Shown one piece after another: positions 1 through 64,000 of a DNA stretch of 64,000 bases. Source of the DNA: Synergistales bacterium (GTDB lineage: Bacteria > Synergistota > Synergistia > Synergistales > JAFGMB01); the NCBI GenBank assembly GCA_963666205.1, contig OY762654.1, positions 2,377,536 to 2,441,535 on the forward strand, in the 5' to 3' direction. The notes under the pieces were generated by a model, which did no database searches, was not told the origin of the DNA, and was given only the letters and a program-made list of their open reading frames with translations. Numbering within the stretch: the first letter of the stretch is position 1; the number at the start of each line of letters is the position of its first letter. A program made the translations under genes and the position numbers.

Positions 1-51
1 TTGATTCCCCATGCAGATCTCTCAATGAGACAGAATTGATTTTTATATAAG

Positions 52-60
52 TGGTATAAT
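52..60 (+). promoter_or_regulatory. Extended -10 promoter element (TGGTATAAT)
   Basis: Perfect TGnTATAAT about 220 nt upstream of the 280 start; no well-spaced -35. Confidence 0.45.
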
Positions 61-279
61 TTACTACAAAGAATCGGTATTTAGTCAGAGTTTTACCTAG
101 GGACTTGTGGTCTCTGTTTTTTATCCATGTTCTGTCCAATCTTAAAGATCGTTCCCGACTCTTTACTCATCCTCCAGGGACTGCAGGATTCCTGCTATTA
201 ACTGGAATTCCACTTGTATTGAGGATGACTTTTAAAGACCGCTCATGCAGCGGAAATTAAAGAAAAAGGGGTTGAGTGA

Positions 280-1422
280 ATGAATATTCTGGCCAGAGAA
301 GAATTAAGATCTCTTATGGATGCTCAGAAAGGTCCCTGTGCATCTGTGTACATTTCATTTCCCCCTTCGGGGGAACCTTCCCGCCAGGCTCGCATAAAAT
401 TAAAAAATGCAATTCGAGAGCTGGAGACTCTTCTGGAAAAAAGTGGTATTGAAAAGAAAGATGAGATATCCTTTATTGAACCTTTGCAGGGACTGTTAAT
501 GGATATCCCGTTCTGGAAGAGCCTTAATATGGCTCTCGCGATCTTTCTTTCCATGGATGATATGCGATTTTTCTGGCTCCCGGCAGGAGTGAAGGATCTT
601 GTAATCCTTTCGGAAAGATTCCATATAAAACCACTGATCCAGTTTTTCAGCGGAGAAGAACAGTATTATCTTCTTGCACTAAGTCAGAAGAAGGTAAGGT
701 TGTTCACTGGATCCAGGTATTTGCTTGATCCCATGGCAATACCTGACCTCCCGGGGGGATTGAAGGATGTTCTGAAATATGAAGAGAGAGAGAGAACACT
801 TCAGAGAACTCACGGATCTCCAGGCGGAAAGGGGGGGCTTTCTCCTGTACATGGGGCTGGATATGAACTCAACAAGGATGATATCCTCAAATATTTTAAA
901 ATAGTTGATAAATCCATTCTTGATATACTGGAAGGGAAAAAGGCACCCCTCCTTATAGCAGCAGTCGAACCGGAAATTTCTCTCTATAAAAGGATAACAG
1001 CTTATCCAGTAGTTGTGGAAGAAGGGATTTCAGGTAACCCTGATATTCTATCCGCCCATGAACTTCACCTCAGGTCTATGGAAATAATGGATCCTTATTT
1101 TAGAGAAAGAGAAGAAAAAGCTATAAGTGAATATAACGATAAGATTGCTTCCGGCCGGACTTCGGGAGACCTGAAAAAGCTTATCTCTATGGCACATGAA
1201 GGAAGAATCCAGTCTTTCTTTGTAGCAAGAGATTGCCGACAGTGGGGAAATTATAATCCTTCAAATGGCCAAATGGAGATCCACAATGAGAAAATGGTGG
1301 AAGATCAGGATCTGCTTGATCTTGCCGCATATCATACTATTCTGACTGGAGGGACAGTATATGTGATCGATCCCGAAAGGATTCCGGGAGGAGGGCTGGC
1401 CTCTGCCATTTTCAGGTACTAG
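280..1422 (+). CDS. Bacterial archaeo-eukaryotic release factor-like protein (baeRF3/baeRF7 type)
   Basis: N-terminal CASVY, RFHIKPL, YYLLALSQKKVRLF, ISGNPD and C-terminal GGTVY...SAIFRY typical of eRF1/pelota-fold baeRF proteins; no GGQ. Confidence 0.75.
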   Translation: MNILAREELRSLMDAQKGPCASVYISFPPSGEPSRQARIKLKNAIRELETLLEKSGIEKKDEISFIEPLQGLLMDIPFWKSLNMALAIFLSMDDMRFFWLPAGVKDLVILSERFHIKPLIQFFSGEEQYYLLALSQKKVRLFTGSRYLLDPMAIPDLPGGLKDVLKYEERERTLQRTHGSPGGKGGLSPVHGAGYELNKDDILKYFKIVDKSILDILEGKKAPLLIAAVEPEISLYKRITAYPVVVEEGISGNPDILSAHELHLRSMEIMDPYFREREEKAISEYNDKIASGRTSGDLKKLISMAHEGRIQSFFVARDCRQWGNYNPSNGQMEIHNEKMVEDQDLLDLAAYHTILTGGTVYVIDPERIPGGGLASAIFRY

Positions 1423-1486
1423 ATATTTTGTCCCGCGCTAATGGAGGGAGAGGGGTGTTTGGGAAGTTATGCCAGAAGGTCTGTAA

Positions 1487-2425
1487 TTATACCTTCCAGC
1501 ATCCTACCATCCTTCCCTTCTCCTCCTTAATGGGCGGGAAGGATAGACACTGGTCATCAGAGAGGGGGCACCTGCTTCTAAAGGGGCAGCCCCTTTCTTC
1601 TGTCTGAATGGTTCTGTCCTTCGCTAGTAATTTTAATTTTTCTCCAAGTTTGGGAAGCGCGGAGTAAAGAGCTTTTGTGTAGGGGTGGACTGGATCTGCA
1701 AGGATTTTAGAGCTGTTTCCATACTCGCACACCATTCCCCCATATAGCACCATGGTCCTCCCTGCTGCAGCTCTTGCCAGAAGAAGGTCATGGGTTACAA
1801 AGATAAGGGACATGCCAGTTGCAACCCTTCTATTCAGGATTTCAATTATTTCTCCCCTTGTAGAAGCATCCTGCATGCTTGTTGGCTCGTCTGCCAGAAG
1901 AAGGGTTGGGTGCAGTATCAGGGCTCTTGCGACGGATACTCTCTGTCTCTGGCCTCCTGAAAGCCCGGATCTGATACGGGCTTTCGATATTCTTCCCTCT
2001 CCAAGGCCAAGTTCTTTCAGAAGTTGCGAGGCTTTTTCTATGGCTTCTCCCTTTCTATTTTTCCCATTGACCAGAATGAATGGTTCAGTAACTGCATCCA
2101 GTACATCCATAGTTGGAGGAAGACAGCCATAAGGGTCCTGGGGTATGAATCCACAGCGTCTTCTCAAGCTTACCAGGGTGGAGGTAGGGCATTGCCCCAG
2201 GTTTTCTCCAAGTAGATATATTTCCCCGGAGTCAAGGGGAAGAAGCCCCAGTACTGCCCTTAGAAGAGTAGTCTTTCCACTGCCGGATTCTCCAACTATA
2301 GCAAGGCTTTTCCCGTATCCTAAATTAAAGGATACCTGCCTGAGGGCCTGTACGAATGTTCCACCTCGGGATGAAAATGAAAGATCTGCCCTTTCTACCT
2401 TCAGCAATGTTTCAATGGAATTCAA
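1487..2425 (-). CDS. Peptide ABC transporter ATP-binding protein (OppF/DppF-like)
   Basis: GESGSGKT, LSGGQRQR, LLADEPT, HPYT and C-terminal Cys motif GCPFRSRCP...CW. Confidence 0.93.
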   Translation of the reverse strand: MNSIETLLKVERADLSFSSRGGTFVQALRQVSFNLGYGKSLAIVGESGSGKTTLLRAVLGLLPLDSGEIYLLGENLGQCPTSTLVSLRRRCGFIPQDPYGCLPPTMDVLDAVTEPFILVNGKNRKGEAIEKASQLLKELGLGEGRISKARIRSGLSGGQRQRVSVARALILHPTLLLADEPTSMQDASTRGEIIEILNRRVATGMSLIFVTHDLLLARAAAGRTMVLYGGMVCEYGNSSKILADPVHPYTKALYSALPKLGEKLKLLAKDRTIQTEERGCPFRSRCPLSDDQCLSFPPIKEEKGRMVGCWKV

Positions 2426-3207
2426 TCTGGATTTCCTCCTTCAAGGACTTTAAGGGCTGAGATAAGCTCCCTGGTATGAACATGACGGGGATTTTCCAGA
2501 ATTTCTTCTGTGGAGCCCTGTTCTACTATCAGACCGCTCTTCATAACGGAGATATGATCTGCCACAGATGTTGCTAGTGGAAGATCATGGGTGACAAGGA
2601 GCATTCCCATTCCTGTATCTGTTACTATCTTTGAAAGTGTGGAGACTATTTCTCCCTGGGTTATAACGTCCAGAGCGGTTGTGGGTTCATCAGCAAGGAG
2701 AAAATCCGGATCGCAGGCAAGAGCCATTGCTATGGATGCTCTCTGCTTCTGACCCCCGGAAAGTTCATGTGGGTACCGTCCTGCCACAGAAGAGGGTAAC
2801 CCGGATTTATCCAGTAGCTCTGCAGTTTTCCTTTCTGCAGTAAGTCCTTTGATCCCATTGTGGAATGAAAGGATTTCCCTGATCTGCTGTCCAACCGAGA
2901 GAACTGGTGTAAGAGAGTTCATGGCACCCTGGGGTATAAGGGCAATTCGCTCCCAGCGTATCCTGTTCAACTGTGATTCGGAAATATGTAGGATGTCTTC
3001 CCCGTGAAAAATGATCTTTCCCCTTACCAGGGTTTCAGAAGGAAGAAGGGAAAGGATAGCCATCAGGAGTGTGCTTTTCCCGCTTCCTGATTCACCGACT
3101 AATGCGGCAATGGTTCCCTTTTCAATTGTGAGAGATGCATTGATAACGGCTTCTACATCAGAAAGGGTATTTCGATATGAAACATAGAGATGTGAGATCC
3201 TGATCAT
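2422..3207 (-). CDS. Peptide ABC transporter ATP-binding protein (OppD/DppD-like)
   Basis: GESGSGKS, YPHELSGGQKQR, DEPTTALD; 4-nt overlaps with neighbours. Confidence 0.93.
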   Translation of the reverse strand: MIRISHLYVSYRNTLSDVEAVINASLTIEKGTIAALVGESGSGKSTLLMAILSLLPSETLVRGKIIFHGEDILHISESQLNRIRWERIALIPQGAMNSLTPVLSVGQQIREILSFHNGIKGLTAERKTAELLDKSGLPSSVAGRYPHELSGGQKQRASIAMALACDPDFLLADEPTTALDVITQGEIVSTLSKIVTDTGMGMLLVTHDLPLATSVADHISVMKSGLIVEQGSTEEILENPRHVHTRELISALKVLEGGNPD

Positions 3208-4400
3208 TTATCATTGCCTCCCTTCAACCTCGGATCGACCATTTCTTCAAGAAACTTTCCGATATCGAGAAAGATAAGGCATAAAAAGGTTATTCCAAGA
3301 CCTGGAGGGAGCAGCAGCCACCATGCACCGGTAGTGAATGCTCCGAAGGAATGAGCTTCGTGAAGCATTCGACCCCACGATATCACCCTTGGATCTGAGA
3401 GTCCCAGGAAAGATATTCCTGCTTCAGCGAGAATCGCTCCGGGAACACCCAGGGCGATATTTGCCAACAGCAGCGGCAGTGTTTCGGGGAGAAGGTGTCT
3501 CGCAAGAATGTATGTAGTACCTGCACCGAGAGCCCTGAGGTTTTCAATAAAGCAGGCATCCCTCAGAGTAAGAGTCAGGGATCGTACGGTACGGGCCGTT
3601 CCCATCCAGGAAAAAAGGGAAAGAATAAGTACCAGCTGCCATAGGCCCTTTCCCCAGATACCTGCCAGTGCCATTAGAATGGGAAGGATAGGAATTGATA
3701 GAAGCACATCCACGCTCCTCATTATGACAGAGTCGGTCAGCCCGCCTGCATATCCGCTAAGCAGACCCATTGAAAGACCTATCATACTGGCAATCAGGGT
3801 GGCGCTTATTCCAACTATAAGGGAAACCCTTATTCCCATAACGAAGAGGTACAATACGTTCCTTCCCCTCTGATCAGTACCGAGGATACCCCATCGACCA
3901 CCTTCAAGGGTTGTGGTCAGTACAGCTGATGCAACAGGGACATCGCTTTCGATATATAAGGAGTATTCTCCCTCGGTCGGTATCAGTCTGTCCATTGCAT
4001 TATCAAAGGCCGAAAGACCAATGTTCAACTTGAAGGTAATGTCCCTTCCGTCAAGATCTATCAGGATATCATAATATCGGGAAAGATCTTCGAGAAGGAT
4101 CTCTTCACGTGGTGTTCTCCATATGAGTGCGGCCTTGACCGGTGTTCCTTCGAACCTGATCCTGCCCTTGAGTCGAAACTGCTTTGGCGGATCGCCTTTC
4201 CAGTTGAAGGTTTTTGTTGTTTCACCTTCTTTCATTTCAAGAATTCTTGTAAGAGGTGCATCCCGGTCGAGCCACTCAGGTTTTGAAAAAGGAGGCGCCA
4301 TAGGTTTTTCAGGTTCAGTTCCAAAAAAAAACGGTCCTGCAATCGCAGTAAGGATAGTGAGAAAGAGGGCAATAAAACTCCATCGTTTCCAGGATCTCAA
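3204..4400 (-). CDS. Peptide ABC transporter permease (OppC/DppC-like) with extracytoplasmic insertion
   Basis: LGTDQRGRNV, EAGISFLGL, SWGRML, WWLLLPPG, DPRL. Confidence 0.92.
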   Translation of the reverse strand: MRSWKRWSFIALFLTILTAIAGPFFFGTEPEKPMAPPFSKPEWLDRDAPLTRILEMKEGETTKTFNWKGDPPKQFRLKGRIRFEGTPVKAALIWRTPREEILLEDLSRYYDILIDLDGRDITFKLNIGLSAFDNAMDRLIPTEGEYSLYIESDVPVASAVLTTTLEGGRWGILGTDQRGRNVLYLFVMGIRVSLIVGISATLIASMIGLSMGLLSGYAGGLTDSVIMRSVDVLLSIPILPILMALAGIWGKGLWQLVLILSLFSWMGTARTVRSLTLTLRDACFIENLRALGAGTTYILARHLLPETLPLLLANIALGVPGAILAEAGISFLGLSDPRVISWGRMLHEAHSFGAFTTGAWWLLLPPGLGITFLCLIFLDIGKFLEEMVDPRLKGGNDK

Positions 4401-5374
4401 CGTCTGCCCCTCCTTTCAAACCTTACCCTTGGGTCTACAAGACCGTAGGCTAAATCAGCGATAAGATTGCTCGTTATTGTAAGCAGGGCCAGCAGATAGA
4501 ATGCTGCTCCTGCGGCAGGGTAGTCATGACCGGTCACAGATTCCAGCAGAAATCGACCTACTCCATGAAGTGAGAAGACAGTTTCAGTGATAACTGCCCC
4601 CGAAACGATACCTGGAAGGGCAAGTAAAAAAATTGTTATTACAGGAGGCAGTATGGTTCTGAAAGCATGTCCCCAGATTATCTTGTGTGAAGGCAAGCCC
4701 TTGGCTTTTGCCATAAGAATAAAATCTTCCCCCAATACTTTAACCATAAGATTCCTTACATATAGAGCCCATCCGCCAAAGCCAAGAAGGACCAGTGAGA
4801 TGACGGGCAGGCACATGTGCCATATGTAATCCACTGCGGCAGCCATGGCTCCTGCAGGGGGAGGTATGGAAATACTCCCCCGTAAAGGGAAAATAGGGAA
4901 CAGATAACCAAAGCACATCAGAAGTATCAATTGAACAAAAAAAGAGGGGAAGGAAAAGGAAACAGCTCCTCCCCATAATACTATTTTTTCGATAGCCGAA
5001 TCCCTGTGCAGGGCAGCCTTTATTCCAAGAAGGGTGCCGATAATGGCTGAAAGGATGAGAGCGGAGCCTAGAAGGGCTACTGTATTGGGTATTCTGGAAG
5101 AAAGTTCTTCCCATATAGGCCTCTGAGTTGAAAAGGAGATCCCGAATCTGAAGGTGACCATCTGTTTAGCATATAGAATGAACTGGCGGGACAGGGAGAG
5201 ATCAAGTCCGTAGATCTTTCTGAGCTGTTCCTTTGCTTCGGGAGAAAAACGTGGATCAATAATGCTTGAAACAGGGTCTCCCGGCATCATCCTGAAGAGA
5301 AGGAAGTTGAGTATAAGGACTACCCCCAGAACAAGAAATGCGCTTGCTATCCGTTTTATCCAGTAATTTTTCAT
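4397..5374 (-). CDS. Peptide ABC transporter permease (OppB/DppB-like)
   Basis: MPGDP, AKAKGL, GAVITETVFS.GVG, ADLAYGLVDPR. Confidence 0.94.
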   Translation of the reverse strand: MKNYWIKRIASAFLVLGVVLILNFLLFRMMPGDPVSSIIDPRFSPEAKEQLRKIYGLDLSLSRQFILYAKQMVTFRFGISFSTQRPIWEELSSRIPNTVALLGSALILSAIIGTLLGIKAALHRDSAIEKIVLWGGAVSFSFPSFFVQLILLMCFGYLFPIFPLRGSISIPPPAGAMAAAVDYIWHMCLPVISLVLLGFGGWALYVRNLMVKVLGEDFILMAKAKGLPSHKIIWGHAFRTILPPVITIFLLALPGIVSGAVITETVFSLHGVGRFLLESVTGHDYPAAGAAFYLLALLTITSNLIADLAYGLVDPRVRFERRGRR

Positions 5375-5426
5375 TATTTAAGGTGTCCTTTTTCAGATAA
5401 GATCAGTATTTAGTGAAATGTTTTTC

Positions 5427-7106
5427 TCATTGTTCAAGAAGCCAGAACTTTTCATTTCTTGTGAACCTCACATATTCTCCGATCCTGTATTCCCTGAAAA
5501 TGAAGGGTCCGGTTCCGACCAGCTGGGTCATAGTTTTATCGACCGGATTCTCAAGTTTCGAAGGCTGCCAGTTCTGCCAGTCCTTCACATTACGGATTAT
5601 ATGTTCAGGTAAGATTGGAAGTCCTCCAATGTTGTGAAGATACCAGTAACTTACTCCCTTCATGGTTATTTCAATAGTGTAGTTATCGGGGGTGGCAATT
5701 TCCAGTACATCTCTGACATTATCAAGGTAACGGGGGATCATGTTATCTTTGAGGAAGAGGATCGTCGCCTTCACATCTTCCGATGTGAAGGGTTTGCCAT
5801 CCTGCCAGACCACATCTTTTCTCAAACGGAAATACAGTCTGGTTTTTTCCCCGTCACTCCTGGTGACAGTTTCGATCTTCCATTCCTCTGCAAGCCAGGG
5901 TATATCTTCGAGAGTGAAGGGATCTACGGCAAGAAGTCCATCATAAATTGTACCCATGACCTGCCAGTCATAGGCAGAACCTGCCGAGAATGGATTAAGA
6001 GATCTTGGTTCATCTGACAGACACCAGTGAAGGGGAACCATCTCTCCTGCAACTGGCTCCATAGATAGAAGAGACCATGTGTTATCTGCAGTGCTTACTC
6101 TGCTTTTTATGAGATTCTTCCATTTTCGGTTTACAGAAGCAATGGAATAACGGGAATAGATAGGAATTGCCGGAAGCTTTTCATCCAGAAGTTTCTGGCT
6201 CAGGGAAGAAGCTTCCCGGGCAGTTATTTCATCGGGAGCCCAGCGAAGTCTTTCCAGTGCCTTGTCCAGCTCTGGATCGTTGATACCTGGAATATTATAT
6301 CCGCCTTTAATATTCATGGAACTGTGATAGAAGGCAAAAAGGGAATCAGGGTCTCTTGTCATTGACCATGCAAGAACGTAGGTGTCAAAATCATGTTCAT
6401 TAAGGCGGGATATCATGGTGGCAAAATCCATGGGATCAAGTTCGAGAGGAATACCTATATCATTGAGCGATTCTACTGATCTGGAAGCCAGTTCTGCGGT
6501 TGTAGGTGCGACCTGGGCGGTAGGTGATAATAGTTTCATCTTTTCAAGTGGTTTTTCTGATCCGGGCGGAATGAGAATTCCCTCATCGTCCCATTTCCAG
6601 CCGGCATTTTTAAGGATATCTCTGGCTTTTTCCGGATCGAATCCGGAAAAAGGAATGTCTTTTTCAATATAGGGTGAAGCAGGAGGAAGAAAGGTGGAGA
6701 GGGGGGCTGCATATCCGGAGAAGAGGTCCCTTACTATCTTTTCTCTTGGTATGGCAAGCCATGCAGCCTTGCGAAGTTCCTCAATGTCCCAGGGTGATCT
6801 TCGAAGGTTAAAGCCCAGGAAAAATCCGTGAAAGGCCTGGGCAAGAGAGAGGTCTAGATCAGGGTTTCTGGATAACCTGTCAACATCAACCGGCCTGATG
6901 ATATCACCGAGAATATCTATATCTCCCTTTTCTGCGGCGAGAACCTGTGCATCGGGGTCTCTTATAATGACCATGTAGAGTTCCCGAACCTTTGGTCCGG
7001 TTATTTTTCGGGGAGACAAGACGTCCTCTCCTGTACAGTAACTTCCTGGAAAGAAGAATAACAGAAGCGCCATGAGGATTATGTATTTTCCCAAGAACTG
7101 TTTCAT
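5427..7106 (-). CDS. Family 5 solute-binding protein (OppA/DppA-like), apparently circularly permuted
   Basis: Signal peptide; all SBP_bac_5 motifs present but the two halves are in swapped order; heads the permease/ATPase operon. Confidence 0.88.
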   Translation of the reverse strand: MKQFLGKYIILMALLLFFFPGSYCTGEDVLSPRKITGPKVRELYMVIIRDPDAQVLAAEKGDIDILGDIIRPVDVDRLSRNPDLDLSLAQAFHGFFLGFNLRRSPWDIEELRKAAWLAIPREKIVRDLFSGYAAPLSTFLPPASPYIEKDIPFSGFDPEKARDILKNAGWKWDDEGILIPPGSEKPLEKMKLLSPTAQVAPTTAELASRSVESLNDIGIPLELDPMDFATMISRLNEHDFDTYVLAWSMTRDPDSLFAFYHSSMNIKGGYNIPGINDPELDKALERLRWAPDEITAREASSLSQKLLDEKLPAIPIYSRYSIASVNRKWKNLIKSRVSTADNTWSLLSMEPVAGEMVPLHWCLSDEPRSLNPFSAGSAYDWQVMGTIYDGLLAVDPFTLEDIPWLAEEWKIETVTRSDGEKTRLYFRLRKDVVWQDGKPFTSEDVKATILFLKDNMIPRYLDNVRDVLEIATPDNYTIEITMKGVSYWYLHNIGGLPILPEHIIRNVKDWQNWQPSKLENPVDKTMTQLVGTGPFIFREYRIGEYVRFTRNEKFWLLEQ

Positions 7107-7304
7107 TTTTACCCTCCCTGAAAATGCCGGCTTGTGCTAATGATACCTTACCTTGCCGGTCATTTGTATTTTTCTATGGACTATTTTGTTTTCTACATGC
7201 CATTATTACATATTTATTTCAGGGAAATAATGATATCAGGGTAGCCTGGTATATAATTACTATAATAAATAACCCTGAAATAACAAATTAAGGAGTTGGA
7301 AGGA

Positions 7305-7706
7305 ATGCCCTGGAAAGAGCTTGAGCATACAGCAGATATGGGACTTGAAATAACGGCACCAACTATGGAAGATCTGGTTATTGAATCTGCTGCTGCTCTT
7401 TACAGGGTCATGTTCCAGGGGGTATGTCCAGGAGCAATTCTTCAAGAACATGATATATTGATCCGCGGTAACGATCTTGTTGAGATCATGGTTTCATGGA
7501 TGAATGAACTTCTCTTTCTTTACGATACAAGGACAGGTATATTTATTATCCGGCAGGTTCATCTTGAACCTTTGGAAAAAGTGTTACATGTAAAAGGTGC
7601 ACTTTATGAAGCCCCATATCTTATTACGTATGTTAAGGCAGCTACCTACGGCAGCGTCCTGTTGTTAACCAGTCCCCCTTTTTTCAGGGTATATCTGGAT
7701 CTATGA
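7305..7706 (+). CDS. Archease
   Basis: EHTAD, WMNELLFL, VKAATY and terminal DL motifs; overlaps rtcB start; ATG 7305 chosen over TTG 7296. Confidence 0.9.
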   Translation: MPWKELEHTADMGLEITAPTMEDLVIESAAALYRVMFQGVCPGAILQEHDILIRGNDLVEIMVSWMNELLFLYDTRTGIFIIRQVHLEPLEKVLHVKGALYEAPYLITYVKAATYGSVLLLTSPPFFRVYLDL

Positions 7707-9151
7707 AGGTGATGGAAATGAAGGAATTCCTGAAAAGGATCGATGATGTCAGATGGGAGCTCTCCATGTCGGCCATGTCCGGTATGAAAGTTCCGGGTAT
7801 GATCTATGGAGATAACTATATCCTTGAAAACCTTGAAAACGAGAATGCTCTCCAGCAGATAGCCAATGTGGCCTGTCTGCCCGGAATAAGCGGATACAGT
7901 TTTGCCATGCCAGATGTCCACTGGGGATATGGATTCCCTATAGGAGGAGTGGCTGCCTTTGATCTTGAAGAAGGCATTATCTCACCTGGCGGGGTTGGAT
8001 ATGATATTTCCTGTGGAGTCAGGCTTATGACGTCTTCCATGGTAGAAAAGGAAGTTAGAGCACAACTCGAACTCCTGACTGCAGCACTCTTTGCGAATGT
8101 CCCCTGCGGAGTCGGTTCCAGGGGGAAAATAAGACTTTCAGAGAGGGATATGGACATGGTCCTTCAATGTGGAGCATCCTGGGCAGTCGGAAAAGGTCAC
8201 GGAACAGAAAATGATCTGCTGCATATCGAAGAAAATGGAGTACTGAGTGGAGCAAACCCGGACGCAGTTTCCCCTAAGGCAAGAGAAAGGGGTAAAGATC
8301 AGCTTGGGACCCTTGGTTCTGGAAATCACTTTCTGGAAGTTCAGGTGGTGGATAAAATATTTGACGGGGATACTGCCCGTTCTTTCGGATTATTTGAAGG
8401 ACAGATAGCTGTCATGATCCACTGCGGGAGCAGGGGGCTGGGACATCAGGTATGCGATGATCATATTCGCCTGATGAATTCAGCCATGAACAGGTATGGA
8501 ATATCTGTTCCAGACAGACAGCTCTGCTGTGTACCCATAAAATCTGAAGAAGGTAAAAGGTACCTGGAAGCGATGTGGTCTGCTGCCAATTTTGCTCTGG
8601 CCAACAGAGAAATAATCGGAAGTCTGGTCGGGGATGTTTTCAGGAGTTTTTTCCCTTCAGATGAGCTTCACCTTCTCTATGATGTGAGTCATAACATGGC
8701 CCATATTGAAGAGTTTCCTTACGGTGAAGGTCGAAAGTCCTTTTGTGTTCACAGAAAAGGTGCTACACGTGCTTTGCCGCCGGGACACTCACATTTATCA
8801 GGTTCCTTTCAGAAAACGGGTCAGCCTGTCATTATCCCGGGAAGTATGGGAACGGCGAGTTACATTCTCCTCGGTACCCTTAAGGCGGAAGAGCAGTGTT
8901 TCTCTTCCACATGTCATGGAGCAGGAAGGGTCATGAGTCGCCATGCAGCCAGAAAAAATGTTCGTGGTGAAGAGATCAGAAAAGAGATGAGCCAGAAGGG
9001 TATATACGTCATGGCGGATAGTTACAGAACTCTCTGTGAAGAGATACCCCAGGCATATAAGGATGTGCATTCCGTTGTTGATGTGGTTTCAAGGGCTGGG
9101 ATCAGCAGGAAGGTCGCCAGAATGAGGCCCATTGCAGTGATTAAAGGTTAA
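7703..9151 (+). CDS. rtcB: RNA 3'-phosphate/5'-OH ligase RtcB
   Basis: MPDVHWGYGFPIGGV, GYDISCG, GSGNHF, HRKGAT, PGSMG, HGAGR. Confidence 0.97.
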   Translation: MKVMEMKEFLKRIDDVRWELSMSAMSGMKVPGMIYGDNYILENLENENALQQIANVACLPGISGYSFAMPDVHWGYGFPIGGVAAFDLEEGIISPGGVGYDISCGVRLMTSSMVEKEVRAQLELLTAALFANVPCGVGSRGKIRLSERDMDMVLQCGASWAVGKGHGTENDLLHIEENGVLSGANPDAVSPKARERGKDQLGTLGSGNHFLEVQVVDKIFDGDTARSFGLFEGQIAVMIHCGSRGLGHQVCDDHIRLMNSAMNRYGISVPDRQLCCVPIKSEEGKRYLEAMWSAANFALANREIIGSLVGDVFRSFFPSDELHLLYDVSHNMAHIEEFPYGEGRKSFCVHRKGATRALPPGHSHLSGSFQKTGQPVIIPGSMGTASYILLGTLKAEEQCFSSTCHGAGRVMSRHAARKNVRGEEIRKEMSQKGIYVMADSYRTLCEEIPQAYKDVHSVVDVVSRAGISRKVARMRPIAVIKG

Positions 9152-9196
9152 GGGATCTTTTTGAAGTGTGATAAAGATCTTTTATTCCCATATTAA

Positions 9197-9229
9197 GGGT
9201 GCTGCCCCTTTCTTCACAGGACAGCACCC
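9197..9229 (-). terminator. Hairpin between convergent rtcB and acetyltransferase genes
   Basis: GGGTGCTG...CAGCACCC inverted repeat. Confidence 0.5.
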
Positions 9230-9249
9230 CGGTGCAGCCCGCTCCGGTG

Positions 9250-9879
9250 TTACTCCTTCCTGGTGTAGGTTTTTGCGGGAACGCCCACAGCAAGGCTATT
9301 GGAGGGTATGTCCTTCACTACAACACCTCCTGCACCTACAGTGGCCCACTCGCCCAGGTTCATGTAGGGGATCACTGTTGAACCTATTCCCAGAAGAACC
9401 CCTTCCTCAATATTTACACTGTTGGCAAGAGTATTTCCAGGTGCTACATGAACAAAATTTCCTATTATACAATCATGATCTATGGAACAGCCTGTATTTA
9501 TGATGCAATGGTTTCCAACGATAATATCAGGCTGAAGTACTGATCCCGCGAATATTGCACTTCCTTCTCCTATTTTGACTGTTGAGTGTACATAAGCCCG
9601 CGGATGGACTATTGATGCCCATGGGGTTTCGGGGAAACGAGAAGCAATTGTTTTACGTACCGAATTGGCACCAATAGCTATCATCGCTTCAAAATCTTTG
9701 AGGTCTGCCATAAGGTCGAAAGGTCCCAGAACCTTAATATCGAAAACAGTACTTCCCCACAAAAGCTGATTATCATCAAGGATACCGGCAACTTTTCTCC
9801 CAGCTTCCAGGAGGGTGCTTATAAGAACCTTTCCATGGCTTCCTCCTCCCAGAACATATACATCCCGTTGTTTTCCCAT
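9250..9879 (-). CDS. Sugar O-acetyltransferase, NeuD/PglD family (hexapeptide repeats)
   Basis: GGGSHGKV, AIGANSVR, IVHP, DHDC, GVPAK; start at ATG 9879 behind GGAGGT. Confidence 0.9.
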   Translation of the reverse strand: MGKQRDVYVLGGGSHGKVLISTLLEAGRKVAGILDDNQLLWGSTVFDIKVLGPFDLMADLKDFEAMIAIGANSVRKTIASRFPETPWASIVHPRAYVHSTVKIGEGSAIFAGSVLQPDIIVGNHCIINTGCSIDHDCIIGNFVHVAPGNTLANSVNIEEGVLLGIGSTVIPYMNLGEWATVGAGGVVVKDIPSNSLAVGVPAKTYTRKE

Positions 9880-10044
9880 TGATAAAACCTCCTCTCCTGG
9901 ATTATTTCTACAGCATTTAGATAAAACGTCCACTATCTGAATTATAACATCGTTAAAGTAATATGTGGCATCCTTAATGGTGGAGTTTGGAGAGAATTAA
10001 TAGAATGGTTATAATTAAAGAACCTTATCGGGAGGATGATCCTC

Positions 10045-11208
10045 ATGCAGAGAAGTCTGTCCCTTTTCCTTTGTATTTATGGATTTGTTTACGGGTCCAT
10101 GCATTTCTATTTTTACCTTTCCCTGAGACATGTTTTTCACTCCAGGATATTATCGGGGTTCTTCTTCCTTCCCTTTTCGCTGTTCATGATCCTCTCACCT
10201 GTTCTTTTGAGATTATGCGAGTCCCGGGAATGGAATTGTTATCGATATCTGCTGGCCTATTCAGGATATCTGTGGATGGGTTTTCTTTTTCTGGCAATAT
10301 CCTTTCTTCTCGTTATGGATCTGTGCAGATTTATCCAGTTTATTCTGTTAAGGTCCTCGCCCTTTTTCCCTTCAGTAAGGACCGGTTTTTTTATCTCCAC
10401 TGTCCTTTCTCTATTCTTGTGTTTTTATGGTTATGTTGAAGCCTCATGGATAACCACGGAAGAACTTCTTTTTTCTTCCCCGAAAATTATGGAGAAAGAT
10501 TCTGCTTTTCGAATTATCCAGATATCGGATGTTCACCTGGGACTACTTGTTAACAGGAAAAAACTCGAAGGGATAGTCGAGCTTATAAATAATAATAAGC
10601 CGGATCTTGTAATTTCAACAGGAGATCTGGTAGACGGTCAGGGAGGAGAGATGGATGGCTTTTCAACCATACTTGCATCTATCGATCCGCCTTTTGGTAA
10701 ATATGCTGTTACTGGAAATCACGAATTTTATCGGGGGATCGAATATTCAGAGGGTTTTACCAGAAAAGCAGGTTTTCAGATCCTCCGGAATAGAGCTGTA
10801 AAGGTTACCCCTTTCCTGACACTTGCAGGCGTCGATGATCCTGCAGGTGATATATTTGACCAGAAGGGCTCTATTCCCGAAAGTGAGCTTCTGGAAAATC
10901 TGGAAGAAGGCAGCATAGTACTTCTGCTTAAACATCAGCCAAGGATAGAATCTGTATCTTCCAGATCTTTTGATCTCCAGCTTTCCGGACATATTCACGG
11001 AGGCCAGATCTTCCCCTTCAGCCTTTTGACATTTCTTGCTTACAGATGCGGTGCAGGATTAAAATCCCTTGGGAATGGGCAATATCTATATGTGAGTCCG
11101 GGTACTGGTACATGGGGTCCACCTTTAAGATTTCTCGCTCCACCCAAGATCACTGTCATCGACCTGAAAGGTTCTGAGGGCAAATCTTCCATAGAATACA
11201 GGAGGTGA
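10045..11208 (+). CDS. Membrane-anchored metallophosphoesterase (YkuE/YaeI-like)
   Basis: Several N-terminal TM segments then SDVH, TGDLVD, GNHE, HQP, SGHIHGGQ; start chosen by RBS spacing. Confidence 0.9.
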   Translation: MQRSLSLFLCIYGFVYGSMHFYFYLSLRHVFHSRILSGFFFLPFSLFMILSPVLLRLCESREWNCYRYLLAYSGYLWMGFLFLAISFLLVMDLCRFIQFILLRSSPFFPSVRTGFFISTVLSLFLCFYGYVEASWITTEELLFSSPKIMEKDSAFRIIQISDVHLGLLVNRKKLEGIVELINNNKPDLVISTGDLVDGQGGEMDGFSTILASIDPPFGKYAVTGNHEFYRGIEYSEGFTRKAGFQILRNRAVKVTPFLTLAGVDDPAGDIFDQKGSIPESELLENLEEGSIVLLLKHQPRIESVSSRSFDLQLSGHIHGGQIFPFSLLTFLAYRCGAGLKSLGNGQYLYVSPGTGTWGPPLRFLAPPKITVIDLKGSEGKSSIEYRR

Positions 11209-11215
11209 ATACCCT

Positions 11216-11602
11216 GTGAAGAGAATACGCATTATCTCAGGCGGGACGATTATCAGAGCGGAACTTAACGATTCATTAACAGCTTCAGGGATTGCAGAAA
11301 TACTTCCATTGAGAGGCAGAGCAAACCGTTGGGGCAAAGAAATATATTTTTCCATACCTTTTTCGGCAGAACCTGAAGATCCGCAGGATGTTGTATGTTC
11401 CGGAGATCTTGCATACTGGCCTCCGGGAAGGGCTTTCTGTATCTTCTGGGGGACTACTCCTGCGAGTCAGGGGAACCATGAGATCCGACCGGCAAGTGAA
11501 GTAAACATTGTAGGCAGAATACTTTCCGGCCTTGAACTACTTGAACAGGAACTGGTGAATTCAGGTGATCCTTTAATCATTGAACCTGAGTCGGATGATT
11601 AA
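11216..11602 (+). CDS. Cyclophilin-like fold protein (DUF369 type)
   Basis: WGKEIYF, GDLAYWPPG.AFCIF.G.TP, PASEVN. Confidence 0.85.
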   Translation: MKRIRIISGGTIIRAELNDSLTASGIAEILPLRGRANRWGKEIYFSIPFSAEPEDPQDVVCSGDLAYWPPGRAFCIFWGTTPASQGNHEIRPASEVNIVGRILSGLELLEQELVNSGDPLIIEPESDD

Positions 11603-11604
11603 TA

Positions 11605-11638
11605 TCAACAAAGGAGACCCTGGGGTCTCCTTTGTTGA
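11605..11638. terminator. Intrinsic terminator-like hairpin
   Basis: TCAACAAAGGAGACCC-TG-GGGTCTCCTTTGTTGA perfect inverted repeat right after the stop. Confidence 0.8.
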
Positions 11639-11811
11639 AAAGGGGTTCGTTCCGTATTTCTTAGGGGAGGTTGCTTTTTCGATATAATAATAGCCATAAT
11701 TACTTTTTTCTTCACCCCGGTAATTACCTAATCTCAGGTAAGTAGAAATACGTATACCTGTGGAGAGTATGAGAATAGTTTTATGCCATTACCCATTTTC
11801 TGGAGGCGGTT

Positions 11812-12855
11812 ATGAAGAGAGCGGATGAGCGGGATACTATATTTGCTAGAATGAGATACGAAAAAGGAAGTCCTGAATATGAAGAATACTATAACCGCAG
11901 ACCGGAAAAGAAGGAGCTGGACGATCTGCTCAGGTCCATGCCTGGTCTCTGTTCACCCGGAACGGAAACCTATGATCCTCTCAATGCACCCATTGCCGAG
12001 GCCAATTTCAGATTCCTTGAGGATATCAGACCTCTTGTGGAAGGGGAGACTTCACGGAAGAGGCTTATTCTTGACCCTGAGGTGATGACCCGAAAGATCA
12101 AAGCTATGGCTGTATACTATGGTGCCCGGATGGTAGGGATTGCCAGACTTGGAGAGCGACATTTCTATTCCCGTAAGGGGCGGCCAAAGGATGATTATGG
12201 ACGTTCCATTGGCGTTCCCCATCCCTTTGGTATCGTATTTGCTTCGCCAATGGATATGGATAAGATAAATCAGGCACCAGGGCTTCCCGTTGTCGTAGAA
12301 TCTTCATTAAGTTATGTAAAGGTTGCCATAATTGGCATGCTGTTGTCTTATTATATCCGTGAAACAGGATATGAAGCCAGGAATCATATGGATGGGAATT
12401 ATCTGGTTGTTCCTAACAGGGTGGCACAGGATGCAGGCATGGGTGAGTTCGGACGTTGCGGTATGCTTGTAACTCAAGACTATGGACCTGCTGTGAGATT
12501 TGCAGTAGTAACGACGGATCTTCCTCTTCTGCCTGATAAGCCGAGGAAATTTGGACTCGAGACATTCTGCCGGATATGCAGAAACTGTGCCCTTGAATGC
12601 CCTGTTCAGGCTTTGAGCGAGGACGATGATGAGAGAGAATGGAAAGTAAAATCCGAAAAGTGTTATAAATATTGGAGAACAGTGGGGACGGATTGCAGCA
12701 TATGTATAAAAGCATGTCCTTTTTCTCAGGGTCTGGCATCAGGTTTTACCGGAAATTTCAATGATGATCCCAGGGCTGTAGGGGATATTATGAAAAGATT
12801 CAGGGAAATATCTGGTAAAAGGCCTGTTCCTGTCGATCCTCCTGATTGGATCTGA
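11812..12855 (+). CDS. Cobalamin/2x[4Fe-4S] protein of the reductive dehalogenase/QueG superfamily
   Basis: GARMVGIA, AGMGEFGR, GPAVRF.VVTTDLPL.PD, CRICRNCALECP, CSICIKACP; no Tat leader. Confidence 0.8.
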   Translation: MKRADERDTIFARMRYEKGSPEYEEYYNRRPEKKELDDLLRSMPGLCSPGTETYDPLNAPIAEANFRFLEDIRPLVEGETSRKRLILDPEVMTRKIKAMAVYYGARMVGIARLGERHFYSRKGRPKDDYGRSIGVPHPFGIVFASPMDMDKINQAPGLPVVVESSLSYVKVAIIGMLLSYYIRETGYEARNHMDGNYLVVPNRVAQDAGMGEFGRCGMLVTQDYGPAVRFAVVTTDLPLLPDKPRKFGLETFCRICRNCALECPVQALSEDDDEREWKVKSEKCYKYWRTVGTDCSICIKACPFSQGLASGFTGNFNDDPRAVGDIMKRFREISGKRPVPVDPPDWI

Positions 12856-12883
12856 TATATATTATTTTACCCGGAGATAAATC

Positions 12884-13612
12884 ATGAACATGGATTATAA
12901 GCTTAAACCATTAAAGATCCTTGGAGTTCTTGGAGGGATGGGGCCGGCTGCTACTGCAGAATTTATGCGGTTGATGACCCTTATGTCTCCGGCTGTTACC
13001 GACCAGCAGCATCCAAAGGTTCTGCTGTATTCCAACCCCCAGATACCCGACAGAAGCAGTGCTATCCTTGGGAAAGGGCCTGACCCGACGAATGAACTGA
13101 AAAAGGGACTTCTAACTATTCTGGATTGGGGTGCTGAGATTCTTGCTGTTCCGTGTAATACTGCCCACCTTTACATAGATCTCTTTAAAGATGATCTGGA
13201 ACTTCCTCTTGTCCACATAGTGGAAGCATCCGTAGAAGCATGTAAGAGCAAAAGTCCTGAAGGTGCATGGCTTTTGGGTACAGAGGGTACATTAAAGTGT
13301 GGCATCTACCAGTCATATGCCCGGAGGCAGAATTATCCCTTTCATCTTCCTGGAGAGGATACCTGCCGAATGGTTCAGCACTGTATTGAGTTGGTAAAAG
13401 CAAACAGACTTGAAGAATCAGGGCGAATTCTCAAAGAAATTGTTATGGATCTATGGAAGGAACGGCCTATTCCAGTAATGGCAGCATGTACCGAATTGCC
13501 TCTAAGCTACGATGCCTCAGGTCTTCCCGGCGAAAGAACTGTATCGAGTCTTGCCGCTCTGGCTGGAAAGTGTCTTGACAAGATCTATGGTTTTTCAATT
13601 GATAAAGAGTGA
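12884..13612 (+). CDS. Aspartate/glutamate racemase family protein
   Basis: GGMGPAAT, IPDRS, catalytic PCNTAH and ACTELP. Confidence 0.92.
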   Translation: MNMDYKLKPLKILGVLGGMGPAATAEFMRLMTLMSPAVTDQQHPKVLLYSNPQIPDRSSAILGKGPDPTNELKKGLLTILDWGAEILAVPCNTAHLYIDLFKDDLELPLVHIVEASVEACKSKSPEGAWLLGTEGTLKCGIYQSYARRQNYPFHLPGEDTCRMVQHCIELVKANRLEESGRILKEIVMDLWKERPIPVMAACTELPLSYDASGLPGERTVSSLAALAGKCLDKIYGFSIDKE

Positions 13613-13617
13613 TCTGA

Positions 13618-14889
13618 ATGTCAGGTAATTCTTTCAGTTTTGTCCATTGTTCAGATCTTCATCTGGATAGCCCCTTCACTGGAATAGCCTCTTCCGATCC
13701 CCGTCTTGCTAAAATGCTTGTCAGCGCAACTTTTCATGCTTTTGAAAGAGTAGTAGATATTGCCATAGAAGAAGGTGCTGACTTTATTGTTATTTCGGGT
13801 GATATCTATGATCAGGGAGATGGGAGTATTCGGGCCCAGCTCGGTTTCAGGGATATACTGCAAAGGGCTCTGGACAGGGGGATAGAGTGTTTTATGGTCC
13901 ATGGCAACCATGATCCTCTTGATAGCTGGAGGTCTGGTATTTCCTTCCCTCCCGCTGTACACAGGTTTGGACAGGAAGTGGAGAAGAAGATCTACTTTCG
14001 GGAAGGTCAAGCCTGTGCTGAAATATATGGAATAAGTTATAAGAAAACGGAGGAGTTCCGTAATCTGGCATCTCTTTTCAATATCCGGGATGGCTCTGCG
14101 CTGTTCAAGATAGGTCTGCTTCACTGTAATCTGGGGGGAAGCTCCCCCGGCCATCAGAATTATTCGCCATGTTCCCTGGCTGATCTTGTAAATACAGGGA
14201 TCGACTACTGGGCCCTGGGGCATATTCATATGCCAGGCGTAATAAGAGGATCTGAACCGGCAGTTGTCTATTCCGGGAATATCCAGGGAAGACATATTGG
14301 TGAAAAAGGGAAAAGGGGCTGTTACCTTGTTGAAGTGGAAGACAGTAAGGTCATGGCTATCCAATTCCATTCCACTTCACAGATTCTCTGGTCTGAAGCA
14401 GAGCTTGATCTTTCATCTGTTAATTCGGCAGAAGAGCTTGTTGATAGCCTCAGAGATCTTTGTGATATTCAAAGATCAGGGGCTGAAGGATTACCCTCCA
14501 TATTGAGAGTAATACTTAAAGGGGAATCTGAAGTTGTTCCCCTACTGGAAAACCTGGATTTTCAGAAAGATCTGCTTGATCTTATCCGGGAGAATGAGAA
14601 AAGAAAACTTGATCAGATATGGATAGAATCAATAAAAAACATGGCCCATCTTCCCCTTGACAGGGATAGACTCAGAAAGGGAAATGATTTTATCGCAGAT
14701 TTTCTTGAGTTGTGTGATATGGCAAGGAAAGATCCATCCATGGCAGCTGATATGATAAGGCAGGATGAAGCTTTTAAGCTGGTTCAGGATTTTCTTGCAG
14801 ATATAGAGACCCCGGAAGTGCTTGGAGAGATCCTTGATGAGGCGGAGAAGATCGGTCTGACAGGACTTCTTGGAGGAGACAAACTTTGA
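13618..14889 (+). CDS. yhaO: Mre11/SbcD-like DNA repair nuclease
   Basis: SDLHLDSPF, GDIYD, GNHD, YWALGHIH, YSGNIQGR. Confidence 0.88.
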   Translation: MSGNSFSFVHCSDLHLDSPFTGIASSDPRLAKMLVSATFHAFERVVDIAIEEGADFIVISGDIYDQGDGSIRAQLGFRDILQRALDRGIECFMVHGNHDPLDSWRSGISFPPAVHRFGQEVEKKIYFREGQACAEIYGISYKKTEEFRNLASLFNIRDGSALFKIGLLHCNLGGSSPGHQNYSPCSLADLVNTGIDYWALGHIHMPGVIRGSEPAVVYSGNIQGRHIGEKGKRGCYLVEVEDSKVMAIQFHSTSQILWSEAELDLSSVNSAEELVDSLRDLCDIQRSGAEGLPSILRVILKGESEVVPLLENLDFQKDLLDLIRENEKRKLDQIWIESIKNMAHLPLDRDRLRKGNDFIADFLELCDMARKDPSMAADMIRQDEAFKLVQDFLADIETPEVLGEILDEAEKIGLTGLLGGDKL

Positions 14890-17800
14890 AAATAAAGTCC
14901 TTTCATGTTCACGGTTTCGGCATACTCCATAACACTGGAATAAATGACATTTCATCCGGTCTGAATATTTTTACAGGAGATAATGAGAGTGGCAAATCCA
15001 CCCTTCTGAGATTTATGCGATCAGTTCTGTTCGGGATGTCAAGAAATTCTTCCAGGGATGAACCCCTGCAGGGTGGGGGTCATGGAGGCACCATGGAGAT
15101 TGATCTGGAAAATGGAAACTCATTGATCTTCGAACTCAGGAACAGGAAGGTTCATGTAAGCGACCAGAAAGGAGACCCTCTGGATCATGCCTGTGGACTT
15201 GAACAGCTCGGAGGGCTTGACAGACACCTCTTTGAAAGAGTATTTGCTGTAGGCCTGGATGACCTTTACCTGGATGCTGATTCTCTTCTGGATGAAGAAA
15301 AACTCAGGAACAGGCTTTTCGCAGCTGGAGCCGGCCTTGGAGACATCTCTATTTCAGAGACCTTCTCAAAACTTGAAAAGGAAATGCAGAAACTTGCCCG
15401 GAACAGGTCTATACGTTCCAGATCTCTGATAAAAGATGATTCGATCAGATTACGGGAAGTACAGAAAGAGATAAGGCAACTTGCCCATCTTGAGGACGAA
15501 TATGCCCATCTTGGAGAGCGGAAGGAAATCCTCTCCAGAGAAATAGAAGAAATTACCCTTGAACTGGATTTCCTCAGAAAAAATGAAATGGAACTTAAAC
15601 GGCTACACTCACTTGTGGAACCTTTTGCCAGGCTTCAGGGCGTAAAAAAGGAGATATCTTCTCTCGAAGAGAATGTCAAAGATCTTCCACCTGGTGCAAA
15701 GGAAAGATACACCGATATAAAAAGAAATATAACCTTCCATAAGGATAAGCTGGGTAAAATAGAACAAGATATGCAAAATATAGTCATTGAAAAGAGTCAT
15801 TTCAAGGTCAATTCCAGGCTTCTGGATCTTGCAGAGAGGATAGAGTCCCTGAGGGATGAAAGATCCAGGCTCGCAGATCTTCATTCAGAAATTTCATTCA
15901 TGGAAGAAAAACTGAAGACCCTTTCAATTGATCTTTCGCAACAGCTTTCTCATATATCTCCTGACTGGAAGATGGAAGACCTGGAAAGGGCTGATACTTC
16001 CCTTGCTGCCGGGAAAGAGGCTCTTGAACTTATCAACAGGTTTAATATTCTGGAAAATGAGTTTCTTCAGGCAAAACTCCTCTTTGAAAGGGCTGTAGAA
16101 GAGAAGGATCATGCTATGGAAGAACTTTCACAAGCAAGAATAGCCTGTTCTGAATATGGAGATGATGATGAAACCGTAGAAAATATGTCAAGGTTTATCG
16201 ATGACCTTAGAAAAACAGGAGAGTTACTTCTTCAGAGGGAGCATCTGCATGAAAATATCAGGTCCCTCGAAGGAAGCCTTGAGGATTACTGGGAAAGACT
16301 GAAAATAGTTGATTCCATGGCGGAAATCTATGAAACCCCGATCCAGGCAAGTTATCTGTCTTATTCAGCAATCCTTGTTATTGCTGGTATTCCTTTAGTT
16401 CATTACTGGTTAGGATCTGTATATTCTCTTTTTTATACCAGTCTTTCTCTGATCTTTTCATTTTTTCTAATGTTTTTCTGGAGAAAACATGAAATCAATG
16501 CCAGAAAATCCCGCAAAACTTCAGAAAAAGAAAGACAAATGATCATTGAAAAAACAGAAAAGATAAAGACTGAACTTTCAATCCAGGAAGGTCTGATGGA
16601 TGCTCTCAACAGGGATTTATTTCTGCTGTCAGATAAGATGGTCCTGGATGAAGATTTCAGCAGAGAGTGGCTGGATGAACAGATTATAAGGACAAACCTG
16701 AAACTGGCTGAAGCAAGGGAGAGAGAGCGTGTTTTTCAGAAAGTATGTGACCTCCATGAAAAATTTCAGAAGCAGGTCAAGGCCCTCGCTTTCTGTGAAG
16801 ATAAGGTCAATGTTTCACGGGAGAGTCTGACGGAGTGGCAGGGGGAGTGGAATAAATATCTTGAGGATAAGAACCTGCCTCTCAATACGAAACCTGAAAC
16901 TTTTCAGATCCTTATCCAGGCCATTCTTTCAGCTTGCAGAGTCTCTATGCGAAAACATGAAATATCTGAAAAGATCCAACAGCTGAAGGAGCTTGAGAGA
17001 GTGAAAAACGAGGATCTGGATAACCTTTGTTTTTTGTGTGACCTCTCTTATGAGGCTGATCTTACAGAAAGGATAACCTTCCTTGCCGGCAAGTTGAAGG
17101 AAAGTACGGAAGCCCGGAGGAAAATCTCCATCCTGGAGAAGGAGTATGGAGATCTCCTTACCCAAAGATCAGAACATCAGGAAAGATCTGAATGTGCCCT
17201 TTCTGAAATGGAAGAACTGATGAAAAGATCTAATGCTGTTTCAGAAGAAACATTCTTTTCAAGGGTCGAAGAATATGGCCGTCTTTCTGAATTGAAGAAC
17301 CTGGAGATGGAGCTTGTGGCAAGGCTGATAGGATTGGCTGGTAACGAGAAACTGCTGGAGAAACTGGTCGAAAGACTTGATAATGTAGATACCCTTGTTC
17401 TTGAGATGGATCTTGAAAACAATACTGAAAAGATAAACTCCCTGTCTGCGAAAAGGGAGGAAATAATAAGGTCACTTGCAAAACTGGAGATGCGCCTTCA
17501 GGAACTTTCCCTTGAAGATAACCAGAGTCGATTGATCCAGGAAAAAGAATTTCTCCACGCAAAATGTCGGGAAAACTCTATTAAATGGGCTGCTCTTGCC
17601 ACATGCAGAGCTCTGCTGGCAAAGGCAAGGGAAATCCATGAAATTCAGAGACAGCCCGGAGTTACAAAAATGGCCGGAAAGTACATGGAGATCATTACAG
17701 GAGGAAGATATGGACTTTTATGTTCATCTCTTGACCGCCGGATATTCCTTTCCGATAAACGGACCCTTGTCAGGAAGGGAAGCCAGGAATGGAGCAGTGG

Positions 17801-18089
17801 CCTGGCTGATCAGGCCTATCTGGCTATCCGCCTTGCAGTAACCAGAAGCCTCAGTGGTACTTCTGGAGTCCTGCCGGTAATTCTTGATGACATCCATCTT
17901 CGCTTTGATCTAGACCGTCAGAAACACCTGGCAGAGGTTCTGATTGAGCATTCCCGTTATCAGCAGGTTTTCTTTTTTTCCTGTAATCCGGCTTTCCTTG
18001 AAATGCTCTCTTCAGTTATTAAAGAAAAAGAGAGTACTCCTGGGATATATCGTATAAAGGATGGGCTGATCCACGAAGGTATGGATTAG
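14886..18089 (+). CDS. yhaN: Rad50/SbcC-like AAA ATPase with long coiled coil and central TM hairpin
   Basis: Walker A GDNESGKST, signature WSSG.ADQ.YLAIRLA, Walker B ILDD...FD; coupled to yhaO. Confidence 0.85.
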   Translation: MKIKSFHVHGFGILHNTGINDISSGLNIFTGDNESGKSTLLRFMRSVLFGMSRNSSRDEPLQGGGHGGTMEIDLENGNSLIFELRNRKVHVSDQKGDPLDHACGLEQLGGLDRHLFERVFAVGLDDLYLDADSLLDEEKLRNRLFAAGAGLGDISISETFSKLEKEMQKLARNRSIRSRSLIKDDSIRLREVQKEIRQLAHLEDEYAHLGERKEILSREIEEITLELDFLRKNEMELKRLHSLVEPFARLQGVKKEISSLEENVKDLPPGAKERYTDIKRNITFHKDKLGKIEQDMQNIVIEKSHFKVNSRLLDLAERIESLRDERSRLADLHSEISFMEEKLKTLSIDLSQQLSHISPDWKMEDLERADTSLAAGKEALELINRFNILENEFLQAKLLFERAVEEKDHAMEELSQARIACSEYGDDDETVENMSRFIDDLRKTGELLLQREHLHENIRSLEGSLEDYWERLKIVDSMAEIYETPIQASYLSYSAILVIAGIPLVHYWLGSVYSLFYTSLSLIFSFFLMFFWRKHEINARKSRKTSEKERQMIIEKTEKIKTELSIQEGLMDALNRDLFLLSDKMVLDEDFSREWLDEQIIRTNLKLAEARERERVFQKVCDLHEKFQKQVKALAFCEDKVNVSRESLTEWQGEWNKYLEDKNLPLNTKPETFQILIQAILSACRVSMRKHEISEKIQQLKELERVKNEDLDNLCFLCDLSYEADLTERITFLAGKLKESTEARRKISILEKEYGDLLTQRSEHQERSECALSEMEELMKRSNAVSEETFFSRVEEYGRLSELKNLEMELVARLIGLAGNEKLLEKLVERLDNVDTLVLEMDLENNTEKINSLSAKREEIIRSLAKLEMRLQELSLEDNQSRLIQEKEFLHAKCRENSIKWAALATCRALLAKAREIHEIQRQPGVTKMAGKYMEIITGGRYGLLCSSLDRRIFLSDKRTLVRKGSQEWSSGLADQAYLAIRLAVTRSLSGTSGVLPVILDDIHLRFDLDRQKHLAEVLIEHSRYQQVFFFSCNPAFLEMLSSVIKEKESTPGIYRIKDGLIHEGMD

Positions 18090-18106
18090 ATCCATAAATA
18101 AAATAT

Positions 18107-19018
18107 TCAGGGCCTGTAAGTCTGACGATAGATCCTTTCCACATCTTCCCTGAAGGGGAGACTGGGCTGAGCTCCCAGAACTGTGCATGCAAGAGCTCCT
18201 GCACAGTTGGCGAATTCTACAGCTTCCAGTGTGGACTTCCCTTCAGAGAGGGCAACTGCCATTGCGCCAGCAAAGGAATCTCCGGCTCCTGTTGTATCGA
18301 CTGTAGATACGGCTGGTCCCTTGATCCTTGAGATAGAACCCCTTTCGAAAAGTATTGCTCCATCTGCTCCTGCAGTTACAACAACTGTTTTTACCCCCCT
18401 TTGAATAATGGACGACGCAGCTTTTTCCATGTCATCAAGTCCTGACATCTGATGCAGTTCGATGTTATTCGGAACGAGGATATCGATCAATTTAAGAAAA
18501 CTGTCAGGTATTTCAGTAAAGGGTGCTGGATCAAGGATAGTCCGCAAACCATGTTTTTTTGAAAGCCTGAGACCTTCTTCGAGGGTTTCCAGAGGAACTT
18601 CAAGCTGGAAAATAGAAGTCTGACAGTTTCTGAACTTATCCTCCTGACGGTTTATATCTCCCGGCGAAAGAAGCATGTTAGCTCCGGGAGAGACAACGAT
18701 GGAATTGTCTCCCTCCTTTACTACAGTTATCAGAGCCACTCCTGTATTTATATCTTCTGATACAGTTACACCTTCGCAGTCTATCCCTTCGTTTTTAAGG
18801 TTTTTAAGAAGAGCATTTCCAAATTCATCATGACCTACTCTGCCTATGAATGATACTTCTGCACCCAGTCTGGCACAGGCTACAGCCTGGTTAGCTCCTT
18901 TTCCACCGCCCACCATGACAAGGTTTTCTCCAAGAATGGTCTCTCCCAGCCCTGGAAGTCTTGGAGTCCTTATTACAAGATCCATATTTACAGATCCAGC
19001 GACTATTATATTCGCCAT
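18107..19018 (-). CDS. rbsK: Ribokinase
   Basis: GSVNMD, GGKGANQAVA, DTTGAGDSF, GAQPS. Confidence 0.93.
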   Translation of the reverse strand: MANIIVAGSVNMDLVIRTPRLPGLGETILGENLVMVGGGKGANQAVACARLGAEVSFIGRVGHDEFGNALLKNLKNEGIDCEGVTVSEDINTGVALITVVKEGDNSIVVSPGANMLLSPGDINRQEDKFRNCQTSIFQLEVPLETLEEGLRLSKKHGLRTILDPAPFTEIPDSFLKLIDILVPNNIELHQMSGLDDMEKAASSIIQRGVKTVVVTAGADGAILFERGSISRIKGPAVSTVDTTGAGDSFAGAMAVALSEGKSTLEAVEFANCAGALACTVLGAQPSLPFREDVERIYRQTYRP

Positions 19019-19160
19019 GGGTTCCTCCTTATCAGAACATTAGTTTCTGTTATTTTATAAATAAAAAAGGAAAGACACAAAAGTCTTTCCTCAGGAATAT
19101 ACAATTATCCAGATATTTTCTTGCTGAATAAACGGTGAAGCATGGTTAAGGCTATTTCAG

Positions 19161-20225
19161 TCATACATTGGTCAGAGTGACCTTTTCGGCCGATATCCTG
19201 CCCTGCCGGAAAAGACCGAGGGCAACATCTACAACTTCGGGATCATATCTGATCCCCTTGAAGTTTTCAAGTTCATTGATCGTATCCTGTATGCTTTTAG
19301 CGGCCCTGTAAGGACGGTGAGACCACATAGCTTCCATTACATCCGATACTCCCAGTATTTTGGATTCCAGAAGAATTTCCTCTTCCTTTATTCCATGGGG
19401 ATACCCAGAACCGTCAAGTCTCTCATGATGCTGGAGAATAATTGTATCTATTGGCCAGGGGAAGTCGATGGGCTGTATTATCTGACATCCGATTACTGGG
19501 TGTTCCTTGATCAGGGAGAACTCCGTATCGTTGATCTTCCCGGGTTTATTAAGTATTTCCGATGGTATATTTATCTTTCCAATATCGTGGATCATCGCGG
19601 CCATATATATGGCTTTCTGTACGCAGGGGTCAAGTTCCATGGCTGAAGCTATGGATGTGGCAATGTGGGCAGTTCTCTGCTGATGTCCTGCGGTGTAGGG
19701 ATCCTTTGTCTCTACAGTATTGGCAAGGACTTGTATGGTCTGTTCCAACAGTCTCTCTACACCCTCCAGGCTTTCTCTAAGTTCTATGGTTCTTTCCTGG
19801 ACAAGTTTTTCAAGGATGTCCCTTTCATGACGGAGTTTGTCCTCAGATTTTTTTATCCTGAGCATAGCCTGAACCTGGGCTATCAGTTCTCCCTCATCTA
19901 TAGGTTTTGCCATAAAGGCATCTGCTCCGGCCTCGAGTCCCATCTTGCGGTTTGCCGGACTATTGGAAATTGCTGTAAGAAGGATTATCGGGACATGCCT
20001 GGTAAGCGGATCTGACCTGAGCCTTTGACAGGTTTCGAAACCATCCATCCTTGGCATTTTGATATCAAGAAGGATCGTATCAGGACAGTCTCTCCTGGCC
20101 TTTTCGATTCCCTCTGGTCCTGAACTTGCTGTTGTTACGCTGCAGCCTGGAAGGAATGTCTTGAGCATTGCCTGAATGACAACCAGATTATCTTCTCTGT
20201 CGTCTATGGCCAATATTTTAATCAC
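19161..20225 (-). CDS. Response regulator with HD-GYP phosphodiesterase domain
   Basis: REC (ILAIDD, LLDIKMP) plus HDIGK, HHERLDGSGYP, RPYR; start at GTG 20225 behind GAGGTG. Confidence 0.92.
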   Translation of the reverse strand: MIKILAIDDREDNLVVIQAMLKTFLPGCSVTTASSGPEGIEKARRDCPDTILLDIKMPRMDGFETCQRLRSDPLTRHVPIILLTAISNSPANRKMGLEAGADAFMAKPIDEGELIAQVQAMLRIKKSEDKLRHERDILEKLVQERTIELRESLEGVERLLEQTIQVLANTVETKDPYTAGHQQRTAHIATSIASAMELDPCVQKAIYMAAMIHDIGKINIPSEILNKPGKINDTEFSLIKEHPVIGCQIIQPIDFPWPIDTIILQHHERLDGSGYPHGIKEEEILLESKILGVSDVMEAMWSHRPYRAAKSIQDTINELENFKGIRYDPEVVDVALGLFRQGRISAEKVTLTNV

Positions 20226-20256
20226 TGTGAGTCCACCTCTTTCCCCGGCAGGATCG

Positions 20257-23200
20257 TCATTGTCCCATCCAGAATGAAACCTTCTCTTCCAGTATGTCCT
20301 GGTCGATGGGTTTTGAAATATAATCGTCACATCCGGAAGCCAGAGCCCGTTCCCTTTCGCCTCTCATAGCTCTGGCTGTTACTGCTATTACCGGGATCCT
20401 TTTTGTCCCGCTGTTTTCCTTTATTCTTCTTGCTACTTCATATCCATCCATTTTGGGCAAAGATATGTCCAGAAGGATAAGGTCCGGTTCCCTGCTCAGG
20501 GCCATACTCAGACCTTGTTCTCCGTCGGAAGCCTCAAAGAAATCGAAATCATGTCCAAGAAGAGTCTTGAGGGTAAAGAGGTTATCCGGGTTATCCTCAA
20601 CGATAAGGATACTCGGAGTGCCTCTGTCTGCTTCCTGTCTCTTCGGGTCAATGGGCAGATCCATACCCTGACCAGGATCATTCAGTGGACCGGATTTCCA
20701 GGGAGAGCCCTCAAAGACCATCCTTGCCATCTGCAGGAGCCCCTCTTTATCAAGATCTCCCTTGTGAATAAGTTGCTGGATATTATCAGCGCTCAATCTT
20801 TCAAAATCTTCAGAGTTAAGGTCCTTTGCAGTCAGGACAAGAACTGGTATATGTTGTGTTTCCTTATTCCTTCTTATCTGGTGCAGTACGTGAAAACCGT
20901 CCATTCCAGGCATCATAAGGTCCAGGATGATCCCGTCCGGAATATGTTCCTCCAGGTAGGAGAGAGCTTCTTCTCCCCCCGTTACTGATTCCACGTTGAA
21001 GCCTTCTTTCTCCAGAACCATTCTCACCTGAAGTGCTGCGATCTCGTTATCTTCTACAAGAAGAATATTTTTTGAGGCTTGATGGGTAAGGGAAACCCCA
21101 TTGCGTTCCGTCTTCTCAATTGAGTGGATCATCCTTTTCAGTTTCCTTCCCAATTCAAATGGGGAATCCTCGCTTTTTTGAAGGATATTGATCACGTTGC
21201 CTGATAGACGTTTCTTCTCTTCCGCAGTGAGTTCCTTTGCTGTAACGATGATCACAGGTATATCAGATGTTTTGGGGTTAGCCCTGATATTATTCAGAAC
21301 TTCAAATCCATTCATCTCAGGCATTACAAGGTCGAGAATAAGTATGTCCGGACTGTATTCCTTCAGCATGGAAAGACATTCTTTCCCATTGGAAAGGGCA
21401 TAGGTGCTGAAGCCTTCTTTAAGAAGGGATTCGGCCATGCTGGTTCGATCCAGGTCACTGTCGTCGACTATCATTATTTTTCTGGAATTCTTGTTCCCTA
21501 TATTGTCTATTTCATTGAGGAGTCTTTTTTCATCAACCGGTTTGGTCAGAAAACTTACCGCTCCCAAGGCCACCCCCGTTTCTCTTTCATCTGAAACTGA
21601 GATAATTATTACGGGAATATCTCTTGTCCTTGGATCTTCTTTAAGGTTCTGAAGCACTTCCCAGCCATCCATATCAGGCATAATGAGATCGAGAGTTATT
21701 GCGAAGGGCTGATAGAGGTAAGCCATTTTAAGGGCCTTTTCGCCAGAATCAGCATGTGCCACTTCATAACCCTCACGTGAAAGATATTCCGAAATGATGC
21801 TTCTTGCCTTGAAGTCATCATCCACAACGAGGATCTTTTTACCTTTATTTGGATTGATCTTTTTCAATTTCCTCTGGTTGAATCTCAGCCTGTTTACGAC
21901 TTTTCCCTGTCCGGACCATTTTAGTGGTAAAACAATGGTGAATCGGGAACCCATACCTTCTTTACTTTCAGCCATTATATGGCCTCCGAGCATGTCTGCT
22001 GTTTTTTTACAGATGGCAAGGCCTAGCCCGGTTCCCTCGAATTGTCTCGAAGAAGTCCCGTCTGCCTGTCTGAATTCATCAAAAACAAAGGGAAGTTCAT
22101 TTGCAGGTATGCCAACTCCCGTATCCTCCACTGCGATAAAGATCTTATCTTCTTCCGAGAAAGCGGTTATAGAAACACTTCCTTCGTTTGTGAACTTTAC
22201 AGCATTGCCAATAATATTTAAAAGGATCTTGTTGACCTTTTCCTCATCACTTTCAATATCTGGGAGGTCTTCAGGCACTATCAACTTAAGGTCCACATCT
22301 TTTTCAGCGACGAGAGGTATCATGCTCTCGGAAATCTCCTCTATACACATCCGGATCGAGAATATCTCGGGTGAGATCTCCACTTTCCCTGCCTCGATCT
22401 TTGAAAGATCCAGAATGTCGTTAATAAGGTTCAGGAGCTGTCTTCCGTTTCTCTCTATTATTTCAAGGTATTTAGCTTCATCTGAAGTGAGTTTCTCAAT
22501 AGTCTGACTTTTCATTACCCTGGACAGCGCAAGGATCGAATTCAGAGGTGTCCTCAATTCATGGCTCATATTTGAAAGGAACTCGCTCTTGAGCCGGTTT
22601 GCCTCCTCAACCTGTTTCCGCTGGTATTCCAGTTCTATGTTCTGTTCCAGAAGTTCTTCCGATTGGGATCTCAACTCGTTTGACTGGGCCCTGAGTTTTT
22701 CGGATTGAGATCTGAGTTCCGTATTTTTCTGAGAAAGTTCTCGGGCCAGAAGGTTTGTTTTCTCGTGGTTGATTATGTTTGAAAAAGAAGTATTTATACT
22801 GCTCCAGGACAGATTCACAACGTTTTTATGTTCCTGGGAATAGGGCCATACACTGGCAAGGGCTATGATAGCCTTGACTTCCTTGTCCAGCAGAAGGGGA
22901 ATGCTTATTATCTCTCTTGGTGGAACGACTCCTGCCGCAGTTTTGAACCTGAACATGCTGCTTTGGGGTATCTCCTTTATAAAAGCGATATTCTTCCGCA
23001 TAAAAGAAGTTCCGAACTGGTATTCTATGTCTTCTGCTGCAATAGGTTTATCCCTTGCTTCCGGGTTCATTCCCATGGAGGCAATATTTTTGAAGGATTT
23101 ACCGTCTCCTGTTTTAAGATAGAAGGCACCGATCCCGGATTCTGTTACGTCTACAAGTTTTCTTATGAGAATATCTGCGAATTGAACTGTCCCTTCATGG

Positions 23201-24354
23201 GTAACGGCAGTGCTTACTATTCCGGTTATTCCATCCTGTATCCTTATCAGGGATAAAAGTGAATCAGCCATGGTGTTGATAGTCCGGCCAAGAATACCAA
23301 GTTCATCAGCCCTGTCAATGTTATTTCTTGCCGTAAGTTCACCATTATCAATTTTTCTGGCTATTTCTGTTATCTTACCGATGGGTTTTGATATACTCCT
23401 GGAAATGATAATGGCAAGGGCGCAAGTTCCACTTACAGAGAAAGAAAAAATGATAAGGATCAGATGTAGCATTGAATAAATGGGGGTGTAAACTTCTATG
23501 AGATCCTGTTTTGCCACGAGTCCCCATCTGGTACGAGGCAGAAAAGTATACGACGAAAGGACTTCCTCTCCTCGATAGTCATTTTCCCTGATATTACCTG
23601 TAGAGCCCTCTTGTGCGCTTTTCACAGAAAGGGTGTTTATCTTAAGTTTAAGGGGAGCATCATCTGCCCATAAAAGGGGATTCAGAACTGTTCCGTCTTT
23701 ATCTACAATAAGTATCTCTCCGGAATTACCGAGACCAGGCCTCCTCAGAAGATCGCTGAAAACGGTGGTTTCCAGATCTATGATACCTGTTATAAGACCA
23801 TAAGGCTTTTCCATGCCTTCTTCGTGAAGGGGGTGGATCAGGGCCATTACCAGTTTGCCTTCCCGATCTTTGTAGACATCAGAAAAAATATCTTTAAATC
23901 CCTTCATTGCCATTGACGTAAAGGTTGTAAGATTGGATGGAAGAGTTCCTGTATCCCTATGGGAGGAAATAAATGTTCCCTCCTCCCCGGAAAGATAAAT
24001 TTCACTGAAATAATCAGATCGTGAAACCATATCAGACAGGATACCTTCCATCTGCCCTGTCTCCGAAAGGTTTCTCCTGTTTTTCAACAGCAGGTAGGTT
24101 CCCATATCCTTTTTCTCATTGACATTCCCTGCTATGTAAGTCATGTGCTGTGAAATATGGTCCAGCCAGTTAGCAAGCTGGTTTTTCTGCATATCTCTTA
24201 CGCCTGCAAGTTTGCTGAAAGCATCCACCCGTATAGATCTCATTCTCTGATCGTAGGTCAATCCCGTCATTACAATAAGTGGCAGCAGAGAAACTATAAC
24301 AAACCAGAAGAGCAGCAGGTTGTTTATACTCCTGAACCTTATACGGTTGAACAT
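20257..24354 (-). CDS. Hybrid sensor histidine kinase (TM-Cache-TM-HAMP-GAF-HisKA-HATPase-4xREC)
   Basis: SHELRTPLN, NAVKFT, DTGVG, GTGLGL; four receiver domains, each with a phospho-Asp. Confidence 0.94.
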   Translation of the reverse strand: MFNRIRFRSINNLLLFWFVIVSLLPLIVMTGLTYDQRMRSIRVDAFSKLAGVRDMQKNQLANWLDHISQHMTYIAGNVNEKKDMGTYLLLKNRRNLSETGQMEGILSDMVSRSDYFSEIYLSGEEGTFISSHRDTGTLPSNLTTFTSMAMKGFKDIFSDVYKDREGKLVMALIHPLHEEGMEKPYGLITGIIDLETTVFSDLLRRPGLGNSGEILIVDKDGTVLNPLLWADDAPLKLKINTLSVKSAQEGSTGNIRENDYRGEEVLSSYTFLPRTRWGLVAKQDLIEVYTPIYSMLHLILIIFSFSVSGTCALAIIISRSISKPIGKITEIARKIDNGELTARNNIDRADELGILGRTINTMADSLLSLIRIQDGITGIVSTAVTHEGTVQFADILIRKLVDVTESGIGAFYLKTGDGKSFKNIASMGMNPEARDKPIAAEDIEYQFGTSFMRKNIAFIKEIPQSSMFRFKTAAGVVPPREIISIPLLLDKEVKAIIALASVWPYSQEHKNVVNLSWSSINTSFSNIINHEKTNLLARELSQKNTELRSQSEKLRAQSNELRSQSEELLEQNIELEYQRKQVEEANRLKSEFLSNMSHELRTPLNSILALSRVMKSQTIEKLTSDEAKYLEIIERNGRQLLNLINDILDLSKIEAGKVEISPEIFSIRMCIEEISESMIPLVAEKDVDLKLIVPEDLPDIESDEEKVNKILLNIIGNAVKFTNEGSVSITAFSEEDKIFIAVEDTGVGIPANELPFVFDEFRQADGTSSRQFEGTGLGLAICKKTADMLGGHIMAESKEGMGSRFTIVLPLKWSGQGKVVNRLRFNQRKLKKINPNKGKKILVVDDDFKARSIISEYLSREGYEVAHADSGEKALKMAYLYQPFAITLDLIMPDMDGWEVLQNLKEDPRTRDIPVIIISVSDERETGVALGAVSFLTKPVDEKRLLNEIDNIGNKNSRKIMIVDDSDLDRTSMAESLLKEGFSTYALSNGKECLSMLKEYSPDILILDLVMPEMNGFEVLNNIRANPKTSDIPVIIVTAKELTAEEKKRLSGNVINILQKSEDSPFELGRKLKRMIHSIEKTERNGVSLTHQASKNILLVEDNEIAALQVRMVLEKEGFNVESVTGGEEALSYLEEHIPDGIILDLMMPGMDGFHVLHQIRRNKETQHIPVLVLTAKDLNSEDFERLSADNIQQLIHKGDLDKEGLLQMARMVFEGSPWKSGPLNDPGQGMDLPIDPKRQEADRGTPSILIVEDNPDNLFTLKTLLGHDFDFFEASDGEQGLSMALSREPDLILLDISLPKMDGYEVARRIKENSGTKRIPVIAVTARAMRGERERALASGCDDYISKPIDQDILEEKVSFWMGQ

Positions 24355-24393
24355 TTTATTCCCCCTGGATATTTAACTTATGGATCGGGAATA

Positions 24394-25242
24394 CTAGTAA
24401 AGCTTCCTGTATATTCTGCATGAACCCAGAACCTGTTCAAATTTCCCCTGAAAAAGTCCGTGAAGGGATTCTGCCTCGCCAAGAACCAGATATCCTCCTA
24501 TGGAAAGAGACTTTTCAAAGTTTTTCAGTATTGATATCTGAGTTTCCGGCGACATATATATCAACAGATTTCTGCATAAAATAATGTCAAAATGCCTGAA
24601 TATGCAATCTGTCGGCACCCTTCTCTCCGAAGAAAGAATGTCATGGATCGAAAAACTGACCATTTGTCTTATCTCGGGCTTTATACAGTACATATTCCCC
24701 GAAAAGTTAAAATATCTTTCCACATGACCCAATTGAACGTATTTCAGCCGTTCGGGAGGATAGCATCCATGTTCTGCTGTCCTGAGGGCTTCAGGGTCGA
24801 TGTCAGTAGCAAAAATACTCCCGGTGAGGGGAGGCAGTCCCCTTTGAGGGAGATCTTTCAGAAGGATGGCCATGGAATAGGGTTCCTCTCCGGTAGCACA
24901 TCCACAGGACCAGATGCTGATGTTCTCCGAACCAGTATCACGCCCTCTCAGTCCAAGACCTGGAAGGATTTCGCTGGCCATATGGTCAAAAACAACTGGA
25001 TCTCTGAAAAAACAGCTTACATTGACGGTTATAGCGTCTAACAACAGGTCTCTTTCAAACGGATCATAATTGAGATAATCCAGATAATCATTGTAATTAC
25101 CAAAGCCGAGATCTTTGAATCTGTCATTTATTCTCTTTTCCAGGGAAGCCTGTCTGTATCCTGAAAAATCAATACCCTTTTCCCTCTTGAGGAGATCCAG
25201 AATTGATCTTATCAAATTTTTATTTTCTAAAGACTGATCCAT
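24394..25242 (-). CDS. cheR: CheR-type protein-glutamate O-methyltransferase
   Basis: FFRDP, IWSCGCATGEEPYS, ATDID, CRNLLIY, LGEAES. Confidence 0.92.
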   Translation of the reverse strand: MDQSLENKNLIRSILDLLKREKGIDFSGYRQASLEKRINDRFKDLGFGNYNDYLDYLNYDPFERDLLLDAITVNVSCFFRDPVVFDHMASEILPGLGLRGRDTGSENISIWSCGCATGEEPYSMAILLKDLPQRGLPPLTGSIFATDIDPEALRTAEHGCYPPERLKYVQLGHVERYFNFSGNMYCIKPEIRQMVSFSIHDILSSERRVPTDCIFRHFDIILCRNLLIYMSPETQISILKNFEKSLSIGGYLVLGEAESLHGLFQGKFEQVLGSCRIYRKLY

Positions 25243-25336
25243 ATTCGGTTCCCATAATATCCTCTTGAATATATTTTCAGGGTCTGCTCTTGTAACATGG
25301 AATAAACAGAAGTCTCAGGTCTTGCATTGTCATAAT

Positions 25337-27847
25337 TCACATGTCTCTTTTAAGATAGGTCAGCCTCGTCCTGTTCCGGAGCAGAGCTGCCATTTCCTCT
25401 CCTGAAAGAGGAGGTGTACAGTAATATCCCTGGTAATAATTGCAGCCCAGGGATGTTATGGTCTGGAGGTCTTCTGCAGTTTCCACACCTTCTGCAACGA
25501 TCTTCATATCCAAAGTATGGGCCAGATCAGATATCCCCTTAACGATCTTCAGGCTCTTGGAGTGTTCAGCCATGTTGGATACGAAGGATCTGTCTATCTT
25601 CAGGATGTCAAAGGGGAAATAATGAAGAAAACTCAGGCTTGAATAGCCTGTGCCGAAATCATCTATGGCTATTCTTACGCCTTTTTCCTTTAGTTTGGAA
25701 AGGATCTCGACCGCGACGGAAGGATTTGTAATGATAAGGGACTCCGTGATCTCCATTACGATATTCGACGGAGATACTCCCGAAGATTCAATTCCCTGGA
25801 CTATGTCTGAGTAGATGTCGTGATCCGTGAAGAGGGGAGCGGACATATTAATGGACATAAAGAAATCTTCATTCGGGAAAGCCTTGTTCCATTCTGCGAG
25901 CTGGTAAAGTGCTTTTTCCAGTACGATCTTCCCGAGGGGCAGGATGAGTCCCGTCTCCTCGGCAAGGGAAATAAACTCCCCAGGCATTGTCACCTGTCCG
26001 TCCTTTCTATGCCAGCGGGCCAGGGCCTCGAATCCGACAAATCTGTTATCAGTTGTGGAGATTACGGGCTGGAAATATACATGGATCCGCTTCTCCTCGA
26101 TGGCCTGTCTGAGTTCTGTTTCCATGATAAGCATATTGTTCTTGCCTTCCATGAGAGAAGCATTATAAACAGCATGGTTTCCCCTGCCTCTGGCCTTGGC
26201 CGCGTACATTGCCCTGTCTGCATTGGCCAGAAATTGAGAAGCGCTTTTACCCCCATTATTACTGTTAACTATACCGATACTTCCTGAAACGTATATCTGT
26301 CTGCCTTCGATATTGACAGGCCTGGATATTCCTTCAAGGATCCTCTTTGCGACAATTTCCGCGGCTGATGGTTTCCCCTTGTTATCAAGGATAATGACGA
26401 ACTCGTCTCCCCCGAATCTGGAAACCAGGTCAAAGGGTCTGGTCAGGTTGACCAGTCTCTGGGCTACAACTTTAAGTACTTCGTCACCTGTTCCGTGACC
26501 GAGGTTGTCATTTATGTTCTTGAAGCGATCCAGGTCCAGAAAGAGTACATCGAAACTGCCGTTATTATCATGAAGACATCTTTTCAATGCCTTTTCAAGT
26601 TTGGATATCATAAGAGTCCTGTTCGGAAGTCCTGTAAGTGCATCATGCATGGCATTGTAACGAAGCTGCTTTTCAAGATACCGGTGTTCCGTTATGTCAT
26701 GAAAGAGAAAGACAGCCCCCTCCGACAGGTTCTCCGCTTCCCTGAGAGGGGATACTTTCAGGGAAAAATGGACAACCTTACCCGAGGAAGAAGTAAAAGA
26801 TATCTCTCTATCTCGAAGTGGTTCGTTATTGAGAAAGTCTTTCCAGTTATTACCCCCACCCCCGTTTATCATTGCCAGTACACTATCTATGTGCATATTT
26901 ACAAGTTTTCCTGCGGGACAGTTCAGAAGGGAGGTAAGCGCCTGGTTAACATCCTTTATTACCCCCTCGGCATCAACAACGATAACCCCGTCGTGCATGC
27001 TGTGCAGTATATTCTGAAGATCGTCTCTCGATATGGTCGTTTCTTTTATCGTCATTGCCATATTCTGCAGGGATCTTGCAAGATCTCCGATCTCGTCCCT
27101 ATGATCGAAGGGGATATCGATGTTAAATTCTCCCTTCCCGACTTTTTTAATCAGTCCGGAAAGGATACTCACAGGTTTGGTTATTCTGTTCGCAACAGCG
27201 TAGGAGGAAAGGAGTACGAGCAGGAAAAGGACAGAAGCCACGAGAAACAGAAACCTCAGGTTTGAAAGAAAAGTTTCCCGGTCCGTTGAAATCAGGACTG
27301 AATTAAGGCTTTCCAGTGCTGTATTCACGAACTGGCTGGAACGAATAAGGCAGACACCTCCGGAAGGTACCCCGCCAAGTCTTATGGGGGCCACGGCATA
27401 AAGAAGAGTTCTGTCCTCGTCCCATTGCAGGTTCCTTGTAGTTATATCGCCAATGGAGAAGATGTCCTTGATATTTTTCCGGGAGGAGGTACTGCCTGAA
27501 CCATCGGAGATGATATTTCCCTGGTTATCGAAAAGGCATGCATAAACGGTCTCATTATCGTTCCTTACAGCCTTAAGGCTTTCCCTTATGGAATTTTTGT
27601 CCTCTTCTGCCATGTATGTGGAGATATCTCTGGCAATATTTTCTGCCAGAGAATCGCTCTTGTTTTCAAACTTCTGAAGCAGGGATGACCGTATGACTGC
27701 GAAAGTGAGGTTACGTGTATCCTGAAAGGAGTCGCTGAAATTAGAGAACAAAACAGCTGTTACGATACAGAAAGTCGTAATTACCAACGCAAGTATAAGG
27801 AGAAAATTTCTGTCACGAATTCGCATATTAAGTACCTTCCTTGCCAT
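25337..27847 (-). CDS. Membrane HAMP-PAS-GGDEF-EAL c-di-GMP enzyme
   Basis: DALTGLPNR, RPFD I-site, GGDEF, EAL, DDFGTGYSSL, AEGVE all intact. Confidence 0.94.
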   Translation of the reverse strand: MARKVLNMRIRDRNFLLILALVITTFCIVTAVLFSNFSDSFQDTRNLTFAVIRSSLLQKFENKSDSLAENIARDISTYMAEEDKNSIRESLKAVRNDNETVYACLFDNQGNIISDGSGSTSSRKNIKDIFSIGDITTRNLQWDEDRTLLYAVAPIRLGGVPSGGVCLIRSSQFVNTALESLNSVLISTDRETFLSNLRFLFLVASVLFLLVLLSSYAVANRITKPVSILSGLIKKVGKGEFNIDIPFDHRDEIGDLARSLQNMAMTIKETTISRDDLQNILHSMHDGVIVVDAEGVIKDVNQALTSLLNCPAGKLVNMHIDSVLAMINGGGGNNWKDFLNNEPLRDREISFTSSSGKVVHFSLKVSPLREAENLSEGAVFLFHDITEHRYLEKQLRYNAMHDALTGLPNRTLMISKLEKALKRCLHDNNGSFDVLFLDLDRFKNINDNLGHGTGDEVLKVVAQRLVNLTRPFDLVSRFGGDEFVIILDNKGKPSAAEIVAKRILEGISRPVNIEGRQIYVSGSIGIVNSNNGGKSASQFLANADRAMYAAKARGRGNHAVYNASLMEGKNNMLIMETELRQAIEEKRIHVYFQPVISTTDNRFVGFEALARWHRKDGQVTMPGEFISLAEETGLILPLGKIVLEKALYQLAEWNKAFPNEDFFMSINMSAPLFTDHDIYSDIVQGIESSGVSPSNIVMEITESLIITNPSVAVEILSKLKEKGVRIAIDDFGTGYSSLSFLHYFPFDILKIDRSFVSNMAEHSKSLKIVKGISDLAHTLDMKIVAEGVETAEDLQTITSLGCNYYQGYYCTPPLSGEEMAALLRNRTRLTYLKRDM

Positions 27848-28015
27848 GATGGTAGACTGTTTGGGTAAGGAATATATCAGCTCGACGATTCTTGCATTAA
27901 TATATGTAAAAGAATACTATTCTTCTAAAAATCATATTACTTCAACTCAGGTTAAAAAACAAGTAACAGTCAGCTTTTCTGGAGGTCTGGTACATTGGAC
28001 GAGGAAGATGGAGAA

Positions 28016-29308
28016 ATGGATGATCTGACTGCTGTACTGAATCTTATCAGAGGTATCTCATATTCAGGTAAACCGGCGTGGCTGGTCGGAGGAGCGGTAA
28101 GGGACATTGTACTTGGAACGCTTCCTGCTGACTGGGATATTGTAATAAAAACGGATCTGGAAGGAATAAAGGTTATCTTTCCTGATGCCGTATGTGTGGG
28201 CAGGAATAGAAAGCCTGTCTGCCATACCAGTTTTCATGGTCTGAAACTTGAGATCTTACCTCTTCATGGAGAGGATATTCTTTCAGACCTGGCTGTAAGG
28301 GATTTTACGATTAATGCCATGGCTATGGATTTCGAGGGAGAACTTATTGACCCCTTTGGCGGTTCCAGGGATCTGGAAAAGGCTGTTCTTCGTTTCACGG
28401 GAGATGCTTCAGAAAGGATAGAGGAGGATCCGGTACGGATTTTGCGTATGTGCCGGTTTGCATCATCTCTAAAACTTTTTATTCCCGGATCAGATCTTAT
28501 TGCAGCAAGGAAGGACGCACATCGCATTCGGTCCGTTCATTTGGAAAGGGTGGGGATGGAAGTCCTCAAGGGAATCAAGGGAAGATGTGCGGCATTTCTG
28601 GCACTTGTTGATAGTTCAGGTCTTACCGTGGATCTTTTCCCTTTTCTGGAGAAGGTAAGATATATACCCGCTTCGGGGGACAATAATTCTGAAACCGGAG
28701 GAAACTTCCATCACATTTTGAGGATGATGTCATTTATTCAAAAGGGAGAATATCCTGGTGAATTCTCTCCCTGGGTTCTCTTTCTGCCCTTTTTTTCAGG
28801 TAAAAAAGACAAAAAAGAAGCCGCCAGAATGGCTCGCGACCTTATGGTCCGATGGGGGTGGCCTCTATCGATCAGAGAAGAAGTTATTTTTTATGCCGGG
28901 CATATATGCTCCCTTTTCCAGCCTCTGGATGGAAAAGGCCTCTACCGGATCTATAAAGATATGCAGAGGAGGGGAAGGGTGGATCTATTCCTGGCAGCCA
29001 GGCTCTTTCTGGATGCTCTTCCGAAAAGTACTGGTTGTTTTTACATTCCCGGCATGAACAGTAACCGGATCAATATGAAAAAAATATTTCCCTTGCTCAA
29101 CTGTAAGGAGATCTTTCTTTCATGTGGAGATATTTCAAGGATATTCTCTATTCCGGAAGGTCCTTTGCTGGGAAAACTTCGACAGGATCTGGCCTTCAGC
29201 ATATCGGAAGGTAAGATCAAGACCAGGGATGAAGCCCTGGTCTTGATCGAAGAACAGATAAAAAAGACAGGCTCAAGAAATATTAAGGGCTGCTGGACGG
29301 GTTTCTGA
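28016..29308 (+). CDS. Class II tRNA nucleotidyltransferase, probably CC-adding type
   Basis: GGAVRD, DWD, RDFTINAMA, DPFGG, EDPVR, ERVGME; flexible loop region is short; start at ATG 28016. Confidence 0.85.
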   Translation: MDDLTAVLNLIRGISYSGKPAWLVGGAVRDIVLGTLPADWDIVIKTDLEGIKVIFPDAVCVGRNRKPVCHTSFHGLKLEILPLHGEDILSDLAVRDFTINAMAMDFEGELIDPFGGSRDLEKAVLRFTGDASERIEEDPVRILRMCRFASSLKLFIPGSDLIAARKDAHRIRSVHLERVGMEVLKGIKGRCAAFLALVDSSGLTVDLFPFLEKVRYIPASGDNNSETGGNFHHILRMMSFIQKGEYPGEFSPWVLFLPFFSGKKDKKEAARMARDLMVRWGWPLSIREEVIFYAGHICSLFQPLDGKGLYRIYKDMQRRGRVDLFLAARLFLDALPKSTGCFYIPGMNSNRINMKKIFPLLNCKEIFLSCGDISRIFSIPEGPLLGKLRQDLAFSISEGKIKTRDEALVLIEEQIKKTGSRNIKGCWTGF

Positions 29309-31220
29309 TGGGAATACCTATGGTCGCCCCGAAATCCCAGTCCTCTTCGTCAGTATATACTGCGAAAACTGTTGCATTGAGGAAAGACCCGGGAATGTAA
29401 AGGCCGATACCTGTCTCCCATGGCTCCTCCAGAGTTTTAAAGCTGTCATCCAGCAGATATCCCTGGGTGAAGAAAATATCACCATTGATGGTACCCCACC
29501 AGCTCTCTGTGAGTACCTTTCGTAAGGTAGTTTTCCACCATGCTGTATTTTCTCCGGCAAGAGGGTGATCAGCAAGGGAATGAAGCTCTTCTCTTGCACC
29601 AAGGTAGGCCCGTGAATAGGGATTGCTCATATCTCCAGCGAAAAGGCCTCCTTCAAGGATGATCTTTGCCAGGGTTCCGCCTATCTGGGCAACGCCCTTG
29701 AACTCCATTCTTCCCATGAGGATATCCAGATCTCTCCAGTAAATATCTGTCCTGACATATATACCCCTGGTAGGATCCAGGGCGTCATCCAGAGTGTTGT
29801 AAATGATATAAGCTTTTGGTCCTATGTAGCTGTCTTCTCCCTGATCGCTGTCGAAATATTCAGATGTAAGACCAATTCCAACCCTGAAGTGACCCAGAAG
29901 ACTCCTTTCTGTGAAGTCCAGAGCGTATCTTTCCCACCTGGTGGCGGGAGCATTTGACGGATCAAATTCCCTGTGACGGACAGTGAATGAATATTCTGAT
30001 CTTTTCCGCCATGTCTCTCCAGCGTTCTGGTAGGCGAACTTCAGGCCCCATTCTCTTCCCAGAATAAATTGTCTGAGAAGAATGTCACCATCCTCAAGAA
30101 AGTTTCTCGTTATCAGGTCAGCAAAAAGATAGTTCCGATCGTGGAAGGAAGAGTAATAACCTCCGAATATGGTTTCATGCTTGTGATCGTTCTGTGCTTC
30201 GTAATAGAGAAGATCCGGGATCCAGTCTTCAGGAGTTTCCCTTTTTTCTGTTATGATCTGCCTATCCGGTATGGCCGGTGAATTCTGAGCAAGAGACCTT
30301 ATTTCCCCAATCTGTTTCCTGGTCTGGCTTTCACCTGTGGCTATAATGGTTGCGAAGTCGGAAGTGCTCAGCATGGGGAGTCCCCCCACATCAGGTCTTA
30401 TCAGGATGTCTGCTCTGTGACGGTCTATCTCAAGGTCCCGGGCTGTCATTATATTTATGCTCTGGTCAAGAACATCTACTATGGATCTTATCTGACCAGG
30501 TTCCTTGTTCTCTGAAGATATATCCACAGCTACTACAGGATAGCCCGGGAATATTTCTTTTGCTATCCTCACGGGCAGATTTGCCACCAGCCCCCCATCT
30601 ACGAGAAGGCGGTTTTCAATCTTCCATGGTTGGAAAAGACCAGGTATGGACATGGAAGCCCTCATGGCTTCGGCAAGGCTGCCGGAACGGAGTAAAACCG
30701 GTCCACCCTGGTAAAGATCTGTGGCTACCGCAGCGAAGGGAATGGGAAGTCTGTTGAAGTCGCTGATATTTATGCATGGAGAGGTTATCTCTTCAAGTTT
30801 CCTGAGCAGCTTGATCCCGCTCAGTCCACCCAGTGGACCAACAACTTCCCCTTTCTCGTTAAGAAAGACTCTGCCTATAGATATTGATTCGCCATAGTCT
30901 TCTACCCCGAGACGCGAAAGAGAAGGTTGGGTCCGGTCATAGAGAAGGCTTCTCATGTCGAGGTCCATTACTATTTCCTCTATCTCTGAAGGATTATAAC
31001 CGCAGGCAGCCACTCCTCCGATTATAGATCCCATACTCGTTCCTACTATACCTGCTATGGGAATATTCTCTTCAGCCAGGACCTTCAGTACTCCCACATG
31101 TGCAAAGCCCCTGGTGCCACCTCCTGAGAGGGCAAGAACAATTCCTCCAGCCATGCATAAAGAAGCAGAGTAGAAAAACACCAATATTGTCGCAAAAAGG
31201 ATTTTAACCGTTTTTCTCAT
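29283..31220 (-). CDS. Patatin-like phospholipase with probable C-terminal outer-membrane beta-barrel (PlpD-like)
   Basis: Signal peptide, GGGTRG, GTSMG, DGG; C-terminal half rich in alternating aromatic/Gly beta-strand pattern. Confidence 0.8.
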   Translation of the reverse strand: MRKTVKILFATILVFFYSASLCMAGGIVLALSGGGTRGFAHVGVLKVLAEENIPIAGIVGTSMGSIIGGVAACGYNPSEIEEIVMDLDMRSLLYDRTQPSLSRLGVEDYGESISIGRVFLNEKGEVVGPLGGLSGIKLLRKLEEITSPCINISDFNRLPIPFAAVATDLYQGGPVLLRSGSLAEAMRASMSIPGLFQPWKIENRLLVDGGLVANLPVRIAKEIFPGYPVVAVDISSENKEPGQIRSIVDVLDQSINIMTARDLEIDRHRADILIRPDVGGLPMLSTSDFATIIATGESQTRKQIGEIRSLAQNSPAIPDRQIITEKRETPEDWIPDLLYYEAQNDHKHETIFGGYYSSFHDRNYLFADLITRNFLEDGDILLRQFILGREWGLKFAYQNAGETWRKRSEYSFTVRHREFDPSNAPATRWERYALDFTERSLLGHFRVGIGLTSEYFDSDQGEDSYIGPKAYIIYNTLDDALDPTRGIYVRTDIYWRDLDILMGRMEFKGVAQIGGTLAKIILEGGLFAGDMSNPYSRAYLGAREELHSLADHPLAGENTAWWKTTLRKVLTESWWGTINGDIFFTQGYLLDDSFKTLEEPWETGIGLYIPGSFLNATVFAVYTDEEDWDFGATIGIPIRNPSSSP

Positions 31221-31406
31221 AATATCTCCCATCGGATCCCAAATTCTGAAATAAGGCCTCTGGACAGTGTTCTGGGTGAATATTTCCAGTTTATATAGTG
31301 AATGATTAATTTGACAAAATTCAATAAAAGTATAGCAGATCAGAGAAGTGCAGTGAAAATAATCTGATTATCTGTCTCTATTTCCCAAATCAGCTTCTAA
31401 AAACGA

Positions 31407-31442
31407 AACCCCCTACTTTTTCAGAATATCCGGTAGGGGGTT
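31407..31442 (-). terminator. Probable gyrB terminator
   Basis: AACCCCCTAC...GTAGGGGGTT inverted repeat followed by a T-rich run on the minus strand. Confidence 0.55.
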
Positions 31443-31496
31443 AATATTGGTCAGTTTATTCCTTATCCTGTATGAGATCTGTATATTGAGCTGATA

Positions 31497-33607
<2,111 letters not shown>

Positions 33608-33724
33608 GCCTTTTCACCTCCGGTAATTCTTGATACTGCAACCGATATATTATACCAAACTTTCGATTATCACAGGTTTTTTCTTTTATCCAAACCTGAT
33701 TAAGTACCCATTAGGGAGGTAAAA

Positions 33725-34624
33725 ATGTCGATCATAAGGAGATCTGCCATCAAGAGAAAGTTATATAAACTGTTTTTGTACCTGAAGGGAGAGGTCCCTG
33801 TCCTTTTCAACGCAACCCTTGGAACGTCCCTCCAGGCTCTGGCTGTTGTCATGCTGATAATGCCGAATAAGTTTCCGGATCTTGGAGTCACGGGTATAGC
33901 GGTGCTTTCAAACTATGTATGGGGTATCTCTCCCATATGGATAATAGCAAGCGCTAATTTCCTGTTGCTTATGTGGGGATTGAGAACCCTGTCTCCAAGA
34001 TTTGCTATCTGGACCATATACAATGTCGTACTCTTTACCGTTCTATTGAAGGTCTTCGAGTTCATACCGGTTCCGGCACTGGACGATCGATTCATGGTTG
34101 CGGTTATTGCGGGAGTTATGAAAGGCATAGGTTCGGGTCTTATTTACAGTTATGGTGTTTCAGGCGGAGGTACGGATGTTCCCGGCATGGTCCTGCGTAA
34201 GAGGTATGGGATCGAGATGGGGCAATTCAATATATACATCAATTTTGCGATTCTAGCCCTTTCCTTCTTTATAGTAGGTCTTGAAGCTGTCATTTATGGA
34301 ATGGTGGCGGTCTATACAATGGGGATTGTTTCGGATAATACCCAGAGATCATTTAACAGAAGGCGCCAGGTATTCATAATAACAAGAAAGCCCCAGGAGG
34401 TTTCCCGCTATATCATAAAAGAACTTAACAGGGGAGTGACCCTTCTGGAAGGAAAGGGGGGCTATACAGGTCAGGAAAGGGCTGTCCTCATGGCTCTTCT
34501 TGCGCCAAAACAGACAGCTTTTCTGAAAAATTACCTTTCAGATCTTGATCCCCATGCCTTTATGTCCGTCAGTGATGCATCTGAGGTGTTAGGTAAGGGC
34601 TTTAAGGCATGGAAATCTCTGTGA
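33725..34624 (+). CDS. YitT family membrane protein
   Basis: GVTGIA, SGGGTD, RGVT..GKGGYTG, DPHAF, EVLGKGF. Confidence 0.92.
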   Translation: MSIIRRSAIKRKLYKLFLYLKGEVPVLFNATLGTSLQALAVVMLIMPNKFPDLGVTGIAVLSNYVWGISPIWIIASANFLLLMWGLRTLSPRFAIWTIYNVVLFTVLLKVFEFIPVPALDDRFMVAVIAGVMKGIGSGLIYSYGVSGGGTDVPGMVLRKRYGIEMGQFNIYINFAILALSFFIVGLEAVIYGMVAVYTMGIVSDNTQRSFNRRRQVFIITRKPQEVSRYIIKELNRGVTLLEGKGGYTGQERAVLMALLAPKQTAFLKNYLSDLDPHAFMSVSDASEVLGKGFKAWKSL

Positions 34625-34637
34625 GGATTTCTGAAAT

Positions 34638-34685
34638 TTATGGGAGGGGCTCTCTTAATCTCCGTAAGGGTGACCCCTCCCATAA
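34638..34685. terminator. Bidirectional terminator-like hairpin between convergent genes
   Basis: TTATGGGAGGGG...CCCCTCCCATAA 12-bp inverted repeat. Confidence 0.65.
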
Positions 34686-34688
34686 GAT

Positions 34689-35849
34689 CTATTTCCGGTT
34701 ATAAAGATCTTTCATAAAGGATAAATAATCTTCCCTGTTCATGGGTCTGGGATTATCCTTGTTGCTGCCGTTCTTCGCAGAGTTGTCAGCCAGTTCCTCC
34801 ATATCTCCCTCTTTTATTCCGAGGCTTCTGAAAGAAGGTAGTTCGACGTCCTCAGCCAGTTTCTTTACTGCTTCCACTGCCTTGAGAGCTCCCTCTTCTT
34901 CAGATCCAAAGCTTATCCCCATAGCCTTGGCAACCCGTGCGTATTTTTCCTGGCAGTAGTTCATATTGTATTCCATCATAGGTGCCAGAACTACTGCATT
35001 GCAGACTCCGTGGGGGGAATCATATTTGGCTCCCAGGGCTTCAGCGATACAGTGAACCGCAGCTACATCTGAATGACTGAAGGCAATACCAGCCATGGTG
35101 CTGCCTAGAAGCATTCCGGCCCTTGCTTCAAGGTCTTCCCCGTTGTCAAAGGCTCTCTTGAGATATTTGGAGATCAGTTCTATGGCGTAAAGGGCAATTG
35201 CGTCCCCGATAGGTTCAGCATTTTTCGCAGTATAACCTTCAATAGCGTGAGTCAATGCATCCATTCCAGTCGATGCGGTGAGGGCTTTAGGCATTGAAAG
35301 GGTCAGTTGAGGGTCCAGAAGAGCTACTCGAGGTCCGATAAGCGGGCTTTTGATGGTAAATTTGAAATGTTCATTTGTATCCGTTATCACTGATCCGAAA
35401 GTGACCTCACTCCCTGTTCCGGCAGTTGTGGGAATGGCAATTATGGGTAGTACTTCTTTCCCGATCCGGGACCGGTCCTGGTAGTATCTGGAGTTCTCTC
35501 CCTGGACCGCTACTACGCTTATAGCTTTTGCGCAGTCGATGGGACTGCCTCCTCCCACCGCAAGAATGCAGTCAGAGCAGTCTTCCCGAGCTAGAGATGC
35601 ACCCCTTTCAACGTTATAGTCCTTTGGATTAGGCTCCACCTCTGAGAATCTTGTCCAGTATATCCCTGATTCCCTGAGCTGTTTCTCAATTGGATCAAGT
35701 ATGCCACTCTTCTCTATTCCCGGGTCCGTAACCAGCAGGATTCTTTCAGCTCCCATTTCTCTGAGATAATGGACCAGTTTTTCTGAAACGCCGATCCCGT
35801 ATTCCATCTTTGTGGGCAGTTCAAAATCAAAATTACTCAGTAATGCCAT
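34689..35849 (-). CDS. Iron-containing alcohol dehydrogenase
   Basis: GGGSPIDCAK, PTTAGTGSE, DALTHAIE, VH, PHG; start at ATG 35849 behind GGAGGT. Confidence 0.93.
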   Translation of the reverse strand: MALLSNFDFELPTKMEYGIGVSEKLVHYLREMGAERILLVTDPGIEKSGILDPIEKQLRESGIYWTRFSEVEPNPKDYNVERGASLAREDCSDCILAVGGGSPIDCAKAISVVAVQGENSRYYQDRSRIGKEVLPIIAIPTTAGTGSEVTFGSVITDTNEHFKFTIKSPLIGPRVALLDPQLTLSMPKALTASTGMDALTHAIEGYTAKNAEPIGDAIALYAIELISKYLKRAFDNGEDLEARAGMLLGSTMAGIAFSHSDVAAVHCIAEALGAKYDSPHGVCNAVVLAPMMEYNMNYCQEKYARVAKAMGISFGSEEEGALKAVEAVKKLAEDVELPSFRSLGIKEGDMEELADNSAKNGSNKDNPRPMNREDYLSFMKDLYNRK

Positions 35850-35919
35850 CGATAAAACCTCCATTGAAAAAGGATATTGTGTGTTTCTGTTATGCTGGAT
35901 CTGGTCCCTGGTCAATTTG

Positions 35920-36552
35920 TCATAGAGCCAGAACCAGTTTTTCTGCTTTCATAAATACAACACCGATATTTTCCAGTTCCTTCTGTCCCCTGGGGTATAT
36001 GTGGGATATGGCATCTTCTATGGCCACGATCCTGTAGTCCCTCTCACTGGCTTCATAGATTGAAGCCCTTGGACAGTTGGGGAAATTAAAACCACTGAAA
36101 GCAAGTGTATTAACTTTCATCTCCCTGAGAAGAGAAGAAAGGGGAGTCTGGTAAAAAGCTCCGAAACGGGGTTTGTAAATAATGAATTCGTATGGCGATA
36201 TCTTCTGGATACCTCCACCTAGAAGAACTTTTTCATCAAGCATGGTTTGAGATGAAGGCAGAAGTTCTTCTGCTATCTGAACCCCTTCTGAACCAGGGCG
36301 TAAAAGACCTGAGCCGCCTTCTATTGATGCTCTTCTGCACAGGTCTGCGTTACTCCCGTCTTCTTTATAGATCCTGACTATGTGTATAACGGGTTTATTG
36401 AGAATACGGAAAGTCCTCACTGCCTTTGAGATAGAAGGCAGTACATGAATCTTTTCGTCCCTTTCCTGTGAGTTTTCGGAAATAAAATCCCTTTGCACGT
36501 CTATGGTGATAAGGGATATGGACATAAAATCAGGTTCGGTGTATCCATTCAT
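35920..36552 (-). CDS. Cysteine hydrolase (isochorismatase family)
   Basis: IDVQRDF, KPRFGAF, FPNCP (Asp-Lys-Cys triad). Confidence 0.88.
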   Translation of the reverse strand: MNGYTEPDFMSISLITIDVQRDFISENSQERDEKIHVLPSISKAVRTFRILNKPVIHIVRIYKEDGSNADLCRRASIEGGSGLLRPGSEGVQIAEELLPSSQTMLDEKVLLGGGIQKISPYEFIIYKPRFGAFYQTPLSSLLREMKVNTLAFSGFNFPNCPRASIYEASERDYRIVAIEDAISHIYPRGQKELENIGVVFMKAEKLVLAL

Positions 36553-36971
36553 TTCATATCCCGCAGTTGTTCTGCCCTTTCTGTTGCTTTGTCCATCAGT
36601 GCTATCCTGTTTACCACGGCCCTCTCGAAGGTTCCCGTAAGGATTTCTCCGAGGGCGTCCCTGGCAGATATGTCAAAAAGTATCTTGTTCCCTTCTATTG
36701 AACGCAGAACAACTCTGAAGGTCACTCTTGTTCCAAGCAGGCTCGGCTCGTCATGGGTTATGGTGAGGGATCGGCCTATGGTAATAAAACCCTCGGGAAG
36801 ATATTTGTCCGTTACCTTTGTTGATGCTTTGACAAAGGTTTCTACGCATGCCGAAGTGGAAAGAAGCTGGTTTAGATAGACAGACTGATTACCTACTGTA
36901 TCGTCCATTTCAATAACCTTGTTGACCTCATAAGATTCCCCCGGTTTGAGTATTTCCTTGAGATCGAACAT
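36549..36971 (-). CDS. Hot-dog fold thioesterase (FlK-like)
   Basis: LLST...E, TIG..L.ITH..PS.LG, G.FERAVVN; start at ATG 36971. Confidence 0.8.
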   Translation of the reverse strand: MFDLKEILKPGESYEVNKVIEMDDTVGNQSVYLNQLLSTSACVETFVKASTKVTDKYLPEGFITIGRSLTITHDEPSLLGTRVTFRVVLRSIEGNKILFDISARDALGEILTGTFERAVVNRIALMDKATERAEQLRDMK

Positions 36972-37066
36972 TATAAACCCTCCTTTAAAGATCAGCATGT
37001 AAATAACGATCTATATCTATGTTCTTATTTTACATTAAAGCAGTACATAATAAAATAATATCAGTG

Positions 37067-40000
37067 TTACATTGTGTCCCAATGAAGGGGGCATTTGTTT
37101 CTGAAGGGACAGGCGTTGCATTTTCCCAGTTCAGGTTCAAAAGGACCATTTGCGGCCTTTTGTGCGCTTCGTCGGATATCTTCCTCTATTTCTTCCATGC
37201 CTCCTCCGGGCATAGCGATCCTTTCAGTTTCGATCCCTTCCCGGAGGTGGATCAGTCTCAGGTCTACAGGCAGATCCCTATCCCTCAAAGCGTGATATGC
37301 TGTCCAGCCGTAGAAGAGCAGCTGACTGGTATAAAGTTCCTCTGGAGCCTTTTCCTGGGCAGTTATCTTGTAATCCCTGATATGAATTATATTGTCCTTT
37401 TCCCACATGAGATCCATGGCACCGGTGAGTAGGGGACCATGGTCCATCCTGATCCGAAAAGGCAGTTCCCGATTTAATACTCCCTGGCAGAGGAGGTCTT
37501 TTAAAGTTCTTCCTGTTTCGGATACTGAAAGGTCCCTCAGCCATTTTCGAAGGGTCTCCCTGCTGTCCGGCTTTTTCCACTCCGGCAGAATATAGACAGG
37601 TATCCCGGTTTCAACACTGTTGTGTCCCATTACTGTCAAAGGCAGGTAGTTTTCCAGCCCATCCTCTGACAGGTCCCATTTCTGGAGTATCCAATGGGCA
37701 AGGTTCCCCAGATCAGACCCTCCCGGACCATCTGCTCCAGGGAGTTCCCACTTGAGATCCCTTCCCTGACGGTGTCTCATCCTCCATGCCAGAGGGCAGA
37801 ATTTAAAGAGACTGTAGGATGTGGCACTTAACCTGGCCAGATATTCCTTCCCCTTTACCGGTCCTTGCACAAAGGTTCTTTCTTTCTGTTCAGAAACTCT
37901 GATATTTTGTTTTTTAGCTGTTTTTACCCTGTCTGTGGCAAGGGGAAGATCCGGAAAGATCTTTTCCCATATCATTGACAGCCATGTACCATCTCGCGGT
38001 TCTGGCTTTTCTCCGTCCTTTGCTTCCAGGGTTGCGCAAAGGAACAGAGAATCCCTTGCCCTTGTGGCGGCGACGTAGAACAGGCGCTGCCATTCTTCCA
38101 GCTGTTCCTGTTTTTCCATCATTGCCGCGAGTACAGGAGAAGACGGGGTATCCTTGTTATCAGATGCGATCCCATCGGGGTATCTGGAAGGAGTGACGCC
38201 AAGAATTGCCGATGGATCAAGACTGGTTCCGTGACTTCTTTTTCCAGGGAAATACTCCATTCCCATTATTGCCAGAACGGGGAATTCGAGTCCCTTCGAA
38301 GCATGGACTGTCATTATCCTGACAACATCATCCTGTTCCCCTGTGAAGTCGGCATCTTCCATGGCTATACCTCTTCCCATGGATCCGCGAAGGTACTCGG
38401 AACATCCTCGCAGATCATTGCCCATAGCACTTTCATATTCCCTGCTGATATCTACGGCCTTCCGAAGATTCGCAGCTGCTTTCTTCCTTTTCCACGCGGG
38501 GAAAGCCTTAAGCGTATCAGCTCTTGAAAGTATAATGGAAAATACCCTTGAAACACCCTCCAGTGTGGCTATCCGTCTCCATCCTTCCATCTCCTGGAAA
38601 AGAGAGGAATTCACGTTCTGCAGGATCTCTGCGAGATCTTTTCCAGTATTTCTCTTCTCTTCAAGAAGCTTTCCAGTCTTCTCAAGGGAGAGACCTGAAA
38701 AGGGTGATGAAAGAAAGGATGTGAGGGCTGTCTGATCCCTTTTGTCAGCCAGATAATCGACCAGGGAAAGGAGGTCCTGAACCTCACTTCGGGAATAATA
38801 GCCCAGGCTGCTCTCAAAATAGCAGGGAATGGACAGGTCTTCTATGAAGGCTCTTTCAAGGGCACTGTACTGGTTTCTTGTCGGCACGAGTATAGCCATA
38901 TCCCTCCACTGGAGAGGTCTCAGCCCTTCTTCTTTTTTATCCCAGATAAGAGTGCCCTTTTCCCTTAGTTGCATTAATTCCCGCCCCAGCCTCCTGGCAA
39001 GATCAAGTCTCTTCTCCTCAGCAGGTGTTCTTTCTTTCCCTGATGTATAGAATTCAACAAGGACCTTGAGGGGAGGGGTCTGGATTTCCTGCCTTCTGCT
39101 GTGCCAATCCATGGTAACAGGGCTTTGAAGATGCTCATAAGGATGGATCAGGTCTCTTCCCAGGCCCTTTTCCCATATTTTGCCGAAGATAGAGTTTATA
39201 CCCTCCAGAACTTTCCCGCTGCTACGGAAACTGACATCAAGGTTTATGTATTTTCCCTTTCCTTGTAGAGCTTTCTGTATATATTCCAGGAAAATGGAAG
39301 GTTCAGCATGCCGGAACCGGTAGATGGACTGTTTCAGATCGCCCACCAGGAACATGGCAGGAGAACCCCTTTCCCAAATGGTCCTGAGAAGGATCTCCTG
39401 AAGTCTGTTGGTATCCTGAAATTCGTCAACAAGGACTTCCCGGAACCTCTCTGACATACTCCCGGCCTGAAGGGCTTCAATGGATCTGGAGATCATATCG
39501 TCGAAGGAGATCAGACTCTTCTTTCTCTTGTATTCTTCCCAGATCTGCCATAAAAGAGATGAAACCTCCAGCAGTGTTTCTCTGGTCTGCCTGTCTCTTC
39601 CGTCAATGCCATGAACCAGGACTTCGCATAATCTGATATGTTCGGAGTATTGATTACGGAACTCTGATACTGAGCATTCCAGCTCCTGTGCTATTTCCGC
39701 TGCCGCTTTTCCGGAAGCGCCCTTCAGAGCTTCCATAAGATCGAGGAAAAACAGAGGCAGATCTTCCCTTTGTGGTTTTTCCTCTCCCCATTTTGAGTGA
39801 ACACCCCTGAGTTTCTCTGCCAGTTTAGTCTTGCTTTCAAGGAGTATGGGCAGTCCAGGAATCAGTCCCCCGGAACCTGACCAGCGTTGCCATTCTTCTT
39901 CAAAAACAGTTGAGTATATCTCCCTGACTCTGGCCAGGGCTTCCTGGTCCCTCTTCTCCAGATCTTTGGAGAAAGACCAGAGGTCCCCGGGGTCTTGTCC

Positions 40001-40648
40001 TCGACTTGCCCATAGGGATAATATCCCCCTTGTCAGTCCGGTGATGCCCCTTGCTCCATAGCTGTTTACCAGGTCTGTCAGAAAGGGTTTATCGAATATC
40101 TGTTCCTCTCTGGATGTCCATATTCCTCTGACTCTTTTTTTAAACCAGCGGTTATCCAGAATGTCCAGTTGTTTTTCTACTTCCCGCCAGAGTTCTTCTT
40201 CCTCCGGGGTGCTCACTGGTCTTGATTCAGGGTCAAGTTCCAGGGACAGTCCCCCTTCCCTTATCATCCTCAGGGAAAAGGAATGAAGGGTGGAAATAAA
40301 AGCTTCGTCCATTTCTTCCCGGGCTTCTTCAAGGAGAGGGGACAGTGATGGCACTAGAGAGGCCACCTTTCCCAGGAGATCCCTTATCCTGTCTTTCATT
40401 TCCAGAGCGGCTTTTTCGGTAAAAGTAAGGGTCAGTATCTCCTTTACCCTTGCCTTTCCTGTGGCGATTGCCCATACAAAACGCCAGGCCAGGGTCCATG
40501 TTTTCCCAGTTCCTGCCCCCGCACTTACTACCACCAGAGGATCTTCAGCCATGATTGCTTCCCTCTGTCCAGGAAGGGTGGTCTTTTCCAGCAGGACTGT
40601 AAGTTCCTCTATGCCTGTAACTGTTTTTTCCCTGTCAGTCCCTATCAT
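37067..40648 (-). CDS. addA: UvrD-family helicase-nuclease, AddA-like
   Basis: AGAGTGKT, DEFQDTN, GDLKQSIYRFR, TVHASKGLEF, YVAATRA, C-terminal DYK nuclease; start at ATG 40648. Confidence 0.9.
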   Translation of the reverse strand: MIGTDREKTVTGIEELTVLLEKTTLPGQREAIMAEDPLVVVSAGAGTGKTWTLAWRFVWAIATGKARVKEILTLTFTEKAALEMKDRIRDLLGKVASLVPSLSPLLEEAREEMDEAFISTLHSFSLRMIREGGLSLELDPESRPVSTPEEEELWREVEKQLDILDNRWFKKRVRGIWTSREEQIFDKPFLTDLVNSYGARGITGLTRGILSLWASRGQDPGDLWSFSKDLEKRDQEALARVREIYSTVFEEEWQRWSGSGGLIPGLPILLESKTKLAEKLRGVHSKWGEEKPQREDLPLFFLDLMEALKGASGKAAAEIAQELECSVSEFRNQYSEHIRLCEVLVHGIDGRDRQTRETLLEVSSLLWQIWEEYKRKKSLISFDDMISRSIEALQAGSMSERFREVLVDEFQDTNRLQEILLRTIWERGSPAMFLVGDLKQSIYRFRHAEPSIFLEYIQKALQGKGKYINLDVSFRSSGKVLEGINSIFGKIWEKGLGRDLIHPYEHLQSPVTMDWHSRRQEIQTPPLKVLVEFYTSGKERTPAEEKRLDLARRLGRELMQLREKGTLIWDKKEEGLRPLQWRDMAILVPTRNQYSALERAFIEDLSIPCYFESSLGYYSRSEVQDLLSLVDYLADKRDQTALTSFLSSPFSGLSLEKTGKLLEEKRNTGKDLAEILQNVNSSLFQEMEGWRRIATLEGVSRVFSIILSRADTLKAFPAWKRKKAAANLRKAVDISREYESAMGNDLRGCSEYLRGSMGRGIAMEDADFTGEQDDVVRIMTVHASKGLEFPVLAIMGMEYFPGKRSHGTSLDPSAILGVTPSRYPDGIASDNKDTPSSPVLAAMMEKQEQLEEWQRLFYVAATRARDSLFLCATLEAKDGEKPEPRDGTWLSMIWEKIFPDLPLATDRVKTAKKQNIRVSEQKERTFVQGPVKGKEYLARLSATSYSLFKFCPLAWRMRHRQGRDLKWELPGADGPGGSDLGNLAHWILQKWDLSEDGLENYLPLTVMGHNSVETGIPVYILPEWKKPDSRETLRKWLRDLSVSETGRTLKDLLCQGVLNRELPFRIRMDHGPLLTGAMDLMWEKDNIIHIRDYKITAQEKAPEELYTSQLLFYGWTAYHALRDRDLPVDLRLIHLREGIETERIAMPGGGMEEIEEDIRRSAQKAANGPFEPELGKCNACPFRNKCPLHWDTM

Positions 40649-43562
40649 CCTGGATTTCTCCTTCCGGGTTTTCCTGTCTTCTGCATATTCCTGAATAGGG
40701 GCAGTACCTGCAGGATTCCGAGTTATAATCGGGAATGAATTCCCCCCTCTTGATGTGACCTGCCATTTCACCAAGATGATATTCGGCTTTCTCCAGTTTT
40801 TCGTCCAGGGATATGCCCTTCTTTGAAAGGCCCAGGTATTCAGCTGTTGGAACATCACAGGAGGATCCTGTTATTCTTCCGTCTGCGTGACAGAGATAGC
40901 CGTAACCGCATATTCCCGCAAAAGGACTATTACTGGTATGAGAAGCTTTTTTGAGGAGCAGACAGTAGGCTGCCAGTTGCATGCTATTCCTGAATCGGGA
41001 ACTGTTGCCGCTTTTGTAGTCTATGACCACAGCACTGCCTTCATCAAGGATGTCCAGCCTGTCAAAACGTCCTCTGAAAATTACTCCATCTATCTCCAGA
41101 TCGGGGAGCATCCCTTCCAGGACAGGAGGGAAATCCTTGTTTCGGATGGAACTCCCTTCCATCCGGTCCTGAAGATCACCAGCCTTGGAAAGATCTGCTT
41201 CAAATCTTTTCAGATGCCTTCTCAGGGATGGGTCGGAGAGAAGTTCCGGATAACATTTCTTCAAAGATCCTTCCAGGAAAGTTCTGGAAATATATTGAAG
41301 TGATCCGCCCTCATCGACGTATTTTCTCCAGGTGGCTTCCCATATCCTATGGAGAGCTATCCCTGATTTTATTCTGTCAAAACCGATGCGGGTCTTTTCT
41401 TCCATCCTTAATATATGCCTGCAGTAATATAGGAAAGGACAGGCTATCCAGTCATCTATGGAACTGAGGTGTACTATCCAGGCTTTTTCTTCAGGTTCTA
41501 TCCTTGTGAGGGGAAGGATACGTTCCTTAATTGATGATGGATAATATCCCAGTTCTCCTACTTCAATTCCCTTCACATGTATTTCGGTGTCAAGGGGGAG
41601 AATACGGTTCAGGCCTCTGGTTATCAGCTTCCCATTCCCGGCTGTATTTGAAGCCCAGAAGCTATTCCCTTTTTCAAGAGACCTTTCCAGAAATGGTGAA
41701 GCTGAGAGCGGTCTTCCTGAAGTATCGGTTTCAGGCCATGAAAGAAGGCTGAGATCCTCTCCACAAGCAATTATTCTTCGGAAAAGGTACTCTTTCTGCC
41801 TTCTCAGTTCAGGAACAAGGGGCAAATGGCCTTCCCCAAGGTCCAGGCCGGAATGAAGAGCCTCTTTTCTCGAATCGGGAAGAAGATCGGTCTCTCTCAG
41901 AGTTCCAGGCCAGTTTCCTGTAGAAACACCGGCAAATATCCACAACCTGTTTCTGGCCAGGACTGGAGGAGTTCCGGGATACACTTCTATGGAATCGCCT
42001 CTCGAAGGGGCATTCCAGATTGTGGATGTTTCAGCCCATCTGCGGAGGAATTCGAAGGCCTTGCTACCCGTAAGGATATCTTTGCCTGCAGGGCCTATAT
42101 TTTCAACAAGTTCGCTTATGGAAACCAGCTTTTCTTCTGTTTCCCTGATAGCGGCATTCATTCTTCTGCAGGTTTCATCAAGTTCCTGCATTTTCATAAC
42201 GTAGGAGGAGATCTTCATTTCCGATCCCGTATCAATGAATAGATCTCTCAGAGCCTTCAGTATTTCTGCTGCAGTTCCACCTTCACTAAGGGTTTTGCTG
42301 AAAGCCTTAATGGCTCCGAAAGAAACTGTAATCAAGGGAGTATCCAGGGAAGAAATGAAATTGCACCATTCATCTTCTCCAGATGGATTTACTGCCTCAA
42401 ATCTTTCAACCGGGAAATAATCTCCACAGAAAAAGGGTTCCTGAAGAAGTCTGGCTGTTTTACTGGAGGGCCAGTCATTCTGGAAAGATTCCCAGACTCT
42501 CCCCGCGAGTTCCCAGAGAGGGGTCCGGGAAACAGTCAGACCCTCCAGAAGTACAAAGGGAAGTTCATATCTTCCGAAAACTTCCTCAACCTGCCGGATG
42601 TACTCGGGAGGGCAGGTCATGGAAATATATCCCCAGCCGGGAAAGGAAGTCCCGCTATAATTCTGGAGTTCTCCAGTGGAATTACTCCATAGAACCAGTT
42701 CTCTTGCAATTGTCTCGATTTCCAGTCTTCTGTCCCCACCTTGAATGGGAATAACTTCCAGGGGAGAGTTATCGCTGATGTTTACTGTTTTTTCTCCCTC
42801 GAACTGACTCAACACAGTGTAGGCTTTTTTCACTCCTGTCTGGGGTGTGAATATGACAAGGTCTCCGGCCTTTTGAGAAAGGGTCCTTACCAGCTTCAGC
42901 TGACTGTGGTTAAAACTCAGGAACCCAGTGAAGATGAAGGATCTCCTTTTTATCCATTCAGACCCTTCAGGTCCTGTGTCTATGATATTCCTTGTCAGTG
43001 TGGCTATCTGAGCACTGTCACAGAGTCCATGTCCTTTCAGATAGTTGAAATAGAGATGATAAGCTTTGCACAGGATCCCTTCCGGTTCTTTGTCGTGTTC
43101 GCATTTACCCTCGCCGTTACAACAGGAACATCCCATTATTTCTGAAAGGCTGGCCGGCTCAATTTCTTCCCGCATAAGATCGCGGAGAGAGTCTCCCAGT
43201 CGTGAGGCAAAACCCTTCTGCTTTATCCCTGGAAGATGGCACGAAAAATCTTCATCTTTCAGCATATTGTCCAGGATGTGTTGAATGATAAGCCAGTGGT
43301 CTGGAGGATCTATCTGTCTCCGGTGGTAGGGAGTTGATGGAACGCCATTCTGTATTTCCCTGAAAAGGTCTCCCCAACGCCATATATGGGGAAAAGGGAT
43401 ACCTATTCCTCCCTTTTCGAGTAACATTTCCTTGAGTAGTTCCATGTCTGCTCTTGTAGGAACCACGAAGATCTTTTCAGAGGTTGCCCCCTGACCTGTC
43501 CAGGCTTGATGGTTCAACTCTTCAGATAATTCCGAGATCCTGCGATAAGTAAAGATATGCAT
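40635..43562 (-). CDS. addB: Inactive-helicase/PD-(D/E)XK nuclease, AddB-like
   Basis: CPF, GRFDRLD, IDYKSG, QLAAY, CRYCPYSGIC; overlaps the addA start. Confidence 0.87.
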   Translation of the reverse strand: MHIFTYRRISELSEELNHQAWTGQGATSEKIFVVPTRADMELLKEMLLEKGGIGIPFPHIWRWGDLFREIQNGVPSTPYHRRQIDPPDHWLIIQHILDNMLKDEDFSCHLPGIKQKGFASRLGDSLRDLMREEIEPASLSEIMGCSCCNGEGKCEHDKEPEGILCKAYHLYFNYLKGHGLCDSAQIATLTRNIIDTGPEGSEWIKRRSFIFTGFLSFNHSQLKLVRTLSQKAGDLVIFTPQTGVKKAYTVLSQFEGEKTVNISDNSPLEVIPIQGGDRRLEIETIARELVLWSNSTGELQNYSGTSFPGWGYISMTCPPEYIRQVEEVFGRYELPFVLLEGLTVSRTPLWELAGRVWESFQNDWPSSKTARLLQEPFFCGDYFPVERFEAVNPSGEDEWCNFISSLDTPLITVSFGAIKAFSKTLSEGGTAAEILKALRDLFIDTGSEMKISSYVMKMQELDETCRRMNAAIRETEEKLVSISELVENIGPAGKDILTGSKAFEFLRRWAETSTIWNAPSRGDSIEVYPGTPPVLARNRLWIFAGVSTGNWPGTLRETDLLPDSRKEALHSGLDLGEGHLPLVPELRRQKEYLFRRIIACGEDLSLLSWPETDTSGRPLSASPFLERSLEKGNSFWASNTAGNGKLITRGLNRILPLDTEIHVKGIEVGELGYYPSSIKERILPLTRIEPEEKAWIVHLSSIDDWIACPFLYYCRHILRMEEKTRIGFDRIKSGIALHRIWEATWRKYVDEGGSLQYISRTFLEGSLKKCYPELLSDPSLRRHLKRFEADLSKAGDLQDRMEGSSIRNKDFPPVLEGMLPDLEIDGVIFRGRFDRLDILDEGSAVVIDYKSGNSSRFRNSMQLAAYCLLLKKASHTSNSPFAGICGYGYLCHADGRITGSSCDVPTAEYLGLSKKGISLDEKLEKAEYHLGEMAGHIKRGEFIPDYNSESCRYCPYSGICRRQENPEGEIQDDRD

Positions 43563-43718
43563 CCTATCAGCTCCGTAGGTATTATTATTTCTATTCTACC
43601 AAGTACAGTAAAAAAGGTTTGGAAAATATTTATAATTTACAGGATTTGATATATACTAACGTTAAATAGAAAAAGCTTTAGCATGCGATTGGGATAATCT
43701 TTATTTGAGGTGATGTGT

Positions 43719-44111
43719 ATGTCCAGACGTGCGGTCCTTGTTGTAGTTCTTGTTGTTCTGGTAGTAGCAGGTTTTACCTTAATAATCGGTAAAGGAACGT
43801 CCTGGTTCAATGCCTCCTCTGGTCCGAAACTTGAGATTGACGAAGATGCCCTGACCCAGATGAGCGGGAGTGGAAACGAGTTTTACGTAAGACCGGGCAG
43901 AGCAGGCTGAGGTGCTCCGCTGCAGGCGCTCGTGAAGCGTGGAAAACCCGGAAAAGATCCGGACAGTTATATTCAGTGTAATTCAGGAGACATATGTCTG
44001 TGGGTTCCAGGAGATCTTGAGTTCAGGGATAATCTGGTCCATGTGATCCTTGACAAGGGCCGGGGCAGGAAAATATTACTTGTAGAAACTGCACTTCTGT
44101 CTTCTCAGTAG
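43719..44111 (+). CDS. Putative membrane-anchored selenoprotein (130 aa, Sec64 at TGA 43908-43910), HesB-like/CC-Se-like
   Basis: Frame stays open 66 codons past the TGA (UGAPLQALVKRGKP...LWVP...LLVETALLSSQ*); homologous to the next gene on both sides of the TGA; SECIS-like hairpin; RBS GAGGTG. Confidence 0.85.
43926..43940 (+). promoter_or_regulatory. Bacterial SECIS-like hairpin (gene 1)
   Basis: GCGCT-CGTGA-AGCGT at +16..+30 after the TGA, loop GT at +22/+23. Confidence 0.65.
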
Positions 44112-44214
44112 GACTTGAGTAAATTCAGTAGTTTTCCGGTTCTGTCATTAGCTTTTTAGTTGTAGAATGTTCTGAAGAGATTGAGTTTCTATTCTTTTGA
44201 AAGGAGAAATATGC

Positions 44215-44598
44215 ATGAAAAACAAACTGTTATTGTTGTTAGTTGCCGTGATAATTGTATTCACTATGATCCTTCCTGCGATGAGTGCAGAGGATCTTGT
44301 GCTTGATATCACTTCTGTGGCAAGGGCTGAAATGGCTCCGCAGGGGTATGAGTGGTTCGTAAAACCCGGTACATATCAGGGTTTCTGAGGAGAACCACTT
44401 TCCGCTCTGGTTCGGAGCGGCATGCCTGAAAAGCCGGAACAGTTCAACCTTCTGACTGAAGAGGATATGAAGGTCTGGGTACCCAAGGGAATGACATTCC
44501 AGAACAATCTTGTAAAGATAATAGCCCTTCCCTATAAGGGGAAAAAAGTTTTAAAGGTTTCCACTGCCCAGACCATGGAGGGTGAAGGCTGCGATTAG
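44215..44598 (+). CDS. Putative secreted selenoprotein (127 aa, Sec58 at TGA 44386-44388), HesB-like/CC-Se-like
   Basis: Signal peptide; frame open 69 codons past the TGA (UGEPLSALVRSGMP...VWVP...LKVSTAQTMEGEGCD*); RBS AAGGAG; terminator lies right after the TAG, not after the TGA. Confidence 0.87.
44402..44420 (+). promoter_or_regulatory. Bacterial SECIS-like hairpin (gene 2)
   Basis: CCGCTCTG-GTT-CGGAGCGG at +14..+32 after the TGA, loop GT at +22/+23. Confidence 0.75.
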
Positions 44599-44607
44599 TG
44601 TGTCAGT

Positions 44608-44647
44608 AATGAAAAGGGGCGGGTCTTCTGACTCGCCCCTTTTCATT
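44608..44647 (+). terminator. Intrinsic terminator after the selenoprotein pair
   Basis: AATGAAAAGGGGCGGGTC-TTCT-GACTCGCCCCTTTTCATT. Confidence 0.85.
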
Positions 44648-44737
44648 CTGATGTAACAGGAAATATTTCTTTTCATTTTCATATAGTTGGATCCCTATTA
44701 TAATGAGGCGATAATTAATTTAAAGGCGGTGTGCTGT

Positions 44738-45505
44738 TTGAAATATCTGAGAGCAAAGATCAGGGGAGAATTAGTGGAAGGTATCACCGAGGGCTTGACT
44801 AGTGTTAGAGAGATAAAGGGTAATGTTTTTTCAGATTATGAATTTTCGGGAAGAGATTTTCTTCTCTCTGATGTAGAAAAGTTTCTTATCCCTGTTAACC
44901 CTTCTAAAATAGTTGCGGTTGGTCTTAATTACAGGGCTCATGCTGAAGAAACGGGTATGAAAATACCTGATGAACCCCTCCTTTTCCTTAAACCGCCAAG
45001 CTCTGCCATAGCTCATGGTGAGTCGATTGTCTATCCTCCACATATGACGGAAAGGGTGGATTACGAGGCCGAGCTTGGTATTGTAATTGGGAAGACATGC
45101 CGAAACGTTCTTCCGGAGAAGGCAGAAGAGTATATCCTGGGTTATACCTGTTTCAATGACGTTACTGCCAGGGATCTTCAGAGCAGGGATGGTCAATGGA
45201 CCCGGTGTAAATCCTTTGATACCTTTGCACCCTTCGGACCGTGGGTTTCCATGGGAATCGATCCATCGAACCTGGATATCAGACTGGTACAGAACGAAAA
45301 AGTTGTCCAGCATTCATCTACTTCGGATTTCATATTCAAGGTTCCCTTTATCGTAAGTTACATTTCCAGAATAATGACCCTGAATCCGGGAGATGTTATA
45401 GCCACCGGTACTCCATCAGGGATCGGTCCCGTTTCCATAGGAGATGTTCTCAAAGTCCAGATCGAAAATATAGGGGAACTTGTAAATACAGTGATTTCAC
45501 CCTGA
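44738..45505 (+). CDS. Fumarylacetoacetate hydrolase family protein
   Basis: KIVAVGLNY..H, FLKP, DYEAEL, NDVTARD, KSFDTF, GTPSG; start at TTG 44738. Confidence 0.92.
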   Translation: MKYLRAKIRGELVEGITEGLTSVREIKGNVFSDYEFSGRDFLLSDVEKFLIPVNPSKIVAVGLNYRAHAEETGMKIPDEPLLFLKPPSSAIAHGESIVYPPHMTERVDYEAELGIVIGKTCRNVLPEKAEEYILGYTCFNDVTARDLQSRDGQWTRCKSFDTFAPFGPWVSMGIDPSNLDIRLVQNEKVVQHSSTSDFIFKVPFIVSYISRIMTLNPGDVIATGTPSGIGPVSIGDVLKVQIENIGELVNTVISP

Positions 45506-45559
45506 TCTCGATATATTTATCACGAAAAAGGAAAGCCATAAACCAGAGGAGGGAAGGCA

Positions 45560-47458
45560 ATGAAGTCTTTGGGTGAAATTCTTCTCCGCAATTCGTCCTT
45601 TGAAGAAATAGTCATAGGCAATACAGCCATTGTAAGGGCAATGATAGAATCGGGAGTGAGGGTGGTTACAACCTATCCGGGTTCTCCAACTCCTGAAATC
45701 GCATCAGCGGTCCTTTCAATACCGCAAAAGGACCGCCCCTTCTATTTTGAATATTCAACCAACGAGAAAGTGGCAACTGAAGTGGCCTTCGGGGCTTCAC
45801 TGAACGGGCATCTGACATGTGTGTTTTTCAAAAGCGTTGGCCTGAATGTTGCTGCTGACAGTTTTGTCCAGCTTGGACATATGGAACTTACGGGGGGAAT
45901 GGTAATAGTACTCGGTGATGATCCGGGTGCAAATTCTTCCCAGAACGAACAGGATAACCGGCACTATGCTCACATGACCTACACCCCCCTCTTTGAACCC
46001 GCTACACCAGCTGAAGCCTATAAAATGTTCATTGAGGCTGCCTCGATTTCGAAAAAGCGCAGAATGCCTGTTATGGTAAGGATGACAACCCATGTCTGTC
46101 ATGCTAAACAGAAAGTCCTTTTTTCACCCTGGAAGGCTGGAAAACACTGTGATATGCCCCGTTTCGATCCCGCCAATGGTCCCTACATACCCATCGCTAA
46201 GGCAGCGCTGGATATGAAAAAAAAGGCAATTGAAAAGCTCCGGAATTTTCAGGAATATGCGGAAAAATCTCCATCCAACGGCATTGATGACAATGGAAAT
46301 CGGGCCAAAGGCATAATTACAGCTGGCCTTCCCTACCTTTCCATAATTGAAATCCTGGAGGATGTTTCTGAAAAACCCGATATCTTAAAACTCGGGCTGG
46401 TTCATCCCCTTCCAGGAGAAAGAATCGCCGGATTTTTAAGGGAACATGCCGAAATAATGATAATAGAGGAACTTGATGATCTTCTGGAAAGGGAGATCAA
46501 GTCCATAGCATATGAAAAAGGTATAAATACAAGGATCATAGGGAAAACATGTGATGAGGACTGGATAGGAGAATATACTCCCGACAGGGTTGCTCCCATT
46601 ATGGACCGTGTCTGGCCTGCAATGGGCATTTCTGTTGAAGATGTGTCCCATATCCCACTTGCTCCCAGACCTCCCCAGATGTGCCCCGGATGCGGCCATC
46701 GATCTGCCTTTCATGCCATAAAACAGGCCCTTTCGGAAAAAGATATAACTGTAGCTGATATAGGTTGTCATACCCTGGGTTTCCTCCCGCCATATAATAT
46801 GGGACAGGTTCTGCTCAGTATGGGGCATTCAACGGGAACTGCATCAGGATTGTCTCTTTTCAATGACCAGAGGAGGGTTGTCGCTTTTCTTGGCGATTCC
46901 ACCCTCTTCCATGCAGGTATCCCTGGCATAATCAATGCCGTTTTCAACAGTCACAACCTGACCCTTGTCATAATGGAGAACGGTACTACAGCCATGACAG
47001 GGCATCAGAACCATCCTGGTTCCGGCGCAAATGCAAGGGGTCCAGTCATGGCCATATCCATTGACCGGATGCTGGAGGGGCTTGGTGTTACAAGCATCAG
47101 AAGGATCGATACTTATAGCCAGGGAAAACTTACCAGTATGATTGAGGAAGCCTTGGCAGAAAAGGGTTTCAGCGTGGTCATAGCATCCCATCCATGTATG
47201 CTCAAGTTCACCAGGGAACAGCGCAGAAAACCGGGTTTTATCAAGAAAACTGTAGAGATCGACCAGGATAAATGTACCCTTGCCCGAAGCTGTGTTGCTG
47301 AGTTTGCATGCCCATCCTTTCAGAGATTGGACGATGGAACGATAAGGGTGAATCCCGAACTCTGTATCGGTGATGCTTCGTGTATCCAGACCTGTCCGTC
47401 AAAGGCCATCGGGCTGAAAAAGCCTTCTGTTTCGCGAGAAGAGGGTGATACCGAATGA
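45560..47458 (+). CDS. iorA: Indolepyruvate:ferredoxin oxidoreductase alpha subunit
   Basis: YPGSP, NEKVA, SSQNEQD, RPPQMCPGCGHR, DIGC, GDST.FH.G, TAMTGHQ, C-terminal ferredoxin domain. Confidence 0.92.
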   Translation: MKSLGEILLRNSSFEEIVIGNTAIVRAMIESGVRVVTTYPGSPTPEIASAVLSIPQKDRPFYFEYSTNEKVATEVAFGASLNGHLTCVFFKSVGLNVAADSFVQLGHMELTGGMVIVLGDDPGANSSQNEQDNRHYAHMTYTPLFEPATPAEAYKMFIEAASISKKRRMPVMVRMTTHVCHAKQKVLFSPWKAGKHCDMPRFDPANGPYIPIAKAALDMKKKAIEKLRNFQEYAEKSPSNGIDDNGNRAKGIITAGLPYLSIIEILEDVSEKPDILKLGLVHPLPGERIAGFLREHAEIMIIEELDDLLEREIKSIAYEKGINTRIIGKTCDEDWIGEYTPDRVAPIMDRVWPAMGISVEDVSHIPLAPRPPQMCPGCGHRSAFHAIKQALSEKDITVADIGCHTLGFLPPYNMGQVLLSMGHSTGTASGLSLFNDQRRVVAFLGDSTLFHAGIPGIINAVFNSHNLTLVIMENGTTAMTGHQNHPGSGANARGPVMAISIDRMLEGLGVTSIRRIDTYSQGKLTSMIEEALAEKGFSVVIASHPCMLKFTREQRRKPGFIKKTVEIDQDKCTLARSCVAEFACPSFQRLDDGTIRVNPELCIGDASCIQTCPSKAIGLKKPSVSREEGDTE

Positions 47459-48030
47459 AAAGATTTGACATATACCTCACAGGAGTGGGAGGGCAGGGAA
47501 TAGGCCTGCTGAGTGAAACTATTCTCAGGGCGGCTGATCACGGGAATATACCTGTCAGCGGAGTGGATACCCATGGTCTTGCGCAGAGAGGCGGCATGGT
47601 AGTATCCCATGTCCGCCTGGGAAGGACAATGACAACCCCTCTAATAAGAAGGGGCAGGGCTGATCTTGTCGTAGCCCTGGAAAGGACTGAGGCGTACCGG
47701 GCTCTTTACAGTCACGCAAAACCTGGAGGAACGCTGGTATATTACGATACCAGCTGGCAGACCCTGAGTGCCCGTCTGGGGAGAGAAGATGAGGTATCCA
47801 ATTCTCTTCTTGAAAGGGAATGTCTGAAAAGAAAAGTGAACCTTCACGGGGTAAGGATTGACGATCTTGAAGATTACAGGATGCAGAATATGGTCCTTCT
47901 GGGTAAAATAGCATCCCTTTCGCTTATTCCATACCTGGATAAGGAACATTATGTCGAAGCCATGAATGACCTCATGACAGGTACAATCCTTGAAAAAAAT
48001 CTGGAAGTTTTTCGAAAAATAGCCGGCTAA
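47455..48030 (+). CDS. iorB: Indolepyruvate:ferredoxin oxidoreductase beta subunit
   Basis: GVGGQG, HGLAQRGG.V.SHVR, NMVLLG. Confidence 0.9.
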   Translation: MKRFDIYLTGVGGQGIGLLSETILRAADHGNIPVSGVDTHGLAQRGGMVVSHVRLGRTMTTPLIRRGRADLVVALERTEAYRALYSHAKPGGTLVYYDTSWQTLSARLGREDEVSNSLLERECLKRKVNLHGVRIDDLEDYRMQNMVLLGKIASLSLIPYLDKEHYVEAMNDLMTGTILEKNLEVFRKIAG

Positions 48031-48053
48031 AGATCTCGATTGATCTGATCCGG

Positions 48054-48076
48054 GGCGGTCTTCGGGCCGCCTTTTT
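48054..48076 (+). terminator. Intrinsic terminator after iorB
   Basis: GGCGGTC-TTCG-GGCCGCC-TTTTT (cUUCGg loop). Confidence 0.85.
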
Positions 48077-48178
48077 CATGCCTGGGAGGTTGAGTCTGTT
48101 CTTACACTTTGCCTTTTTTCTGAATTTAGGGTAACATTCCCCAAACAGTAACCACAACCTTTGTAACGGGGTGATCCT

Positions 48179-48805
48179 TTGATAAAAGCAGTACTTTTTG
48201 ATTTCGATATGACCCTTGTAGACAGCAGTTTTGCCATCACTGAAGCAATGAACGCCATTGCAGAGGGGGAGGGCTTGCGGTTTCTCTCCAGGGAAGAGGT
48301 CCTTTCAGTGATAGGGCTGCCCATACATGAGTCATGGGAGAGGCTCTGGGGGCGTTTTGATCCATCATGGGTAGACAGCTACAGAGCAACCTTCAGGGAG
48401 AAGGAGTATGCCGGGATCATACCCTTTCCCAACACCCTGTCCTTTCTTGAGCACCTTATGGAGAGGGAAATAGTTATGGGTGTCGCTTCAAACCGTTCAA
48501 AAGTGAGTGATGCAGTTGAAGCTGTGGGATTATCTCAATATTTCCGCTGTACCCTGGGAATCCTGGATGTGGATAAGGCCAAGCCCGAACCGGATATGAT
48601 CCTTAAGGGAATGGAGATGCTTAATGTTTCTCCCGAAGAGACCATATATGTTGGTGACACTGAAGCCGATATGATATCCGCGAAGTCAGCAAATGTACGT
48701 GGAGTTGGAATGACCACAGGGAATTTTGACCATAGAGCGCTGACCAGTGCAGGGGCCTGGAAAACCTTTTCAGACCTGGAGGAGGTACTGACCCTTTTTG
48801 AGTGA
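48179..48805 (+). CDS. HAD family hydrolase (phosphoglycolate phosphatase-like)
   Basis: FDFDMTLVDS, ASN, KPEP, VGDT..D. Confidence 0.9.
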   Translation: MIKAVLFDFDMTLVDSSFAITEAMNAIAEGEGLRFLSREEVLSVIGLPIHESWERLWGRFDPSWVDSYRATFREKEYAGIIPFPNTLSFLEHLMEREIVMGVASNRSKVSDAVEAVGLSQYFRCTLGILDVDKAKPEPDMILKGMEMLNVSPEETIYVGDTEADMISAKSANVRGVGMTTGNFDHRALTSAGAWKTFSDLEEVLTLFE

Positions 48806-48835
48806 TCTTTCTGCGGTGGAAAACGGGGTTTTTAC

Positions 48836-48870
48836 AAGAGGGGAGTCCTTACAGGGCTGTCCTCTTTTTT
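48836..48870 (+). terminator. Probable intrinsic terminator
   Basis: AAGAGG...AGTCCT/AGGGCT...CCTCTT stem followed by T run. Confidence 0.55.
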
Positions 48871-49014
48871 GTTATTCACACTGATATAGATTTTACACCT
48901 TACCATGGCATAGTTTTATGGGATAATAAAAAACAACAGAGCGGAGAAAACTCTTTCTGATCCTTAAAGCGGATCTGAGGGAAGATCTTTTTAGAAAGGA
49001 GAGATATTATCCTG

Positions 49015-49494
49015 ATGTCCATGAAGATGATCCTCAAGCTCCTTGCAAGTCTGTTTCTTTGTCTTGGGGCAGGCTGGGCAGGTTCCGTTTTTACTCGAGA
49101 TGCGGTTATTAACTGGTATCCTGAACTTCTCAAACCTGCTTTCAACCCTCCTGCCTGGGTCTTTGCTCCCGTCTGGACTGTTCTCTATTTACTTATGGGT
49201 ATAGCTCTTTTTCTTGTGTGGAAAAAGGGGTTTTCCACATTTGGTGTCTCCACTGCGGTTACAGTCTTTCTTATCCAACTCGTTTTCAATGTAGCATGGT
49301 CCGTGGTCTTTTTTGGTCTTCACTCCATACTCGGAGGTCTCGGGGTTATTGCCTTTCTATGGCTTCTAATAGTCCTGACCATATATGTTTTTGCACCTGT
49401 ATCAGTTATGGCGGCATGGCTTCTCGTGCCCTATCTTATCTGGGTTTCCTTTGCTTCGTTTCTCAATCTTTCCCTGTGGTTTCTTAATGGATGA
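49015..49494 (+). CDS. tspO: TspO/MBR tryptophan-rich sensory protein
   Basis: WY..L.KP.FNPP.WVF.PVW, N..WS..FFG, PYL.WVSFA..LN. Confidence 0.94.
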   Translation: MSMKMILKLLASLFLCLGAGWAGSVFTRDAVINWYPELLKPAFNPPAWVFAPVWTVLYLLMGIALFLVWKKGFSTFGVSTAVTVFLIQLVFNVAWSVVFFGLHSILGGLGVIAFLWLLIVLTIYVFAPVSVMAAWLLVPYLIWVSFASFLNLSLWFLNG

Positions 49495-49615
49495 GGGAAT
49501 GGACCTTTTGAAATGGTAATACCATATCTGGTATACTTTTTGACCTGAAGACAGACCTGAACATTATGTCACTTCAGATGGTAACAAAAGAAGATACATC
49601 GATTGGAGTGGTTTT

Positions 49616-51448
49616 ATGAAATCCGGTAACAAAGAGCCTAACAGGCTCATAAACGAAAGATCCCCCTACCTCCTGCAGCATGCCCATAATCCGGTGGACT
49701 GGTACCCATGGGGAAAAGAAGCATTTCAGAAGGCCAGGGAGGAAGATAAACCGGTTTTTCTATCCATAGGTTATTCTACATGTCACTGGTGCCATGTCAT
49801 GGAAAGAGAATGTTTTGACCACCCTGAAGTAGCAGAACTTATGAACGATGTCTGTGTCTGTATCAAGGTGGACAGGGAGGAAAGGCCTGACCTGGATGGG
49901 AATTTTATGGCAGTCAGCCAGGTCATGAACAACAGCGGGGGCTGGCCCCTTAATGTTTTTCTGACACCCGATGGAAGACCTTTTTTTGCAGGAACGTACA
50001 TACCAAGGGAAAGGAAAGGGCAAATACCAGGTATGATGGATATCTTTCCAAGGGTCAAATGGCTCTGGTCTACCCAGAGGGAACAGATCCTCCAGTCTGC
50101 CGAAGGCCTTGTGGAATCTCTCAAAAAGGGTTCTTCCCTGGAGCCCGGAGATATGCCTGATCGTGTAGTTATAGATAGCTGTTTTAAGGAACTGGAGAAA
50201 AATTTTGATGAAGAATGGGGAGGGTTCTTTTCTGCACCTAAATTCCCCATGCCTGGTATTCTCCTGTTCCTGCTTCAGTACTGGCAGAACTATGGTGATG
50301 TGAGATCCCTTGAAATGGTTGAAAAAACCTTAACCAGAATGAGCCTGGGAGGTATATATGATCATCTGGGCGGCGGATTTCACCGGTATTCTACAGATGA
50401 AAAGTGGTTCCTGCCTCATTTTGAGAAGATGTTATATGACCAGGCTCTTCTCATGGTGATCTATACCAGGGCCTTTGCAGTTACAGGAGACCCCCTTTTC
50501 AAAAGGACTCTGGAAGATATAGCCGGTTATGTATTGTCCGATATGACATCTCCAGAAGGTCCTTTTTACTCGGCTGAAGATGCCGATAGTGAAGGAGTAG
50601 AGGGGAAATTTTATACCTGGGAACAGGGTGAAGTAATCAGTGCTTTAGGGGAAGAGGGGGAGTTTTTTCTCGAAATATACAACGTCGAAAAGGGCGGGAA
50701 TTTCGATGAAGAGAGCTCTGGTAAAAAAACGGGTTCCAATATCCTGTTCAGGGAGAAAAGATTTACAGAAATAGCCACTCAGAAAAATATCCACGAAGAG
50801 GAGATCTGTAATCTTATTGACCGTAACAGGGCAGATCTTCTTAAAGTCCGTAATGAAAGGGTAAGACCCTTTAAAGACGACAAGATCCTCACGGACTGGA
50901 ACGGACTGATGATAGCCGCTTTTGCATATGCTGGAAGGATATTGGGTAATATCGATTATATTAACAGGGCTGAGAAGGCTCTTGACTTCTTCCTGCGAAA
51001 AATGAAAACTCCCGAGGGCAAACTTTTTCATAGGTATAGGGATGGAGAAGCTGCTGTTGAAGCCTTTCTTGATGACTACGTTTTTATGGTCTGGGGAATA
51101 AATGAAATATTCAAGGCTACCCGGAAGGAAGAACTCCTTCTTGAGTCCTTAAAGTTTATGGATACCATGACCGTTCTTTTCTGGGATAACGAAAAAGGAG
51201 GTTTCTATGCTACTTCCGAAGGCTCTGAGGACCTGTTCTTCAGGAGGAAAGAAGCCTATGACGGGGCTATTCTTTCAGCCAATTCCGTAGCCATGGATAA
51301 TTTCATTGAACTGGCAAAGCTTACAGGTAAAAATGAATTTACAGAGATGGCCAGGGTCATAGCGAGAGCCTTTGGACAGCAGGTAAGGCTCCTGCCTTCC
51401 TCCCATTCTTATCTGCTTGCCTCGGTGATGAAAATGGAGCATATCTAA
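49616..51448 (+). CDS. Thioredoxin-domain protein, YyaL/SSP411 family
   Basis: NRL...[45 protein letters not shown]. Confidence 0.93.
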
Positions 51449-52074
51449 AGAGACCGGCTTCCGCCTGTCTCTTTTTTCTCCTTCTTTTTATGAAAAATAA
51501 AGTATGTTCCTCCAAGGGCAAAACAGAAAAGGATCAGGATAATGGTTAACCTGTGAAGGTATATGTTTAAAAGGCTTTCACTGGAACCTACGGCGTAACC
51601 CAGAACTGCCAGGATCAGGACCCAGATCCCTGAACCCAGGGCTGTGAAAATGGTGAATTGAATAAGGTTCATCCGGGCAACACCGGCTGGTAGTGATATA
51701 TACTGTCTTATGCCAGGAAGGAGTCTCCCGATCAGGGTGCTTATATGCCCGTGTTTCTGAAAATATTCCTCAGCCTTGTCAAGGGTGCGGGTTGAAACAA
51801 GAAAATATTTTCCATACCTGTTGAAAAAGGGTCTACCGACCTTCAGGGATATCCAGTAATTGAAAAGGGCGCCCAGAAGGCTTCCAAGGATACCCGCAAT
51901 GATTACGAGAAAAATATTCATCTGTCCTTTGGAAGCCAGGTATCCGGCAGGGGGAATGACCACTTCGCTCGGAAAGGGAAAGAAGGATGACTCAAGGAAC
52001 ATCAGGCAGACAATACCCGTATATCCCAACTGACCAATTGTGTTGACAAGCCACGAAACAAGTGTTGAAAGCAT
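51445..52074 (-). CDS. DedA family membrane protein
   Basis: [28 protein letters not shown]. Confidence 0.93.
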
Positions 52075-52150
52075 TATTTTCTCCTAAAATCCCTATCTAT
52101 AGGGGCGGGCCAGATAATTTTAACATGGCATCTTTGCTTTTAGACTGTCT

Positions 52151-52981
52151 CTACCATTTTTCAACGCTTTCCGCCAGATCAAGAGCAACACTTACCCAGC
52201 GTCTCATCTCCCTGAAATTATTTCCTCTGAAAACAACTGTTCTTCCATCTTTTCTCATACAATCCGGGATGACAGCGACAGCATCGCACTGGCTTGAAAG
52301 CTGAAAGGATATTTCCAGTTCATAGGGAAGGTCCGGTTTAAAGAAGGGCTGATTTCCCTCATGAAACAACTTCACAGCTTCCATGGCGCCAAGTCTTATT
52401 TTTTCCCATGTTTCTTCAGGAGAGAGAAGGTTACCGCAGAACTGTCCTCTTCCTGTCTTGACAAAGGCTGTTATAACCTTTTTTCCAAGAAATTCCTCCG
52501 CCTCTGTACAAAGGGCACGATCCCCCGTAGCAAATATAACAGGAACACCGAAATCAGAGCAGAGAGCAGCATTAAGTCCCAGCTCACCGCATTTCCTGCC
52601 ATTTAACTTTATGCTGTGGGCAGAAATATCTACAGTGTGGTCCAGCATAGCCCCGGCAGTACCAGCCATGGCATGATAGCCTATAAAAAAAGCAGCATCG
52701 CATCCTGACACTCCTTCCATCATTCCAAGTTCTTTAGGTGATCCGCTTATAAGCTCCATACCCCTGGGAATTGATCTGACGTCCAGGTTTATCATCCTTG
52801 AATGTGCATCATTGATCATTATTTCTGTAACCCCGGCATCTTTTGCTCCCGCAACAGCTGCCAGCAGATCATGTTCCTGCATTTTTCGGCCGAAGCTGTA
52901 CTCAGGAGAACCTGCCTTAACCTGAGATGGATTGACTATCCCTGTGGCTCCCTCCATATCAACGCTCATATAAAGTTTCAA
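52151..52981 (-). CDS. dppA: D-aminopeptidase, peptidase family M55
   Basis: SVDMEG, NDAH, GYHA, DHT, GE.GLNA, TGD; start at TTG 52981. Confidence 0.9.
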   Translation of the reverse strand: MKLYMSVDMEGATGIVNPSQVKAGSPEYSFGRKMQEHDLLAAVAGAKDAGVTEIMINDAHSRMINLDVRSIPRGMELISGSPKELGMMEGVSGCDAAFFIGYHAMAGTAGAMLDHTVDISAHSIKLNGRKCGELGLNAALCSDFGVPVIFATGDRALCTEAEEFLGKKVITAFVKTGRGQFCGNLLSPEETWEKIRLGAMEAVKLFHEGNQPFFKPDLPYELEISFQLSSQCDAVAVIPDCMRKDGRTVVFRGNNFREMRRWVSVALDLAESVEKW

Positions 52982-53070
52982 AACGCAACCCTCCATATTG
53001 ATTCTGAATTTCCGATCAGCAAGTATCGATCCGGAGATGCGACATTAGGTAGAACAGCGATCAGGAGTTT

Positions 53071-54417
53071 TCAGGAGCATCCCTTCCTTAGATATTCCAT
53101 TTCACCCCTGAAAAGGAACAATGCCACTATACATGCTCCAATGTCTGCTACCGGGAAAGCGACCCATATACCCTCAAGCGCCCAGATCAGGGGAAGCACA
53201 AGAACCAGGGGTATAAGGAAAAAGATCTGCCTGGCCATTGAAAGCATGAGGGCAGGTATGGCTTTCCCTATGGCCTGATACATGCCGGATGCCATTACCT
53301 GGAATCCTACAACAGGAAGTCCCAGTGCTATTATCCTGGATGCGTGAGAACCGATCTTCAATACTTCCGGGTTTGATGTGAATAGGCTCAGGATCCATGA
53401 GGGGAAAAAGAAAAGAATGCCGAAACTGAAAAGACAGATGGCAGTTGAAACTATTATCGCAAGCTGAATAGCTCTTTGAACCCTGCAGTATTTTTTTGCC
53501 CCGAAGTTATAGCCCACTATGGGAAGTAACCCCTGTACTATGCCAAAGATGGGCATTATGGCCAGCATCATGAGTCTTCGTATTATTCCGAAGGCCGCGA
53601 TGGCCATATCTCCACCATAAATAGCAAGACTGTGATTCATTATTACTGCTGTAAGGCTGGCTGCCCCCTGGCGCATGAAGGCAGATGCTCCTATGGCGAA
53701 TGTTTCCTTCAGTATGCCGAGGTCAGGGTAAAGATCTTTAAGACCTGGCCGCAGGCTGCTCCGCAGGGAAAGGAAATACCAGGCAAGCCACAGGGCTGTG
53801 CATCCCTGTGAAATAATGGTTGCATATGCAGCACCCCTGACACCCATATGAAAAATAAAAATAAAAACGGGATCGAGGATAGTGTTTACCCCCGCCGAGA
53901 TAAGCATTGTCATCATTGCGAATTTTGCATTGCCCTCAGCCCTGACCACATTGTTGGATGTGATGGAAAAGGCAAAAACCACAGTTCCGAGAAAGATTAT
54001 GGCCATATAGTCCGAGGCGTAAGGTAGAATATCCTTTGTTGCCCCGAAAAGTAAAAGGATAGGTTCCAGCCAGACAAGGCCAACAACTGCAATGACAAGA
54101 CTGAGCAGGATCACTGTTCCTATCATGTTTCCCAGAGTTCTGTTAGCCCTGCCGTATTTTCTGGCACCCAGACTTCGGGAAATTATGGAGGAACCACCGA
54201 TACCTATGGTCTGGGCAATGGCCATTATTATCATCTGAAGTGGAAATGCAATTGACAGGCCGGCTATGGCAAGAACCCCGACTCCTCTTCCTACAAAAAA
54301 AGTATCAACAAGATTGTAGGTAGCCTGAACCATCATCCCGATCATTGCCGGAGAGGACAGCCTGAAAAGCAGGGAACCGATTCCCTCATTTCCCATAAAA
54401 TCAGATCTGTCTGTCAT
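53071..54417 (-). CDS. MATE family efflux transporter (MepA-like)
   Basis: YNLVDTFFVG, RAEGN, NTILDPVFIF, GAAYAT, GYNFGA; start at ATG 54417. Confidence 0.92.
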   Translation of the reverse strand: MTDRSDFMGNEGIGSLLFRLSSPAMIGMMVQATYNLVDTFFVGRGVGVLAIAGLSIAFPLQMIIMAIAQTIGIGGSSIISRSLGARKYGRANRTLGNMIGTVILLSLVIAVVGLVWLEPILLLFGATKDILPYASDYMAIIFLGTVVFAFSITSNNVVRAEGNAKFAMMTMLISAGVNTILDPVFIFIFHMGVRGAAYATIISQGCTALWLAWYFLSLRSSLRPGLKDLYPDLGILKETFAIGASAFMRQGAASLTAVIMNHSLAIYGGDMAIAAFGIIRRLMMLAIMPIFGIVQGLLPIVGYNFGAKKYCRVQRAIQLAIIVSTAICLFSFGILFFFPSWILSLFTSNPEVLKIGSHASRIIALGLPVVGFQVMASGMYQAIGKAIPALMLSMARQIFFLIPLVLVLPLIWALEGIWVAFPVADIGACIVALFLFRGEMEYLRKGCS

Positions 54418-54626
54418 TGAAATACCCCCGATCATCTGCCTTAAAGTATAGCAGAAACACCTTTTTTCCCTACGCCTTCAGCCTGCTTTAACAAACTTCA
54501 GAACTTTCACTCTGGTATCTTTAACGTGAATAGAACTTGTCTTTTCTTTTTAGCATTTAACAGCTATAATGCCACAACTGCCGTATAATGAAACACAACT
54601 TATGCTTCAATTCTGGAGGACAATTA

Positions 54627-55301
54627 ATGGCATCAATGAATTACTGGGACCACAACGTAGATCTGAGGATCGTTTCATGGTTCCCCCTGGGCAGAGACTA
54701 CAAGCCTGTTTCCATAAATGCATATCACAGTAATGTTCTGGAGAACATTGCCAGCCTGTCTCTTGACCTGGACAGTGAGCTGTTCTGTCTCACAAGTCTT
54801 AAAAGCGGTTATGTCGGTTCTCTCCTGAGGGATAACATGCTTATTCCTGGTAAGGATATAAAGGTTGACCTGGGTTTTACCATGGTTTTCGGTTACTCAC
54901 ATAAAATGGAATCCCTTCTTTTCAGCCTGCTGAAGGGAATCCAGGGTATAAATGGAGGCATTACGACATGTACGTTGTGGAATAATGATCTCTTCCTCGA
55001 CAGTTTTAAATCAATAATACTTGTTAGTACAAATCCCCTGTTCGATGAAGAAAGTTTCTTTACTCTTCTTGTAAAGGCTATGAAAATCGTCTCTGATGCA
55101 AGTTCATCCATGACCTATTTTGCAGAAAAATTCGGTTACACCAGGTTCTTCATACCCTTTGAAACTGACAATCCTACCAGTCTTCAGATATCCCGTTACC
55201 TCTATGAGATGGAATTTGAGGAAACTCGAAAAACAGTAGGACCTTCACCGGAGAGATCCCTCCCTGAAGTAATTGGCCTTATGCTCAAGGAGGAGGAATA
55301 G
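54627..55301 (+). CDS. Hypothetical protein
   Basis: Long ORF filling an intergenic gap with GGAGG RBS before ATG 54627; no family recognised. Confidence 0.7.
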   Translation: MASMNYWDHNVDLRIVSWFPLGRDYKPVSINAYHSNVLENIASLSLDLDSELFCLTSLKSGYVGSLLRDNMLIPGKDIKVDLGFTMVFGYSHKMESLLFSLLKGIQGINGGITTCTLWNNDLFLDSFKSIILVSTNPLFDEESFFTLLVKAMKIVSDASSSMTYFAEKFGYTRFFIPFETDNPTSLQISRYLYEMEFEETRKTVGPSPERSLPEVIGLMLKEEE

Positions 55302-55341
55302 GGTCAGCAAGGAGTATATTAAAATTAAGTTTAAAAAATGT

Positions 55342-55511
55342 GTCCTGTGAAGGGATTTTACCTCAGTGGAATTCAATTCAGGTACAGATCTGGCAGGGAG
55401 TTAAGGTTATTATCCTGGTTTTCCGGTTTCATGGAACGGGGTAACCTTTTACCTTACTACCCATCCCATCACAGGTTTGTACCAGGATTATTCCATCCAG
55501 GCCTCCAGGAT
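55342..55511 (+). ncRNA. ssrS: Rod-like structured RNA, candidate 6S RNA
   Basis: End-to-end pairing GTCCTG/CAGGAT, TGGAAT/ATTCCA, GGTACAGATCTG/CAGGTTTGTACC, GGGAGT.AAGGT/ACCTTACTACCC, TTATCCTG/CGGGGTAA; G-U pairs favour the + strand. Confidence 0.55.
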
Positions 55512-55531
55512 CGATCAATTGCCATCATCAT

Positions 55532-55564
55532 GGAGTTAACATAGTTCACCTCCCTTTTTTTTTT
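55532..55564 (+). terminator. Intrinsic terminator after the candidate ncRNA
   Basis: GGAG.TAAC-ATA-GTT..CTCC imperfect stem followed by 10 T. Confidence 0.55.
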
Positions 55565-55761
55565 GACATCTTTATTGCAGGGCGTGCAATTTTATGGTTA
55601 TTCCTGTACAATATCCTTTTGTTGCATAAACTGCCAAAAAGAGTTATCCTATTCTAACACTCCGCAGTATGCAGTCTGAATTTCTATCCAAACATTCAAT
55701 ATTTGAGATTAAGGGTCAAAAATTCAACGCTAGTCTAAAAACTGGAGGGAAATTACTGCCT

Positions 55762-56907
55762 ATGGATATCAAGGACGATAATAACACCCAGCAACTTGAT
55801 GCCAGGGAATTTTCCAATGAAGATCTCATAGGTTACATGGACAAGATCCGTGAACTTATCCATGAGGGACGGGAAAAGGGTTTTGTAAGCCAGAAGGATA
55901 TTGAAAAATTTATTCCCATTGAGATCTGGAGTACGGAGATCCTCGAAAATGTGGTTACAAACCTTATGGAACTGGGAATAAGGGTCGTAGAGGAAGAGAA
56001 GGAAGAAGAGGTTGTAAGCGGAGAAGCTTCCCTTGTCGAAACAGTGGAAGATTCGGAACTTGGAAAGCTTGACGATATTCCGCTCACAGACCCTGTACGA
56101 ATGTACCTGAGAGAGATAGGTAAAGTACCTCTTCTGAGCCCGGCTCAGGAGGTGGAACTGGCCAAGAGAGTTGAGGCAGGGGATCCCCTTGCCAAAAAGA
56201 AGATAGTCGATGCCAACCTCCGCCTTGTGGTAAGTATAGCCAAGAAATATATTGGTAGAGGAATGCTTTTCCTGGACCTGATCCAGGAGGGTAACCTTGG
56301 CCTTATCAGGGCAGTGGAAAAATTCGATTATCGCAAGGGATTCAAGTTCAGTACCTACGCAACCTGGTGGATACGCCAGGCCATAACCAGGGCCATAGCA
56401 GACCAGGCCAGGACTATAAGAGTTCCTGTTCACATGGTGGAGACCATCAACAAGATGGTAAGGATCTCAAGACAGCTGGTCCAGCGTCTGGGCAGGGAAC
56501 CCACAGATGATGAAATAGCAGCGGAAATGGAAATTGAGGAGGGCAAGGTGGAAGAGATCCGCCGTATTGCCCAGCTCCCTGTTTCCCTGGAAACACCAAT
56601 AGGAGAAGAGGAAGACAGTCAGCTAGGAGATTTCATTGAGGACAGAGATCTTCCGAGCCCTGAAGAGTCTGCAGCGGGTCATCTTCTGCGGGAGCAGATC
56701 GAGGAAATGCTTGGAGCTCTTTCAGAGAGGGAAAAGGAAGTCCTCCATTACCGCTTCGGACTGGAAGACGGACGTTCCTATACCCTGGAAGAAGTGGGTA
56801 AACGTTTCGGTGTAACCCGTGAACGAATACGCCAGATCGAGGCCAAGGCACTCAGGAAATTGCGCCATCCCAGCAGAAGCAAAAAACTGCGCGATTTCCT
56901 TGATTAA
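55762..56907 (+). CDS. rpoD: Primary RNA polymerase sigma factor RpoD/SigA
   Basis: [60 protein letters not shown]; start at ATG 55762 behind GGAGGG. Confidence 0.97.
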
Positions 56908-56923
56908 AAATAACAATACATAG

Positions 56924-56947
56924 AGGGGAGGCCGGCAGGCCTCCCCT
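56924..56947 (+). terminator. Terminator hairpin after rpoD
   Basis: AGGGGAGGCC-GGCA-GGCCTCCCCT. Confidence 0.75.
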
Positions 56948-56966
56948 TGTTATAACAGAATTTTTC

Positions 56967-56995
56967 TATAGGATGCGCTTCAGCGCATCAAAAAA
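56967..56995 (+). repeat. REP-like palindromic repeat, copy 1
   Basis: TATAGGATGCGCTTCAGCGCATCAAAAAA. Confidence 0.75.
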
Positions 56996-56996
56996 C

Positions 56997-58154
56997 TTAC
57001 ATCGATACCATGGCCAGGATCTTTGTAAAGGTCACCATACAGATTATAGCTACCGGGTATGTCGCCCCGTACCCGGCTCCACATTCTTCCCCTCCTGTGG
57101 CATCAATAGCTGCTCCCAGCCCTGGAGTGCTTGTCATTGCTCCACATATGGCGCCTGCAAGAAGGATCCAGTTTATTCTGAAGACGTACCTTCCGATAAA
57201 GAACCCCGCCAGCTCTGCTCCCAGTGCTGCCAGAAGACCTATGGCCATTATTGCCAGACCATTCTCACTCAGTGCTTCCAGAACTTTAGGTCCGGCCATC
57301 AGACCCACCACGGCGAGGAAGTAGGCAAGAGATAGGGAACGGAGGGCAGAAAGGGTACGGTGATCCATTCTCATCGGAAAGGGACCAAGTCTTCCCATGG
57401 AACCGAAAACCAGGGCGATTATCAGAGCTCCGCCGGTTGTCCCCAGGGAAAGTTTTCCGAGACCGGGAAGATTAACTGATATTTTCCCGAAGGCTACTCC
57501 GCAGACTATGCATATTACGAAGGATAAAAGGGAAAAAGAGAGGGATTCTCTTTTGGATTCTCCACCCTCATCTGAAACCGGGTGGAAAGACCTTTTCAGT
57601 TCCTCCCTTTCCTTCTCAAGGTCGAAATGGAAAAGAGAAGGAGCCAGTTGAACGAAAAGTACAACAGCTATTACGCCAAAGGGATAGGCAATGGTGTACC
57701 CGATGGTTACAAGAGGATTTCCTCCCGTTGTTTCCAGGGCTGCGCCAAGGCCTGGCGAACTGGTGAGTGCTCCAGTGTATGATCCTGCAACAAGAAGGGG
57801 ATCGATACCTCCGCTTGAGGCCAGTATACTGCCAAGGAAAAAGGTTATAAGGGCACCCACGGAGGTGACCACAATTCCCAGGATTATGAACTTTGCGCCG
57901 TAGTGTTTTACCACGGTCACTATATCCTCAGATGCCAGAAGTCCTACTGCGACGACAAAGATAACAAGATTCCATGTGAAGTAGGCATAGGGGACAGTAA
58001 AACCCATAAGTCCCAGAGCCAGGCCAGTGAAAAGGGCTCCTGATGTTCCTAGACCTATTCCACTGATCCTTATCCTGCCTATCATGAGTCCGGATGCAAC
58101 AGCCAGGCTCATTAGAAAAATATGATTCTCGAACAGTTCTGCGATGTAATCCAA
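56997..58154 (-). CDS. YidE/YbjL (AspT-like) duplicated-domain transporter lacking TrkA-C domains
   Basis: Two repeats of LG..G.L...L and GA.TS.PGLGAA...GY...YP; start at TTG 58154. Confidence 0.85.
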   Translation of the reverse strand: MDYIAELFENHIFLMSLAVASGLMIGRIRISGIGLGTSGALFTGLALGLMGFTVPYAYFTWNLVIFVVAVGLLASEDIVTVVKHYGAKFIILGIVVTSVGALITFFLGSILASSGGIDPLLVAGSYTGALTSSPGLGAALETTGGNPLVTIGYTIAYPFGVIAVVLFVQLAPSLFHFDLEKEREELKRSFHPVSDEGGESKRESLSFSLLSFVICIVCGVAFGKISVNLPGLGKLSLGTTGGALIIALVFGSMGRLGPFPMRMDHRTLSALRSLSLAYFLAVVGLMAGPKVLEALSENGLAIMAIGLLAALGAELAGFFIGRYVFRINWILLAGAICGAMTSTPGLGAAIDATGGEECGAGYGATYPVAIICMVTFTKILAMVSM

Positions 58155-58430
58155 AATGCTTCCCCCGTTTATTATCATATAGGTGACATTATATAGCAGT
58201 TAACCACCATATCTCCATAGTCATACAATTCCAGCAGCCTGAACTTTCTGTTAAGATATCATTATGACAGAGTTTTTGTGAAGTGTTTAATAGTATGGTT
58301 TTGAGTGCCTCTAAATACTGTGGAAATAAGACTTGCTTCTGCGCGATTTAATGGCAATATAATTAATATATGAAAGATCCGTTCATCAGGACAATGACAG
58401 TATCTTACTGTCTGGTCGGCTCCAGTTTTG

Positions 58431-58459
58431 TATAGGATGCGCTTCAGCGCAACAAAAAA
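58431..58459 (+). repeat. REP-like palindromic repeat, copy 2
   Basis: TATAGGATGCGCTTCAGCGCAACAAAAAA (28/29 identical to copy 1). Confidence 0.75.
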
Positions 58460-58551
58460 GACCAATTTTAATGTTTTTCCCAAAATAGCACATCCAAAAT
58501 TAAGTTGTTTTTGTGATGGCAAAATTACCTGTTTTTTTTCGAGGTGGTTAA

Positions 58552-59577
58552 ATGTCTACTTATTCAGAAATTCAGGAGAAACTCAGATCCATGCCCCGTA
58601 AATGGCTGGTAACCGGTGCTGCCGGTTTCATTGGTTCTAACATCGTTGGAAAACTCCTCGAACTTGACCAGACAGTTGCAGGAATTGATAACCTTTCCAG
58701 TGGATACAGAAAGAATATCGACCAGGTGCTGGACTGTATTACCTCCGAACAGGCAGCCCGCTTTACCTTCATTCAAGGCGATATAACCGATCTGAAAACC
58801 TGTGCATCCGCATGTAAGGATATTGAAAATGTCCTTCATCACGCAGCCCAGGTAAGTGTTCCAGCCTCCGTCGAAGACCCTTTATACAACAATAGAGTCA
58901 ATGTTGATGGCTTCCTGAATATCCTTGCCTCCTCAAAAGATAGCGGGGTAAAAAGGGTGGTATATGCATCTTCAAGCGCCGTTTACGGAAATGACCCGGA
59001 ACTTCCAAAACACGAAGAAATGAAATGTAATCCCATTTCCCCTTATGGACTCACAAAACTTATGGATGAAATGTACGCACGTTTCTTTTTCGAAAGCTGT
59101 GGACTGGAAACAGTTGGCCTCCGTTATTTTAATGTCTTTGGCCCGAGGCAGGACCCCGATGGAGCCTATGCCGCGGTAATTCCCAAATGGATCTCGGCAT
59201 TTATGGATGGGAAACAGCCCGTAATATACGGAGATGGAGAACAGACCCGTGACTTCTGTTATGTGGAAAACGTAGTGCAGGCCAATATCCTGGCTGCCTG
59301 TTCAGAGAATGGAGAAGCAGGAGGAAATGTCTTTAATGTTGCCTGTGAAAGGTCTATGGATCTTAACGAACTCTTCGTTCTCATAAAGGAACATCTATCT
59401 TTGAGAGATCCGGATTTCGAAGCTGTAATGCCCAGGTATCTTCCACCAAGGACAGGTGATATAAAACACTCCTGGGCAAGTATCGAAAAGATCCGGGAAT
59501 ATCTTGGATACGAGCCTGTCCATTCAGTATCAGAAGGCCTTGCAGCGGCACTGGACTGGTATATGACAAATCTGTAA
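58552..59577 (+). CDS. UDP-GlcNAc 4-epimerase, WbpP/TviC-like SDR
   Basis: WLVTGAAGFIGSN, SVPASVEDP, ASSSAVYG, SPYGLTK, LRYFNVFGPRQDP.GAYAAVIPKW. Confidence 0.9.
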   Translation: MSTYSEIQEKLRSMPRKWLVTGAAGFIGSNIVGKLLELDQTVAGIDNLSSGYRKNIDQVLDCITSEQAARFTFIQGDITDLKTCASACKDIENVLHHAAQVSVPASVEDPLYNNRVNVDGFLNILASSKDSGVKRVVYASSSAVYGNDPELPKHEEMKCNPISPYGLTKLMDEMYARFFFESCGLETVGLRYFNVFGPRQDPDGAYAAVIPKWISAFMDGKQPVIYGDGEQTRDFCYVENVVQANILAACSENGEAGGNVFNVACERSMDLNELFVLIKEHLSLRDPDFEAVMPRYLPPRTGDIKHSWASIEKIREYLGYEPVHSVSEGLAAALDWYMTNL

Positions 59578-59662
59578 CAACAAATAGATCTGTACGAAAA
59601 AATATTTCCTGGTATAAGCTTCCATGTGAAGTTATTACAGGAACAGCAGGAGGTCCTGATAG

Positions 59663-60640
59663 ATGATCCTGGTAACAGGAGGAGCTGGATACATAGGAAG
59701 CCACGTTGTTCTCGAACTTGTAAGAACAGGAAAGGAAGTTATCGTTTTAGATAACCTGAGCCGGGGCCATAAAGAACTTGCCTTCGGAGATGTTTTTGAG
59801 GAGGGGGACCTGCAGAATTTTTCATTCGTAGATCAAGTATTTAAAAAATATAATGTCGAAGCAGTTGTCCATTTTGCCGCCAGCAGCCTGGTCGGTGAAT
59901 CCATGACAAGCCCCGAAGATTATTATTACAACAATATCTTTGGATCCCTCAATCTCCTTCGGGCCATGCGTATGAACGATGTGCACCGAATAGTCTTTTC
60001 ATCTACTGCAGCGGTCTATGGAGAACCCGAAAATATCCCCATTTCAGAATCGGAAGAACTGATCCCGACAAATGTTTATGGAGAAACCAAGCTCTTCATA
60101 GAAAGCATGCTTGAAAGATACAGTCATGCCTATGGTTTGAATAGTATAGCTTTTCGGTATTTCAATGCTGCGGGCGCGGATGCTGAAGGAAGAACAGGAG
60201 AGGACCATATCCCGGAAACACATCTTATCCCCATTATCCTGGATGTAGCTCTGGGCAAACGAGAGAACATTACTGTCTTTGGAAATGACTATTCCACTTC
60301 CGATGGGACCTGTATAAGGGATTACATTCATGTTACTGACCTTGCCAGTGCCCATGTCCTTGGTCTTGAAAAACTGCTTTCAGGACAACAGGGGAGGAAC
60401 AGTTATAACCTGGGTAACGGAAAGGGGTATTCCGTATTCCAGATCATAGAAAGTGTCAGAGAGGTTACTCAAAAGAAAATTCCAGTAGTGGAAGGGAAAA
60501 GAAGGCAGGGAGATCCGGCAGTTCTTGTTGCATCATCAGCAAAGGCTGAAAGTCAACTTGGCTGGGTCCAGAAACATACCGACATAAAGGAGATCGTCTC
60601 CACCGCCTGGAACTGGCATCAGAGACGTTTTTCTAAGTGA
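59663..60640 (+). CDS. galE: UDP-glucose 4-epimerase
   Basis: TGGAGYIGSH, HFAA..VGES, YGETK, RYFNAAGA, DGTCIRDYIHV. Confidence 0.95.
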   Translation: MILVTGGAGYIGSHVVLELVRTGKEVIVLDNLSRGHKELAFGDVFEEGDLQNFSFVDQVFKKYNVEAVVHFAASSLVGESMTSPEDYYYNNIFGSLNLLRAMRMNDVHRIVFSSTAAVYGEPENIPISESEELIPTNVYGETKLFIESMLERYSHAYGLNSIAFRYFNAAGADAEGRTGEDHIPETHLIPIILDVALGKRENITVFGNDYSTSDGTCIRDYIHVTDLASAHVLGLEKLLSGQQGRNSYNLGNGKGYSVFQIIESVREVTQKKIPVVEGKRRQGDPAVLVASSAKAESQLGWVQKHTDIKEIVSTAWNWHQRRFSK

Positions 60641-60702
60641 TTTACGTGAAAATGGTGTAAATATTCATAGCCAGGGAAATCATCATGCATGAGCAGGTAT
60701 TA

Positions 60703-60738
60703 ATACAGGATGGGTTTACACCCATCCTGTATGTTTTT
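60703..60738 (+). terminator. Intrinsic terminator between convergent genes
   Basis: ATACAGGATGGGT-TTAC-ACCCATCCTGTAT then GTTTTT. Confidence 0.8.
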
Positions 60739-60784
60739 AAATGTCCAATAGTCCGCCCGGATCTGTTCAGGACTGTCAAAGACA

Positions 60785-62338
60785 CTAATCGCCCTTCTTT
60801 TTCAATCCCTTCATCCATTCGATACGGTAAAGATCCTGTCTTCTGCTCTGCAGGTTCCGTACGCTTCCTGTCTGCCTGAGCTCCTTTATAAGGTTGACGT
60901 CCAGATCCGCGATAAGGGTCATTTCCGTATTTGGTGTTGCTTCCGCGGCAATGGCATCATGGGGAAAGGCAAAATCAGAAGGAGTGAATACCGCAGCCTG
61001 GGAATACTGAATATCCATGTTCTCGACTTTGGGTATGTTCCCCACGCTTCCACCGATGGCGACGTAACATTCATTCTCTATTGCTCTTGCCTGGGAACAC
61101 CGCCTTATCCGCAGGTAAGCATTTTTGGTATCAGTCCAGAAGGGGATAAAGAGTATGTTCATTCCCTGTTCGGCCAGATAGCGGGGAAGTTCAGGAAACT
61201 CCACGTCGTAACATATAAGGATGCCGATCTTTCCCACATCTGTATCGAAAACCTTCAGCTGATCTCCTCCCTGCAGACCCCAGAATTTGTATTCATCAGG
61301 AGTTATATGCAGTTTGTACTGCTGGTCCCATGTTCCGTTCCTCCGGAGAAGAAAGCAGACATTGTGGAGTTTGTTATCCTTGTATTCCGGAACGCTACCT
61401 GAAATGATATTTATGTTATAGCTTACCGCCATCTTGAGAAGTTCCTCTCGAAGACTGTCAGTATGTTCAGCCAGCGATCTCATGGCTTCTGCCGCATCCT
61501 CCTGGTCGTAATGGGCTATCAGGGGCAGGTTGAATAGTTCAGGGAACATTACAACATCTGCGTTATAGCTGGCCAGAACATCTACAAAGAATTCAACCTG
61601 GTGAAGAAATTCCTCAAAGGAATCAAAAAGTCTCATCTGCCACTGCACTATACCTATCCTTGCGTAGGTCTTGACCCTGGGAATAAGCCTTTTCTTTTCC
61701 TCGTAGTAAATGTTATTCCATTCAAGGATCACTCCCACTCCCCTTGACTCTTTATCTGCCGGCCAGTAATTCCTTGCGACCTTCTTGAAATGAAAATCAT
61801 TGCTCAGCTGAAAGGTAAGGACCGGATCATTTATCTCCCGGTTCTTCACCTGGAGGATGTATTGCCTGGGAGTCATTTCTTCTGCATATTCCGAATAACC
61901 CGGTATTCGTCCTCCTATGATGATACCCTTGAGGTTCAAATTCTCTGAAAGTTCTTTCCGGGCGTCATAAAGACGTCTGCCCAGCCGCATTTCCCGGTAA
62001 TCAGGATCGACGAATATGTCTATCCCGTAAAGAAAATCCCCGTCGGGATCGTGGTTCTTTAGCATTCCGTCACCAACGATCTGGCGGTAAGTATGATTAT
62101 CACCATAACTTGCGTAATCAATAATGAGGCTCAGAGCTGCTGCAGCAACCCTTCCACGATCATCTATACATATCTGTCCAGCCGGAAAGCGGCGGATCAT
62201 GGAATTGAACTGTTCCTGAGTCCAGGCTCCTCCCATGGAACCGTAGACCTTGTCCATTATCCTCTTTACATCCTCGTAATCCCCTTTTCTCAAGGGTCTC
62301 AGGTTTAAGAGGTATTCGTCCTGTATCCTGTCTGTCAT
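60785..62338 (-). CDS. Bifunctional GNAT N-acetyltransferase / carbon-nitrogen hydrolase
   Basis: N-terminal V.P.YR.MRLGRRLY.ARK; C-terminal FPE, QYKLH, ICYDVEFPE (Glu-Lys-Cys triad). Confidence 0.92.
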   Translation of the reverse strand: MTDRIQDEYLLNLRPLRKGDYEDVKRIMDKVYGSMGGAWTQEQFNSMIRRFPAGQICIDDRGRVAAAALSLIIDYASYGDNHTYRQIVGDGMLKNHDPDGDFLYGIDIFVDPDYREMRLGRRLYDARKELSENLNLKGIIIGGRIPGYSEYAEEMTPRQYILQVKNREINDPVLTFQLSNDFHFKKVARNYWPADKESRGVGVILEWNNIYYEEKKRLIPRVKTYARIGIVQWQMRLFDSFEEFLHQVEFFVDVLASYNADVVMFPELFNLPLIAHYDQEDAAEAMRSLAEHTDSLREELLKMAVSYNINIISGSVPEYKDNKLHNVCFLLRRNGTWDQQYKLHITPDEYKFWGLQGGDQLKVFDTDVGKIGILICYDVEFPELPRYLAEQGMNILFIPFWTDTKNAYLRIRRCSQARAIENECYVAIGGSVGNIPKVENMDIQYSQAAVFTPSDFAFPHDAIAAEATPNTEMTLIADLDVNLIKELRQTGSVRNLQSRRQDLYRIEWMKGLKKKGD

Positions 62339-62493
62339 TTCTCTATCACTCCCTTAAAACAGAGCAAATAAATATTCGTTTCCAGAAATTGTATCATTCA
62401 GCTCAAAACACTACCCATGTTCGTAAGATATATAACCTTGAATTGATCTTAGTAGAATAGGCTTAAGCCCATCTCTATCAAGCCCAGTTAAAA

Positions 62494-62515
62494 ATAGGAT
62501 GTGCTTCAGCGCATC
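62494..62515 (+). repeat. REP-like palindromic repeat, copy 3
   Basis: ATAGGATGTGCTTCAGCGCATC (C>T change keeps a U-G pair). Confidence 0.7.
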
Positions 62516-62615
62516 GTCGGGAAACTTTGCGACTTGGCAGTGAAAGTGGTTTATGGGGCTCAATCTGCCTTCGGGTTTCAATCCAAAATCCAAAATTGGC
62601 GATCGAAAATTGATC

Positions 62616-64000
62616 TTACCATCCACCGCCGCCTCCACCACCGCCTCCACCGCCGGAGGAACCACCTCCGCCGAAGGCGGAACTCGACCCCGGAGGTGTT
62701 GATGCAGAACTGATCGCTCCCGAAAGCCCATGGCTAAGGCTCGAGGCAAAACTGTCCGAACCATAGAAAAAATAAGGTCCTGGTCCAACGTACCATCCAG
62801 GCTGGTAATTCGAAACTTCCAGGACATGGGAGAACCTCTCTGCCCATTGTTTTTCCACATCCAGGGCAATGGCATAGGGCAGCATCTTTTCGAACTGTTC
62901 TGGTGTATCCTCGGGCATATCCACCTGGGCAAAGCGTTTGATCCGCTCCCTTTCGGCAGTCCTGAGATACATCTCGAATCCTTCGAGCTTATCCATTATT
63001 GTTCGCCCTATGGGGGTGTAATTCTTCATCCACCTGGCGAAAAGTACATTCAGAACCAGGGCTGCTATCATGGCCAGGGCAAAATAGATCGAAGTCGATC
63101 TTGCCATGATACCCATACCTGCCACCTGACCGAAAATAAAGGGAATGGAAAAAGCTCCCATAAATATGCCCCTGAAGATGGCGCTTCCCTTGTTTTTCTG
63201 AAAACCCTCTCTCAATGCCTTGTACACTCCATAAACAAGTGCTGAAACTCCCACTGTCCACATGCTCAGCCATGCTGTCATGAATCCGAAGGCCGCTATG
63301 TTCCCTCCCGAGTTTGCCAGGAAAAGACCGGCTCCGCCCATGATCAGGATGGTAAGAGCTATTCCGGTTACTACGTAGGGAATATTCTTCTTAACCAGGG
63401 GCAGGCAGTAACCTTTCAGGTCACCTACAAGGAATTTCTTTGCTTCTCTCAGAGCTTCCCGGCTCGACTGGTTGATCACCAGGGTATTCCCATAGGGGAA
63501 GAGCAGGCTCAGAAAACTGCCTTCCATCATGTTAAGACCCTCACCCTTCTCGGTTCTTTTAAGAATGTAGGTCTTGTCGGTTATCCTTGACCTGAACCGT
63601 TTCAGACTGCCCAGATGCCCATTTGCAAAAGTCCCTTCGTTGTAGTAAGAAAAGGCGCTGCCCAGTTCTTCAATAACCAGGTAACCCCGAACTGCCAGAT
63701 CTATTATGGTGGATGTGAAAGCCTCGTCGGCATAGCCCTGGTTAACAAGAAAAGAGGCAGTAGCGGGGTTAACTTTCTCAGGAGGATAGAACAGGGGAAT
63801 GATCCGTCCCGGCCGGAGGTCCTTGCCGTGGAGGAACCACACCGTAAGGTAATAGGCAAGAACAAGTATTATGGCCAGGATAGGTACATACCTTCCCACC
63901 AGTGCCATGTATTTGCCCCTGTTCATTGCCTTGTAATAACTCTCATCAGGGATCACATATCCCTTGGGCCATGCGGCAGCGATGGTAAAACCTTCTCCGG
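62616..64000 (-). CDS. DUF2207 family membrane protein (5' end outside the window)
   Basis: Frame open to the window edge (GEGFTIAAAWPKG); IIDLAVRGYL, LPYAIAL, Gly-rich tail ending GGGGW. Confidence 0.9.
   Translation of the reverse strand, partial: GEGFTIAAAWPKGYVIPDESYYKAMNRGKYMALVGRYVPILAIILVLAYYLTVWFLHGKDLRPGRIIPLFYPPEKVNPATASFLVNQGYADEAFTSTIIDLAVRGYLVIEELGSAFSYYNEGTFANGHLGSLKRFRSRITDKTYILKRTEKGEGLNMMEGSFLSLLFPYGNTLVINQSSREALREAKKFLVGDLKGYCLPLVKKNIPYVVTGIALTILIMGGAGLFLANSGGNIAAFGFMTAWLSMWTVGVSALVYGVYKALREGFQKNKGSAIFRGIFMGAFSIPFIFGQVAGMGIMARSTSIYFALAMIAALVLNVLFARWMKNYTPIGRTIMDKLEGFEMYLRTAERERIKRFAQVDMPEDTPEQFEKMLPYAIALDVEKQWAERFSHVLEVSNYQPGWYVGPGPYFFYGSDSFASSLSHGLSGAISSASTPPGSSSAFGGGGSSGGGGGGGGGGGW

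Follow-up and report, generated by a model that had tools for sequence, protein, structure and literature searches.

The window, as we call the whole stretch of 64,000 nucleotides that was analysed, carries two tandem genes, each interrupted by an in-frame TGA with a hairpin shortly downstream. Hairpin positions are numbered from the first base after the TGA.

43719..44111, + strand: gene 1, 130 amino acids with the TGA read as selenocysteine (U64)
43908..43910, + strand: in-frame TGA of gene 1, predicted selenocysteine codon
43926..43940, + strand: SECIS-type hairpin of gene 1, stem +16..+20 with +26..+30, loop CGUGA (43931-43935), -5.2 kcal/mol
44215..44598, + strand: gene 2, 127 amino acids with the TGA read as selenocysteine (U58)
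44386..44388, + strand: in-frame TGA of gene 2, predicted selenocysteine codon
44402..44420, + strand: SECIS-type hairpin of gene 2, 8-bp stem +14..+21 with +25..+32, loop GUU (44410-44412), -12.2 kcal/mol
44599..44655, + strand: strong terminator-like inverted repeat 3' of gene 2, -38.7 kcal/mol over 44599-44665

Genes 1 and 2 are paralogs (39% identity over 90 amino acids). The TGA of one is aligned with the TGA of the other, and this column is TGA in 129 rows of the family. The N-termini of both proteins are hydrophobic and signal-like; given this feature of its sequence, the gene 1 protein is likely exported or membrane-anchored. The inverted repeat 3' of gene 2 is likely the end of a two-gene unit; it is not listed by a consensus scan. 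Contigs from RNA libraries of two studies cover both genes and end at 44616-44641, near the terminator-like hairpin. They carry no information on strand, level or read-through, and their ends near the hairpin give a weak hint that the genes are one transcribed unit. Two large helicase/nuclease ORFs lie head to head with the pair (window 37067-43562, - strand); by their motifs we take them to be AddA/AddB-like.

The Pfam search returned no match for either protein. Against NF041239 (CC/Se motif, Moor_selen_rel) gene 2 scores 23.9 bits and does not reach the cut-off of 40, and the search with gene 1 gives no match. The same model is matched at E <= 0.01 by 29 of the 31 aligned family members, and a paralog at 578 kb of the genome passes the cut-off with 44.4 bits. 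The CxxU motif is absent, as the residues at the site are RAG-U in gene 1 and QGF-U in gene 2, with no Cys at -3. We suggest from these comparisons that genes 1 and 2 are distant kin of the CC/Se-motif family NF041239, which is HesB/IscA-like.

The domain spanning the TGA is predicted as one domain with a pLDDT of 88.9. The gene 2 model aligns with SufA/IscA at Z 7.5 (rmsd 3.2 Å, 86 aligned), where Z 8 is the tool's "clear" level. With the same model, the top 10 Foldseek rows are mostly SufA/IscA-like, none of them at E <= 0.001. The fold of gene 2 may be SufA/IscA-like. In three of the four paralogs the C-terminus is a short Gly/Ser tail in which a Cys stands close to the end (EGEGCD, GSGSCGI and SSGDCN, at window 44575-44598, genome 578 kb and 1992 kb); these tails presumably recall the C-terminal Cys of IscA-type carriers.

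The genome, 2.95 Mb in one contig, contains tRNA-Sec, a selD gene that itself carries a TGA, and selA and selB, which both score above their cut-offs, selB with a winged-helix domain. TGA also serves as a normal stop in this genome.

Base pairing in the two genes and across the family

The sequence-only reading had named five pairs in one register behind both TGAs, with GT at +22/+23. All of these are present. In gene 1 the pairs are G-T at +16:+30, C-G at +17:+29, G-C at +18:+28, C-G at +19:+27 and T-A at +20:+26; in gene 2 they are, in the same order, G-C, C-G, T-A, C-G and T-G. The GT is found in both genes. Three of the pairs had also been described as covarying, and here the claim holds for +18:+28, the only one that changes on both sides between the genes; +16:+30 and +20:+26 show one-sided wobble changes. 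The stem of gene 2 additionally includes +14:+32, +15:+31 and +21:+25, which makes 8 bp around the GTT loop.

The bases GT at +22/+23 open a Val codon. This codon occurs without exception in the 31 aligned proteins, and all five in-register homologs with a Cys codon retain it as well; hence, the loop GT by itself is no evidence. The stem was compared with synonymous-codon resampling in which the proteins are fixed: all five pairs arise in both genes at a frequency of 0.0002-0.0016 under three codon models, and the pairing in both genes exceeds chance. Folding of the 27-nt hairpin gives z = -3.63 for gene 2, with 0 of 200 shuffles as good, and z = +0.24 for gene 1, which is no more stable than its shuffles. 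The 60-nt contexts of the two hairpins are not unusual in folding (z -0.04 and -0.23). Over +1..+45 the lowest-energy fold of gene 1 is another one, at -12.1 kcal/mol. Its stem is the weakest among the 129 TGA rows, and its same-genus ortholog reaches -7.4 kcal/mol through a G-C at +16:+30. The hairpins of gene 1 and gene 2 are real.

A profile search of 201 Synergistota genomes matched the family in 92. Most but not all matches were taken, giving 146 distinct rows; the column reads TGA in 129 of them, a Cys codon in 8 and some other codon in 9. Of the 28 records of relatives found with the family alignment, 26 are named Synergistota, one is an unclassified "bacterium" and one is a weak Verrucomicrobial match, which is probably unrelated. 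RNAalifold on the first 34 rows returned the five named pairs unaided.

Loss of the pairing in orthologs had been named as counter-evidence by the sequence-only reading; the orthologs instead conserve it, with all five pairs kept in 90 of 129 TGA rows and at least four in 117. The family rows are kin, so that the codon-null and shuffle figures overstate significance: the synonymous-codon null expects 7-10 fully paired rows and reaches 19 at most; 586 of 645 cells in TGA rows are paired, against a null mean of 379-398 and a maximum of 432 in 1000 runs (three synonymous-codon models); and in a set of 115 rows from outside the own genus the observed score is not reached by any of 500 shuffles. 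The latter set holds 115 of 116 listed rows, one insertion row being omitted. In it 86.3% of cells are paired, slid registers are 39-53% paired, and two-sided changes occur in 7 of 8 pairs. The pair +21:+25, absent from the earlier list, is a second covarying pair.

The pair +18:+28 is formed in 126 of 129 TGA rows (C-G 59, U-A 58, G-C 8, U-G 1). Position +18 is a silent third codon position, which tracks the first base of the codon opposite. Codon choice within the stem follows the same needs: codon 9 is AAG in 16 rows and AAA in none, GAG in 68 and GAA in 6, and the Ser codons at codon 10 are AGY in 52 of 53 cases. A FastTree tree built after masking the hairpin residues, with 85 columns only and many weak forks, requires 12 changes from one Watson-Crick type to another at +18:+28. 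The well-supported branches offer only 3 independent +18:+28 pairs, all concordant (sign test p 0.25), and a separately fetched set has a mismatch at +18:+28 in 5 of 27 TGA rows. The sequence comparisons support the view that the hairpins are under selection for pairing.

The most common position of the loop, +22..+24, is found in 79 of 129 rows, and 26 and 10 further rows share the same axis; GT stands at +22/+23 in 123 of 129 TGA rows. In two rows a one-codon insertion places the hairpin at +25. Altogether, the family contains 105 distinct stem-loop variants.

A subclade with the peptide V-F/V/L-R/K-V/I-E (L124, L130, L133-L135, L137-L140, L147, L158, L166 and L168) has the lower stem only and a larger loop, and in four rows the G at +22 is replaced by A. 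These natural loop variants may test what SelB needs.

In the Cys rows (n=8) 24 of 40 cells are paired, versus 21-22 in the null, and one of the eight rows is fully paired. Three of them are out of register by a one-codon insertion; the other five are in register, and pairs have been lost from four of these. Pairing thus decays in most homologs with a Cys codon. At L073 (G190:C6) a Cys copy and a Sec copy lie in tandem and share the local peptide, and the Cys copy has lost +18:+28; at L074 (G140:C1), also a tandem Sec/Cys paralog pair, the Cys copy keeps the whole stem. On supported branches the Sec versus Cys contrast comes down to 2 independent pairs and is not significant. Remnant SECIS-like hairpins in Cys homologs are already known, as the available part of PMC1794560 reports. 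One further row, L089 (G004:C138:2320-2950), has TAA at the Sec site and the full hairpin; the TAA is either a recent inactivation or an assembly error.

Register in other selenoprotein genes and the proposed use of the hairpin as gene finder

The genome has 20 candidate selenoprotein UGAs, obtained from family searches and a coding-score scan and to be read as predictions only. A candidate at genome 1,102,226, with no G[GU]-loop hairpin and no family, is omitted from the 20. The position of the loop G differs from family to family: +18 in selD, +19 in grdB, +21 in the fourth paralog, +22 in three paralogs, +23 in two rhodaneses, +24 in an ArsM-like gene, +25 in fdhA, +26 in Tpx, +29 in BCP and +30 in thioredoxin. 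In relatives the register is +18 in 28 of 30 selD rows and +19 in all 12 grdB rows, and the five named pairs are found in 0 of 30 selD, 0 of 12 grdB and 0 of 28 grdA rows. The sequence-only reading had proposed to compare spacing with grdA, grdB, selD and fdh, and had named a different spacing there as refuting its model; grdB, selD and fdhA do turn out to have other spacings. In the sequences compared, the register is fixed per gene family and is not organism-wide, and the register common to genes 1 and 2 is due to common descent. According to the accessible text of PMC1794560, SECIS phylogenies follow their selenoprotein genes. A Synergistota selD example in the part of PMC13326102 at hand has a GGC loop at +18, the same position as found here for selD.

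The Synergistota grdA genes (28 rows; loci L214-L242, L033 and L034) have no clear G[GU]-loop hairpin. Their best conserved stem carries a loop of the AGAAUCA/AGAACCA type at +26..+32, and the grdA SECIS is possibly atypical. Since grdA is a textbook selenoprotein, a strong hairpin is not needed everywhere.

The fixed-register rule matches at 106 of 113,874 TGAs in the genome. It recovers 3 of the 20 candidates, all of them paralogs, and misses the fourth paralog; among the 16 candidates that are not paralogs it recovers none. None of the 17 extra matches with ORF context scores as coding on both sides. The covariance model R1, built without the own genus, retrieves the same three paralogs only in the genome, where it scored 150 of the 366 first-look candidates. 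With filters off, it finds nothing outside the family at 33 loci, and the fourth paralog scores no better than the Cys copies; it has no match in 59 selD/grdA loci. The hope of a lineage-specific SECIS model for finding hidden selenoproteins is therefore not borne out, because the fixed rule and the covariance model retrieve paralogs only and no new gene.

A register-free rule (G[GU] loop, stem of at least 6 pairs, G at +17..+31) recovers 13 of the 20 candidates and misses gene 1 itself. It fires at 1007 of 113,874 TGAs, so that a coding filter is needed. This rule is essentially the published bacterial SECIS consensus, and it points to a few candidates for C-terminal selenocysteine tails.

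One of these is a 343-aa gene at genome 1007933-1008964 (+ strand; L176, L202), conserved, of no known family, and located a few kb from the grdA/grdB cluster. Past the TGA it has the tail PPGG-U-KGTC, with an 8-bp hairpin, a CGUGA loop and the G at +27. Its same-genus ortholog (L203) keeps the TGA, the tail (KGAC) and the hairpin, with the loop CGGGA; in two same-family orthologs a TAG ends the gene immediately ahead of the tail. The tail, GG-U-KGxC, is a candidate genus-specific Sec tail.

A 136-aa ORF at genome 1393293-1393703 (+ strand; L177) ends in SACSGG-U-SLD and has a hairpin of -23.7 kcal/mol with a GUC loop and the G at +20. For this ORF (TGA at genome 1,393,689) no family was found, and no ortholog covering the tail among 40 relatives with the query used. 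Two more candidates by the register-free rule are a signal-peptide protein at genome 1100740-1101648 (- strand; L178), whose Gly/Ser-rich tail ends in GGS-U-SSTC, and a rhodanese at genome 2172218-2172631 (- strand; L179) ending in GCSS-U-A; each of them has a G[GU]- or GG-loop hairpin.

Origin, role and meaning of the hairpins

The bacterial consensus, in the portion of PMC13188914 available to us, comprises a 3-9 nt loop, a 4-16 bp stem, the loop pattern N1-G[G/U]-N-N2, a 16-37 nt spacing and a threshold of -7.5 kcal/mol. Like this consensus, both hairpins lie in the coding region directly after an in-frame UGA of a conserved ORF. Gene 1 has a 5 nt loop on 5 bp and gene 2 a 3 nt loop on 8 bp, and the distance from UGA to loop is 20 and 21 nt; all of these values are within the consensus ranges. 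A G stands in the first two loop positions of both CGUGA and GUU, as in the consensus, and the Val codon demands the same bases. Gene 2, at -12.2 kcal/mol, lies beyond the energy threshold, and gene 1 falls short of it at -5.2 kcal/mol, a value for the isolated hairpin and not for bSECISearch's own window. Within the family, 123 of 129 rows agree with the loop, G and spacing rules as given in that portion, and 118 with the energy cut-off too. The consensus is register-free and is not built on covariation in the family of genes 1 and 2.

The Rfam scan of 43600-44700 gave 14 weak matches, none of them a SECIS and none at the gathering score, most of them on the terminator-like hairpin. SECIS_2, SECIS_3 and SECIS_4 (RF01988-RF01990) do not match at the hairpins of genes 1 and 2, and no Rfam family covering them was found. 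SECIS_4 exceeds its cut-off at both grdB elements of the genome, and SECIS_3 has a weak match at fdhA. Since SECIS_4 matches only the two grdB elements, the Rfam SECIS models also behave as gene-family models. In the literature within our scope, which lacks most subscription journals and supplements, no work on covariation in the SECIS of this family was found; BSepDB entries or supplements may list genes 1 and 2 with a SECIS already. The two hairpins are likely new, well-supported examples of ordinary bacterial SECIS.

We suggest that the covarying hairpins, which are real and lie in two paralogous coding sequences, are very probably ordinary bacterial SECIS elements for selenocysteine insertion, with a register of the family's own; read-through is what we infer from them. 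SelB is described in the consulted part of PMC4605307 as binding the SECIS through winged-helix domains 3-4, typically to a hairpin of 6-8 bp with the loop G about 20 nt past the UGA, and as tolerating spacing differences through its WHD2-3 hinge. In the proposed mechanism SelB would recognise the loop G/U at +22/+23 and, once bound, deliver selenocysteine to the UGA just upstream, at U64 and U58. Less efficient read-through would be expected for gene 1 than for gene 2. Both hairpins ride on one inherited protein motif (U-x5-A/V-L-V-x-S/G/R-G), and genes 1 and 2 share the register because the same motif carries both. The loop GU comes from the Val codon, each third base of the Ala and Leu codons follows the first base of the codon it faces, and one inserted codon shifts the hairpin by three bases.

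The covariation and the shared register might be explained in other ways. If the fixed +16:+30 register were a lineage-wide Synergistota SECIS, it would serve as a genome-wide finder of hidden selenoproteins. The register does hold across the order, with the loop at +22..+24 in 79 of 129 rows, and similar loop words (C-GUU-G, C-GUG-U/A) occur in the genome's fdhA, in a twin-UGA gene and in a zinc-ribbon gene. However, the fixed rule recovers 3 of 20 candidates and 0 of 16 non-paralogs, model R1 finds paralogs only, and in relatives selD is at +18 and grdB at +19. The lineage-wide fixed-register model is refuted by these results, and we regard a lineage-wide role of this register as highly improbable.

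Codon bias and the conserved A-L-V-x-S/G-G peptide could also produce the pairing as a side effect, without any selected RNA structure. The protein does fix several paired positions, so that the null is already about 60% paired; the loop GT is a Val codon, the gene 1 stem is weak, and coding sequence makes covariation of its own. Such covariation arises within codons, according to the part of PMC11234323 that was available, whereas here 10 nt separate the covarying bases, which belong to different codons, and position +18 is silent. Moreover, the pairing is far above three synonymous-codon nulls, and Cys homologs with the same peptide are not, which leaves a mere by-product with hardly any probability. 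Equally remote is selection of the hairpin for another job, such as mRNA stability or pausing, with the UGA as a true stop or as Trp or Cys. L089, which has TAA at the site yet keeps the hairpin, speaks for it. Against it, conservation of the protein extends to both sides of the TGA, the structure prediction gives one domain across it, homologs have Cys codons in the same column, the hairpin decays where Cys replaces UGA, and TGA is a normal stop in the genome, which also has a tRNA-Sec. We therefore prefer the reading of the two hairpins as SECIS elements for selenocysteine insertion.

Last but not least, the family might amount to a natural saturation map of a bacterial SECIS, not described before, with the RNA stem steering how the protein evolves, and the register-free grammar might expose unannotated C-terminal Sec tails in the genome, such as that of the 343-aa gene near the glycine reductase cluster. 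We put this forward tentatively, with slightly more doubt than belief. It would fit that residue +10 (Ser, Gly, Arg, Asp, Pro) appears to switch almost only when the silent site ten bases upstream changes too, which happens about a dozen times along the tree.

The finding gives no lineage-wide gene finder and leaves the knowledge of how bacterial SECIS elements work unchanged. It supplies a covariance model for a SECIS outside the coverage of the Rfam search, and its 105 stem-loop variants reveal the range of tolerated pairs and loops. For the organism and its relatives, it provides unusually clean comparative support for two unannotated UGA genes, and for their family in 92 of the 201 Synergistota genomes searched, as selenoprotein genes.
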